From Paecilomyces variotii (lineage: Eukaryota), in NCBI GenBank assembly GCA_004022145.1, contig RCNU01000006.1: DNA of 64,000 nucleotides; one strand, 5' to 3'. A program made the translations under genes and the position numbers. The notes under the pieces were generated by a model. The model searched no databases. It was not told the DNA's origin and worked only from the letters and a program-made list of their open reading frames with translations. Shown here one piece after another: positions 1 to 64,000 of the stretch; position 1 is the stretch's first letter; each line of letters starts with the position of its first letter.

Positions 1-161
1 GGCGGACTGCACCTGGCGGATTGCACCTGGCGGACTGCACCTGGCGGATTGCACCTGGCGGATTGCACCTGGCGGACTGCACCTGGCGGACTGCACCTGG
101 CGGACTGCACCTGGCGGACTGCACCTGGCGGACTGCACCTGGCGGAATGTACCTGGCGGAC
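1..161. repeat. 14-bp minisatellite (GGCGGAYTGCACCT)n, about 11.5 copies, running off the window start
   Basis: Units start at 1, 15, 29 ... 141, 155. They are near-identical, with C/T variation at position 7 and a degenerate last full unit. Confidence 0.95.
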
Positions 162-286
162 TTGGAGATACAGACTTGGAGATCTCCAGAGAGGCTGACT
201 GAAAGCCAACCCACCTCAACACGAATCACTCCGATTTGCCATGTGATTCTGTGCTCCCCGTCCCCGCCCGGGCAACACGAAGACGA

Positions 287-597
287 CGACTTATACTTCA
301 TTGGCGACCTGGAGGTAGCCAGCTTGAAGCTGACGGATCCTTCACAGGGGTCTTCGGTGAGTAGCTGACTTGGAGCCAGCGAATCTCAACACGAACGCCT
401 CCGATGCGACGTTTCCGTGTGCCTCCTCGGACATTTAGACCCGCGGACTAACACCCTCCTGACAACGACAAATGCGACTTATACATCAAGCAACGACCTG
501 GAAGTAGCCAACTTGGAGCTGACGGATCCTCCAGGGGTCTCCGGTGAGTAGCTGACTAGGAGCCAGCGGACCTCAACGCGGACGTCTACGATACGCC
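287..597 (+). repeat. Imperfect direct repeat, about 120-bp matched block with 188-bp period
   Basis: CGACTTATAC..GACCTGGA..GCTGACGGATCC..GGTGAGTAGCTGACT..GGAGCCAGCG..CTCAAC begins at 287 and again at 475. Confidence 0.85.
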
Positions 598-741
598 AAG
601 ATGTCGTGCCGTCCTGGGCGATTTACAATCGGTTCTATAGTAGGTAGACAGGTTTGACCCTCTCTACCACTACAGTCCCAAAAGACCCATTTAAGATGCG
701 AAGACAACTGAGGAAGGAAAGCGGCTCAGGACAAGAGTTGC

Positions 742-1244
742 CTACGAGAGAGTCTTGAGTTCAGTAATGATCTCCCCGTGGAGACCTTCCTGTTCCCTCA
801 ACTTCTGCTCGAAGTCGCCTAGTGCCTTGGTGAGACCACGCTTTATCGCCTTCAGCGTCTTCAGGCTGCCTTTGCTTTCCACTAACGCCGCACACAGCTC
901 CTGCTTACGCAGTTGCTGTCCAGGAGTTAGGGTCCGCGCCGGCTTTTCCGGCTGCATCATGTCCGGCGGGACAAAAATGCCCTTGGACGCAAGTTCAGCG
1001 CGATACTCCGCATGACCCTTAAATAAGTAGTTAGTTACCATTTGTCAATCTATGAAAGTCTCAAAAGCTTACTCGCTTGCGGGCTTCGACCGCTTCCGCC
1101 TCCAGGCGCTTCCTCTTCTTCTCTGCTCGCGTCAACTATTATGTATTAGCATTGCATGGATATATAAATATTGATATGAACTATCTTACCTTCCCAGTGG
1201 GGGCCGCGGAAGGCTGCAGGGGCCTGACAGGCTGGGACGCCTGT

Positions 1245-1275
<31 letters not shown>

Positions 1276-1743
1276 ATTTTTAATCAAAAGTTTAAATTAG
1301 AAACAGGAACTCATAGATACCAGTAGGAAGCCAAAATAATCAGATTGTATAATGTGCATAGATCATTCCTTGTCGCCCCAAGCAGCCTTCTTGGCCCCCA
1401 CCGGGAGAGTTTTCGCGAGCTTTCCTAATCTTTGGTATTAGGATTGAATCTGTTAAAGGGATGACATGTATTACTAACCCATACTGTCGCTACTGTTGTT
1501 GTTGTTGTTGTTGTCGTCGTCGTTGTTGCTGCTGCTGTGGTTGCTGCTGCTGCTGTCGCTGGTGAGGAAAGAGAAAGGGAGGAGAAGGAGAATTTTGGAA
1601 GTTTTCTTTTTTTGTGGGAAAAGGGGGGTGCCAATAACACAGGAAACGACATGTGACTGAGAGAAAGGAGCGAGCACTGCTGTCCATATACGGCAAGTGG
1701 GTTGCTCCTCGCCCTTCAGGTCGACGAGAACTCGAAGGATCAT
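742..1743 (-). pseudogene. Multi-exon orphan gene with polyQ/polyN tracts, probably decayed; homology may extend to about 3110
   Basis: Canonical introns at 1018-1072, 1136-1189, 1274-1320 and 1425-1484. The last three exons join in phase (Q9PQASQPVRPLQPSAAPTGK-LTRAEKKRKRLEAEAVEARKR-GHAEYRAEL...). Exon 1321-1424 has an in-frame TGA, and upstream DNA is TAG/TpA rich. Confidence 0.5.
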
Positions 1744-3353
1744 CTCTGGTCTTCCTCGTCTCGTCTAATACTGGACGGGATTGATCCTTGTATAACGAGG
1801 ACTAGTACCAGCAAGATCCAGTGTTCTATAAGATCTATCTCTATATGTCGGGTTGGTACGTCTTTTACGGGCTAGAGTAGCAGCATTGAGGATGCTGCTG
1901 TTATCTCTGCAGAGTATTAGAAGTGTCGCAAGATCTTCTATTAGTGACGTTCTATAAGCAAGATATATAGACATTGAGAAACAGACAATATTAATTGGGC
2001 TGTTATTATTGATTTGGATCTTTTGCGAAGATTGCTCTTGGTACTAGGATACACGTTCAATCCTCACTGAAAGGGCAGGCTGATATAATAAAGAATCTGG
2101 AACGTCTCTAAGCCTATATGCTCCTTGGGATTCTCTTTGAATACCCGCGTAGGAACTAATTGTCCTGCAAAGCTTCTTAGGTTCTCTTCGGGGAAACGTT
2201 GTCTACTAAAGACGCTCGAAAACCTCTTAAACCCATGTTTTTGAATTGAGGTAAGCCTGTGATATTAAAACTCTTTCAATCAGACGTTACTCAGAGGTTA
2301 GAAAGGATCGTTCTTAACTGTTAACTGTAAACCTGATCTGAGATCTCACTGCTGGTTCTACCAGCTCCATCCAACAGGTTGACAGAATCAATTTCACTGT
2401 CTCAAATTATATTTACCCAATCGTTCCAGCAGGACGGCTTCGAGAACCCTCACTAGAGACAGTGTCATCTAACACCCAGGGACGTCTGCAGCTTAATCGC
2501 TCCTTTTGTGTTTCCAGCTGGCTGGAGGATCGATCACATGAGATTGGGAGAGGTTGTCCGCAGTTTTCGGAGAAGGAATGTGAGCCTACTCGATCTATCC
2601 ATATTTTGCTTGTGGAAAAAGGCACGCCCTGGTAGAGCTGTGGTCATGGGTACCTACCTGGTAGCTTGGAATCGGTCCCGATACCGACGACAATATAAGG
2701 AGGTGAGGAAGAGAGAGGGATAGAGAGCATGTTAGTTTGTTGTCCGTCTAGTCTATTCCGAGAGTCAACGTCGAAATAAAGTACTTGGTTCGCGTATAAA
2801 TCATAATCATAAGCTCATAAATAGCAAAACTCCTCTTTGTACGACCTGTAGATGTGTGTATGGCGTTGGCCTCAAAACATCTGTGGGGCCGCAGCTTAGC
2901 GGGTTTGCCATGCGCCAAAACGCTGCAAAATATGATAGAATAATGTTTCATGCCCCAGACCCTTATGCATCCTGCACGTGGAGTTCCGAAGATCGAGAGA
3001 TACGTAGTAGTATATCGCATTTCGCGGAACTGTATCCGCGATACTACATCCCACCTGACCGAACCGCCTGATGTCGCTCACGAGTTCATCAATACTGATG
3101 CTCGTCACGTTCGTCGACTTTGTTGGGAAGGCGGAGCAGGAAGTGCGGCTGGAGCTGAAAAATGAGGATCCATCCCTCCCCCGCTACCCGAGTTTGGTAG
3201 CGCTCACGTCCGTGGATCGGCTCTTTCCAGCTACTTAATCTTTCGCGCCAGGGGCATTGCTTCTGTTTTCATCAAAGAAGTTGTAACGGTGCCTATTTAA
3301 CGTCTCTACGATTTGAACATCATATTTCCGCTCCACGAAAAGCTCGAGCAGAA

Positions 3354-4259
3354 ATGTCTGACTACTACGGTGGACCTCCGCAGCATCACCAGTACGGCGC
3401 ACCGCCGCCTGGTGGGGGATTCGGTGGTTATCCTGGACAGCCTGGCTATCCTCCTCATGAACAAGGCCAATATGGAGCGCCTCCGCAGCAAGGATATTAT
3501 CCTCCGGTAAGTACTTTTTTTGTAGTAGTATCTCGACTGTTCTGCGCTTCCGTAGCTCTTGGGGAGCTTGTGGATAATGGTTTTGGGACGCCTGGAGAGG
3601 ACTGAATGCTGATTCTTTCGCACCAGTCACAATCGCCGTACGATCATCAGCAACAGCCGCCAGCTCCTTATGAAGGCCAGCAAGGCTATGCGCCTCCATA
3701 TGGCGGACCTCCCCAAGGTGGTCCCCCAGGATACGGATACAGCCAGGAAGGACATGCGGGTTATCCGCCCTCCGGATATCCTCAAGAGAGAGGCCACTCA
3801 CCATATCCTCCCCAGCACCAGGGAGAAGCAGCATCATACTATGGTGGCCAAGTACCACCGCAGGAACATGCGGCAGCCTACCCTGGGGCTCCGGGTGCAG
3901 AAGGTGAAAAGGGTCTAGGCGCGTCATTGTTGGGTGCTGCTGGGGGCGGTTTCGCTGGACATAAGATTGGGGGTGGAGCTCTAGGCACGATTGGCGGTGC
4001 CCTGATCGGTGCTGTTGGCGCCAACGTGCTGGAAAATAAAGCCAAGAAGTGAGTATCGAAGTCTTTTCCAGTGTAAAAAGGCAATGTCGAATTTCCCTAA
4101 CTTGTCTTCTTTTCCAGGCACAAGAAGCATAAGAAGAAGCACAGCAATGATCATCACGGGCACCATGGCCACAGTCACGGTCACAGCCATCACAGCCACA
4201 GCCGACACAAGTCAAGCTCAAGCTCAAGCTCGAGTTCCAGTAGCAGCGACAGCAACTAA
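3354..4259 (+). CDS. Glycine-zipper 2TM protein with P/G/Y/Q-rich N-terminus and His/Ser-rich tail (3 exons)
   Basis: Introns 3507-3626 and 4049-4117. Motif GLGASLLGAAGGGFAGHKIGGGALGTIGGALIGAVGANVLE; the last exon reads HKKHKKKHSNDHHGHHGHSHGHSHHSHSRHKSSSS..DSN*. Confidence 0.85.
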
Positions 4260-7200
4260 GATCCCAGCACAGTTCCTATTCTTCAGCTGAAAGATGCTGC
4301 TGTTTCCATATCGGGTGTCTACTTTCCGATAGATTGATACACACGGTTTGATCAAACAGTTCTCTTCTCCAGAGGAAGTGTATGACCCATTCACAGACTC
4401 CTCTGCTGACGCTGCGCGTTTCTATGTGTCATTTTTGTTTCGCCTGATTGTTCCTGTATCCATACTGAGTATTGTCAAACTCGCACTATCACTAGCAGTG
4501 AGAATGATGTGTGGTTGTCAAACGGTTATTGTTAACAGCATGAACTGAGCTTCTTGAGCATAATGGTAGTTGTAGGACCGTATCGCTCGGTATCAGCCGA
4601 GCTGGCCACCGATGGTGGCAAATGTTCCTGACGTACGGAAGTAGGCGACTAGTTCACCTCCACAGCGGGCCTAGTTGGGTCTGACATCGTCGGCAGAGTC
4701 AATTCCGTAGTGGGCTGCTGTTTGAAATCGACACGATCTGAATAATTAGCCTGTGCCAATGACAGTTTCTGTTATTCAATCCTTCTCTAACCGCAAACTT
4801 GAGGCGGGAATAATGGAGAATACAAAATCGCCACAGCTAGAAGTAGAGGAATGACAGTATAGAATTACAACGAAAGACGAGGCTATCGAAATAAGATCAT
4901 GATGATATCTGCTGGACGTCCAGGTTGTCTGCAAACAGGTCACAGGTAGAAATCAGCATGGACAATGACGCTGTTTTTGAGGGGTCGAAAGAGCAGAAGG
5001 TGGCCAGAGTTTAAGTTTCCTGGTAAAGGGAAGACATGATGTCTGTTAGATCTTGCAGTGAGTGTCAACGCCACCGGGATCTTGCGACAGAGGAGAAGCA
5101 GAACGAAAACTGTATTGCTGACAGTTTTGGCCAGCAATCAGAGCGAAGAAAAGACCAATGAACTCTGTTTTGCTCTGAAGCGTTCGAGAAGGACGTTCTT
5201 CTACCTAGATTCGAGGAGAACTGCTCTAATGGCCATTCGATTGGATGTTGTATTAGTGCAACTCCAGAATTTTAGAGCCAGACGAAGAACAAGAATAGTT
5301 TCATCAAACCACTAGTCTAGTCCAATTCAAGGCGCCTAGCGACGTAACAGACTGTGGCGACAGGGATAGGATATCAAACAAAAGCGTGATGAATCTGTGG
5401 CCGTAAGAATGTCCCGAAAGATATTCCGCAATGATTGGACGCTACTTCCGAGTTCAAATCGATGGCCATCTTGGTATGATCCAGATGCGAAAATGTATGG
5501 ATTTTCCTCGGACTCTCCAGGAGGAAATTCGTCGTCCGAGACAGGACGAAAATGGAAAAGAACAAGCTTGTGACTGCAGGTGCAGCGTTAAGGTTACTCC
5601 GACCCACTCCGACCGGCGACCCGGCTTTTCTTCGCGCCTTTGTTTCGCCGACTTTTCGCGGGGGATAAGGGATAAGGAGGGTGGAGATGCATCTGGAATC
5701 TGGAGAAAAGGGGGCCGTCAACACGACCGTGCAGAGTTCTTCTCGTGTTAACTAGACACCCTAGTAAAGCCTGGGAGATACTTCGATAAGCACGATAAGG
5801 GATACCTAGTAGTGATCCCCAGCCCAGCTGCATCGAGCAGTTAGCGGGATCTCCCTGTCACTTTGGTCAATCATTCGTACTCTACGCAAACAGGGATTCC
5901 ATTCTCAAGCGGTGAGCAGGGCTGTTGTGTTCCAAGGCTGACCGCAACTATTCCTTCATGCCATAGGCCCTGGAAACTCACAAGTCAGGAATCACGAAGT
6001 GGCGGTCATAAATTTCCCCCCTCAGTTAACTAGACGGGCAGCTCCTTCATTATTATTACGAGTGCAGGCATGTGTCTGGGCAACTTTTCCTTCAACAAGC
6101 CGCCAGCCATAACCGGCGTTACCAAGGCAGGGAGAAGGGCTTTTTGGCATGAGCACCTAGAACGGACCGAGTTTGTTTCGCTCCCCAGGTTTGGTAGTCC
6201 TCGAGAGCATCGCTCTAGATCCTGGAGATCCAGACGAGCACACCTTAGACTACTTTTTCCGGACATGAGTTTCTGTCGGCCGAAGGTTAATAAACATCTT
6301 GTACGGACTATGGTAAGCAAACATGACGAAGAGCGCGTAACATTCCCATGGCGCTCCAGAGTCTAAAGTCGGGACAACAGAGTTTTGATCCGAGAAGTCT
6401 GCGCCACCGACTCGGGACGGTCGATCCCAGGGTGGCGACAGAAATAGATCGGGTCCTGGGGAACTGTATGTGTTGTTAGAAATCCATGTAGCGTTGTTAA
6501 GGGGGTTACAATGCCAGATGTCCAAGGTCCAGTCCAGCCGTTCAGGGCGGATCAAGGGATAGACAAGGATGAAGCAGGGATTGGGCCCAACACATCACTT
6601 TCATGACTGTCAAGCGGTCGCCGACACATGCAAGCGAAATGGGGTGAGATTGGCCGGGCAGAGGGCTCCGTAGTTCACAGCACCGCCGCGTATTCGACAG
6701 TAGAGTTGTATCCGACCTATGGTATCAGGTATTCTGACGGAGCAGCAGTTGTGAGCTTCTCCCCAGACACCGTAGCCACTCGGAACCAAGAATGACAAAC
6801 CAGCAAGAAAAAAAATAAAATTCCTTTTTTCCAACCCTTTCGCTCCGTAGATCTTCCAGAACGCGCTGGTTTTTCGGCGCTGACAGTATCTGATTCCCAA
6901 TATCCGTCTGTCTCCCCGCCGACGATTCGCCTGAACGGCAGATGGTGGCCAATCAGCGACAAGGGATTGTGGCGGGCGGTCGTGTCCATATCCGGACTAG
7001 CGCCGACAAGGTTCTTCGCCACCAGTGACCAATCGGGTTTAGCGCGGGACAGCGAGAAAAAAAAAATTTCCTCCTGCTGGCGAGCGGTTGGGCGGGCGAG
7101 GGGCCACACAGCGATAAATATCTTTGCCAGCCCGCGCACCCCTCCTTTCTTTCCCATCTTCCTCTCTCTCTCCCATATTTCCTCTTTCATACCATACAGA

Positions 7201-7458
7201 GGCTTTGGTCCTCTTGCTGTTCTCTTTCCTTGTCTTCTGCTTAGACAGAATAGATCTCGTACCGGCCGCTTAGAGCGCATTCTGCGTCGAGAGGACGCAG
7301 TCACCGTGGGCCGCCACCTTATCATCGAGATACCCGGATAGAACGATTTTTGCACGACCTCGTCGCATCTTTCTATCTTTCCCGCGCTCTTAATTTCGCC
7401 TTTTCATACCATTTCTTCTTCCGACGTTATTCAAAAAGTCGCCAAAATTTCGTCCAAA

Positions 7459-10400
7459 ATGCCCGCCGTCGACGTTTCTTCCGTTCCCGCCGTTTCTGGC
7501 AAGGAGACCGCTCAGTCGGTTGCCGTGCTCGAGGATCTCCTCAAGAACCTCAGCGTCTCCAAGACCCCTGATGAGGTCAACGCTGCGACCAGCAACATTG
7601 CCTCTCTCTTCAGCGGCCCTATCGACGAGAAGGTCCTGCCCGCCAAGGCTGTCGAGGCCTTCAAGAAGCAGCTCGCCAACAAGAAGGATGCTGCTGCCCG
7701 TGAGCACGCCCTGGAAGCCATCCGGGCTATCGCTCAGGAGCCCAACCTGGCTTCTGGTGTCGAGCCTTACCTCGTCAGCCTGCTGGGCCCCGTTCTGACT
7801 GCCGTCAGTGACAAGATGGTTCCTGTCAAGAACGCTGCTCAGACCACTGCCATCGCCATCGTCAAGGGCATCAACCCCAACGCTGTCAAGGCCGTTCTGC
7901 CTCCCATCATCAACTCTCTCGCCACTGCCCAGAAGTGGCCTGAGAAGATCACTGCTCTGGAGGCCATCGAGGCTCTCGTCGAGAGCGCCCCCGTTCAGCT
8001 GTCCTACCGTGTGCCTGACCTGATCCCGGTTGTCTCCGAGTCCATGTGGGACACCAAGCCCGAGGTCAAGAAGGCTGCCTACGGCACCATGGAGAAGATC
8101 TGTGGTCTGATCGTCAACAAGGATATTGAGCGCTTCATTCCCGAGCTCATCAAGTGTATCGCCAAGCCGGAGAACGTCCCCGAGACTGTCCACCTGCTGG
8201 GTGCTACTACCTTCGTCACTGACGTCCACGAGCCTACCCTGGCCATCATGGTTCCTCTGCTGGACCGTGGTCTCGTTGAGCGTGAGACCGCCATCAAGCG
8301 AAAGTCCGCCGTTATTGTCGACAACATGTGCAAGCTGGTCGAGGACCCCCAGATTGTCGCTGCTTTCTTGCCCAAGTTGATGCCCGCTCTTCAGAAGAAC
8401 TACGAGACCCTGGCCGACCCCGAGGCCCGTGAGAAGACCAAGCAGGCCTTGGACACTCTGATCCGTGTCGGTGATGTCAAGGACGGCAAGATCCCTGAGG
8501 TTTCCAAGGCCGGTGACATCGCCACCGTCTCTGCTATCCTCAAGGAGATCCTTGAGCCCAAGTTCAAGGCTGTCATTCCTCAGTCTGAGTCCATCATCGA
8601 CTACATCGCCGCCATCGCCGGTCAGCTCGTTGATGAGAAGAACAACGAGGTTGTCAGCTGGACTGAGAACACCCTCCCCTACATCACTGCTCTTGTCGGC
8701 GAGAAGGAGGCCAAGCCTATCGCTGAGGCCCTCCGCAAGCGTGCCGCTCCTGGTGCTGAGGCCGAGGATGAGGTCGCCGAGGACGAGGAGGAGGGCGAGG
8801 ACCTCTGCAACTGCACCTTCAACCTGGCGTACGGTGCTAAGATCCTGCTGAACCAGACCCATCTGCGTCTCAAGCGTGGTCAGCGTTACGGTCTTCTCGG
8901 TCCCAACGGTTCCGGAAAGTCCACCCTTATGCGCGCCATCAACAACGAGCAGGTCGAGGGTTTCCCTAAGAAGAGCGAGGTCAAGACTGTCTTCGTCGAG
9001 CACGACCTGGACTCTGCCGATACTGAGCAGACCGTTATTGGCTGGACCATGAAGAAGCTGGCCGAGGCCGGTGTCACGGCCGACCAGAAGACTGTCGAGG
9101 ACAAGCTGGCCGAGTTCGGTTTCCTCCGTGAACAGTTCGAGAGCCCCATCACCTCCCTCTCTGGTGGTTGGAAGATGAAGCTGGCTCTTGCCCGTGCCGT
9201 CTTCGAGGAGCCCGACATTCTCCTGCTGGACGAACCCACCAACCACTTGGACGTCAAGAACGTCGCCTGGTTGGAGCAGTACCTCATCAACTCCCCTTGC
9301 ACGTCCATCATCGTCTCCCACGACAGCAAGTTCCTGGACAACGTCATCCAGCATGTTATCCACTACGAGCGCTTCAAGCTTAAGCGCTACCGTGGTACCC
9401 TGAGCGAGTTCGTCAAGAAGGTCCCCTCTGCTCGCTCTTACTACGAGCTTGGTGCCTCCGAGATGGAGTTCAAGTTCCCCGAGCCTGGTTTCTTGGAGGG
9501 TGTCAAGACCAAGGCCAAGGCCATCGTTCGTGTCACCAACATGTCCTTCCAGTACCCTGGTACTCCCAAGCCCCAGATCGAGAACATCACCTTCCAGTGC
9601 TCGCTCGGTTCTCGTATTGCCGTCATTGGTCCTAACGGTGCCGGAAAGTCTACCCTGGTCAACGTCCTGACCGGTGAGCTGATCCCCACTTCCGGTGAGG
9701 TCTACCACCACGAGAACATCCGTATTGCCTACATCAAGCAGCACGCTTTCGCCCACATCGATAACCACCTCGACAAGACTCCCTCCGAGTACATCCAGTG
9801 GCGTTTCCAGACCGGTGAGGACCGTGAGACCATGGACCGTGCCAACAAGCAGGTCACCGACGAAGATGAGAAGGCCATGGACAAGATCTACAACATCGAG
9901 GGCACTCCCCGTCGTGTCATCGGTATCCACTCCCGTCGCAAGTTCAAGAACTCCTACGAGTACGAGTGTTCGTTCGCCCTGGGTGAGAACATCGGCATGA
10001 AGAGCGAGAAGTGGACTCCCATGATGACCGCTGACAACGCCTGGATTCCCCGTAACGAGATCATCCAGACCCACGCCAAGATGGTCGCTGAGGTCGACCA
10101 GAAGGAGGCCCTCGCCAGCGGTCAGTTCCGTCCCCTTGTCCGTCGCGAGATCGAGCAGCACTGCGCCAACTTCGGTCTCGATGCTGAGCTTGTCTCTCAC
10201 TCCCGCATGCGCGGTCTGTCCGGTGGTCAGCGTGTCAAGGTCGTCCTGGCCGCCTGCTCCTGGCAGCGTCCTCACCTGATCGTCCTGGACGAGCCCACCA
10301 ACTACCTCGACCGTGACTCTCTGGGTGCCCTGTCCAAGGCTATCAAGTCCTTCGAGGGCGGTGTCATCATCATCACCCACTCCAAGGAGTTCACTGAGAA

Positions 10401-10662
10401 CCTCACCGAGGAAGTCTGGGCCGTCATGGATGGTAAGATGACCCCCTCCGGTCACAACTGGGTCCAGGGTCAGGGCTCCGGTCCTCGTCTCACTGAAAAG
10501 GAAGGCGATGGAGAAGTAAAGCGCGATGCACTCGGAAATATCATAGAAGAGACGAAAAAGAAGCAGAAGTTGTCTTCTGCTGAACTTAGAAAGAAAAAGA
10601 AAGAGAGGATGCAGCGTCGGAAAAGGGGCGAGGAGGTGTTCTCTGATGAGGATGAGTTCTAA
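7459..10662 (+). CDS. tef3: Translation elongation factor eEF3 (HEAT repeats, two ABC domains, chromodomain insertion), intronless
   Basis: 1067-aa ORF with two Walker A motifs ([18 protein letters not shown]), LSGG signatures, LDEPTN Walker B motifs and a Lys-rich C-terminus; extreme C/G-ending codon bias. Confidence 0.98.
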
Positions 10663-11552
10663 AAAACCAATTTGCAGCACGATTAACGGAGTTATGGCTA
10701 TGTTTTGACGTTTTCTTTGTTTTTGAAGCTTTTTAGATAGAAAGTTCACGATAGCGGTAACTATCGGCAGAATAAAATCACGTGATGCAATTCAAAAGAA
10801 CCATTATGTCGCAAGGCAGTGCAGAAACTAAGTACCCGTCGTATCAGGTGCCTGGCTACTCAGCCAATCCGTGTCAAGAAGTAACTGCATTCTGTAGCTG
10901 TTTGCCTATGTGCTTTCTATCGGTTTTGTTGTCTTACTCTTGTCTGCTTTTGCTTCTAGGTACCTACGTTTATTCTGATCAAGAGGGGTCTGGCTTAGGT
11001 ACCGTAATTGCGACTTCTACTCTTTCCTTTCCACTAGACTGCTTAAATCTCAACCATCGTCATAAGGATTTAAAGACACGGAGAATTGAGCGGGGGATTT
11101 GAATGAAAAGTAAATAAGGCCGTATGCGAGCAGATCGAAAAGATTCTCTTTGTTGAAAAATCCATTGCGTAGCTTGGCTAGGCATCATTGAAAGACATGG
11201 CTATATTCCGTTTTCCTGTCTAACCTCTGATCGTTTGTATGGGGATCTTCTTTCGTGTCCCGAGTCCTGGCCGCTCATCCATCACCCCCTGACCTACAGT
11301 GGTTTTGATCGTACCTTTTTCATCAAAATACCATCGATTCCTGCCTACTTGACTGTGAGTTCATCTGCTCTATTAAGTTCACTAGCTTATCACTTGTCTA
11401 CAAGTGAGTTCGAGTTACCCTCCCTTACCTCACTGCCTCTTCAGGTTTATCAAGGTCTCACTTCGTCTCATCAAAACTTTGCGTCGTCTCATCGGTTTCA
11501 TCATTCTTGTGTCCTTGGAAGGTCCTAACCCGCTGTAGATAAATTGCCAGCT

Positions 11553-12321
11553 ATGGAAGACCACCAGCTTTTGAATCACAGCAACAGCGCACGTTTCTTC
11601 CATTGGCGCTATCGAGAGGTATGGACGAGAGTGACTTTCGTGGCCAAATATTAACATGGGCATAGGCCGAGAAACTCTTAAACAACGGGAATGAAGAAGA
11701 TGGCGACAAGGCAGAGGAAACATGCAGAGAACTTCTGCTGGAAGCAACGCTTCCACTATATATCCGCGCCCGATGCCATACTTTACTGGCTGTCTGCGAT
11801 GGAAACTATCTGTGAGACAATCTGCCCTTGACCCAAGTCTACAGCGTTTCTTCTGACATTATCAGTTACCACGCACGGAAAGCTCTCCACCTCTACCAAG
11901 AGTTTGCTGCTGATGAACCGCACCTAAAAGTATGGCAAGAGGGTCCCTTTGAAGAGTTCGCTGCTGATGAACCGTATTTAAGGTATGGCAAGAGGCGAGC
12001 GAGGCAATGAAGGAAATTGTTCGAGTTGCGGAGGAAGACTGGGAGAAAGAACATGGCACGATCCCTCCTGACAGCACTGAAATAGGATCAGGCGCTGGGG
12101 CTGAAGCTCAAGCTGGCCTATCTACGAGGAGCTTAGGCGAATCGACGAAAGGGCCTCTTGCAAGCCTGCAGCGCACTACTCGTGTCGGCCGTCAAAAGAC
12201 TGATGAAACTGCTACAGCCAGTGCTTTCAGTAGCGGGGATATGGAGACCTCGCCAGCTTCATCTCACGGGATACATGAAGCCGCCAGGATGGATTCAGAT
12301 GAGCAAAGTGGCACAGAGTAA
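11553..12321 (+). CDS. Small helical hypothetical protein, paralog A (4 exons)
   Basis: Exons 11553-11618, 11666-11811, 11866-11929, 11983-12321. The spliced product MEDHQLLNHS..AEETCRELLLEATLPLYIRARCHTLLAVCD..EPHLKVWQE.. is colinear with the gene at 18839. Confidence 0.75.
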
Positions 12322-12474
12322 CCAATCAGGTGAGGGAGGTATCCCGGCCTCCACGCTTAGCGGACGTGTCTCTGGCTATGTATCTACTTGCGGCCTGTCT
12401 TATACAGCTTAACTGTGTAGACTTATAAAAGTTGCCCGCGGGTAGAAGGGGTTACTATCAGAATAAGAAAGAGA

Positions 12475-12977
12475 ACCACGATAGGGCTGTCTACTGGGTC
12501 GAGCCCGACGTAACATAATCCACCCCCGAGTTGCTCAAACCCCCAACTTGATCAGTGCCGTATTCATACAAATCAGCCAAATTGGCAGCGCAATATCTTA
12601 ACCACAAAGCTAATTAGAAGGGCTAATCTTTGGAATATATGTAGTATATACCTTATAAAGTATATATCTTCATTTTTAGAGACATTATTTTAAATTTCTT
12701 TCGAGATAATAATAAAATGCAAAACTTACAATGGCAGTTTGTATTATCTGGGGAATTAGAGACTTTTAGATGAAATCTACTGAATAGATATAGATAGTAT
12801 CGTGATATATTATGAATTCCAAAGATTAGCCCTTCTAATTAGCTTTGTGGTTAAGATATTGCGCTGCCAATTTGGCTGATTTGTATGAATACGGCACTGA
12901 TCAAGTTGGGGGTTTGAGCAACTCGGGGGTGGATTATGTTACGTCGGGCTCGACCCAGTAGACAGCCCTATCGTGGT
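12475..12977. mobile_element. 503-bp fold-back / MITE-like element with 162-bp perfect inverted arms and a 179-bp AT-rich spacer
   Basis: 12475-12636 is the exact reverse complement of 12816-12977 by visual comparison; no coding capacity. Confidence 0.8.
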
Positions 12978-13909
12978 AGTCCAAAATGACCATGTACTCC
13001 TAATTTAGTAAACGTCAAGGTCAAAGATACGAAGATAGGAGGATTTCTCTTTGGCGCATTGTTAACCGCATCATTAGCAAGACTTTATCATCTCAGCAAG
13101 ACAAGCCGACGATGCGATGTCGACCGACAGATAGAACTATCTGCATTTGGCTAAAGGAACAGGTCAACAGGCTTATAGAGAATAGAGAAGGTCTGTATTA
13201 TGGACTGCGGTGAAGTACCTTTGGTGGTCTCTATAACCTCCTGTATTTTAGGCACTTAGTCGCCCCTCCTAGTGAGGTTATAAATGCAGACTTCTTCCAC
13301 CCTCCAATCGTCCTAGTAGACAACCAAAGCCATCACATGTAATGAACCTATACAGGTAACTCTACTAAAAGTAAATCATCTATACCTCCGGCTCCTGGCG
13401 TGACCAAGTAGGAGTGAAACCATGAAGACCGTCCATACAATTGGCCCGCTTGAAGCGCTGATGGAGTCATCGTGCATCTGGGTGTTGGTGCGCCTTACTT
13501 CGGGACTATCAGGCTCAGAAACAAGAGTGCTTAGGGATGGTGAGGCACCTTTGGAGAATACGTGCCTCGCCATTTTTTTAGCAGTTTACGAGGACATCCA
13601 GCATGCCGGCAGTCTGGAGCACATGCCTCTAGATTAGGGACCACAGGCTAACTCTTGGATACCTAATCACGTGATATAACATAGCGACAGTGATCAGCAT
13701 CGTCGCTGACTGTACTTGATCTTCTTCCACAATCCGCGTACCATCATCTCTAGGTTTGCACGGCAGAGGTAAAATTTTCGAATTCTCTCTCGGTTGTCTT
13801 TGATAGATCGATAATGTGATGACCGTGAGGTTGAGTGCTACGTGATTTTCTGAAAGGCATCATCGGAGGCATTAGGAGGTACCTAGGTAGGTACCTTGTT
13901 TCTTGGAAT

Positions 13910-15791
13910 ATGTGCCAAACTCCAATCGTGCGTCTTCGGTGCCAGATCCCTAGTATAATACCAAGCCGAAGGCAACTCTACCGCTCAATCTCGATAGTTC
14001 CAGCACTGTCCTACCATCACTCTCCCACGAGCATAAGTTCTTCCGAGACAGGTAAGCACATCCATCTGAGGACGATTCAACGCACCACTCACCCGTACCA
14101 GACTGGAATTCTAACGATGAATTCTTCAAATTCACACGTGGCCGCTTTATTGTAGATGAGGCAGAAAATCTTCGAAAGCGAGAGATCAGGTTCGACATGA
14201 ATCGGCTCGCGCGTGTCGCTGCAGACTCGGTCGGCGCCTCTCGATGCGTTGCTATCAAGAAGTACCCTGACGGCATGTACAATAAAGCATTCCTCATGTC
14301 CATGGATGATGGCAGAGAAGTCGTAGCCAAGGTTCCCAACCCGAATGCTGGTGCTCCACACTTTACTACGGCTAGTGAAGTCGCTACAATGGACTTCGTA
14401 TGTTTATTCTAACTCTGTCCACAGCAAGTTTCGCTAACACGACTGATTTGAGAGGCCAGAAGAGTCCTTGAGACACCGGTACCTCGCGTGTATTCATGGA
14501 ACTCGCAAGCCGAATCGCACCCTGTTGGGGCTGAATTCATTATCATGGATAAAGCTGAGGGTGTCCCGCTGTCTCAAATCTGGGGCACCTTAGCACTACC
14601 CCAGAAGCTAGAAGTGCTTCTTGCCATGACACATCTCCAGAAGAAATGGCTGAGCGTATCGTTCTCACATTACGGCAGCTTGTACTACACAGGAGACATG
14701 CCGCCACCAGCAGGTAACCACTACATCAAGGATGGTAAGGTCATCAGGGATTCAGAATTTGCTATTGGTCCGGCTACAGGCCGGGATTGGTTTGATGCAG
14801 GTCGGTCGGTACTGGGCATTGAGAAAGGGCCATGTATGTCGTGATTTGTATCATTTTCGTGCAGCCCGCTAATAAGTTCGCAGGGGCTTCTCTAACGCAA
14901 CATCTACAAACAGTCAGAACGCGAGAGGTCAAAGCAATTCAGTCTTTGAAACCGCCAAAACAGATTGCCTTATTTTGTGGTCCAAAGCTCTATCGCCCTG
15001 ATAAAGAAAAGAAGACAACTGCTCTAGAATGGTACCAACAGGTTGTCGATGCCCTTATCCCCCAAGACACTGCCATAACCAGACCCTGCCTCTGGCATAA
15101 TGACCTGCATGATGACAACGTCTTTGTTGACCCACGTGATCCCGAAAAGATTTCGGGTATCATCGACTGGCAGTCTTGTCCCATCTCCCCCCTCTTCAAC
15201 CACAACCCCGATCCAGCCTTCCTCGACTGGGATGGCCTTGAGCCTGAGACGCTAGATTTAGCACCAATGCCCAGACTCTCTGGGCTTTCCCCAGAAGAAC
15301 GGTCTGCGGCTGTACACGAGTATACCATGCAAAACGTGTTAATTGCATGGCGGAAGCTCATGCTTTCCAAGAACCCAGACCTATATCGAGCAGTCGAATT
15401 CCGAAAGACGGCAGCGTACGGATTGATGTTTCTCGCTCACCGGATGTTCGAGTATGGCGAAGCGCATTTCCAATCGCTTATGGTCGATCTGAAGGACACA
15501 TGGGCGGATTTACCTGCAGTGACCAACGATATCCCCTTCCCATATGATTTCTCCGAAGAAGATCTCGAACGTATCAAACTTGACAGCGATAGTGCAGTAG
15601 CAGGAACTGAGCTTGTTGCAGAGGTCAAAGAGAGGATGGGCGATTTGTGGCCAGACAAAGGCTTCATCGAGCACGAGCAATACGACGAATGTAAAGCTGC
15701 GCTCCATGAAATTAAGGCACAGATACTGGAACAATTGGCTGAGACTGACGAGGAGAGAGCCGAATATGAACGTTATTGGCCGTTTCAATGA
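13910..15791 (+). CDS. APH/choline-kinase-like phosphotransferase (AIM9-like fungal family), 4 exons; start codon uncertain
   Basis: Motifs FFKFTRGRF, GMYNKAFLMSMDDGREVVAKVPNPNAG..TASEVATMDF, VGAEFIIMDKAEG, LWHNDLHDDNVFV and GIIDWQ. GT-AG introns begin near 14052, 14398 and 14834. Confidence 0.9.
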
Positions 15792-16414
15792 TTTCTATTT
15801 ATCGAGGCAGTGGCATGATCGTGAAGAAATGGTAACAGAACTAGAAAGACACTATCTGTCTTCTTTGCCTCTATATCAAAGATAACCATCCCAATAGTTC
15901 TCGGGTTTTCTACCCAGCCCGGGTAGTTTCTCAGGTCTGGGAATGAGAAGGCGATTGGCTTGTTTTGGGGATCGAATTGTATTTTTATGCCTTTTGTCGG
16001 GTGCGGACCAGAATTTATTGTGATATGCTCGCTGGGAAGTGCACGGCGTTACGGAACGCCTTTGGGAATTTGATAATAGAACAGAACTGCTCTCGATTGC
16101 GTGATTCCCATCTCTATACCCGACCGATTCAACTAGCAGGGGCCTTGCACGGTGCCGTGATTCGAGAAGTCGTATATCCCGATCACTCCCAGTCCAATCA
16201 GAATCATCCAAGAGAAGTTATTCCCCAAAAGTCGACCAAACATTATCCGTAAATAGAAATTGATACGGCTTGATGGAGTTGCAATTTGATTATAGACATG
16301 TGAGCGTGCCGCAATAACCAATACGAACCGTCAGTAAATTACTGCTCCTTGGAGCTCTATGCTTCTAAAAGTTAAGCATCGCTAAATATAGTAAATCTCA
16401 AAGGGGAAAAAAAA

Positions 16415-16418
<4 letters not shown>

Positions 16419-16452
<34 letters not shown>
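16419..16452 (+). repeat. (GA)n microsatellite
   Basis: Uninterrupted GA dinucleotide run. Confidence 0.9.
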
Positions 16453-16457
<5 letters not shown>

Positions 16458-16909
16458 TAGTATTAGGATGTGCATGTCATCTTCGATCGGTTCGCAAAGT
16501 ATTCCCCCTAGAACTAGAAGCAAGCAGGCAATTTAAGGTGTTCAGGTCAGACTATGCTTCCGTGCTATTTAACATCCGACGCAATTATGTTAAGCCAAAG
16601 CCCTCTCAATCAGAGTAAATACATAGGAGCGAAAACAGACAGTAAGACAACAAAACAAATGAAGAGAACATCCAACAGCTATGGTCCCAATTGTCGCAAA
16701 ATGCAATCACTTCTCGAGAGGGATCGGCCGTGGAGTAGCAAGTGACCTGACCTAATATGAGGTGTAGCGTCAGATAGCAGAGTAGTTGCTGCGCTACTTA
16801 AGCAGTGGTATCCATGACCTCCTTTATCTTAGGCACTTAGTCGTCCCGAAAGATGAAAATGAAGAAAACAAATGCAAGAAACCCCGAAAAGAAAAGTCGT
16901 CTCAGTCAT

Positions 16910-17830
16910 TTACTCCTGGCCCTCGTCCTCATCGTCGCCAATCTCACCACCTCCAAAATCGTCCTGGAACTCATTCTCCGTCTCCTTTTCTTTCTCCGTA
17001 GCTTGAAACTCTACTTCTCGAGATGGATCGTACCACTTGAGACGGATGGAGATGTTCGCAATGTCCGCGACGATTGCTTCGCATGTTTCTTTGGAGAAGT
17101 CTTGCTTGGCCATATTCGAGAGGTGAGTCTCAAAAACAACATTATTCAGAGAGTCAACCCGGTCCGCGATGCTGGACGGTGTGATCGTCGTCCATCCCGT
17201 CCTTAGCTGTTGTCCGTGAGATTTGTGTGCTACCACAAATCTCAACGGATGTCTTATGTAGACAGACAATGGCAACTTGAGAAACTCGGAGTAGTCGGGC
17301 TCCGCGGCCTGCAATATAGCTTCTAAGTATAGTGTTTCGCAAACATCAATTTCTATAGTGAATTAACAAGATTCAAAGACCTATTAAGAGAGACCTTACG
17401 TTTCCACTTTCCTAAAAATATGTCAATATAAGCATATTCCAAAACATATATCTTGTGGGATACTTACTGTTACACAAAAGCCACATCCGATACGTCCTTT
17501 CAGTGAACAGGGCCCAACACATCCACCAGCACCAGTTCGCTGGCATTTTCAGGTTGTGGAATGGGTATGGAGAACCATTATTACCTTGAGGAATTCTTGC
17601 ATTGAGATGCTTCTCAATGTTCTCGACAAGATCGAGGATTCGGTCTACCTCCTCCGGGCGCCAATGCTCTCGCACGGCAAGTTCTCTTTGTGAATATATA
17701 TGTAGATCCGCTTTTCTTTAGGTTTGTATAACGGTTTCCTGGAGGCCTATACTTATTATTCGCGGCACGATCGGCGGCGCGCGAAGGACCGACACGATCA
17801 GGGGTACGGTCGGCTAGCATCTGTGCCAAG
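16910..17830 (-). pseudogene. Orphan multi-exon gene with acidic C-terminus, probable premature stop
   Basis: Protein-like frames 17412-17675 (REHWRPEEVDRILDLVENIEKHL..WCWWMCWALF) and 16910-17314 (..DDFGGGEIGDDEDEGQE*). An in-frame TAA near 17718 interrupts an otherwise open frame. The 5' end is unclear. Confidence 0.45.
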
Positions 17831-18838
17831 AGGCGATCAAGCTCAGACTCACCGGACGGGTAGAGGTGCCCGAACGACCCTCGCGATCGGACTCAGGCTC
17901 AGGCGCTTCGGAGTTCTGCCAATATGTTAGTGGCTGTATGACTGTAGCGAACGTGCTCTCTTGAGACAGGGTGACAGGATTCCAACCTGATGAATGTCAT
18001 TCATCCTTAATATGAGGTCTTCTTGTTCCTCTTCCGTTCCCCTGAGCGACTGGTATTGTTTGATGGTGCCAGTACCCCTGGGATGAAGAGATTTTTCATC
18101 ATATTTAGGTAGAAAGCTGTGATGGCATCATTCCCCTCAGTATATACCCATACTGCTAGTTGACTGCAGTGTATGGAAATACTGCTCAACAGATGGACGA
18201 AAAGCACCTCGACCAGGATTTCCACTTCCTTCGGCTCCGCTGAAAATATCCCTAGTAAATTAACTGAATTTTCTAGAACTAGAGACTATATAAGTTCTGG
18301 AGGGCACCCAGACATTTTGTTCTCAATATAACAATATAAGGAAGTGAGGAAGTGAGGAAGTGAGGAAGCTAAAAGGTATATATACGAAATGAATATGTTC
18401 GTTTCTGGATCTAGAACTACCACAATCTGCCTCTTATACTGTAGAGCAGTCTCCCGCATGCGACTGTCTTCTTTGATACTTCACTAGTAGAAAGCGATCC
18501 GCTGCAAGTGAAGCCGTATACTAGTTTCGGGTGAAGTAAGAGTTGCTATAACTCAGTTGATATCAGCGGGTAGTTGCCGACTGTTTGATAAGTTCAAAGA
18601 CCAAAATGATTCACGGCGAAGAATTAAAAGGAATAGCAACAGGAAACCTGGTGGAGACCCCCGCAAATTGCTCTCTTTGTTCTTTGTCTTCCTTTCACTC
18701 GAGGGGCGGAGAAGTTCTACATTCATTGGACAATTGACTTCTGCGACCCTACCACTTTCACATCTCCTAAGCATTCATCACTGAGAGACTACTTTCCTTC
18801 TCTGCAAAATTCAAACCGCTAGAGCTGTTCAATCGAAT

Positions 18839-19353
18839 ATGGAGGACGATAAGATTACTCACCTCAGCAACGCTGCTCGTTTCTTCCACGCGCAATATCG
18901 AGAGGTCAGGATACTCTACAGAGTAATTGTACTATCAAGAATGGACACTGATACGAGTGGGTAATAGGCTGAAAGGCTTATAAACAGCGATAATGAAGAA
19001 GATCAGGATAAAGCGGAGGAAATCTGCAGAGAGCTTTTGTTGGAAGCGAGGCTTCCACCTCATGTCCGTGCCCGATGCCATACCTTACTGGCAGTCTGCG
19101 ATGGGGATTATCTGTAAGAAAATCTGCCCTTCGTCTTCCCTTCACCCAAATCTACAGCGTTTCTTCTAACAGTACCAGTTACCACGCAAGGACAGCTCTC
19201 CGCCTCTACCAAGAGTTTGCTGCCGATGAACCGCACATAAAGGTGTGGCAAGAGATGGCAGAGGCAACAAAGGAGATTGTCAAGGCTGCAGAGGAAGATT
19301 GGGAGAAAGAACACGGCACGATCCCGCCTGAGAGCACTGAAGAAAAGCACTAG
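18839..19353 (+). CDS. Small helical hypothetical protein, paralog B (3 exons)
   Basis: Exons 18839-18904, 18968-19113, 19179-19353. The first two intron positions match paralog A; reads MEDDKITHLSNAARFFHAQYRE..EPHIKVWQEMAEATKEIVKAAEEDWEKEHGTIPPESTEEKH*. Confidence 0.8.
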
Positions 19354-19615
19354 GGGCTGGAGCTATGTCGACTAGACACGTATAGAGCTAGAGTCAACCC
19401 CATGCTGAAAGCTTGTTTCATCATTTTTATTATGAATCATGAGGTGAAGACAAGATAAATACCATAGGCGTTCTTTTATAGAACTAGTATTCACCAAGGC
19501 AATTGTGGTTATGTATCACCGGCTTCTCTATGCCGGACTCATACCCCTTGCGTGGGAAGAGACCCTTGTTCACCTGCATCGTACGGGTAATCTGCTCTAG
19601 CTCATATAGTAGATC

Positions 19616-20732
19616 TCAAAACCCGTCATCGAGTCCCTTGCTCTTCTCATCTTGATGTCTCTCATCAGTAATTTCCCACCACCAAGAATTTGCCCCATCT
19701 CGATCCTTGGCTGCGTCTCCTTCGCCTCTCCTGACCTCTTCACTCTCGTTCCATGGCTTCGGATTGAGAAGATAATGGATGTTCTTCACATTTTCATCCC
19801 TCCATATAGCATCATGCACACCCTTCCATCGCATCGTCTTGAGCGCGTTGTAAATATACGGTAATGCGACCCACCGTCCAGGGAAGGCGTCCGCAAGTAG
19901 CGACTGGTCGGCGAACTCGTAGTTCTCCGTCGACGATGGATTAGATAACCGTGCGAGGATAGTGTCATACACTTTCTGTGAAGGGTTTACCACCTGTAAG
20001 CCTCCATTTGGCATAGCCAGACCAGCGGTGGGCGATGGTCCGGTTGTTTGAGCAAGTTCCGGATCAGAATGCAGAGTCGTGTGCGCGCAGTTCTCAGGTA
20101 TCCTAACGGTTCCAGAGAGTAAGATTGCCAACGGTCTGCTTATTACAAATAAAGCAGTACTCACCAGTCTTTAGGATAATGCGGTTTCTTCAGCGGATTG
20201 CAGACACACGCATGGGTCGCAGCAAACACACGATTCCCCGTCCCACCAAGCTCAGGAGCGTCCAGTTCAAGTTCCATCAATTCATCCATATTTTGCAGCG
20301 CCATCATATCACTATCCAGCTGTACCACTCGCTCATACTGGACGAGCGAGAAGGGTGTGAGCTTGCTCCAGCAGTCGTAGAATCGAGCATCGTTGCTGTA
20401 GTCTTTGTGTGCTGATGGCAGAAGATAGGGAATGCGCTGCTTGGGTATCCTTCTAGCATCGAGCGCAGCGTGACCTTCAGGAGGGAAAGTATCCGTGTAG
20501 AGTGCGACTAGGGGATACTTCGATCCGACTTTCTTCAACGAGTAGTCGAGCGTAAGCAGGCCGGGGAGGTAGGCGGTGTTGGTGATTAGAGTTGTCCATA
20601 CTGGGTCTTATCAGCATTCCGCAGGGGATTACCAACGTACGGATGGCTGTTCTGGAATCCCATACCTTTCGTTGCCTCCGTGGCCTTGTTATCTTGCCTG
20701 TTAGTGGTAGTCATGGCGGTTGAATTTCCCAT
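19616..20732 (-). CDS. Glycosyltransferase family 8 (glycogenin/galactinol synthase-like), 3 exons
   Basis: VWTTLITNTAYLPGLLTLDYSL, WSKLTPFSL..ERVVQLDSDM (DxD), FADQSLL, LPYIYN, HYLLNPKPW. Confidence 0.92.
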
Positions 20733-21023
20733 TGCGGGGTAGTCTTCGATGTTAGTCAGGTACCCTGTCACCCAGGTTGCTCAAGTATCCCGCAATTGAG
20801 CCTCAGGAGAACCGCGAGCAGCTTCTAGAGATGTATTTTCTATCAGTGTCACCGCATGGTAGGACAAGAGCGTCGTGGCATCGACTGATAAGAAGTAGCG
20901 CTGATGGTATCATCAAGCGATAGCGGGGTCCCAAGAACTAACCAAGATCCCTAAGCCATTCAGTCAGCAAGTACACTTGCCGATGGGAGCCATGTTTAGG
21001 CTCGGTTCGGAGTTAACGAAAAC

Positions 21024-21482
21024 ACGCGTTGGTTAGAGCTGAAGGCTGAAGCAAGACTGCCAACGCCTGTCTAATAATAATGTCTATCATCAAACTGCAC
21101 AGGTGGGGGTTACGATACATAACTGAATAATACTACTAGTCTTACCCTAGATCGCGTCCTAACTAGTTAATCCTGCATAAACTGACATAAGCAACTCGTA
21201 TTCAAAGGAGGGATGCATCACGTGATGATCGCGTCGACGCATGATGTCAGGTGATGGCCCGTTGTCGACGCGCGGCACGTGATCTATAGAAGGGACGCGG
21301 AGAGCGCGCATTTGTATGGTGCAAGGACGAAAGGTCCCTAATGGCATGCATGCTCATAAATGTTCATTTCCGGCGTTCCCTCAGCTTGCGAAGCGGTCTT
21401 TTCAGGGCAGTGTTTCGAATTGCCACGCCCTCGCGAAGCCCGCGGTGGAGCTCGAGCCCTCGTGGGCGGCTGTAGAACGCGT
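21024..21482. promoter_or_regulatory. Cluster of MCB-like (ACGCGT/CGCG) elements upstream of TOS4
   Basis: Perfect ACGCGT at 21024 and 21477 plus several CGCG cores at about 21230-21310. TOS4 is an established MBF target in yeasts. Confidence 0.5.
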
Positions 21483-21847
21483 CTCGGGCGAGCAAGCGTG
21501 CATTTCCGCGGTAGGAGACGAGACGAGACGCACCGCTACTGCAGACATTCCTCCACCACTCTCGCACCCTTTTCTTTCAATGCTTCTCGTCCTTTCTGAC
21601 GCAAGAAAAATTTCTCTCTCCCAGCCTCCCTTGGTTCCTTGGAGGTCCTATTTCTCTCTTCCTTTCCCATCTCTCTTTTCTATTCAATCGTGTCTCTGCT
21701 CTCGTGCCCTCTGTTTTCTCTCGGGATCTAGATCCCTACACGACCCTGACACGCCTAGATTGCTTTGGTCCCCGTGAAAAAAAAAAACATAAAAAGCTCT
21801 ATATAGCTTCTATTCGAATACAACAGGTTTTTCCTTAAGCTTGCAGC

Positions 21848-23439
21848 ATGGAGTCTTCTCCGATCAGGGGCAGTACTGCGGCTGCCGTGGCCGGCAAAAA
21901 GCGTCCTGCATCCTTGCTGCCAGCCTTCGAGCCATTGAGCTCCTCGCCGTCTCTTCCTCGACCTCAGAAACGTATGGCACGCGACGATATATCGACCTAT
22001 CCTACCCCAGTACCGACCTCGTCAACCCATATCATGTCTTCGTCTCCGCCACGAATTTCCATGTCACGTCCTGCGACACGCGGTACCTTCTCGTCAGTAT
22101 CAGAACGCGTACCCCTTTCTGCGGTGCCCACGATTATGCTCCCTGAGTCTGGTGAGACGATTTTAATGGGGAGATCGAGTGCGTCGTGCCACCATCAGCT
22201 GTCTGTCAATCGATTGATATCAAGGGTGCACGTCGAAGCTACCTATAAGCCAGCTCCCAATCCCTTCGACAGAGCAAGCATTGAAATCAAGTGCACCGGC
22301 TGGAATGGGATAAAGCTTCACTGTCAAGGAAAGACGTACGATTTGGCAAAGGACAAGACATTTAAATCAGACATCAAGGATGCGGACGTTATGATCGATG
22401 TGCATGACGCGCGGGTGCTGGTCCAGTGGCCACGGCCAGAGAGAAAGGAATCCGGGTCAAGCTCGGACCAGACTTGGGACGAAAATTCGCCCCGAAGGAA
22501 CTCTCAAAGCCACCGTCCATTCCAAGGTAGTCCGCTCAGAGAACGTCAACGTCTGGTCTCCCCGGTGTCCCCAACCCCTGCAGTCCAGGCTCTCATACCC
22601 CCTTCCTCTCCACTACTTCCTCCAAGCCGTTCTCACAATCCCGTAGTGGTCTACGAAGATGCACAGTCTCCTGTCCGTGAAGCAGCCCACGAGAATTCCC
22701 GCACAGCATCGCAGAATTCACAGATTGCTTCAGACTCTGTAAATGGAGTTCTTCGGAGCTCCCAGTCCAGTGACTTGAGTGACCTGAGTAGATCCCCAGA
22801 TGACTTCTCTGACCATGATGAGGAGAATGACCCCATCATTCATTCATTTGGGCCTTTCGGGGAGAACATATTACCTCGAATGGCTTCCTTCCGCGCTGGA
22901 GGATCCCCGCCATTGCCTCGCTCACCCCGTCCCCGATTTGAGTCTCTCAAGCGGGAGCAGACTACCCAGCCGTCTGCTTCCAAGGCCGAGGAAGCGCAGT
23001 CTGAACCCCCAGAAGATGATGAGCACAGAGCAACCATCCGGAATCATGCAGTTAACCAGCTAGCCTTCTCGCGTCTTTCTTCCACCCCTTTCTCGACGAT
23101 CTTGAACAACTTTCCTCCCGGCATCTGGAAGAGAGATAGCCATAGTGACAAGAACGCCTCAAAGGCTGAGATCCGAGCCATTCTCGATTCAACGAAGTGC
23201 ATTGGCAAGGTTCAGCGTGAAGGCAAAGATGCTGCTGGCAAGCCTCTCGAAAGCGAGTACTATTACATCCCTGACTTCGATGACGACGATATGAGGCGGG
23301 AGGCTGTCGTGAATGATCTGAGGAAGCCTGGTCTCCGCAACTGCAGAAAGCAGCACAAGGTTTGATTTTCCAGGTTCGAGTGATATTTCATTTGCTGACG
23401 GGTCTTTTGCAGCAATACTTTTGGCGCAAGCCCAAATAG
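21848..23439 (+). CDS. tos4: FHA-domain transcription factor Tos4/Plm2
   Basis: FHA motif GRSSASCHHQLSVNRLISRVHV..GWNG. C-terminal REGKDAAGKPLESEYYY..LRNCRKQHK|QYFWRKPK*; intron 23360-23412. Confidence 0.92.
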
Positions 23440-24595
23440 ATGGGTTCGGCCCGGTTTTAATCCCGGTACCCTATTACATGCACGGGTACTATTTTGTTAA
23501 CTTTCTTTCTACTACATAACCTTTTTGTGCTATTAGGACATCCTTTTTTTTCGCATAGCGGCGTGTGGGCATACCCCTGTTTTTATTCCCCTTTTTGATA
23601 TATGTGGGTGGTTTCTGTTTTCCGATTCTCTTTCCGTTGCGTTACCAAAAGAACTGCCTATGCAAGATCATGCTTGAACCAGGATCGGGTTGATCTAGCA
23701 GCCTGGCCAAGTCAAACTACACAACGCCTTTCTGTCATCTTACTAAAGATGGCTTGCAACATGGCGAAGAGATACTCTCGCGAGTCCCTCCTACCCCATT
23801 GTTTTTGATTACTGGGTTTTTTATGTATGGATTTCCTTTGTTCATAATGTCTCTGAGCAAGTTATGACACCTATGCTTCCCAAACGACCTCTTGATGCCC
23901 ATTCCCGTTAACCCACCCCCCTTGCCTTCAAAAAAGACCCCTCGTCGCCCAATATTTGCCTGTACATAACTTTACCTTGACAGCCTGGTGGACATAGATG
24001 TACGTCTAGTGGAATTTGAATGACCCGAGTATGACTTAGTTAATGACAGTGGATTTTGACATTGGTAGCGAGTCTAAATACATTTACAGAGAAGCATGTA
24101 AGTTCTCATCTAAAAGTCCAAATAGGTGCTTCTGCAAGATTTGAGCAGAGCATATCTCGATATGATCTACTAGAATGTGACAGGAACAATCAACGTGGGT
24201 TGAGTTGTATCCTGCAAACGACTCCTTTGAGAATGCTAGTTCGAGTTGCAAGGCGGCATACATCTGCGGAAGTTCATACTAAGTAAGGGAGTAATTGTTC
24301 GCGTTTGAGTCTTCGCCACTCCCTATTTGACCAGTATTTTCGTTGTCGATCTTCTCCTTGCACGCCGTATGACCAGAGAACATCATTACGCGGATTATAT
24401 TACGGCCATCATATCACATCCAAATGATTTATATTTTTTTCTTCTCTGAAAACAACTCATAGACCATGTACCCCCACCTAAGCAAACTCCCCCGCTAACA
24501 CCAGCACATCACGCCTAACATCAAACGAGAACTACTCGCAAGTTCGACACTCAGATGCCACTTCAACGGTCGCGATGGCTTCAGCTTCCAGCACC

Positions 24596-25111
24596 TTAGA
24601 TCATCAGTCTCTCGACCTGGTTCTTGACGGCCTGGATCTGGTTGTTGAGGTCGGAAGCAGCGTTGGTGGTGATAGAGCAAGCGATAACGGGACGGCTCAC
24701 ACCGCACGCACGTCCAAGAGCCTATATTTTTCCATCTGTTAGCAGATGCGCGAATGAAGATACCAATATGACGGGTCTCAGCAGGGGTATTACCATCTTG
24801 CTAGGGACGTAGACGTAGGGAACGTTCTTGTCCTCGCAAAGCAGAGGCAGGTGGAGGAGGATAGCGAGAGGAGTAGTGTCCGCAGCGAGGATGACGATCT
24901 CGGAGACACCACGGTTCAGGGTCTTCGTCGCTTCGTTTGCTCCCTTCTTGATCTGGCGGTAGTGGGAGCCCTGCTGGACGAGGTCAAGGATAGTCTGGGT
25001 CAGAGCCTCGTCGGCGACGGGCCACGCTGTGAGAATACAAGTCAGTATAAGAACCAGACCCTCCACTAAAGAAAATGATTGGAACGTACCAGCATTAGCC
25101 TGGTCAGACAT
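24596..25111 (-). CDS. snu13: Snu13/15.5K kink-turn binding protein (U4/U6.U5 and box C/D snoRNP), 3 exons
   Basis: [79 protein letters not shown]. Confidence 0.97.
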
Positions 25112-25672
25112 GGTTGTCAAGAGTTGGATTCAAAGAAGAAGTTTAGTCGAAAGGTTCACTGCCTCTGCAAATATCTGGCAATGGCTCGCCCTTCGCTTTT
25201 GGATGTGGTTGTTCGACGGAATGTGGTAGTCGTTTAGAGATCGGGACGTTCAAAAAAAAAAACCTATCGTCGGCTCTAGATCTGTCGGTCCGTTTGTTTC
25301 TCCGAGATCCAAGTGCCGTTGACCTTTTGTCACGTGATGGGCCGGGCTTAGTGCGTGGAGCGGTTAGATTGCTTTGGGTTTAGTCTTGCGGATCGTTGCA
25401 CACCTTAAATCTATGCCGCAGGGCTCAATCTCGAAGCATCCAGTATTTAACCTACATTCTAACGAACATGCTTCTGGTATCCAAAAGTAACTAAGAGGAA
25501 AGTGTAATATGTGAAGCTGTATGAGATTTCTAAGCGTGTCCCTTGCAAAAAACGGTTTGAAGGCGGCTTGCACGTTCCTTACTCTGAGTCACGTGACACT
25601 ACTATCCCTTCTAGGCAGCTTCTGCAAACAAAGAACTTCCATATATTCCAGAATAACATTACCATTTTTAAC

Positions 25673-25898
25673 GGGGAGTCCAGATGGCGCAGTGGTTACG
25701 AAAGTAATCACCGCTCCATCTAGCTGGAGGCTTCCTGTTCGAAACGGGGTCGGCGCGAAGAAACTGGAGCAGAAAAAAATGCTCTGGCTAGTACTCGACG
25801 CCATAACCCCGGAGTAAAACCCTGCCCGCCAAAAGCAAGGTGGGGTTTTCGTAGCACATCAGATTCCCTATAGGAGCGGCTGATGTGTGAGCTTTTTT
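25673..25898 (+). ncRNA. Candidate RNA polymerase III-transcribed structured ncRNA with tRNA-like promoter boxes; family unassigned
   Basis: A box TGGCGCAGTGG at 25685-25695; B box in a 5-bp stem with a TTCGAAA loop at 25733-25749; TATA-like ATATATT about 30 nt upstream; four further hairpins; TTTTTT at 25893-25898. Confidence 0.7.
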
Positions 25899-27360
25899 GT
25901 ATCTCGTTTAACCTGAGTTGATTTCCTTTTTTGGAAGTTAGATAGCGCAATGACATAAAGTTGCAGTCTTAGTAGATACAAGTTTAGTCTATTCTAGATA
26001 AAGAATAGCTATCTTTATCTCTTGTTCGCGTGATTTACATACCTTAGTTTTACTCGCAGTATGCCTTATCTTTTGTATACATCTTGCAACTCGATGCTAG
26101 GGAGTTAAAGAAGAAAACTTACGAACTAAGCGATTAAGCCGATATTAACTAAACAGAGATGTATCATTCCTCATGTAATGTATATTTCTTATGCACCTAT
26201 ATTTGCCTCTGTGCGAGCAATATCTATCGAGTCTGAGGTTTACTATCACTCGTTTATCTGGAAGTGGAGTTCACTACAAGGCTTTCATAAATATCGCGAA
26301 AGACTCGAGACAAATAGCTATCTTACCTGCTTAAGGGGATAGATTATTACATTATAGTGGCGAACAATATCAGAAAATATGTGCAGTTGCCTAGAGGGTT
26401 ACTCATGACAATAAATTATGTACTTGTACTGTATTCGATCTGCGACTATTCCCTTACCGGTCTTACAAGATACTATACATATGCTTTTCTCATATTACAT
26501 GGCCAGTCCACTTCAAATCAGGTAAATTATCAGACACACATTAGAAACATCTAATTATTCGCAATTCAAGGGAACAACCCCTGCTTCTTCTGGGAGACTC
26601 TGTAGAGCGTATAATGCGACGACAGTATCCGGGGCGGAAAAGACCTGGCTAGGAAGACAAACATACGCTGCGCGCAGCCAGTCAGTTTGTATCTAGATGT
26701 GTCATGGCGTAAAAGCGAGGCGATGTAGCTGTTCGATTGTTCAAGTACATAGGTATATTTACTCGTGGAAGAGGATTTTAAAGGTGGATTTGATCCAAAT
26801 GGCAAATGAGTAAATATCCAGTTATGACATGCCACCAAAATCCTTCGAAACGTATCGCAGAGTATACTCTGGAGACAGGATGATGTCAAGGTTAACCTGG
26901 TATGGTCCGCTTGCATCTTGGGTCAATTCAGCCTGTTTCATGACCATGCCCATGATATCAGTATGATCTTCCAACAAATCCATTCGATCCTGATTCTTAT
27001 TGTGAGAGGCTTGTCATTTACCGACAAACCGGTGTATATGTGGTGTGGCATAGCGACTCGCTTCAATACGTCAGCGTACATCTGCATAAGTTGCCACACG
27101 GATCTGATAAGCATCACAACTATCTTCCACATCGAAAAAATAAGAATAAGCCGCCGTTGACATTGCGTATGCCACTAGAAATTGAAGATAGAGCACGTGA
27201 TTGTTGTTTAAGATATCATCATAGCTTTTCCATCCTCGATTGTGGCGTTTTTATAGCCGAACCCATCACCGTCAATTGCGAAGCACAAGACACAAAACTC
27301 ATTGTTATAACGAGATATCACCTGCTCAATATATACTCCAAAGCACCTTTTCTATACAAG

Positions 27361-27651
27361 ATGACGTCCACTGGTCACAAAAGCCCATTCTCTGAGGAAG
27401 CGCCGGTAGAAACGATCCTGCTCCCCGCCGGAAGAGCTGACACCGCGGACAACGGCCCCTCACCCACGGAGCCTACTGGCACTGCACCCTATCCATCATC
27501 TCGAGGGACGGAAGACAGCCCTTGGAAACCATCCTTCAGCCGACAGCAAAGCTGGAACGAGCAAGATATGAAGCATCGCTTCCAGGAAAGGCTGCTCGGA
27601 TCTGAGAGGGGCAGGGAATCCGGCTTCACGGAAGCCCAACGCAGTGGATAG
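27361..27651 (+). CDS. Small hypothetical protein (96 aa)
   Basis: ATG in good context (ACAAGATG). The motif WKPSFSRQQSWNEQDMKH..GFTE resembles, from memory, small conserved Pezizomycotina proteins. Confidence 0.65.
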   Translation: MTSTGHKSPFSEEAPVETILLPAGRADTADNGPSPTEPTGTAPYPSSRGTEDSPWKPSFSRQQSWNEQDMKHRFQERLLGSERGRESGFTEAQRSG

Positions 27652-28429
27652 CAAGCGACGAGAGGAAATACGACTCAGCCAGAAACTATGAAATCGTCGT
27701 TGGATTTGCCCTGCTGCTGCGATCCAGGATATTGCGCAGGACTCCATTCTAGTTCCTGTCCCGCATGACGACTATTTCACGTGGTTCCGAGCTCCGTGCG
27801 ACAATGGACGAGGCCTGCCTGACGAGGAAATGAAATGATTTATGATCACTATCAAGCACACGCGATTTGCTCCTTTTCCTTGCCTGATTCTCGCTTCATC
27901 GATCGGCCTCTGTGCTCTTCACAAGTAGTTGGAGATCCCCGACTGGTGCGGACAGGAGTGGAGAAACATGCGTTGCATTGGAATGTGCCTTCTTTGTATA
28001 CGATTTAATGTAGTTAGTTAGTTAGTCGCTTTATGTAATTATCTGGGATATCGATTCAACTGTAATACTGTTTGAGTTTAATATTCTGCCTCGTAGATGA
28101 ACCGTTCGGCACGCTGAAAAAGCTGGGGTGATATGTATCGATAAACTCCGCGGTGTACCCGCCGCCGTCCCAGACCTCAACCTCGAGGAAACCCACTCCG
28201 CCGCAACGAGCTTCTCCTTGCACCAGACAACTCTCTTTAACGCACAGGGACAGCTGTTGCAAGGAAGCAACCCGCTCACACTCTTGCCCTGTCAACAACA
28301 GCGAGCTTCCATTCCAATGTGGCCCGCAAGTCACATATGCTATTTCCTTTCATATTTACTGGAAGGACCTTACGACGACTGAACTAAATCCTGCAACGCG
28401 ACTCCAAAACGCGACAGTGAGGGGCTACC

Positions 28430-31400
28430 ATGGACCGAAAGAGAAGGCGTATGTTCTCTTGTCGCACTATCTTGACCTGCCGTTTGGGACTAACTGACTG
28501 GACTGATACAGGGGAGCTCCGCGATCTGAATGCGAAAGCTTGGAGTGGCGAGACCGGTATGACTCTCGTTCGAACTGCACCTCCCATATACCCGCCTAAA
28601 AAACTGACACCTTTACGTTGGCAGACATATTCCCGGTCAGCAAGTCGCTTGACTCTGCGTTGAAGAAAAATACGGCATTTATCAAGCGCCTCCGAACTGG
28701 AATCACCGCTTCCGCACTTCCCACTTTTCTGTCGGACATTCGCACCCTGTCGCTGCACAAATACCTGTCTGAGATCATCTCAGCCTGCTATGAGGGACTT
28801 TGCAAGCTCAAGTCCCCCGGCGAGGTGGCTGCCGGCGTGGATATCGTCAGTGCTCTCCACCAGCGATTCGGTCCCGACGAATTCACGAAACAGATCGGTT
28901 GGCTATTAGGACGAGGTTTGAGTAGCCCGGATAAGTCTCAGTTAAAGGCGCTCAGTCAAGAATTGCGCGACAGAGAGGAAAAGGAGCGTCTATCGAGACA
29001 CAGAGTTTTGCTCAGGGTTGTTACGGAGCTTTGGCTGGTGGGGGTCTTGAAGACTTTGGATGATATTGAAAAGCCGGAGGACGTGGGTGTCAAAAGTCTG
29101 GATGGAGCAGTCGCTGCTGCGAAAGCGGGCGAGGGCTCCGTGAAGGCCAAAGCACCACCATCGGTACCGAAGGGAGATCAGGACAAGGAAGCTGAGCCGT
29201 TCCCTCTGGAAGTTCTAAAGGATCTTCTCGGGCATGACCGGGAGCACGCAAACCTGCCACTGGCAGTGCTCTTTGTAAAAAGCTTCAGCTGGGATATCCT
29301 TGGAGTCAAACCACCTGAGGAGGGAAGGAAGACAGTTGAGACGGATGGTGCCACGGCAACTACGGCACCCGATACTGAAGCTGGAAACGAATCTGCTGCT
29401 GATTCAGGTGCTGATGATCCTCCGCTTACTCCAGAGAAGTTACAGTTGCGGTTCAAGAATATCTTGAACCGCTACCTAGAGGATGTCAAAGCTCACGTTA
29501 TACGCGACCAGAAGTCCCTGGCAGCTCAAAGCCGCCGTAATGCAGAAGCATACGTGAAAAGTGGTGAGATCTTTGAAGACCGCCAAGCAAACTTCGAAAA
29601 GCAAAGCAAGGCCCATGAGAAGCTCGTTGCGAATACGCAGGTCCTTTGCGAGGTTCTTGGAGCTGAGATGCCTGATCTGGTCGAGAAAGAGGCAACTGAT
29701 TCGGGGGGCAGCGGAAATATTGGTCTCGTTAAGACAGCTGAATACCTGCGTGGCCTGGGAGATGGAGCGGGTATTTGGGAAGATGAAGAGGAAAGGCGCT
29801 TCTACGAGAACCTGGTCGATCTCAAGGGCAAAGTTCCCGCTATTCTGCTGGAAGATGGCAAGAAAAAGAAAGGCGAAGCAGACGACCAGACAAAGAAGAA
29901 AGCGGAGGCCGAACCAGCTACAGATGCCTCGACAGAAAAGCCTGAGCCATCCAGCCAAGCTCAGCCTACCGAACCGAAGCCTGCAGTGGTGGACGATCAA
30001 TCTACAGCCATTGCCAACAAGACCGTGGGTGCCCAAGTCGATGCGCTACTGGCAAAGCTCCCTGAACTCCAAACAAAAGATCAGGTCGACCAGTTGGCGC
30101 TAGACTTCTGTTTCCTCAACTCCAAAGCATCCAGAAACAGATTGATCAAAGCAGTTCAGGACGTTCCTAAAGGTCGCACTGATCTCTTACCTCTCTATTC
30201 GCGACTGGTGGCCACGTTGGGACAGCATATGCCAGATGTGACTCAAGGCTTGATTTCTTATCTCGATGAGGAATTTCGCAGTCTCCAGCGCCGGAAACAG
30301 AAAGAGTTTTTGGGCCAAGTTAGAACGATCAATATTAGATATCTGGCGGAGTTGACAAAGTTCGGTGTCGTACCTGAACATGTTATTTTCCACTGTTTCA
30401 AAGTCAGCCTCGACGACTTCTCGCGGATGAATATCGAAATTATCGGCAACCTCCTGGAGAACTGTGGTCGATATCTACTTAGGAACCCAGAGACTTCGCC
30501 TCGAATGGCCTCGTTCTTAGAAACCCTTAGTCGGAAGAAGACGGCAACGCACTTGGGACAACAGGAACGGATGATAATCGAGAATGCTGTGTATTACGTC
30601 GACCCTCCACAGCGCCCAGCTATCCAACAGAAGGAACGCACGCCGATGGAGTTATATATCCGCAAGCTGATCTATCTGGACATGAACAAGCGCAACTACA
30701 CGAAGATACTGAAGTCCATCCGGAAGCTCCATTGGGAAGAACAAGAGGTAATGAATGACATTGGGTCATGAGTCAATAGGCGTTTCACTAACTTCCGAAA
30801 AGGTCGTCAACATCCTCGAGCGAGTATTCAGCAAGCCGGGGAAGGTGAAGTATGGTAACATCCATCTACTTGCGATCCTTGCAAGCGCATTATACCGGTA
30901 CCACCAGGACTTCGTTATCGGTATCGTGGATAATATCCTGGAGCGTATCACGTTGGGTCTGGAACAGAACGACTTCAAGTTTAATCAGAAGCGCATCGCT
31001 GAGGTCAAATATCTTGGAGAGCTGTACAACTATAAGATGATTGATTCTCCAGTCGTGTTCGACACTCTCTATCGGATAGTAACATTCGGCCACGGTGGGT
31101 TAACATTCAGGATATGCTCAATGTCCCATAGCTTACACATGGTACAGAAGGCGGTACTCCTACTCCTGGCAAGATTAATCCCCTAGATATGCCCGATGAT
31201 TTCTTCCGAATCCGCTTGGTGTGCACGTTGCTGGATACATGCGGTGTCTGCTTCGATCGTGGATCTGCAAAGAAGAAACTAGACTTCTTCCTGACTTTCT
31301 TCCAGGTAGGTCCTCTTGTGATGATGACGATGGTAGTATCTTGCTAATGACAGCAAAGTATTACATCTACACCAAGGATCCGTTGCCGATGGATGTCGAC

Positions 31401-32465
31401 TTCCTCTTGCAAGATACATATTCCTTGACGCGACCCCAGTGGAAGATCGCCTCTAATCTGGAAGAAGCTACTCGTCTATTCGGAGAAGCAGTCGCCCAGA
31501 ACTACAAGCTGCAAGATGCTGACAAGAATGCTGAACCTGAGGAGGATGATCTGGAAAGCATAGGGTCTGACGATGGTCTCGAAGACGACATCGTTCCGGA
31601 AGCAGAAGAGGACCAATCCTCGAGTGAGGAGGCTGAGGTGAGCAGTTTGCTGGCTGGGGCTTGTTTGCAGGTACTGATAGGACACCAGGCCTCTGGCGCA
31701 AATGCGGAGCAGAATGAAGACAGCGAGTCTGAAGACGAAGAACAGATCTTTGTCAAACGTCAAGAAGAGGAACGCGATCCCGAAGCGGAAGCAGATTTCG
31801 ATAAGGAGTTTGAAAAGATCATGGCAGAGAGTCTTGAGTCGAGAAGGTTTGAACGCAAGGCGATGTTCGATGTGCCCCTACCCATGAAACGACCTGGGCG
31901 GGAGTCTTCCACTACAGATAACCCTGAAGGCTCCCAGGCACCGCCCAGCACGATGGCTTTCTCCCTAATGACCAAACGGGGAAATCGGCAACAGGTTCGG
32001 TCGAATATTGTGATAGGGAAGCTGGCTCCTTGGCTAATTCAGTACAGACTCGAACGATTGATCTACCCTCGGATTCTAGCTTTGCAGTTGCGATGAAGAG
32101 CCAACAACAGGCGGACCGTGAAGAACAGCAACGGATCAAGAACCTGGTTTTGAACTATGACTTGTCGATGGACAATGACAACGATGGTGAAGACGACCTT
32201 TCATTGGACCCACTTCTTCAGAGGAACCCAAATACTAAAGGCATTAAAGGACTTGAGAAGCGCAGTTCTCACCGCGACACCCGGATCGATAAATCGAGCT
32301 CGAGCCGCGCCGCGTTCCGGTCGAGAAAGCTACAGCTCAGCGACGTTGACTGGTATGACCACAAAAAACCCGGATCTCGATCTTCTGTACCCAAGGGCTC
32401 AAAAACATATGGCTAATCAACGATGGGCGCTTGTCGTGCCCGCTATGCGATAATATAGGACCTGA
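28430..32465 (+). CDS. upf2: Nonsense-mediated decay factor Upf2/Nmd2 (three MIF4G domains, acidic region), multi-exon
   Basis: SLDSALKKNTAFIKRLR, IWEDEEERRFYENLVDL, RYLAELTKF, KYLGELYNY, DDFFRIRLVCTLLDTCG, EEQQRIKNLVLNY; about nine GT-AG introns. Confidence 0.97.
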
Positions 32466-33625
32466 GGTTACCCCCTGGACGAAATAGACGTATTCTTACT
32501 GTCTCGATACGAGTATCGATTTACCTTTTTCGAGAAGGCAAAACCCTCAGTCATTCCTGACGAGACTTGCTCTGTGGTACACGACAGCCCGTCAACAGAT
32601 GCAGGGGCCAGATCTCCACTGCTTCTATCACCGTGGATAAACGCCCTTCGGTCACGGCTCTGCTTACCCTCTGCAGGATGCATGCAACTTCGCGGAAGAC
32701 TATCGGGGAAAACCGCCCGTACAGCCAAGGACGAACAGGAGATCCATAAGGTCCGAAAAGCAAGCGCGGTGGCAATGATCAAGCTCAATAATCATCACAC
32801 TGCGTCAACTGTCCATGTACGGGAGACATCGAATCGCAATATGAACAGTTGATTACATGCCCTAGCTAGCTAGTGGAGTCTGATTACGCCAGTAGGCACT
32901 GGCTTTCTCTTTCCTTTTTTTTTTCTAAAATTGTCATTTCGTGAATTTTTATCTTTGTGGGAAAACACGCAGTAATCTGACAGAATAAATAATTTAAAAA
33001 AAAAAAAAGTCGTATTATTATTAGTATCTCAAATGCAGACAAATTCAATAAATAATTAGTCAATGAATACTTGCTTCTTTAGTAATCTGCTTCTTTGCAA
33101 TTAGTTAGAATAGAGGTGCATTTATAAGCTACCAGCCGAGGTATGCCGGTTGGATAGTTATGGATTTCTAAGCTTAAGTAGTAGTTAACTACCGCCTTCC
33201 TTTACGTATCCAATATCCAAGGTACTGTACAAGCTACTAGTTAGTTCCTAAGAAGACAGAAGAAGAATCACTCATAATAACAAAGGGAAGATGTCTTTGA
33301 ATAAGTTACTGTAACTAGTGTAGCAGTCATGTGTAGATAATATACACTTTGGGGGGTTCCGGGGGGTTCTTGTCTATATGGTCTTGTACTAAAAAAAAGC
33401 ATTAATACAAGTTTTTGTCAAACTTTTCCCAACCATTTCCCCTCCTCTTCCTACTTTTTTCTTTTCTTTCTCTGAAGGTTGAAATGTATCTATATCCATT
33501 CCAGTAATAAAAAAGAAATGGAGGGGAGTATGACAAGGCTTTCTTTCTCGCTTCTTTCGTTCGCTAGCTAGCAGCTTCGGGGTTCGTCACGTCACGCGGT
33601 ATAGGGAGGATTTGGGAATCTCCGT

Positions 33626-34719
33626 CTACTGTGTGGTTTCGTTCTTCTCCCGGGTGTCGTGGTACTGCTTGGGCACTAGCTCGTCGCCTTCTGGGTTCTC
33701 GGCGCCTTCAGCGGTGGCGGCCTTGGCCTGGGCGTGGACCTCCTTGGCGCGAGCGCGCTTCTCGTCGGGGTGAGAAGCAGCGTCGATTTCGGCGGCGGAG
33801 GGCTGAGCGGACTTGTCCTCTGCGGCGATCTGGTCTCTCAGCTGGGTGTCAACCTCGTCCTCGTCGAGCTCGGTGCCGTAGACGTCGGGGTGCTGGCGGA
33901 AGCAGTCCTGCATGCCCCTGTTGATTGATGTATGAGTTAAGCATGCTTTGTCTGAACAGGAAGGAGAAGGCGGAGATTGCAACATACTTGAACTTCTCAA
34001 TGCAGTCTATGCCCTTCGGCTCTTCCGTAGAGTAGACGAAGCAGCTGAAAGCGGCCTTGAACTCCTCTCCACAAGGACCATGGGCCATTCCACCCAGGCA
34101 GGGGCAGTCCCAGTTGATCTCGCCGGTCTCTGGGTTGAATGCGCCCTCCTGTCCAGCCTGCTCCTCAAGCTCCTCCGGTGACGACAAGCCCTCCGAAGAC
34201 TGTGCGGCGCCCTCTGGGGTGGTCGCAGTCTGCACATCGGTCTTCACGGCATCCTGCTGCTGCTGCTCTTGACGTCTCTTGGGCTTGATGGCATCGAGTG
34301 TGGGGAGGTTGTCGGTATCTTCTTCTACCTCAGGCTGGGGCCGGAGAGAGACTGCAGGTTGGTTCAATTGCAGGTTAGCAAAGTGATTCATGAATATCTA
34401 CTCAAAATGACCCGACTGATTCCGCAGAGAATCCTCCCTTGGGGAGGAAAAGCGAGGTTCTCCGCGGAAGATGAAAAATCACACTCGTCGGGTACATCGG
34501 TCACATACATGACGGCTGCTTCGCAAACACGCTGCTCGTGTTGTAGTAGTATACGACACCCACGGCCAGACCTGCTCGCAGAACCAGGCTCTTCCAGCTC
34601 CTCGACTTCTGGGTGGGCGGTGCGGTGCTGATCAATCGTCGGCTGGACTGGATGCGACCCGGTGCGCCGACAGCAGCGGCTGGCGCGCGGAGCAGGACTC
34701 TCGACGCGGGCCGGAACAT
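33626..34719 (-). CDS. mia40: Mitochondrial intermembrane-space oxidoreductase Mia40, 3 exons
   Basis: Presequence [11 protein letters not shown], a TM segment, and [45 protein letters not shown] (CPC plus twin CX9C). Confidence 0.96.
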
Positions 34720-35064
34720 GATGTGAGAAAATGGACGGACGGGGCTAGAAATACAAAAGACGATGCATGAAACTGGAGAGAGGAATCTGCGGGTGGAGGA
34801 GAGGGTGTTGCGCGCCGGAGAGCGGGCTTTTCTCTGGAGTTGGATTTGCGGAGGAGCTGCAGTTCCCAAAGGTTCGAGATACGGATGGAATGAGGCGCCT
34901 GAGGCAGCCAGGCTGACGTCGGCTTGGTCAGCGGGATCTGGATTGCCTTTGGCAGTTTACCTAGGTAGTTAATTATATCTCGATCTTGATCGTCTCGAGT
35001 ATGTTCTTGCAGTTAATTTAATTGACTGTGTCTTTCTCCTGTGTCAAGAACACTCGGGCCGCTC

Positions 35065-36326
35065 ATGGAGTGGGATCCCACCCAGTTCTTCCGTGACGGA
35101 ATTCGTCCCTCTGTTCCTTTTGCTCTGCTCGTTCTCAACCAGCCTATCAACCAGAGGGCTTTCGCTGCACTGAACAAGCATGGTGAGGATTCCCATCTAA
35201 GCTGACTTTTAGCACCGCATTTATATTCTTTTTGTTTTCTTGGAATTTCCTAATTACATATACATATATCGATGTTCTAGCTAACATCATCAATAGCATG
35301 CTTCACAATCTGCGCTGACGGCGGCGCTAATGTGTACTATGATCTCATGAAAAGCCAAGATAGGGAAACGAGTGATGTGAGGTTTCTTCCGATTGTCTTT
35401 CTTTCTATGCTGTCTTCATCCGTTTCAATCATTTAAACCCTTCTATGCAGTATACTATAGATTATGCAATCCCCAATTTCCCTCAATCATTCAATTATCT
35501 CTAAACAGACACACCGCGAAGTGCTTTTACATTGCATTTATTCATTTCCCATGTTTCCCAAGAAGAAAAACACCACATCCCAATATCTCAAAAAAAAAAA
35601 AAAAAAAAAAAAAAAAGCAATTTCTAACCACAAACCCAGCTCCCCAACGCCATCGTCGGCGACCTCGACTCCATCCTCCCCTCTGTGCGAAAACACTACG
35701 AATCCCTAAATGTGACAATCGTCCACGACCCAGACCAATATTCCACGGACCTTATGAAATGTTTAAAATACCTACGCGCGAACGCCTCGAGGATTCTACA
35801 CTCCAGCGCAGAAAATACCTCGTCCTCCAAGGGATCTACTTCGGAAATTGAATCTCAATCTCAAGCTCAAGCTCAATCTCATCCACGACTCGACGTCCTC
35901 ATCCTAGGCGGTCTAGGCGGCCGCGTCGACCAGGCTTTCTCCCAGGTCCATCATCTATACGCCATGGCTCAACATGAGGATAGTCCGGGCGAACTGTACC
36001 TTGTTTCAGAAGAGAGTATTTCGTTTATTCTTCGGACGGGACGGAATGTGATCCAGACGCCGGGGGCGAGGAGGGCGAAAGGTTCTTCCAAAGATACTGA
36101 TCCCGATGGTATCTACTATCTAGAAGAAAACATTGGCATTCTCCCTATTTCTGGCCCCGCGGTGATTTCAACTACCGGATTCGAATGGGACGTTAGTGAC
36201 TGGCGGACTGAAATGGGCGGGCAGATCAGTACGAGTAATCATATCCGAGCGGATGTGGTGAGTGTCGAGACCAATGAGCGGGTTTTGTTCACGGCGGAGT
36301 TAGCGGGGAGGTTTAAGGCGAGGTGA
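35065..36326 (+). CDS. thi80: Thiamine pyrophosphokinase, 3 exons
   Basis: ALLVLNQPI, ICADGGAN, IVGDLDS, DQYSTDLMKCL, LGGLGGRVDQ, ISTSNHI. Confidence 0.95.
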
Positions 36327-37660
36327 GGTAGACTCGACTGGATGAACGGGTTGGGTTGTTGATATATACATAGTATAGAAGTCCTGGATAGGATTGGCTG
36401 GGTAGGTCGGCTATATAGCTGTCGTTATAGGTGGTTAGTACAGTACATTACTTGTATATCCTGGTTTTATATATATGGAAGTTCCCGAACCTTCAATGAT
36501 TCTCTTGACCTTATCTGAGAGTACCTAAAGAGAATGAAACTACATACCAACAATACTTATCCATCATACAAATATATAACTACAGCACGATTCAAAATTA
36601 TATAAAATCCCAAACCAGCCAAATACAAAAACCAACAGTTTCACTCCCGAAGCAAAATTCCCAGCTTATTCCATCGAATATAAAATAGAACAGAAGCAAG
36701 ATCTACACTATACAACTTAAATTACTTGCCTGTTTTACTTCTTTATCTGGAGAAGGGAGGGGGGGGTGATTTAATCTTATATTTATTTACCTCTAGCACA
36801 TAAAGAATCTAGATCCCAATAATCTAGTAAGTTCCATCCTATATTTAGGACTTTCTGCAACGGGATAATTAATACATCACTTGGCGGTTTGCTTTATACG
36901 CAGGATACAACACGCACTTCCCACTCTTACTCCTATATCAATAAAGAACATACTAAAATAGCTAAAGCAAGGATATATATAACCCAAAACACATCATTTC
37001 ATTCCTTTATTCCTTGCCCTCTTTATTTATTCCTTACATACATCATACTCTTTAACCCTCCCGTCCCCTTCCCGTCCCCTTCCCGTCCCCTTCCCTTCCC
37101 CTCCCTCCTTTCCCGCTCCTTTAACCAAGTTAAAAGACAACGAGAAGTTCTCAATTCAGCAGACTGAAATAAAATAAAAAGCTAAAACAGCAGACAGAGC
37201 AAGAGACAAAAAAAAAACAAGCAAAATACTCCCCCTTACCAAGTAACCCACAATTTCCCCGGCAATGTAATCGAGCAAGAAACGAAGGGATATCTGAATA
37301 GTCAAGTATAAGAGAGGAGGAAAAAAAAAAAGCATAAACACCTAACTAAAGGAACTAGCTTCTCAGAATGCGTGACGGATAGACTAGACTAGACCAGCCA
37401 AGCAAGAAAAGAAACAAGAAAAAAAGCACACCCACGTTACATAAACCCAGTAATAACCACATGACGACGTCGAGATAGAGAGACGGTTCCCTTGCAACAA
37501 TCAAAGGATCAATCTCTCTTTTCGAGAGGGGGTATATCCATATAATTACATATATGGCTATCTCCCCTCCCCGGTTTCCAACTCCACATATATAAAACGT
37601 AAAAGTACAATGAATGCACTTGGTGAAAACTCGAATCGAACCCCTGCGAGGACCAGTTTT

Positions 37661-38923
37661 TCACTTCTTCAGAATAGCCTCGTACAGGCTGCCGATACCG
37701 CCAATGGCCGTGCCGGTGAGGACGCCAGCCCACTGTCCGGGAATCGATACATTCACTTTCTCAATGGAGAAGTTGCTGTAGATGTCCCAGAAAGTGAAGT
37801 GGTTCGCGTACACCAGGTACGAGATCAGAGCTTTGGCAATGTTGTAGACAAGAGGGTCGAAGCTGGCCTTGTCCTGGCTCGAAGAGGCTGTGCGCCGCGT
37901 GCCATACGAGTGGCTGGCGGCAGGTTGGCTGGCCTTGAGGCTCAAGTTGAAGAAGTACGCAAAGGTCAGAGGGAGGAACAGGCTCGTGGTCAGCCACAGG
38001 GAGAAAGGCGCCCAGAAGGAGCCAGTGAGCAAGACGAACAGATCGGGAACCTTGACGGCAAACTCTGGGGTGCGGATCGCATCGACAGCAGCGACGGTGG
38101 TCAGGAACTTCAGGGGCACGAGCTCCTTCACGAGGCTGAATCCTTCGAGGGCGATGATGATAGCCTCAATGGACTTGACGCTGCTCAGCGCCGAGCGGAG
38201 AGAATCCGTGTGCTCGGTCAGGCGAGAGGCAGCCCACGCATCCGACACCTTCTTGCGCGCAAGAGCCGTCTGGCGATCAATTGCCTCCGTCACGACCGCC
38301 GGCGACGGGGGCAGCGAAGCAGTGAACGACAGCGGCGACCGGGCCGGAGTGCGAGTGGTAACCGGAACAGGACTCTTGATCACGCTGCCCGAGTCGGATT
38401 CATCACTAAACAGCGGTCAATAAACTAATAATCAACTAAAGCAATCCTTGTTGCATCGCGTCACGTCTGAAATCCAGAGACGCGCGCGCGCGCACACACA
38501 CACAGAGGATTCAAGAAAACAAAAAAACGTACGTAACGTCCGACTCTTCCTTCGCCTTGGTCGTTCTCCGGCGCGCAGACTTCTTGATGTCGTCACCAGA
38601 GGCGATCGCATCAGTCTTGGGCTCTTTCTTGACAGGCGACGAGAGACGCGACGGCTGAGACAGTCGTCGGTAGTAATCCGCGAAGCGCTTGTCGCCGGAG
38701 AAGATGTCTTTATTCGAACTGAGATGCTCATCGAGCGCGGTCTCAAGTTCTGCTTTCAAAATGCCCGCCTCACTGAATCCGAACGAAAAAAGAAAAAGCA
38801 TTAGTGATCCAGAGGCCGACATTCACTGCGCGCGACAACGTACCGCTTCAGATCAGAGACATCGGCAAGATTCAACAAGTCACCTTTGCGGAGACTCTTG
38901 AGGTAGGGAAGTCCGGCAGACAT
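37661..38923 (-). CDS. Conserved fungal membrane protein, GTT3/YEL017W-like, 3 exons
   Basis: N-terminal LKSLRKGDLLNLA..KAELETALDEHL; C-terminal hydrophobic region VPDLFVLLTGSFWAPF..FDPLVYNIAKALISYLVY..SLYEAILKK*. Family assigned from memory. Confidence 0.75.
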
Positions 38924-39448
38924 GATGGGCGATTAATATATGGGCCGAGATCGCGTGGACCATGCGACAGCAACGATATATAGAGCGACAGAACGCGATG
39001 TATAGAAGTGCGCCGCGGGGCGAGAGATGTTCAGGACGATTCGTGATGGAGTTGGGATAGTTTAACTGGGGGGTTTGGAGGAGAAGCTCGTGGGGCGGCA
39101 GATCAGGTGTTGTTTACATCCGTTGGACTAGCGTGTTTTTCGCCGCGCCAACGTCAACATGCCGATCATATTTATATCTAGAGTATACATTATTGGAAGA
39201 AGCGATGATCGATCTATTCGAGCCTATCGTACAGCGTGTCCAGCTCTATCAACACATACAGCACAAAATCTATCAACGGACACCAGTCCAACATGCGTGC
39301 AGATACAGAAAAATGCCAAATGACGACCGTGAAACGCCCAACATGCCGCCCGCTCATCCCATGCTTCTATCCAAGTCTGCCTCTGGGTACAGAGCATTCG
39401 TCCGGCCGCATTCGAGCTGGAAGGGAAAAAAAGAACGATTCTAGTAAA

Positions 39449-40951
39449 TCATAATGGTCGCAGATCATCCACTGTCTGCCACGAATCCATCTGTTTCAGG
39501 AGGAACTGATACAGCACCAGCATCGTTCCACTCTGGACGCTGGTCCATAAACCTCGTGGACCCACGCCACGGAACCATCCGACGATTCCTTCTGTCCTGT
39601 AGATGATCTTCAGACCCGTGAAGAAGGACGAAGTGTCGAGGACGGTAGCACCAGGCCGGGACATTGACGGCGTCGAAGTACAGATGGGACGTGCGTGCGT
39701 CCGCGTACTCGTAGCTGATGGTTGAGTGGACTGATGCCGCGACCCATCGCTCTTCACGGATTTCTCAGTGGACCGAGCTTCCGATCCCGAGCTGCTGGGA
39801 TTCAATTGCGTCTGGATTCTGGTCTTGACGACGTCCATCGGGCAAGTCATGACTCCCGCCATACCACCAGCCGTCGTGGCAGTCAAAATCTCCAGCCCGA
39901 GGCTAAGATCCTTAGTGCCCGCCCATTCCTGGGCCAGTTCTCGTTCCTGCTCATAAAAGGCGAACTGCAGCGCAGAAAACGGCAGGTCTCTGAAAATGGT
40001 CGCCTTGTATCCGTAGAACAGTGCTGAGAAACCTTCCTGGCGAACAATTGTCCGCAATGCGTCTCTAGTCGATCTATAATTATAGCCGGAAGTGAAATAA
40101 GGGTTATTATATCGTCCCTGGAGCTGCAACCGGGTCTTTAGCACCTCCGAAGGGACATATACGATCGAGGCAGCCAGATCCGCAAGGAAACCTGTAGAGT
40201 GATTAGAATCAACCCCTCAACGCAATTATACACACACACGCAAAGACAATCCCACTCACCTCCAGTCAGATATGTCACACTAGGATTGATCCCTGCATCG
40301 AGCATATGCCTCTTGCTGAACTCATACACTCCAAAGAAGATGAGAGTACCCGGAAACGAGCCAAAGAATGCCGGAGTAACACCACTGTACAGCCCACGAA
40401 TCCCCTCTTCCCTCAAGATGGTCATATACGACGAGGACATGGAGGTGTATTTGGGCGGGAAATGCGGATCGGCCTGCTGCCGGGTCTTCACCGTGTCTAG
40501 AGTGTGCATCAGCATGTCCCCGGTCGTTCCGCCAATGCCACCGGCAAGCATAGACTGTAATTGAGAAATCATTCCGCCGGTCAGCCCACAAAACTCTGTC
40601 AGGTCGTCTACGCTCTTCACCCACCGTCCCCCAAGATTAATTGGGATGCCGGCCGGGGCTTGGATAGCAAAGACGGGACGAACATTGCATGTCCGACGAG
40701 AGGCGCCAAAACGCCGCGCGCGAAAGAGAGGAATTTCATAGACATACATGTAGATACGGCGACCGGTACTCTTCATCTCCTATCTGCGGCTCCCTTGGTC
40801 GAACGGCGCCATCCTCCCGTACGCCATTTGGTACGCTGCCTGCGCCGGCCGTCACCGCCGCCGAATCATTCCGCCCGCCGGTATGTGAAGGAGAGGAGAT
40901 CGATGAGCCCGCCGAGGTGAAGAAGTTATACACCCGCGAAGACAGGCTCAT
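39449..40951 (-). CDS. Mitochondrial carrier family protein (MME1/YMR166C-like), 3 exons
   Basis: Three carrier repeats: MHTLDTVKTRQQ, VPSEVLKTRLQLQG, CPMDVVKTRIQ. Confidence 0.92.
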
Positions 40952-41910
40952 AGCAAAAGCGCCGCGGCCCGTATCACGGCGCGGACCAGGCCACGAGCGG
41001 AGGTGCGGATATGAGGTGCGGCGAGATTATGAGGCAGCGTTGCCACCCACGGACACGCTGCGACGAAGAGGGAACGAAGGGAGAGAAATCTTCTAAGGAG
41101 AGGAAGGAGATGCAATGAAACGCATTATACACTGCTGGAGCCCAGCTGAGAGATCGCCAATGGGTCTATCGCTGCTCGACGAGCGTTCGTGATCGAGTTT
41201 CACGTCCAAAATTTTGGCTCGGGCTCGGCCTCGGGGCTGCCGTTTCTCCGCCACCCGCTCCGGTTGAGGGTTCATGGTAGTTGTCAATTGGACGGTTTAA
41301 TTAACAAACTACGATGTTAGATAGACTATATGATCCATGAGAGAAAAAGGATAGCTCTCGGCGACTTCATTAATGGAAACTTGAACGCCAATTGAAAGTC
41401 TGGCGGCTCGTCTCAGTACTTCTAACTTACGTTATCGCAACCAAAAAGGTACAGAGTAGAATGCACGCCGATAGAGACGAAACTCGGATATAAGGAAACA
41501 ACGGAATAGAAGCGGCGCCGTAGGAGAAAGACCAATTCCAATACGAAAACTAGGGAAAAAAGAACTATAGGGAGGAATTGCGTGCTGACGTGGCTCATAA
41601 CCATGACCATCGTTGACGGAGCTCACGCTGAAATCAAAAGAGGCCATCCGCTGGCAAAGTATTACAAGAAGAATCTCAGAAACTCCGAAGACCAATTCCA
41701 CAGCAGACAGGCGATTGGCCCGATATACCTGTGTGTGGCGTCTCTTTGATCTCCCCTTAACACTTCCCACTTTTGCATGGGATGTTCGCGCAAGCGATTC
41801 GTCCGTTTTCGTAACTGTGGGTTGGAAAGTGAAGCTGGCTGTGGCCCCCGTTCAGGACTCCAGTTGATTGACTGCAGCCACCAGTTCACTTCCAACCGCT
41901 CGATGCTGCT

Positions 41911-43067
41911 CTACTGAGGCTTCTTGACAGGAGTGCCCCCGTACACCCCAGTGTAGCGCTTCACATCCGTGGCGTCATAGGCCTGACGGACAATACCCTT
42001 GAAGGTCTCCCATCCCTGGCGAACAGGCGGGGGCGTGCTCTGGTGGGAGAGAGCAGTGTCGATGCGCGCGGTGAGGTGCGACACGGCGTTCTGAACAAAG
42101 CTGCTCTGGGCGTGTCGAGCACGGAAGAAGGTGATGTAGATGAGCAGGAGGACCCAGCTGCCCTTGGAGAAAGTGAGAGCGGACAGGACGAGACGGAGGA
42201 GGAGAGCGATCTCGAGGGCGGCCACCAGACCCATGCTGGCATCGTAGTACTTCTTCACGAATTTGCCAATGTTGTCGGCCAGCGGGGACGGCTTGCCAGC
42301 CGGCGGCTTGGGGGAAGAGGGAGAGACGGGGGTAGCACCGTTGGCAGCCTGGGTCTGGGGCTGCAGGGTCGGGATGAGATAGGTCCTGGTGTAGGTCGCA
42401 ACGTGGAAAACCGAATACACGCTGAATGGCAGGAGCGCCAGAGGGACCTGGCGGGAGTAGAGCCAGACAAGGGCCATTGCTGATATCGCGTGAGCAGGGA
42501 TTCTTGTGGCCGGCCGAGACAGTTGCACCTACCGAGATACTGGACATTCTCATCACCCGCGAGCTTCAACGCAATGCTGGGGGCACTGCCTTGCAGACGT
42601 CCACGCGCGATATACTGCTTGTACACGACGATTCCGTAGGTCAGAGCAGCGGCAAGGAAGGCCGTACGGTAGGAGAACCTGGCCCAGCGGGAGTAGTAGT
42701 TGAAGGTGATGTAGGAGAGGAAGTAGCGCAGCACGGAGAGGAGCAGGGTCATGTGGCTATCGAGTTTGTCAGTTTGTCTGTTACGGATCTCTCATCTGCC
42801 ATTGAAGCCCAGAAGAGCCGAATGATGCGATTCTTGCGCGTGCCCGCACGATCTGACCCCTCAGGCGGCCCGAAGGAGCTATGACGGTGAAGAACGACGC
42901 TGGAGAGCACGTACCCTACGAACCACGCGAACCTGCGCAGAAATAGTCCGTCAGCACCAGCGAAAATCTTCTACAATGGCCGCGAAGGGAGCAACATACT
43001 GCAGCGTCTGAGCCAGCGCCTTGAGCCTCTCAGGCAGAGGCAGCGTCGCGGGAGGAGGAGGAGCCAT
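41911..43067 (-). CDS. pom33: Nuclear pore/ER membrane protein Pom33 (TMEM33 family), with an 18-nt micro-exon at 42915-42932
   Basis: LAQTLQ|FAWFVG|HMTLL..ALTYGIVVYK..DENVQYL|AMALVWL..LLPFSVYSVFHVATY. Confidence 0.93.
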
Positions 43068-44241
43068 GGCCGCCAGTGAGATGAGGTGAGGTGAGGTAGA
43101 CTGGTTTAGGCAGCGGGAAGGTGATGGGAAAGATAACCAGGCAGAAGCGACTACACGACGGAGGACAGGAGGAGGGAACAATGTCACAGCTAACGACAAT
43201 CGGAGCAGAATCCAGACAGACAAGAAAGAAGAGAAGTCGAGGGAGGCTGGAGTTTTGGTGGTGCTCGTGTGCGGCAGGAAAAGGGAAGGGAAGGTGGTTC
43301 TCGATAGTCTTTACGAGTAGGCGGTCGGGAGCTTCAACCATGCACGCTGATTGGCCCGATCGGCCATTTGCTCTCCGCCCTCAGCCGCAGTGACGTCTCC
43401 GGCGATGATGCAACCAGTTGGATTATCATTATTATTATCATTTTAACAAGTATTATTATTATTATTACCAGTATATGATTATTATATATTATAATGATTA
43501 TATTATATTATAACACCCATACACTGCATCATCCCATCATTCCATTACCAACAAACCCTTGACTGAGTATCTTACCTGCTTCACGTACATCCTTCCTTGC
43601 TGGAAAACTCGCCTCCCGGATCTGGGTCAACTAACTACCTATCCACTTCCCTCTTTCTTCCCCTCTGCCGTTCCGTGGCTTAACTACTGATGTATCCCAG
43701 GATCAGCCTTGCTTGCTGTCACAACTCACAGCAGTCGAAAATACAAACGACAAAATACTATGGTAGAGCACAAACCACCCTACTTGTAGTCTTGTACATA
43801 TCGTATAGCTGTGATGATTACCCCGGATTATCTATCATCTCATCTCATCTCACCACTCAGGAACAGAACGTGGAGAACCCACGCTAGGTAGATCTGAACT
43901 AGTTTATGGTAGTTACTTACCCAGTTGACTAAGTAGTTACTCGATCGATGCAACCAGAAAGTTCCTGGCCTGTGATGCAACCCCGCCTTTCGATATACCA
44001 GTAGATCCTACATGATGATCATCGTCACCATTGAACATTTATTTAAGAAGTAGCGTAATGCATGTAAGTAACTAGTGGATGTACTGTAGTTCCTGACTCT
44101 ATCATACAAAAATTCCAATCCTTTCCTTCCCTTTTCTTCCTTTTTCTCGAATGATTCAAATCCAGCAAGTACTGTAATAATAATCGAGAGATTTCCTACC
44201 AATTTGTTCGATTCTCCGTATCTACAGAGAAGCCCACTTAG

Positions 44242-45012
44242 TTATCCAGCAGAACACTTCCTCGCCTTCTCCACCGAAATATCCAACGCATAAGGCTTCC
44301 TTTTTCGATACCCACTCCGATCCTCATCAGGACCCATCATCAACAAATCATACAATTCCAGATTCGCCTTCCTCTCGCAGTTCCCGCACGGTCTATGACG
44401 GAGCACAAAGTAGCGCACTTTTCCCTGGCTGCGAAGGAGGTTGAAATCGAGCTTCCACCCGGCTTTGATCCGGTGCCATTGTTCGAGATCCGCTTCGGTA
44501 GCTGGGTTGTAGACCTGGCGGGAGTAGGGCTTGTATGTGTACCAGCAGGGTGGCATGTGGAGGTGTGTTGTGGTTTCTTCCTTTTCTTCGTCGTTGGTAT
44601 TGGTGGTGTTATTAACGTCTTTGACGTTGACGTTGATATCTCCATCCCCATCTTCAGCAAGAACCTTCTCATCAAACCGAAAAGCACAATGTATCCTGGC
44701 CCTAAAAAACCAATCTTTCGTATGTCCACACTTCAACTTCAACCTCTTCATAATCTCCCCAAGGCCATTGCGTCGCAGGCTCAGTTTCTGTTTACAATCG
44801 ATGCATACCCCCGGTATATCAACCTGTCCATATGTCCATCTCTCCTCGTCGCAGCACCGACTGGGGATCCGGCCCGGTTCGGCATCGAAGAGGTCCGGGT
44901 TGGGAAACGGGATGCCGTTCGGGGCGAAGCACCATTCGGGTTTGTATTTGAACCCGACGTTGAGGATGCAGCCACATTGCGTGTAATGTTCGTAGAGGAC
45001 GAGGTGGCACAT
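44242..45012 (-). CDS. Intronless Cys/His-rich orphan protein (256 aa), possible tandem zinc-binding modules
   Basis: Open ATG-initiated frame preceded by AAA; patterns MCH..CGC..C..CC..CIDC and CGH..HC..C..CGNC. Confidence 0.6.
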   Translation of the reverse strand: MCHLVLYEHYTQCGCILNVGFKYKPEWCFAPNGIPFPNPDLFDAEPGRIPSRCCDEERWTYGQVDIPGVCIDCKQKLSLRRNGLGEIMKRLKLKCGHTKDWFFRARIHCAFRFDEKVLAEDGDGDINVNVKDVNNTTNTNDEEKEETTTHLHMPPCWYTYKPYSRQVYNPATEADLEQWHRIKAGWKLDFNLLRSQGKVRYFVLRHRPCGNCERKANLELYDLLMMGPDEDRSGYRKRKPYALDISVEKARKCSAG

Positions 45013-46632
45013 TTTGGATTAGATTCTGGAAATCAGTAAGGAAGGATTCTTAGAAGGAAAACAGATATATATACATACTACCAGAAAGGCAGTTCGAATG
45101 ATATTCGTACCTTCTTCTTCTTCTGCAGAGGAGTTTGTTCTTTTGTATCCAAGCTGAGCTAGATTCACATCGAGATACAGATGGTATCCTCCCTCTCCTC
45201 CAAGTCTTATTCAAGAGTTAAGACACGAGAAAAATGAGATCAAGTTAAACCAAGCACGACGAGCGATAGAGACCTTCAATTCAAAGTCTGCGTCGATTGA
45301 TCAAACCCGGCCCAAGACCAAGATCACACAGTACGTAGGAAAAGTGAGTGTTAGGACTGAGTATCAGAGCAGAGAAGAGAGGAGAGGAGAAGAGAAGAGA
45401 AGAAAAGAAAGTAAACAACCATAGACCCAAATCACTCACTTCACTTGACCCTCACGCGCCCACGCGCGTCGCCCAACAAGACGAAAAGAAATGGGAGGGC
45501 CCCCCTCTCATCGTAATCATATCAACCATCTCCTCGACTTCATTCTTGGATAATTGTCTACAGAAATACCCCTTGGCACTTGACCTGTATCTTGGTAGGA
45601 TAAATCATTTCATTTGACACGAGCAACGAGAATGGGAGGAGTCCGTAGATCTTCCTAGATTCCGCAGTTCCTTCGATCGGTACTTGATATCAATAGCTGA
45701 GACGGATTTTTCTAACTGCATAGTAAACTAACAAGCCACGTTGAAGACACGGTCTGATAGTTGCAATGTCGGCTATCAGGGCTCTGGTCTCTGGTCAAGA
45801 CAGTACTGACATGTCGGTCTGTTACTCCACTACTGGAAAACAAATCAATAAAACAAACCTACTAACACACATAACTGCATGTCGAACTCAACCTCATCAT
45901 TATTTCAATCACAAACCTAGATACATATCTACCTCCAAGGACTGCTGGCAGGCAGACACTGGCCAAGGCGAGTGCGACGCAGGATGGAGCTCAAACCACA
46001 AAAAGCGACAGAAACAAGGAAAATCGCGAAAGATGGTCGGAGGGGGATGTGTTCAATAAAAGGATGTAGGGGGTGAAAAAAAAAAAAGAAGACACAACTG
46101 GAAAGGGAGAACGAGGCGAGACAGAGGTATAACATAGGCAAAAAGTACATGACAAGAAGCAAAAAGGCGGGCTTGGGCAACTCAAAGCTGGATCAATTTG
46201 CCGTTCTGCACCCGTGTATCATCTCCTTGCAATCGAAAAGATTCCATCCGCCGCAAAGCATACAGAGCGTCTCTGATGACCCCTGGCGCAAACCTCCTAA
46301 GTTTCGGCCCCAAATCGGTATTAGTTTGGATAGGATTAAAATCCCTGTCCGCCCCCTTTTTTTTGTTCTTCTTCTTGGGCTCGGTTTGGCGCCCCGGTAA
46401 AATAAAAAGTCGTTACCAGAAAGAGATATTGGTAAAATGAGAGGTCAAAGAGTGTGAGGTAACAGAGAATCGGACACGTAAAGGGAAAATGGAAAGTGTT
46501 CAAAAGGAGCGCTCGATCAGTGGGCAGACGCCAAGAATGGAGACACAAGAATCAACTGACAATCGATGCCGCAAGTGATCCCCTGCCAGTCCGCGGCTGG
46601 CTTGGACCGTCTCCGATTCAAGTCATGCGGAT

Positions 46633-48510
46633 TTAACGAAGAGAGAAACCCTTTCTCTTGCCCTTTTCCTCGAGAGGTCTTCCACTCTCGATACGGGCCT
46701 TCTTCTCTTCTAGTTCCTGGCGTTGTCGTTCGAGCTGGTCCTTCATCTCGCGATGCCGCGCGTATAGTTCGTCCTCGCTCTGTTTCAGTTTGCTTTCCTT
46801 CTCCTGGACCTTCTGTTGGAAGACCATCTTCATTTCGGCCTCCATCTTGGCCAGCTTCTGCTCGTGCAGCGTGCGCTCCTCCTCCTGCTTGACGGCCGGG
46901 TTGACCTCCTTGAAGACGCTCGGGTCCTGGGCGACACCCATCTGGGTGAGCTTGTCGGAACGGTAGTTCTCGTACAGGACGTTGTTGGTGTGCTCCTTGA
47001 GCTCTTCCATGTGGGTGCGGATCAGCATCTGGCGCAGCTTGACGAAGTCGCAGTGCTCCTCGTTGTCCACCTCGATGATACCCCAGGGGTAACGACGACC
47101 GCGGACCTTGCGGCCCTCAGGAGTAGTGACCTCTGCGTTGGCACCAACGACAGCAAAGGGGACCTTGGACATAATTTCCTGGTTCTCAGCAATCGTTTCT
47201 TCGTCGTCGAGCTCATAACGGGGACCTTCAAAGATCTGGATAGAGTGGTGGTTGATATCGGCAAGGATCTATATTCATGTTAGCAAGCGCCCCATTCAAA
47301 CCTCCGAAACAACCAGTGAACGTACTCTCTGCTTGAAAAGGGCAATCTCCTCGTCGGTCAGAGTATCGGACTTGGCAATGACCGGAATCAGGTTGACCTT
47401 GGTGTGCAGGCGGCGCATCACCTCGATATCGAGAGGCTTTAGCGAGTGACCGGTGGGCTGGATGAAGTAGACACATGCGTGCACACGGTTGTCAACAATG
47501 TTCATACGGTTGACTCTGTTCTCAGCCTCGAGGTACGCATCGAAGCGCTGCTCAATGTTCTCGACAATGGGGCGCCACGAGTCATCGTTGTTGACGAAGT
47601 CTCCGAATCCGGGGGTATCGACAACGGTCAGACGGAGGCGAACGCCGTTCTCCTCGATATCAGCGCTGATCGACTGGATCGAGACGGTCTTGGGGACAAT
47701 GTCGTGGCTAGGTCCCGCACGTTCCTTCGGTGGGTAGAGCGATGTGTTGAAGAGGGTGTTAACTAGAGTAGACTTTCCCAGTCCAGACTCACCTATCCAT
47801 TGTTATGAGTAGCCGCATAAAACAAAGGCAATTGATGTATATAGATCACTCACCAACAACCATCACATTGAAGTTGAAACCCTTACGGACACTCTTACGG
47901 TGCCACTGGTTGGGTAGGTTGGCAAAGCCGACGTAGCCGGTCAGCTTTCTGCGGACGACGTTTCGCATATCGGTAGCAGCCTGAGCAACAGCCTTGGGGT
48001 CCTTGGAGCTGACGGTCTGCGCGCTCCCTGATCCCATTGGGTTGCTGCGCTCAACAAAGGGAGAGGTGGGCTTCGCACTGCTGCCGGTGCTAGGGACGGG
48101 GGAAGCCCGAGTGGGCGCGACGGGAGGAGCGCCGTTGGGGGCAGGGGGGGCGGCTGCGTCGAAGAAGTCAGCATGTTGCTCAAAATGTCTTCTTTCCTCG
48201 CTGTCGGGCGGTCTCTGTCCCACGGTAGCCGTGTAGGAGGATGGGCTGTCGAGTCGAGGCACTCTGGAGCGGGACACGGGACGACTATGGTTCCCAAAGT
48301 CTGCAGTCCGTTGAACGTCCACGATGCGATACTTGGGCCGGGCCATCATCATCCTCTTTCTCTTTTTTTCCCCGAAAACACGGTTGCACCACGCGCTAGA
48401 GTTGTCGAATCTACCACAAGTGTAGTGCCCGACGACAAGAGGGGCCAGAGAGACGATGGACGAGCGATTGGAAGTGTAGAGAATAGAAACAGCGGACAGA
48501 GCTTACCCAT
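46633..48510 (-). CDS. aspB: Septin Cdc3/AspB; 4-nt first coding exon (ATGG)
   Basis: [56 protein letters not shown] and a coiled-coil tail; intron 1 at 48154-48506. Confidence 0.96.
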
Positions 48511-51500
48511 CTTGGAGGCGGTTCAACGTATGCTTTTCTAACGAGCGGAGGAGGAAGGAGAGAGTCGGGCAGTCGTGGTGGACGTGGAATGAATTTCCCC
48601 TGTTTGGCGTTGCACCTGCCGTGTCAGTCACTGGTGTTTCTCCTCTGGACTGTCAAGTACAAGCAATCTCCCGCAAATCAGAGGGGGAATGAAAAGATTC
48701 GATGAGATCAACCATGCGTATGGACGGATTTCTCGCAGACGCCAAAACGTAGTGGTAGACGTGTTGTTGCGAGGCGGAAACTCAAGAGACCAGATTGGAT
48801 TTCGCGTACCTTTCGGAGTTGTCCTGAACCCAAGGGTAAAAAAGGGTGAACGACAATTCAAACCGACCACGAGCAACGAACGAAGGCGACTGGACCGCGC
48901 GTCAAAAGAACAAAAAAACAATCTCAAGCACCGCTCGGGATGTGCGCGTGGCAGATTGACGGGACGGTGAAGGGTAAAGGGAACGAGAGAAGGAGAACAG
49001 GGGCAGTCTGGACGACGGGTTGAGGAACGACTAGAGCAGTACGGCCGCTGCGGAGGGAGAGAGTAGTGGGTGGAGGAGAAGAGAGGATCGGGGACGAAGG
49101 TGTGCTTGGGGATCCTTGGGTCCGCCCGGCTTTGGCTTTAGCTTTTGCTGCTTAGTCGAGGCTAGACTAGCTATCTAGACTGGAAGAGCAAACGAGTCTG
49201 GCTTGAGCTTTCAGGGTGAACGCGAGAGAGAGAGAGAGAAAGGGGCACTTTGGGACCGTTCGAGTTGGCGTGTGCTTTTTTGGGGGGGGAAGCAATGAGA
49301 CAGAGAGAGAGAGAGAGAGCCTCAGAAGGGAACCGAAGAGACCACGCTTGCACGGAGAACTAACTAACCAAGCGTCCCTCACCCTGGGACCGCAAGGAGA
49401 TTAACTGGCTCTGTTTACTCGTATCTAGTCTCGTGGATAGATGGATTATTCTGGCCTGTCAGTCTCTCACCTGCCAAACCAGACAGATACTAAAGGGAAG
49501 TCAGGGATGGGATACGATCGGATTATCCAACAGCTCGCTATCAAATGAGAATTGGACTGTGTGAACGGAGAGTATGGACAACCATCTCTTTTTCTCTTCT
49601 CCCCCGCCTGTGGAATGTACTTATGCGCAGCCAATCCACTGGCACGTCGGCACTGCCAATCGACCATGACCATGGCGATTTCATCCCTTCTGGCCCCTCT
49701 TCAAGCAATGTCAAAAGCTGGTTGTGTATTCTATTCTACTTGTTCTGCGCATGCTTTTCGGGGGTGAGAATAATAATACTACTCCGTCGACGAGACCAGC
49801 CAGAATCAATTAGTTACTCTAAATTACTCTAAATAAATCATGAATTACCAGCTAGAACCAAACCGGCTCTATCTACCATAATAATGATAGAGTCCGTCCT
49901 GACTTCGCTCCATCTCCATCTCAGGGGAAAAATAATCGCCAGGGGTAAACATCGCAGCAATTTGGGTCTGGATGGGCTTGCGGCCAATCGCGACCGTCAC
50001 GCCGCCGGACCTAAGCAGGATGGAGCCATGGCTCACGACGATCAACGTTCGACCGGCCGAACTGTGGAAAAATGTGGAAAATCATATGAAAACAGTTCAG
50101 CTAAACTAGACTAGACTGGTAACTGATTTAAGTTATTATGGTATTGTTCTTCTTCTTTGACTGGAAGAAAAGTCTTGTTAATTGGCTATTATCGCCTCAA
50201 CGGCGGGTTAGTTAACTATATCTTTCTTTCTTTCTTTCTGGCTCCATACATAATGACACATACAACACTGCGGTTATGCGTGTCAGACAAACAGCTGTGC
50301 ATGATCGTACAGATAGATCTGATACTCCCAAACACCCACCACCACCTGCCACCTGCGACATACTCCGTACAGTACTCTCTTCATCCTTTTTCCTCCCTCT
50401 CTCTCCCTCCCTCTTCCTGATAGAACGTATTGCCCAGTCCCATAAGACCAAGACACCCAAGCAGCAAGTTAAAAATCAAAAACGACTTCCCCATCTTGAA
50501 ACACGTCCCCGATGATGATCAACAAATATTTTTTAGAGCAAGCTCGTGAGCTGTGCTTTTCGGGAATGGCCCGTCCGTTCCCACGCCAGGAGGAATGTGG
50601 GCCGCACTGGGTAATTAGAGTCGAGGACGGAGTACAGTAGTATTTTTGGCAACCTTGGCTTTTTGCATGCCAGTGTCCAGACTCTAGACCCTTAGGGTAA
50701 CTAGAGCATTCACCCGTGGACTACTTACTGAATCTTCACGTAACAGTTAGACTACTAAATACTTTTACTTTCTTGAAATACCATGGTATAGTACGGAGTA
50801 CAATAGGCACCACCTACATCATACATGGGTAACATAAGTACCTAGGTACTCCGTATATATCTCCTATTTAGTTCAACCCTGTCCGCGACGGATGAATATT
50901 CGCAATATAGATATTCTCCCAGCTGATCTTCGCGTAAAGACTTCGGACGCGTTCTTCACCACCCGTAGTTAAAACACTACTTGTACTACTAACTAGAGTA
51001 CTCTAAATAGTTAAATGGTGTCATGGAGGAATAATCGCGAACCGGTGTTAGGTCACTAAGTAAAGAATTCGGGTTCCAGATCGCCCGAGTTAAGTATGTG
51101 GTGGAACCGGTTTCCCTTCCAATCCACTTCCACGTCCACTTGCCGGGCTGGTGCGCGCTCTGGCTACGTAAGGTGATTAAAATAACTACATACTGTACTC
51201 TATCTACTGTTGAGAGAGCACCTTCAGTAAAATTCCTGGGGGGAAAGATGTCGGTGACCATAACTATAAACTAACTGCTGTACTTACTGCGCTCATATAT
51301 ATTTTGGGATCTGGTCTCTTTAGGAGGAGCTGGGTGAATTGAATGGACCGGGAAACGGGGATTTCTAGCCAAATTCTTCATTCTTCTAATGGCATATTAC
51401 ATACAATCAAGTGGAATAGGCCTCGATCCTGCACGTGTCCACTTACTTGTCTTGAGCACAACTGTTTCCCCACAGTTCATGGGCTAGCCCAGGTTGGAAC

Positions 51501-51795
51501 GCTCGGGAAGAAGGAGAGTACTAATGATATCGACTAATAATAATTAGAATTTTTTGGAATCCAAACGGTCATAAGTTAATACAGCCAGATCAGTTTCGGT
51601 CCCTTGATAGTACAAAAATAGAAGGAAGAGCGAGAACATAAGGTATTGAGAACACCAGAACCAAGAAAAAAAAAGGACGCTATGTGCCATTCTCCCCTTC
51701 CCCAGAGTAGTCATGGCCCAGTTTTTATGCATGCATCACTGTCGCACTGCGCTCGCGCAGAGCATTTAAATCCACGTTCATCATTCCTCCTGGCT

Positions 51796-53841
51796 TCATT
51801 TACCAGTCTTGCTCTTCTTCTTGGGACGCTCGTCTTCGTCGTCGTCCGAGGCGTTATCCTCTGCGCCGGAAGCGTCCTCCATCTCCGCGTCACTACCGCT
51901 GCCGCCGCTGCTCTCGTGAGCAGAGTCGTACTCTTCTGCCACATCAGACTCTGAGGAGGCCTCGAAGTCCTCATCCACAGACTCCTCGTCTTCATCGGCC
52001 GAGCCACGGTCGGCGCGTCCGCCTTCGTCGTCACTGGAGGCCATCATCTCATCATTATCCAGAGCGGCCGCCAGGAGTGCAGAAGACTGGAACAATCCGT
52101 CAGTATGCATACATCAATAGAAACATAAGGCAAACTCACATCATCCGTCATCTCGTTCTTGAACCGGATGTTCTTGGCCTTGAAGAATTCCTCCAGAGGC
52201 TGCTGCTCCTCACTATGGGTGCATTAGTAAACGGACGGCTGAAATGAATTTCACAAAGACGTACCGGTTGATGTTGCTGAATTGATGCTCGCCCATTCCA
52301 CCCTTCAATGTCATCGTGATATCGAAGGTTCTGCTGGCCGACACGGCACCACCAACACGTGACATTGTAATTACGGCAATATTCTCGATCTGGACGTATG
52401 TGGCCGGCTTGGGAACGAACATGAAACTCTTGTCCAGGCAGAACAGGAGACCTTCATTCGCCTTGATCGAGCACTTGACTCCGCTGTGTCCGTGGTGGCT
52501 GACGAAGTCTTTGGATGGCATGATGACCTTCTTGCCCGAAAGACCACGGAAGATCTTCGTGATCACCTGGTGGATAGGCTCCTCATAGCGAGGCTCCAGC
52601 TTGTCCTTGTATCGAGTCTCAAGGAGCTCCCTAAAACACGGTCAGTAACGTATCGAGTAGACACAGTTCGTCGAATACATACTGGGTCATATTGAGTTCT
52701 ATGCTGATTTCCTCGTCCAGCTTCAGCTGCATGACAAGGAAAGGATATCTCGTTTGACCCTGACGGAGCGGAGGGTCGAGACCCAGGACGATAAGCGTAT
52801 GGGTGTCGTCGTTCTTGGGTAGTAGGAAGAACTTCTTGATCGAAGCATACTGGATCTTGTAGTCGTACGTCTTTCCACGTAACCGGAAAGAGGACTCGTA
52901 CATATCGATATCGAACCGACCTCTGCACACTCTTTGTTATCATCTGAGCCCATATATAAGCGCTGATATAATGCATACCTTGGAGTAAGATGTAGCACAT
53001 CCAGGAAAGTGGCGAACGTGTCACCGGCCACATCTCCAATCTCAGCTTTGTCCATGAGGGTCTCATAGAAGAGATTGGCCGCATTCTGCTCTTCTTCCTC
53101 TCCCTCGTTCTCCTCGTCTCCCTCCTTTTCCTTCTTGACAACCGTGCCTGGGATATAGAATCTCATTTCTACGAGTTCATCCGCGCCAGCACCAGCCTTC
53201 CGACCACGGTTCTTTGTGCTCCCATCTGGCCGGCCATTCGCACCGTTTGCATGGCCATCTGTGGGAAGAGCAAATTCGACCGCCACTTCGTTCTTTCCAG
53301 CCAGATTGGTGTTGGAGATCTCAGTGTATGGGATTTCGAACGCGGGACGGTTCTGCACGTTGAATGCCAGCTCTGCCTTGGTGAACTCTGCCTTACCCCA
53401 GTTCCATCCGCGGAGGGCGTGCTCGCGGCTCTCGACGTTGATGCCGTACCAGATCCTGAACGCTTTGCTAACTCGCTCGAAATCCTATTGTTTCAAAAGG
53501 GCCTTCGTCAGCCACGTTGCAATACGTCCCAGCATTCACGGCTAGGTAGAGAACGCACCTCTTGTTCGAAACCATCTAGCTGAATGACACCAGAAGTCCG
53601 CGACAGGATCTTCAGCTCATATCCCTTCGCCGCTCGGCTCCATTGCGCCGCACCGATGTTGCTGCTGTCCAGGGTAAACGTATCACCTCCGCCTGACGGC
53701 TTCCATCCCAGACCACTTTCTGCCAGCTTGCATTTTCCTGGGTTTTTTGACAGGTCCAGGTAGATATTATCGAAGCTCTCCCTGCAACGAGTATTAGCCA
53801 CAGAGTCGAAATGATCGCAAATACCAGGAGCTTGCTCACAT
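51796..53841 (-). CDS. pob3: FACT complex subunit Pob3/SSRP1, multi-exon
   Basis: MESFDNIYLDLSK..GWNWGK..LTPRGRFDIDMY..LRLRGKTYDYKI..PPLRQGQTRYP..CSIKANEGLL, followed by an acidic tail. Confidence 0.97.
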
Positions 53842-54197
53842 GTTGGAGATGGCGCTGCGTGATGAACGGTCGGTCAAGGGAAATGCAACGCGACTCGAAA
53901 CTGACTGATGGCTTCAGACAGAGGTATAAGAAGTGATTCGAGCGCAAATGTCGAACTGCTGAGAGCTATCCGCAAAGCTCTTGATCAATTTCTGGAGTTT
54001 CGCGTAGAGCGCGCGGCTGTCGACCTCTCACGCGGCGCGGCAAGGAGGAAGTGGGCCCGCCACTTCATTGCAGAATCTGGTCTAGCGTGCCAAGACTGTT
54101 GAAGCTCTCAATCTACAGTTACAACCTGAGGCAGCGTCAAGACGGTCCCAGGCAGGTTAGAACCATAGTAACACAAGAATAAAAATCCCTTGAGGTA

Positions 54198-55100
54198 GTG
54201 TGGTCTCCTAGTTCCTTCGACCAGATCCAGATTCCTGAAGACATCAAACAACTCCTGGTACGTATTATTACTGAGAGTTCCAACTCTAAGGTAAATAACG
54301 CAAGAGGCTATTTACGGCTCGTATCTTTTATCCGAAAAGGCAGTCGACTTTTAGAAACCCTCGTGTTTTACGAAGATATAGTTATTCTAGAGAATATCCT
54401 ATTTGAGAGATTTCCAATACGATTCCCAAAAATAAGGCTTCTAATAGAGTATAGCCACGGTATTAGTATTGCCAAAGGCCAGTACTTACAGGCGATACGA
54501 CGGCTCCTTTTAGATAGTGTTTCGATACCGAGCTATACCGGTAGATAAAAAATAGAGATACGACCTTTTGTCTATATAGAATTGATTGACGGTGACATAT
54601 TATAAGAAGGATAGGATTTACTATTAGGTGTCGTTCGATCAAGTACAATATGTAAAGAAGTTCGCGATTTATTGTCTTTACGTCGACTTCAGAAACTACC
54701 AGGTGAGAACTTTATCAGTAGGCATTGCAAAGTCATTATGGTATAATATAATATAGTTGTTTAAGTTTTATCTAGGACGAGTAGGTGGCTAGCCACTTTC
54801 TGACGTGATCTTTCTTAGTTTTGAAGCTGGACCTTTCTGGCAGTGAAGGTTTTTAGATAAGTAGTTCTCTGAATTATTACCAGAGCAAACGTTTACGGAT
54901 ACTATTTTCGATGATCCTGTTTATTTAGATCTCGCAGATAATTTATGTTTTATGCATAGTAATCTCAAACCTAGTAATGTTCTAATTCCCTCCAGCGAAA
55001 CTCTTTATATTCTCGCCCTTATAAAAATTTATCAATCCGGTTGGTTGCTAATAGTGGGTATATTACAAGGCTCTCTTAATTTATCCTATTGGAGATTAGT
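54198..55100 (+). pseudogene. RIP-like decayed gene remnants (AAA-ATPase-like fragment near 54200; APH-kinase-like fragment near 54900-55100)
   Basis: VWSPSSFDQIQIPEDIKQLL resembles the pre-Walker-A segment of fungal AAA ATPases. FMHSNLKPSNVLI..YQSGWL resembles HxDLxxxNIL..DWxxSGW. The region is TpA-rich with many stops. Confidence 0.4.
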
Positions 55101-56483
55101 AGGAGATATTCTATATTCCTGTATTTCTGGAACCATAGCCGAATTTTTCTTTTTTTTCTTTTTTTTTTTTCAAGGCTTACTTTTTCTCCACTGGTGCTTT
55201 TGGTTGTCAAGGGAGAGAAACCGGTCAAGGCTCAAGCTATCTCTCCGTCCGTTATCAATCCAACGCCAAGCATCAACCCATCGTTGGATAGATAGTTCGA
55301 GTTCTGCCGCTTTCTATCGGAACTTCCGGATTGCCTTGTATGTTTCTTGCTGCCTCTTGAAACATGTCTTGCCGTTAGAACATGCTAGCACCACGGCCCT
55401 ATGGCAGTATGACTTGGCTTCCCCTCTAGCAGAGTGGCTAAGTGGAGGCTAGTTCTCTCAAGTCTCGCTCACTATTGATTAAGGCGACCAATCTAGAAGA
55501 GAAAGCAAAAGAAAAAAGCCTGGACCCCGCAGCGAAAGTCGAGCACGTATCTCAAGGCTATCAGATCTTCGACATCTTTGTGGTTCTAATATTAGCATCA
55601 TAGATGTACTGGTACAGTACCAGTATCTCTGTGCGTTAGTTAGTTGCTGAAGTACGAGGACGTAGGCTAAATGTCCACACTGGTGGACATTTTTGATGTG
55701 CGTTCTTTACAAAGATACCCACGGGATCAATTTCACGGTCCAATGTTCGGTAGTTGGGTTAGTGAGGTTGACAGACTGCAGTGCGTCGAGTTATCCTGCT
55801 TTTCTGTATGTCTAGAATCTCGAGGACCCGTCGCACAACAACAATCGCCTAAAACAGTATAATGGTAGCGAGATGACATCAAACTGGAACCGCGAGACGA
55901 TCATTTCCGTCTAGCCACAGCCTCCAAATACGTACTCTACGGGTTCTGCTCAAAATCATTCGAGAATAGTTAATAGAGAATTCCCGTAATATGGTACAGG
56001 CGGACGCAGATATAACTAGTACCATACGGCCACCCCGAGCACGCTGAGTCGCGACTGATGGCAAAAAAAAAAGGCTCTCACATTGCGCCGTGCACTGCCA
56101 TGGAGGGGTTCCGTGTTGCATCGACGATCATTCATTCCGGGTCCTCACCCTGAAAGAGAGAGGGTCGCGAGAGCGCGTCTGTTATCGAAGACCCTCGATA
56201 GCATACCTCAATTATGCATATCCAAGACCCAGGATGGCGGGAGATCTTATCGATAGTCCACCACACATGCCAGCGTCAGTTATCGCAGAATAATTTCGAA
56301 GAATTAGAGTATTTCTTGGTATTTATGGTATTATCTCAAGCCACGAGCGATGATGCCACATGAGACACCAACGCAACCACGGGTCGCGCTTGCCCGCATT
56401 CCGTCCCGAGGCGGAACCCGCTGTGAAATAATGGACTGGTCTGATTTGCCCGGTGACAAGTAAATCCTGCCTTGGTCCCTGAC

Positions 56484-58400
56484 GGTGGGTGGTCGCGAGG
56501 TCGCGAGGCGGCGTCTCGCGAGGTGGCGAGGTTTTTGTTACCAGTTAGATTACTAGTAAATACGAGTGTATTAAAAATGAATATATATTAATAGGGAATA
56601 AAATCAAAATAAAGCGGCGGGGTGGTAAGTACAGGTAAAGGGATCTCGCGGGGCGGAAGAGGGAAGGCTGTGGAGGGGAGACGGAGAATGACGAAAGGGA
56701 CTAATAGAAGGAAAATAGTGAGGGAGAAAGGTACAAGAGACCACCCCGCGAGACCAGGAAATACTGTAGATCTGTATGTAAAAGAAGCAAGACAGGCGAG
56801 GAGGGCGACTACAGAAAGCGGGAGGGACGAAGAAGAGGGAATGGGGGGAAGAAAGATTAAAGAAGAAATAGTGAAGAATAGGAAGAGGTAGAAAGAGAGT
56901 AGAAGTGAGATAGAGAGGAGGGACGAGAAGGGAAGAGAGGAAGGGAGAAGGAAGAGGAAAGAGAGGCGCGCGGGGGGGCGAGAGAGATAGGAGAAAGAGA
57001 AAGGAGAAGGAGAAGGGGAAAGGGAAAAAAGAAGAGAGAGGAGAAGGGAGAGGAAGAGAAGGGAAACGGGAAAGAGGAGAAGAAAAAGAAAAGAGAGGAG
57101 GACGAGGAAAGAGGAAAAGAAGGGAAAGAAAAAGGAGAAAAAGGGAAAAGGAAGAGGAGGAAAAGGAGAAAGAGGATAGAGGAGGGAAGGAGGAGGAAAG
57201 AGAAGAGGGGAAAAGGGTAGGAGGGAAGGAGGAGGAGGGAGAGCGACGGGAAGAGGAAAAAAAGAGGAGGGGGAGGGGAAGGAGAGGAAGAAGGGGAAAC
57301 GCGAGAAGAGGGAGGAAAAAAAAGAAAGAAGGAGAGGTCGGGGAGAAGGAGGAAAGAGGAAGAGAGGGAAAAGAGGAGTAAAGAGAAGAGAAAAAAGAAA
57401 AGAAGAAGAGGTAGGGGGAGAAGGAGAAGAAGGAAGAAAGATGAAGGAAAGAAAAGAAAAGAAATAAAAGAAATAGAGGCTGTGAGAATGGAGGAAAGAT
57501 GAAGAGAAATTGAAAAGGTAGGAAGGAAATTAGGAATGAGAGATATGGGATCAAATAAAGAGAAATAAATATATATCCAGTTGTAGTTTAATTTATATAA
57601 AAAGTAACTATATAATATAGAATAAAATAAATTAAATAATGATACTATTTATGTAAATAATAATATAGTTTAATCTGTTATTTAATATAATTTATTATTA
57701 TTGATATTATTTTAATGATTTTACTGTTAGTATTACTTTTTAGTATTTTATATTAAATATTAAAGTTTAAATTATTATTAAATTATATATTATTCTTGTT
57801 TAAATTTAAATTATAATATACTTTAATATTTATATTATCTATATAAGAAAAAAAAAAAGAGAGAATATATTTAATCTTAAAGTATTATTAATTATACTTA
57901 ATATAATTAAATATTATTAGTAAAATACTAATATATTAAATAATACTAATATATTAATAAATATTAATATATATTAATAATCTATTATTTAATATTTATT
58001 AAAAAATATTAAATATTATTAGTAAATCCAGATTTATTTAGTAGCACTAATAGCCTGTATTTGCTTAATTTTAATACAGATCTAACAGTTATTTACTTAG
58101 TCTCGCGGGGTGGTATAATAGTAATTTATAACTAAGCTATTTTAATAGTAATTAGACTTTATTAATAAAACTAGTAATATTTAGTATAAAATACAAAAAT
58201 TACAATCTTACCGCCCCGCGAGATAAGATTTACCTGTACTTACCACCCCGCGAGATTTAAAAATTTTAGATTTTATTCTCTATTAGTATATATTAGTATA
58301 ATTTTAATATAAAATAATAATTTACCAGTAACCTACTGGTAACAAAAACCTCGCGACCTCGCGAGACGCCACCTCGCGACCTCGCGACCCATATAACCGA
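56484..58400. mobile_element. About 1.9-kb fold-back/long-TIR DNA element relic, extremely AT-rich, flanked by the 9-bp direct repeat GTCCCTGAC
   Basis: GGTCGCGAGGTCGCGAGG..GGTTTTTGTTACCAGT at 56491 is mirrored at 58335-58390. GTCCCTGAC occurs at 56475-56483 and 58401-58409. CCCCGCGAGA subterminal motifs repeat in both arms. Confidence 0.8.
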
Positions 58401-58848
58401 GTCCCTGACACTTTGTTCTCTTAGTGGCGGCCCGGTCACCGCGAAACCGTACGCCGTATAGAATACGTACCGGTACATACAGACAGAACTGAGTCCTGAC
58501 AGACTAAGAGTGACACAGCGAGATCCTGACTGAACACCCAAAAGCCCCCCTTGCCATGTCATTCCCTTGGTCCATCCAACTTCGCACATTCATTCGTTGA
58601 CCTCCTGTTTTTTCTATGCACCCTGTATCGATATCATTCTTTGCGACTAACAGGGTCTCTCTCCTGTCTTCCTTCTTTTCCATTCGTTTTTCGTTGTCAT
58701 CCGTTCGTTCTCCTTTTTTCCACGCGTCGACGTGGACAGGCTGCGCCCCCTCCGCCTGTCCTCTGCATCTCTCTTTGTCATAATCATACAAATCAACCTT
58801 TAATACCGTGGATCGAGACGGAGCATCTTTGTCGTCGCGCCCTGGACA

Positions 58849-61800
58849 ATGAGGGCATCCTCACTGTTTGGGCCCGCGGCGGCTGGCTGGTCGACCATCG
58901 CTAGATTCTGGCCGCTCCTGATCCCGCACTCGTCGAGCGTCCTCGCCCTGAGCTTCAACACCGTGCCGCTTCCACAGCTTGATCTATCGTCTTTGGGAAG
59001 AGTCGTCCTGACCGGAGACTTCGACGCCATTTCGCTGTATTCCTATGAGCAGCAGTCTGAGACGCCTGCTCTCACCAATGGCTCCCAGTCCCTGCTGACC
59101 CAGCTGCCAAACGGGGCGCTGGCCACTCTGTCGACCGCTGATGCCGATATCCTTGCGATGTGCCCGCTGTCTACGGATGCGAACTCAAAAGTTGTCGTGG
59201 GAGGGAATTTCACGAGTTTAGGTGACGTCGAGGCCCAGGGGATTGCCTTGTTTGACCCAACTTCAAGCAAGGTGACCGCTCTGCCGGGACTCAATGGCTC
59301 GGTGTCCGCCTTACTGTGCGATCAAAGTTCCGGTACGGTCTATGTCGGCGGTGACTTTGAGAGTCACAATTCCTCGAACGCCATCGCGTGGAGCGCGAAG
59401 AGCGGGTGGCAGAGTCTGTCGTTTGGCGGATTCAATGGCCCCGTGCGATCGATCCTGAAAACCGACAACGGCCACATCGTCTTTGGAGGCTCTTTCCAAG
59501 GTCTCGGCAATGACACCACCATTCCCCAGAACAAAAGCGAACAGATCATTAATCTGCAGGACGCACGAATTACCAGCGACGCACAGTCACCAACCCAAGG
59601 GTTTATTGACCCGCAAAATGTCATCTGCAAGACGAATGATCAAGATAGCGCTGGAAATACGTGGTTGCTGGACGATTATTCTCCTGGCTTTTGGCGAGCG
59701 GACATGAACTTTACCTATCAACCGACCAAGCTCCGCTTGTACAACACCCACCTGGACGGAAGGGGCACCAAAGCATTCAGATTCACAGCACTTCCGGACA
59801 CGGGAATCATGAATCTGACATACACTGACCCCAGCTCTGGCAAGGATGCATTCTGCGATGCCTCATGCCCACTGTCTGACGATAAGAGTGAGAAATACCG
59901 CGATTTCCGTTTTGTCAATTCTGTCGGCATGCAGGGCTTTATGCTGGAGATCTTAGATTGGTACGGACAAGGCGCTGGCCTAGACGGTATTGAGCTGTTC
60001 CAGGATGGTGAGTATTCGGACCTCTTTTGCAACCCTGGAGTCTCTTTCCCACTAATAGTCCTCTAGAGATCTATGCCTACGCCGTCAATGATTTCAACGA
60101 ACCGCCATGCGCAAATCTCAAGTTTGGTTCCACGGCTACCACGACGGGTGAATGGACAGTCACACCAGCTGGCCAGACCGCATCGGACTACTTGAGCGCC
60201 CGAGTGAGCGCCTCAAATGCCGGTAGCACCTCTGTTACTCTTAAGCCGGACATCAAGCAATCGGGAAATTACACCGTGAGGTTGTTCACTCCTGGATGTA
60301 TTCAGGATAACACATGCAGTTCTCGCGGAATAGTCAACGTCACGGCCACATTCGCTACAGGCACTGAAGCTTCGGCCCCTATTCAGACACTGATCTATCA
60401 GACAAATAACTACGAGAAATACGACACTATTTACACCGGATATGTGGATGCTAGCAGCAGTGATTTCCGCACCAGCGTAACATTGACTCCGGCCAGTGGT
60501 CAGGGTGACCTCGATGTTGTGGCCTCCCGCGTTCAGTACCAGCTCATCTCAGCGAATGGTAGCTTGAGTGGTGGCTCGAGCGGTGGCTTTAATGCTCTGT
60601 ACGATTACGACCCCACTGAGAAGACCGTCAGCAAGTCTACCATTGATGAGGCGGGTAACAATCTGGACGAAGGCGCTCTGATAACTAGCCTCGCAACTCA
60701 TGATGGTGTCATCTACGCCGCAGGCAACTTCTCGACGACTGCATACAAGAACATCATGTCTGTCTCCGATGGAAATGGGACATCATTGCCGGACGGCGGC
60801 TTGAATTCTGAAGTGAATGCCCTTCTGTCTCTGGATGAATTCTTGTATGTTGGTGGCAATTTCACGGACACCGCAACCGGCTCAAATGGAGACCTCAAGG
60901 GAATTGCAGCATACTCGTATTCTTCCAAGTCGTGGTCTCCCCTGGGTGCTGGTGTCAATGGCCACGTCACATCTGTCGTTGCCCTTACATTGAATGTGTC
61001 CACGAGCACTGCTGAAACCACAGTTGCCGTCAGTGGTGACTTTGACCAGATCCTCGGTTTCGGCGATAACTCTTCGCTCCCAGCATCAGGCTTCGCTGTG
61101 TGGGTTCCTTCGAAGAAGAACTGGTTGCAGAACTTGGACGTCTATCAGATGTCCTTTGACGGTCAACTAAGCGCTTCAGCCCTTGTGGGCAACACCAGCA
61201 TCCTTGCAGGAAACCTTGCCTCCGGCGGAATCTCCGCGAGCGGTGCTGTGTCCCTGACGGACTCTAACAATGTCGCCATCGAACCTCTGCCCATCAAAAT
61301 CGAGAAACAGACACCATCTGGCTCATCATTGACGAAGAGAGATGTTGGCGGTCAAAGCTTCAGTGGCGTAGTTACCGGTGTTTTCGACAAGAACAATGGC
61401 CGCAATCTCACCCTCCTCGGTGGAAGCTTCTCTGCTGAAGCTACCGATGGCTCGACCATTCAGAACGTTCTCATCTTGGACGGCGGGCATGATAACAAGG
61501 TTACCGGTTTGCCATCTGGAGTCGATGGCAATTCGACCATTCTTACCATGGAGGTTGAAGGCGACACCCTATATGCGGGTGGAACTATCACCGGAACTGT
61601 AGGCAAGACGTCCTTGAATGGCTTCGTAGTCTATGGCCTTTCTAATGGCAGCTTCGCCAGCCCTCATCCTGCTCCACTGAGTGGTAATAATGTGTCGGTC
61701 AACTCTATCGCTGCACGCCCGAGCTCCTCGCAAGTCTATGTCGGCGGAGAATTCGACTCAGCTGGCGGGCTGCCCTGCCCCAGCGTCTGCTTCTACGACA

Positions 61801-62669
61801 CATCTGCAAGTTCATGGAGCAGGCCTGGTTTTGGAATTGATGGCGTGGTCTCTACCCTCAAATGGGTCAACAACGACAAGCTGCTTGTCGCCGGCAATCT
61901 TACCGTGTCGAACAACCATAGTATGGTCGCGATCTACAACACCAAGGACCAGAGCTGGACCTCAATGAACGGAACCTCCGCCAGCGATATCCCGGGCCCT
62001 GTCACTGTCCTTTCTCCGGCCAGCGATGACGTTTCTCAAATCTGGCTGGCTGGCAAGTCTTCCACCAACGGCTCCAGCTTTCTGATCTACTATGATGGCA
62101 ACAACTTCCATTCCGTGGGCAATGTATTTGGCCAGCAGACAACGATCCGTGATGTCCAGGTGCTGGAGACCAACAAGAATCACGATGATACCGCGTTCCT
62201 CAATAATGACCAAATTCTTCTGATCACCGGTCAGCTCGTGCTTCCGGACTTTGGAAACGCATCGGCTGCTATCTTCAACGGCACCTCGGTGACTCCGTTT
62301 ATTCTCTCAACGACTGGGACGGATGAGCCAGGCAGCATCTCGCAGCTCATCAGCGAGAACAAAAACACGTTTAGCAAGAACAGTAAGTTCATGTTCCCTC
62401 CTTCGCGTTTCGATCATTACTAACCTACCTGCACAGGCGGTCACTACTCGAACGGTATCATCGTCTTGGTCTCCTTCTGCTGCGCCCTCGGCTGCGTCTT
62501 CTTGATCGTCCTGATTGGCATCGTGCTCAACAAGATCCAGCGTCATCGCCAGGGCTACATTCGTGCCCCGACCAGTGGAACGGACCGGCCCACGAGCATG
62601 CGGCGAGTGCCTCCGGAGTATCTTTTCGATTCGCTAAGGGCACGCACCGCGGGTATGCCGGCGGTGTAA
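58849..62669 (+). CDS. rax2: Polarity/bud-site selection membrane protein Rax2, 3 exons
   Basis: Signal peptide, repeated YVGGxF beta-propeller blades, one C-terminal TM helix (IIVLVSFCCALGCVFLIVLIGIVL); introns at about 60008-60066 and 62383-62436. Confidence 0.93.
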
Positions 62670-63657
62670 CCTGCGGAACAGTATCTTGACCGTCCATGTT
62701 TGGCGGACCTCGCTTACTGTTTTGAATATTGCGCTTTTGCGCTTTGGGAATGGCGTTCTAGGAAGCAATGGTACTTAATACCCTGTGCTAATGTTTGAAA
62801 GCCCTTCGCCCCCTTTTTTGCAACTTCTTTTGCCCCCTCTTCTCATTTCTCTTTATTCCCCGCCGTATCCCATCCGGCCTACGTGCACCATCTTCGGCAT
62901 GTTACTGCACTGTGTATATTCCAGTGTCTATTGCACATAGTACATACCTCGATGTTCGAGGCTTGTCGATCGCATTTTGTCGCGCACATGGCTGGCTGCC
63001 ATGGCTTTATCTGTGTGGATGTAAATAACTCGGGGGAAGACCACTGTTAATGATATGGCTAATGGTCCTGAGATGCAATATACTGTTTCTTCATATTCGT
63101 CGCAGGCCCTTTTAGTGCTAGGTAGGCTAGTCGCTGTAGGAGTCCGTAAGAAGAAAAAAAAAAAAAAAAAAAAAAAAAAGGGATCTTCCGCAGGGCCTCA
63201 ATCCTTGTTTAATTAAATCGCGACTATCTAGCCAGACTAACTTAGCCTCTTGTACTCGCTTGTATTCGGTGTAACCAACTAGCTGCTGGCATCATCGTCT
63301 GTGTAAGGTCAGACGGTGCCTCGGTTCCGGGTTGCTAAAGTTAGCACTGCTCCCAGAGAAATCGAGCCAACGTCCCGATTGCTGTCGATCGCTGCAGAGT
63401 GTCTCGGTGTCCAGCATTCCAGAAAGATCGCCCTGTCGAGGACGTGGGGAGAGCAGGGTGTCCATCATCGCATCGTTGGCTGGGGATTGTCTCTTCCCCG
63501 CACAAAGAGAGCGATCCGGGGCGTTCGTCCCGCACGTGTGGTCTCGGCCTTCCACAACCCGCAAGCATTATTTCTCCAGCTTTGCTGGCTCTCCACATCG
63601 GTTCTCTCCCAGGTTGTCTGTCGGATGTCTGCGCACACGGCGTCCTGATCAGCCGGC

Positions 63658-64000
63658 ATGCGGTCTCGAACAGGCTGGTACGTTGGATCCCTCCCTTTGC
63701 TGTCTTCTGCTCTGCTCTGCGCTCTCTGGCCATTCTGTTTTTTGGCGCCTTCCCGACGACTGACTCATGGGCGATCGTCCGGCGATCCAGTTTGACGTGC
63801 CGGACTCGCAAGTTGAAGTGCGATGAGCGAAAACCCGAGTGCACCCAATGCCGGAGGGCCTCCAGGGAGTGCCGGCCCAGCGAAGGCATCGTCTTCCGGC
63901 ATCAGCAGAATGCGTCGATGAACAAGGACGAGGAAGCCTCGGGCAAGGGCAGCCTGAGGGGGTTCTATTCCTACAAGAACACCTTCGACAAGGACAGCGT
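63658..64000 (+). CDS. Zn(II)2Cys6 transcription factor, 5' part (runs off the window)
   Basis: Removing intron 63678-63790 gives MRSRTGCLTCRTRKLKCDERKPECTQCRRASRECRPSEGIVFRHQQN, a complete CX2CX6CX6CX2CX6C motif. It is absent from the ORF track. Confidence 0.93.

What the first reader, a model, noticed from the sequence alone, without database searches (positions are those of the whole stretch)
25673..25898. Unassigned ~225-nt Pol III-type structured RNA gene head-to-head with SNU13
Seen: a perfect A box (TGGCGCAGTGG, 25685), a tRNA-type T-arm/B box (TCCTG-TTCGAAA-CGGGG, 25733-25749), a TATA-like run about 30 nt upstream and a T6 tract at the end. There is no D stem or anticodon arm. The A box lies in a long hairpin (AGATGG..GTGGTTAC-GAAA-GTAATCAC..CCATCT, GNRA loop). 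Three more hairpins follow: GGCG-CGA..CTGGAGCA/TGCTCTGG..TCG-A-CGCC with a GAA/AGUA internal loop; AAAACCCTGCC/GGTGGGGTTTT; and CACATCAG/CTGATGTG right before the T6. The stems contain many G-U pairs, which fits RNA-level rather than DNA-level symmetry. Established: A+B boxes with a T-run define type-2 Pol III genes, and GAA/AGUA is the sarcin-ricin/loop E motif. Inference: a functional tRNA-derived ncRNA that I cannot match to tRNA, 5S, U6, SRP or RNase P/MRP motifs. Its position about 560 bp from the SNU13 start may or may not be meaningful.
Basis: partly seen in the sequence, partly recalled or inferred. Interest (0 to 1): 0.75.

Follow-up and report, generated by a model that had tools for sequence, protein, structure and literature searches.

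The report
Unannotated conserved fungal small RNA gene
This is a real, expressed gene for a highly folded small RNA that matches no catalogued RNA family but has relatives in other fungi, including a 13-gene family in one species, so it probably marks an undescribed class of fungal RNA.

Summary
It matches nothing in Rfam 15 and is not called a tRNA. RNA-library contigs from two studies begin at 25670, 28 nt after the TATA, next to correctly spliced SNU13 mRNA. They run through the T6 to about 26023, and one ends in a poly(A) run. A metagenome scan with the core hairpin found 37 loci holding 14 distinct homologous genes: one close relative (L002) and 13 diverged paralogues in one unidentified fungus. 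All 15 genes share the same plan: upstream TATA-like box, A box in a long 5' hairpin, B box, invariant core hairpin followed by TTTTCGTRRC, a variable 3' hairpin with compensatory changes, then G(A/C)GC and a T-run. The paralogues share promoter boxes upstream but nothing past the T-run, so they are genes rather than SINE copies. The 'loop E' hairpin is not conserved. The B box may pair with the 3' end instead of forming a T-arm. I read it as a new, probably Pol III-transcribed, fungal ncRNA family of unknown function, most likely an RNP scaffold. Pol III dependence, copy number and SNU13 synteny remain untested.

The parts
25625..25636 (+). Upstream motif CAAACAAAGAAC, shared with close relatives
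   Evidence: AACAAAGAA is also upstream of the L002 gene. It also occurs in two loose-end consensus strings of relatives' contigs in run X19, before 25641/25642 (table 7). Its role as a promoter element is inferred.
25642..25647 (+). TATA-like box (TATATT), 28 nt before the contig start at 25670
   Evidence: By a permissive scan (TATA[TA], CATAA or TGTAT), a TATA-like box lies 31-41 nt before the first G in 13 of 15 family genes. In a 14th (L006) the alignment shows it displaced by an insertion; in L019 it lies at -50.
25670..25670 (+). 5' limit of the RNA-library contigs (likely transcription start)
   Evidence: X12 record 2 and X13 record 9 both begin matching the window at 25670. Both carry non-genomic loose letters before that point (tables 7, 8).
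25673..25736 (+). Domain 1: long 5' hairpin that holds the A box, with a variable apical part
   Evidence: MFE fold. In 15 of 15 family genes the 5' end pairs with the segment just before the B box (-12.7 to -26 kcal/mol). The apical part differs in relatives, while GUGG/CCAC is kept in L002 and apparently, read by eye from a loose end, in one X19 contig.
25685..25695 (+). A box TGGCGCAGTGG
   Evidence: 0 mismatches to the recalled consensus. It has at most 2 mismatches at nt 7-13 in 14 of 15 family genes.
25736..25746 (+). B box TGTTCGAAACG
   Evidence: 2 mismatches to the recalled consensus; at most 2 mismatches in 15 of 15 family genes. Its GUUC (25737-25740) pairs with GAGC (25889-25892) in the MFE fold and in the consensus fold. 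No covariation was possible because both sides are almost invariant (helix 1).
25745..25811 (+). Variable middle domain (CGGGGU..ACCCCG enclosing the GGCG..CGCC hairpin with the GAA/AGUA loop)
   Evidence: MFE fold. Not conserved: relatives have 28-30 other letters between 25743 and 25816 (tables 5, 5c), as does L002. The 13 paralogues carry a different module here, with GCGATGG..GGTCATTACC..GCTAAC.
25816..25857 (+). Invariant core: 11-bp hairpin AAAACCCTGCC / GGTGGGGTTTT with a 12-nt loop, then CGTAGCAC
   Evidence: About 20 or more contig ends with unlike flanks in the DNA run X16 stop at the edges of this stretch (table 7). It is identical in stem and tail in 15 of 15 aligned genes. The stem identity is partly forced by the search pattern; the TTTTCGTRRC tail was not part of that pattern.
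25854..25888 (+). Variable 3' hairpin (GCACATCAG..CTGATGTGT)
   Evidence: MFE fold. In the alignment, 6 of 8 pairs of this helix show changes on both sides that keep pairing.
25889..25898 (+). GAGC + T6: conserved 3' boundary and probable Pol III terminator
   Evidence: G(A/C)GC (one gene has GAGCC) followed by a run of at least 4 T in 14 of 15 family genes; L009 has TTTC. Similarity among paralogues stops here. The window's RNA contigs nevertheless continue past it.
25927..25932 (+). Second T6 downstream (possible back-up terminator)
   Evidence: By eye, most family genes (for example L001, L002, L003, L008, L029, L042) also have T-rich 3' flanks with further T-runs.
25899..26023 (+). Non-conserved 3' extension seen in RNA contigs; poly(A) run after 26023
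   Evidence: X12 record 2 ends at 26020. X13 record 9 ends at 26023 and is followed by 23 A (tables 7, 8). There is no similarity to L002 beyond 25900.

Best explanation
Window 25670-25898 (+) is an independent gene for a small structured RNA of about 226-229 nt. It is the first recognised member of an unannotated fungal RNA family.

Most likely mechanism:
- TFIIIC-type A and B boxes, together with an upstream TATA box, direct RNA polymerase III to start about 28 nt after the TATA.
- Transcription stops at the T-run that follows the conserved GAGC.
- The RNA folds into two domains. Domain 1 is a long 5' hairpin that contains the A box. Domain 2 is closed by pairing of the B-box GUUC with the 3'-terminal GAGC. 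It holds a lineage-variable insert, an invariant 11-bp hairpin followed by UUUUCGUAGC, and a variable 3' hairpin.
- The invariant hairpin and its tail are the likely binding site for a conserved partner, and the 3' U-tail would bind La or Lsm-type proteins. The RNA would therefore act as the scaffold of a small RNP, in the manner of vault, Y or viral VA/EBER RNAs. It would not act as a tRNA, a guide RNA or a mobile element.

Shown here: the sequence features, the fold statistics, presence in RNA libraries with a fixed 5' limit, the gene family, conservation of promoter and terminator positions, and compensatory changes in one helix.

Inferred: Pol III dependence, the mature 3' end, the domain-closing helix, protein binding, and any function.
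For: 1. Fold: z -5.59, 0 of 200 shuffles as good; the 354-nt transcript gives z -6.47.

2. No known family: 0 Rfam matches in the window at gathering score; only chance-level hits at E<=10; no tRNA; 0 Rfam matches on any of 14 homologous loci apart from one unrelated 5S gene.

3. Expression: 6 RNA runs from 3 studies hold 70-83% of the sampled words. X12 has a 376-nt contig (depth 240) and X13 a 389-nt contig (depth 39.5). Both match from 25670 with 1 mismatch, in runs whose SNU13 contigs are spliced at 24720/24793 and 25026/25090.

4. Family: the core pattern found 66 metagenome loci. Of these, 37 carry the family signature and collapse to 14 distinct genes.

5. Layout across 15 genes: A box with at most 2 mismatches at nt 7-13 in 14 of 15; B box with at most 2 mismatches in 15 of 15; T-run of at least 4 in 14 of 15; TATA-like box at -31 to -41 in 13 of 15.

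6. The paralogues share only discrete upstream boxes and nothing after the T-run.

7. Structure: 97.1% of cells paired against 94.6% in shuffles. Six pairs show changes on both sides against 1.1 expected (0 of 500 shuffles reach this). Slid controls pair at 38-57%.

8. The 5' helix can form in 15 of 15 genes.
Against: - The only transcripts seen do not stop at the T6. They run through two T6 tracts to 26020/26023, and one carries 23 A. That fits Pol II or a minor read-through form better than a clean Pol III product.
- The two studies with the clean 5' limit may be one campaign, and both contigs have loose non-genomic letters at 25670.
- Run X19 has contigs crossing both boundaries (25560-25843 and 25814-26368), so it gives no ends.
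- Core-hairpin invariance is partly forced by the search pattern. Covariation is documented in only one helix, mostly from single sequences. The shuffle control does not correct for relatedness among the sequences.
- The domain-closing helix never varies, so it is unproven.
- No partner protein, phenotype or localisation is known.
- Genomic copy number and synteny in the source species could not be checked.
Confidence: 0.72

Rival explanations
1. A Pol II-transcribed, polyadenylated non-coding RNA of about 354 nt (25670-26023), or an Sm-class snRNA-like RNA. The T-run would be internal (an Sm-like U-tract between two hairpins) and not a terminator. The A and B boxes would be structural remnants.
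For: RNA contigs in X12 and X13 cover 25670-26020/26023 through two T6 tracts, and X13 ends in 23 A. There is a TATA box 28 nt upstream. The fold of the 354-nt form places a further stem-loop after the U-tract.
Against: Sequence similarity to L002 ends at 25900, and the 13 paralogues share nothing after the T-run. The T-run sits at the same place after G(A/C)GC in 14 of 15 genes, and most genes have further T-runs just downstream, as expected for Pol III terminators. A and B boxes keep tRNA-gene-like positions in 14-15 of 15 genes. The cDNA libraries may favour poly(A)+ read-through forms; their preparation method is not on record.
Confidence: 0.13
2. A divergent member of a known RNA class (SRP RNA, RNase P/MRP RNA, vault or Y RNA, or an A. 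fumigatus 'Afu' RNA) that the Rfam models fail to recognise.
For: The size, the hybrid TATA + A/B-box promoter and the U-tail resemble SRP and vault RNA genes (recalled). Several unassigned A. fumigatus RNAs of 220-320 nt, conserved among Aspergilli, exist (PMC2377427, section 16 read).
Against: No match to any of 4227 Rfam models for the window or for 14 homologues. Thirteen paralogues in one genome is not expected for SRP or RNase P/MRP RNA. afu-182 lies next to insA, not SNU13 (PMC12633037, passages). By eye, the published qPCR primers for afu-202, -309, -336 and -448 (PMC13015456, passage) do not resemble the conserved core.
Confidence: 0.08
3. A tRNA-derived SINE or its decayed copy: a retroposed element with an internal Pol III promoter and no cellular function.
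For: A tRNA-like head with A and B boxes plus an unrelated body. There are multiple dispersed copies in one fungus. A 6-nt direct repeat TTTAAC lies at 25667-25672 and 25907-25912. Low-copy tRNA-related SINEs have been reported in A. fumigatus (PMC5063351, section 14 part 1 read).
Against: The paralogues conserve boxes upstream of the transcription start (about -80, TATA, CAACAAGAAC), which retroposition would not copy, and share nothing downstream. The copies are strongly diverged yet keep their helices through compensatory change. There is no A-rich or simple-repeat tail. No repeat flanks L002 by eye, and a 6-nt repeat is within chance. By eye, none of the 8 AfuSINE2 sequences printed in PMC5063351 has the core motif.
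Confidence: 0.05
4. No RNA function: a chance cluster of inverted repeats, or a DNA-level regulatory region of the SNU13 promoter.
For: The - strand also folds well (z -5.08). The A-box and A..B motif counts alone are within chance.
Against: Homologues occur in other fungi in unrelated surroundings; none of the 66 loci has a tblastn match to SNU13, though L002's flank is too short to judge. Orientation-specific TATA and T-run are conserved. The element is present in RNA contigs.
Confidence: 0.02

Closest known systems
Vault RNA / nc886 and viral VA and EBER RNAs (Pol III RNAs with internal A and B boxes embedded in long helices)
   Same: Internal tRNA-type A and B boxes lie inside stems. There is an upstream TATA-like element and a terminal U-run. 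Size is 100-300 nt. One species has several diverged paralogues. The presumed role is RNP scaffold or regulator. The features of these families are recalled.
   Different: No Rfam Vault match. Here the 5' end pairs with the segment before the B box, not with the 3' end. The invariant core hairpin has no counterpart. Major vault protein is, as far as I recall, absent from fungi.
tRNA genes
   Same: A perfect A box at nt 13. The B box sits in a T-arm-like hairpin (in the 13 paralogues a 5-bp stem with a UUCGAAU loop). The flanks are TATA and T-run. The 5' domain probably derives from a tRNA.
   Different: There is no cloverleaf: ARAGORN finds nothing in the window or in 33 loci, and there is no Rfam tRNA match. 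Length is 188-305 nt. There is no acceptor stem or anticodon arm.
SRP RNA (7SL / scR1)
   Same: Pol III transcription, a TATA plus internal promoter, a similar length, and a structured 5' domain containing a GUGG motif (recalled).
   Different: No hit to any Rfam SRP model in 15 genes. No long helix 5 joins the two ends. Thirteen paralogues occur in one fungus.
tRNA-derived SINEs of fungi (for example AfuSINE2, PMC5063351)
   Same: A tRNA-related head, an unrelated body, and low-copy dispersed loci.
   Different: Conserved promoter boxes lie upstream of the start. The terminator is at a fixed place. Stems covary. There is no tail repeat and no convincing target-site duplication.
Unassigned A. 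fumigatus ncRNAs Afu-182, -202, -309, -336 and -448 (PMC2377427)
   Same: Abundant 130-320-nt intergenic RNAs of unknown class; four of them (Afu-182, -202, -309, -336) are reported as conserved with structure among Aspergilli.
   Different: The Rfam Afu_* models, which as I recall include Afu_182 and Afu_309, do not match. Listed neighbours and primers do not point to this locus. Their sequences could not be aligned here.

Membership tests
Pol III gene with type-2 (tRNA-type) internal promoter | A box about 8-20 nt after the start | tested here: met
   TGGCGCAGTGG at nt 13 with 0 mismatches; at most 2 mismatches in 14 of 15 family genes. The consensus is recalled.
Pol III gene with type-2 (tRNA-type) internal promoter | B box 30-100 nt after the A box | tested here: met
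   TGTTCGAAACG lies 51 nt after the A box with 2 mismatches. It has at most 2 mismatches in 15 of 15 genes, and A-B spacing ranges from 43 to 103 nt.
Pol III gene with type-2 (tRNA-type) internal promoter | Transcription ends in a run of at least 4 T | tested here: inconclusive
   A T-run of at least 4 is conserved at the family's 3' boundary in 14 of 15 genes. However, the window's RNA contigs read through two T6 tracts.
Pol III gene with type-2 (tRNA-type) internal promoter | Pol III/TFIIIC occupancy or dependence | not testable with these tools
   No ChIP or inhibitor data were available.
tRNA | Cloverleaf with acceptor, D, anticodon and T arms | tested here: not met
   ARAGORN finds 0 genes in the window and 0 in 33 loci. 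There is no Rfam tRNA match.
SRP RNA | Match to an SRP covariance model (Alu and S domains, helix 8) | tested here: not met
   No match at gathering score or at E<=10. None in 14 homologous loci.
RNase P / MRP RNA | Conserved regions CR-I to CR-V, P4 pseudoknot (model match) | tested here: not met
   No Rfam match.
Vault RNA / Y RNA | Match to the family model; 5' and 3' ends paired in a terminal stem | tested here: not met
   No Rfam match. The folds do not pair the two ends of the RNA.
Rfam Afu_* families (A. fumigatus sRNAs) | Match to the model | tested here: not met
   No match at E<=10.
tRNA-derived SINE | Similarity limited to the transcribed element; flanking target-site duplications; repeat or A-rich tail | tested here: not met
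   Upstream promoter boxes are shared among the paralogues. There is no tail repeat. The only flanking repeat is a 6-nt TTTAAC in the window. The source genome's copy number could not be tested.
Sm-class snRNA | Sm site between two hairpins, Pol II promoter, trimethylguanosine cap | tested here: inconclusive
   The U-tract after GAGC lies between hairpins only in the 354-nt read-through form. The downstream hairpin is not conserved. The cap cannot be tested.

The most novel reading that the evidence does not exclude
This locus and its homologues define a fungus-specific class of abundant Pol III RNAs that forms its own, so far unknown, ribonucleoprotein. The invariant hairpin plus UUUUCGUAGC would be the docking site for a conserved protein, and the tRNA-like 5' domain would serve both as promoter and as a tRNA-elbow mimic. 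It would be a fungal counterpart of the vault/Y/7SK type of regulatory RNP, expanded to 13 genes in some species.
Probability: 0.4. Interest if true: 0.8.

Novelty: new variant of a known kind. Interest (0 to 1): 0.68.

Why it matters
Filamentous ascomycetes include major food, industrial and pathogenic fungi. Their Pol III transcriptome beyond tRNA, 5S, U6, SRP and RNase P/MRP RNA is essentially uncharted.

A conserved, apparently well-represented structured RNA with its own promoter, present in at least two fungal lineages and multiplied to 13 genes in one, would be a new entry in that list. It would also be a handle on an unknown RNP.

Practically, it supplies a compact candidate TATA + A/B-box Pol III promoter and terminator from a food-fermentation fungus, and a ready-made alignment for a new covariance model.

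If it instead proves to be a Pol II read-through RNA or a known RNA in disguise, the family alignment still fills an annotation gap.

Tried and rejected
- Stretches without cover in X12 and X13 (25237-25638, and beyond 26041) look like silent flanks. X19 gave no boundaries.
- Motif statistics alone: the A box (3 found against 0.8 expected) and AGTGG..GTTCGA (1 against 1.1) are not significant. The bacterial-type promoter/terminator scan is irrelevant for a eukaryote.
- The extended core pattern gave 0 hits in viral contigs. It gave 1 chance bacterial terminator in prokaryote genomes. In the metagenome scan, 29 of 66 loci were likewise unrelated terminator-like hairpins.
- The consensus fold of the paralogues' middle module gave nothing. 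By eye there is a small hairpin with a (C/G/A)AUU loop and one compensatory variant (L019).
- Pairing of cognate against non-cognate 5'-helix arms differs only modestly (-18.2 against -15.5 kcal/mol), so that helix is compatible with the data but not proven by covariation.
- Coding reading: the 78-aa minus-strand ORF shrinks to an unrelated 38 aa in L002. Rejected.
- SNU13 synteny: there is no SNU13 match in any locus, and L002's 702-nt flank is too short to decide.
- The weak snoR27-like hit at 25896-25982 (-), E about 5-6, is chance.
- Literature: searches found no description of such a family. The sequences of the Afu RNAs and AfuSINEs could only be compared by eye because paper sequences may not be typed into tools. 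Supplementary files were not consulted.
- An impression, from memory only, that short stretches resemble the 3' end of 18S rRNA was not tested and is not relied on.

Full report
**Observation.**
- A box TGGCGCAGTGG at 25685-25695.
- TCCTG-TTCGAAA-CGGGG at 25733-25749.
- TATATT at 25642-25647.
- T6 at 25893-25898.

The four hairpins are exactly those of the minimum-free-energy fold. That fold is -96.5 kcal/mol against -70.6 +/- 4.6 for 200 dinucleotide shuffles (z -5.59, none as good). The opposite strand is weaker (-86.1, z -5.08). The motifs alone are not beyond chance. The A-box consensus occurs 3 times in the window against 0.8 expected, and AGTGG..GTTCGA once against 1.1. The element occurs once in the 64-kb window.

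**Known families.** Rfam 15 (4227 models) gives no match in the window at gathering score. At E<=10 around the locus there are only two chance-level hits: snoR27-like on the minus strand at 25896-25982, and MESTIT1_2. ARAGORN finds no tRNA. The neighbour on the minus strand is an L7Ae-family protein (Pfam PF01248, E 7e-18 for the middle exon).

**Expression.**
- Of 24 runs listed, 20 hold at least half of the sampled words. Six of these are metatranscriptomes from three studies, holding 70-83%.
- I laid 4 of those runs on 24500-26500.
- In X12 and X13 the SNU13 contigs are spliced at 24720/24793 and 25026/25090 (GT..AG on the minus strand), so these runs carry this organism's RNA.
- In both runs, one contig matches from exactly 25670 with one mismatch. 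X12 has 376 nt at depth 240, reaching 26020. X13 has 389 nt at depth 39.5, reaching 26023.
- 25670 lies 28 nt after the first T of the TATA.
- Both contigs pass the T6 and a second T6 at 25927-25932. The X13 contig ends in 23 non-genomic A.
- Both carry loose letters before 25670. X12 has 23 T plus CG. X13 has 12 letters that are the reverse complement of 25740-25751. I cannot explain either.
- The two studies may be one campaign. X19 (random-primed) has contigs that cross both limits and so gives no ends.
- The locus is therefore represented in RNA libraries with a reproducible 5' limit. The species captured is a 3'-extended, polyadenylated one.

**Relatives seen in the laid runs.** In X16 (DNA) and X19, contigs at 85% likeness or more match two blocks only, 25641-25743 and about 25814-25861. 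Between 25743 and 25816 there are 28-30 unrelated letters. About twenty or more contig ends with unlike flanks stop at the edges of the 42-nt stretch 25816-25857 (tables 5, 5c, 7). This pointed to a deeply conserved core.

**The family.**
- An IUPAC pattern of the core hairpin found 66 metagenome loci.
- Twenty-nine are unrelated hairpins, typically bacterial terminators, for example after a tRNA gene.
- Thirty-seven continue with TTTTCGT(A/G)(A/G)C, which was not in the pattern. They collapse to 14 distinct genes.
- L002 is a close relative of the window gene. Blastn finds 84-100% identity over three blocks and nothing outside the gene.
- The other 13 are diverged paralogues of one unidentified fungus. 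Twelve of them lie on 39-908-kb contigs of a single assembly, two on the same 126-kb contig. Three contigs of another assembly have the same coverage of 13-14.
- The surrounding genes are split into short ORFs and match DEAD-box helicase, GH29 fucosidase, phosphatidylserine decarboxylase and sugar-transporter families, as expected for a eukaryotic, probably fungal, genome.
- None of the 14 loci has an Rfam match on the gene. None is called a tRNA.

**Shared plan**:
- A TATA-like box 31-41 nt before the first G in 13 of 15 genes.
- A 5' GGG(G).
- An A box with at most 2 mismatches at nt 7-13 in 14 of 15.
- A long 5' hairpin with a variable top. Its base can form in 15 of 15 genes.
- A B box with at most 2 mismatches in 15 of 15.
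- A lineage-specific middle part.
- The invariant hairpin AAAACCCUGCC / GG(C/U)GGGGUUUU followed by CGU(A/G)(A/G)C.
- A variable 3' hairpin.
- G(U/C)G(U/C)G(A/C)GC and a T-run of at least 4 in 14 of 15. L009 has TTTC.

Most genes have further T-runs just downstream.

**Genes, not SINE copies.** The 13 paralogues share discrete boxes upstream of the start: GGGAGCCCTCCCC near -80, the TATA box, and CAACAAGAAC just before the GGGG. The spacers between these boxes are unrelated, and nothing is shared after the T-run. Retroposition does not copy upstream promoter elements. There are no tail repeats. The only flanking repeat is a 6-nt TTTAAC in the window. The window and L002 share another upstream motif, AACAAAGAA, which is also in the loose ends of two X19 contigs.

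**Structure.** RNAalifold on the 15 genes predicts three helices:
- B-box GGUUC with GAGCU before the T-run.
- The 11-bp core hairpin.
- The base of the 3' hairpin.

Counted on the alignment, 97.1% of cells pair against 94.6% in shuffles. Six pairs change on both sides against 1.1 expected (0 of 500 shuffles reach this). Partners slid by 1-3 columns pair at only 38-57%. All six compensatory pairs are in the 3' hairpin. The core stem is invariant, partly because of the search pattern. The closing helix hardly varies, so it is plausible but unproven. Single-sequence folds show the same two-domain layout in most members.

- The GGCG..CGCC hairpin with the GAA/AGUA loop is the least conserved part. 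It is absent from L002, from the relatives in X16 and X19, and from the 13 paralogues.
- The T-arm is well formed in most paralogues but not in L002. In the window its 3' strand competes with the CGGGGU/ACCCCG helix.
- The most constrained RNA element is the core hairpin and its tail.

**Polymerase.**
- For Pol III: tRNA-gene-like positions of the A and B boxes, the upstream TATA, a T-run at the exact end of sequence conservation, and back-up T-runs.
- Against Pol III: the read-through poly(A) contigs.
- My reading, as inference, is that the main product ends at the T-run and that the cDNA libraries may have caught a minor read-through form. The alternative of a 354-nt Pol II RNA is kept at 0.13.

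**Function.** Nothing here shows it. The pattern is two promoter-bearing structural domains, an invariant hairpin with an invariant single-stranded tail, freely varying peripheral hairpins, a U-tail, and multiplication to 13 genes in one species. That is the pattern of a protein-binding scaffold RNA such as vault, Y, VA or EBER RNAs (recalled). I commit to that with modest confidence. It is not a tRNA. It is not a guide RNA with a variable antisense box, because the variable parts are hairpins. It is not coding: the 78-aa minus-strand ORF is not kept in L002.

**Literature.** Seven full-text searches found no description.
- In PMC2377427 (section 16 read), 15 unassigned A. fumigatus RNAs are listed by flanking locus numbers only, so I could not tell whether any lies beside SNU13.
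- afu-182 lies beside insA (PMC12633037, passages).
- The primers for afu-202, -309, -336 and -448 (PMC13015456, passage) and the 8 AfuSINE2 sequences (PMC5063351, section 14 part 1) do not show the core by eye. No alignment could be run, and supplements were not seen.
- Prior cloning under another name therefore cannot be excluded.

**Limits.**
- No source genome, so no copy number.
- SNU13 synteny is untested.
- The homologue set was fished with the core itself.
- Only two lineages were sampled.
- Ends come from contigs and not from reads.

Noticed in passing
window 25708-25740: X12 (280-nt contig, depth 8.5) and X13 (64-nt contig, depth 157) hold a second RNA. It matches only this 33-nt stretch with 3 mismatches and has different letters on both sides, with an A-box-like AGTCCAGATAGTGCAGTGG before it. 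This is either a paralogue or the orthologue from another fungus in the same food sample, and it is also expressed.
   Followed up: no
window 25670: Unexplained loose ends at the 5' limit of the RNA contigs. X12 has 23 T + CG. X13 has 12 letters equal to the reverse complement of 25740-25751. Possible causes are library artefacts (tailing, strand switching at the shared AACGGGG) or something real.
   Followed up: partly
window 24500-25231 (-): The SNU13 (L7Ae family) mRNA is seen spliced in two RNA runs, with introns 24721-24792 and 25027-25089. Its 5' end lies about 440 nt from the RNA gene's start, in divergent orientation.
   Followed up: yes
L001, L003, L006, L008, L013, L015, L016, L031, L042 (about 70-90 nt upstream of each gene): A conserved box (CAC)GGGAGCCCTCCCC lies upstream of the TATA box of most paralogues. 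It resembles a proximal sequence element of snRNA-type promoters. It is absent upstream of the 5S gene in L042.
   Followed up: partly
L042 12343-12439 (+): A 5S rRNA gene (Rfam, 53 bits, cut by the contig end) lies about 700 nt from a family paralogue (11349-11633, -).
   Followed up: no
window 1-190: A tandem array of a 14-nt unit (GGCGGACTGCACCT and variants) with about 12 copies at the window's start (family D2).
   Followed up: no
window 11662-12081 and 18964-19341: A duplicated segment of about 400 nt at 80-89% identity, 7.3 kb apart (families D7, D8, D11, D13).
   Followed up: no
window 56890-57480: A long purine-rich (GA/GGA) low-complexity tract (families D1, D3).
   Followed up: no
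window 55427-55445 (+): Two overlapping matches to the A-box consensus, with no B box or T-run nearby. Probably chance.
   Followed up: partly
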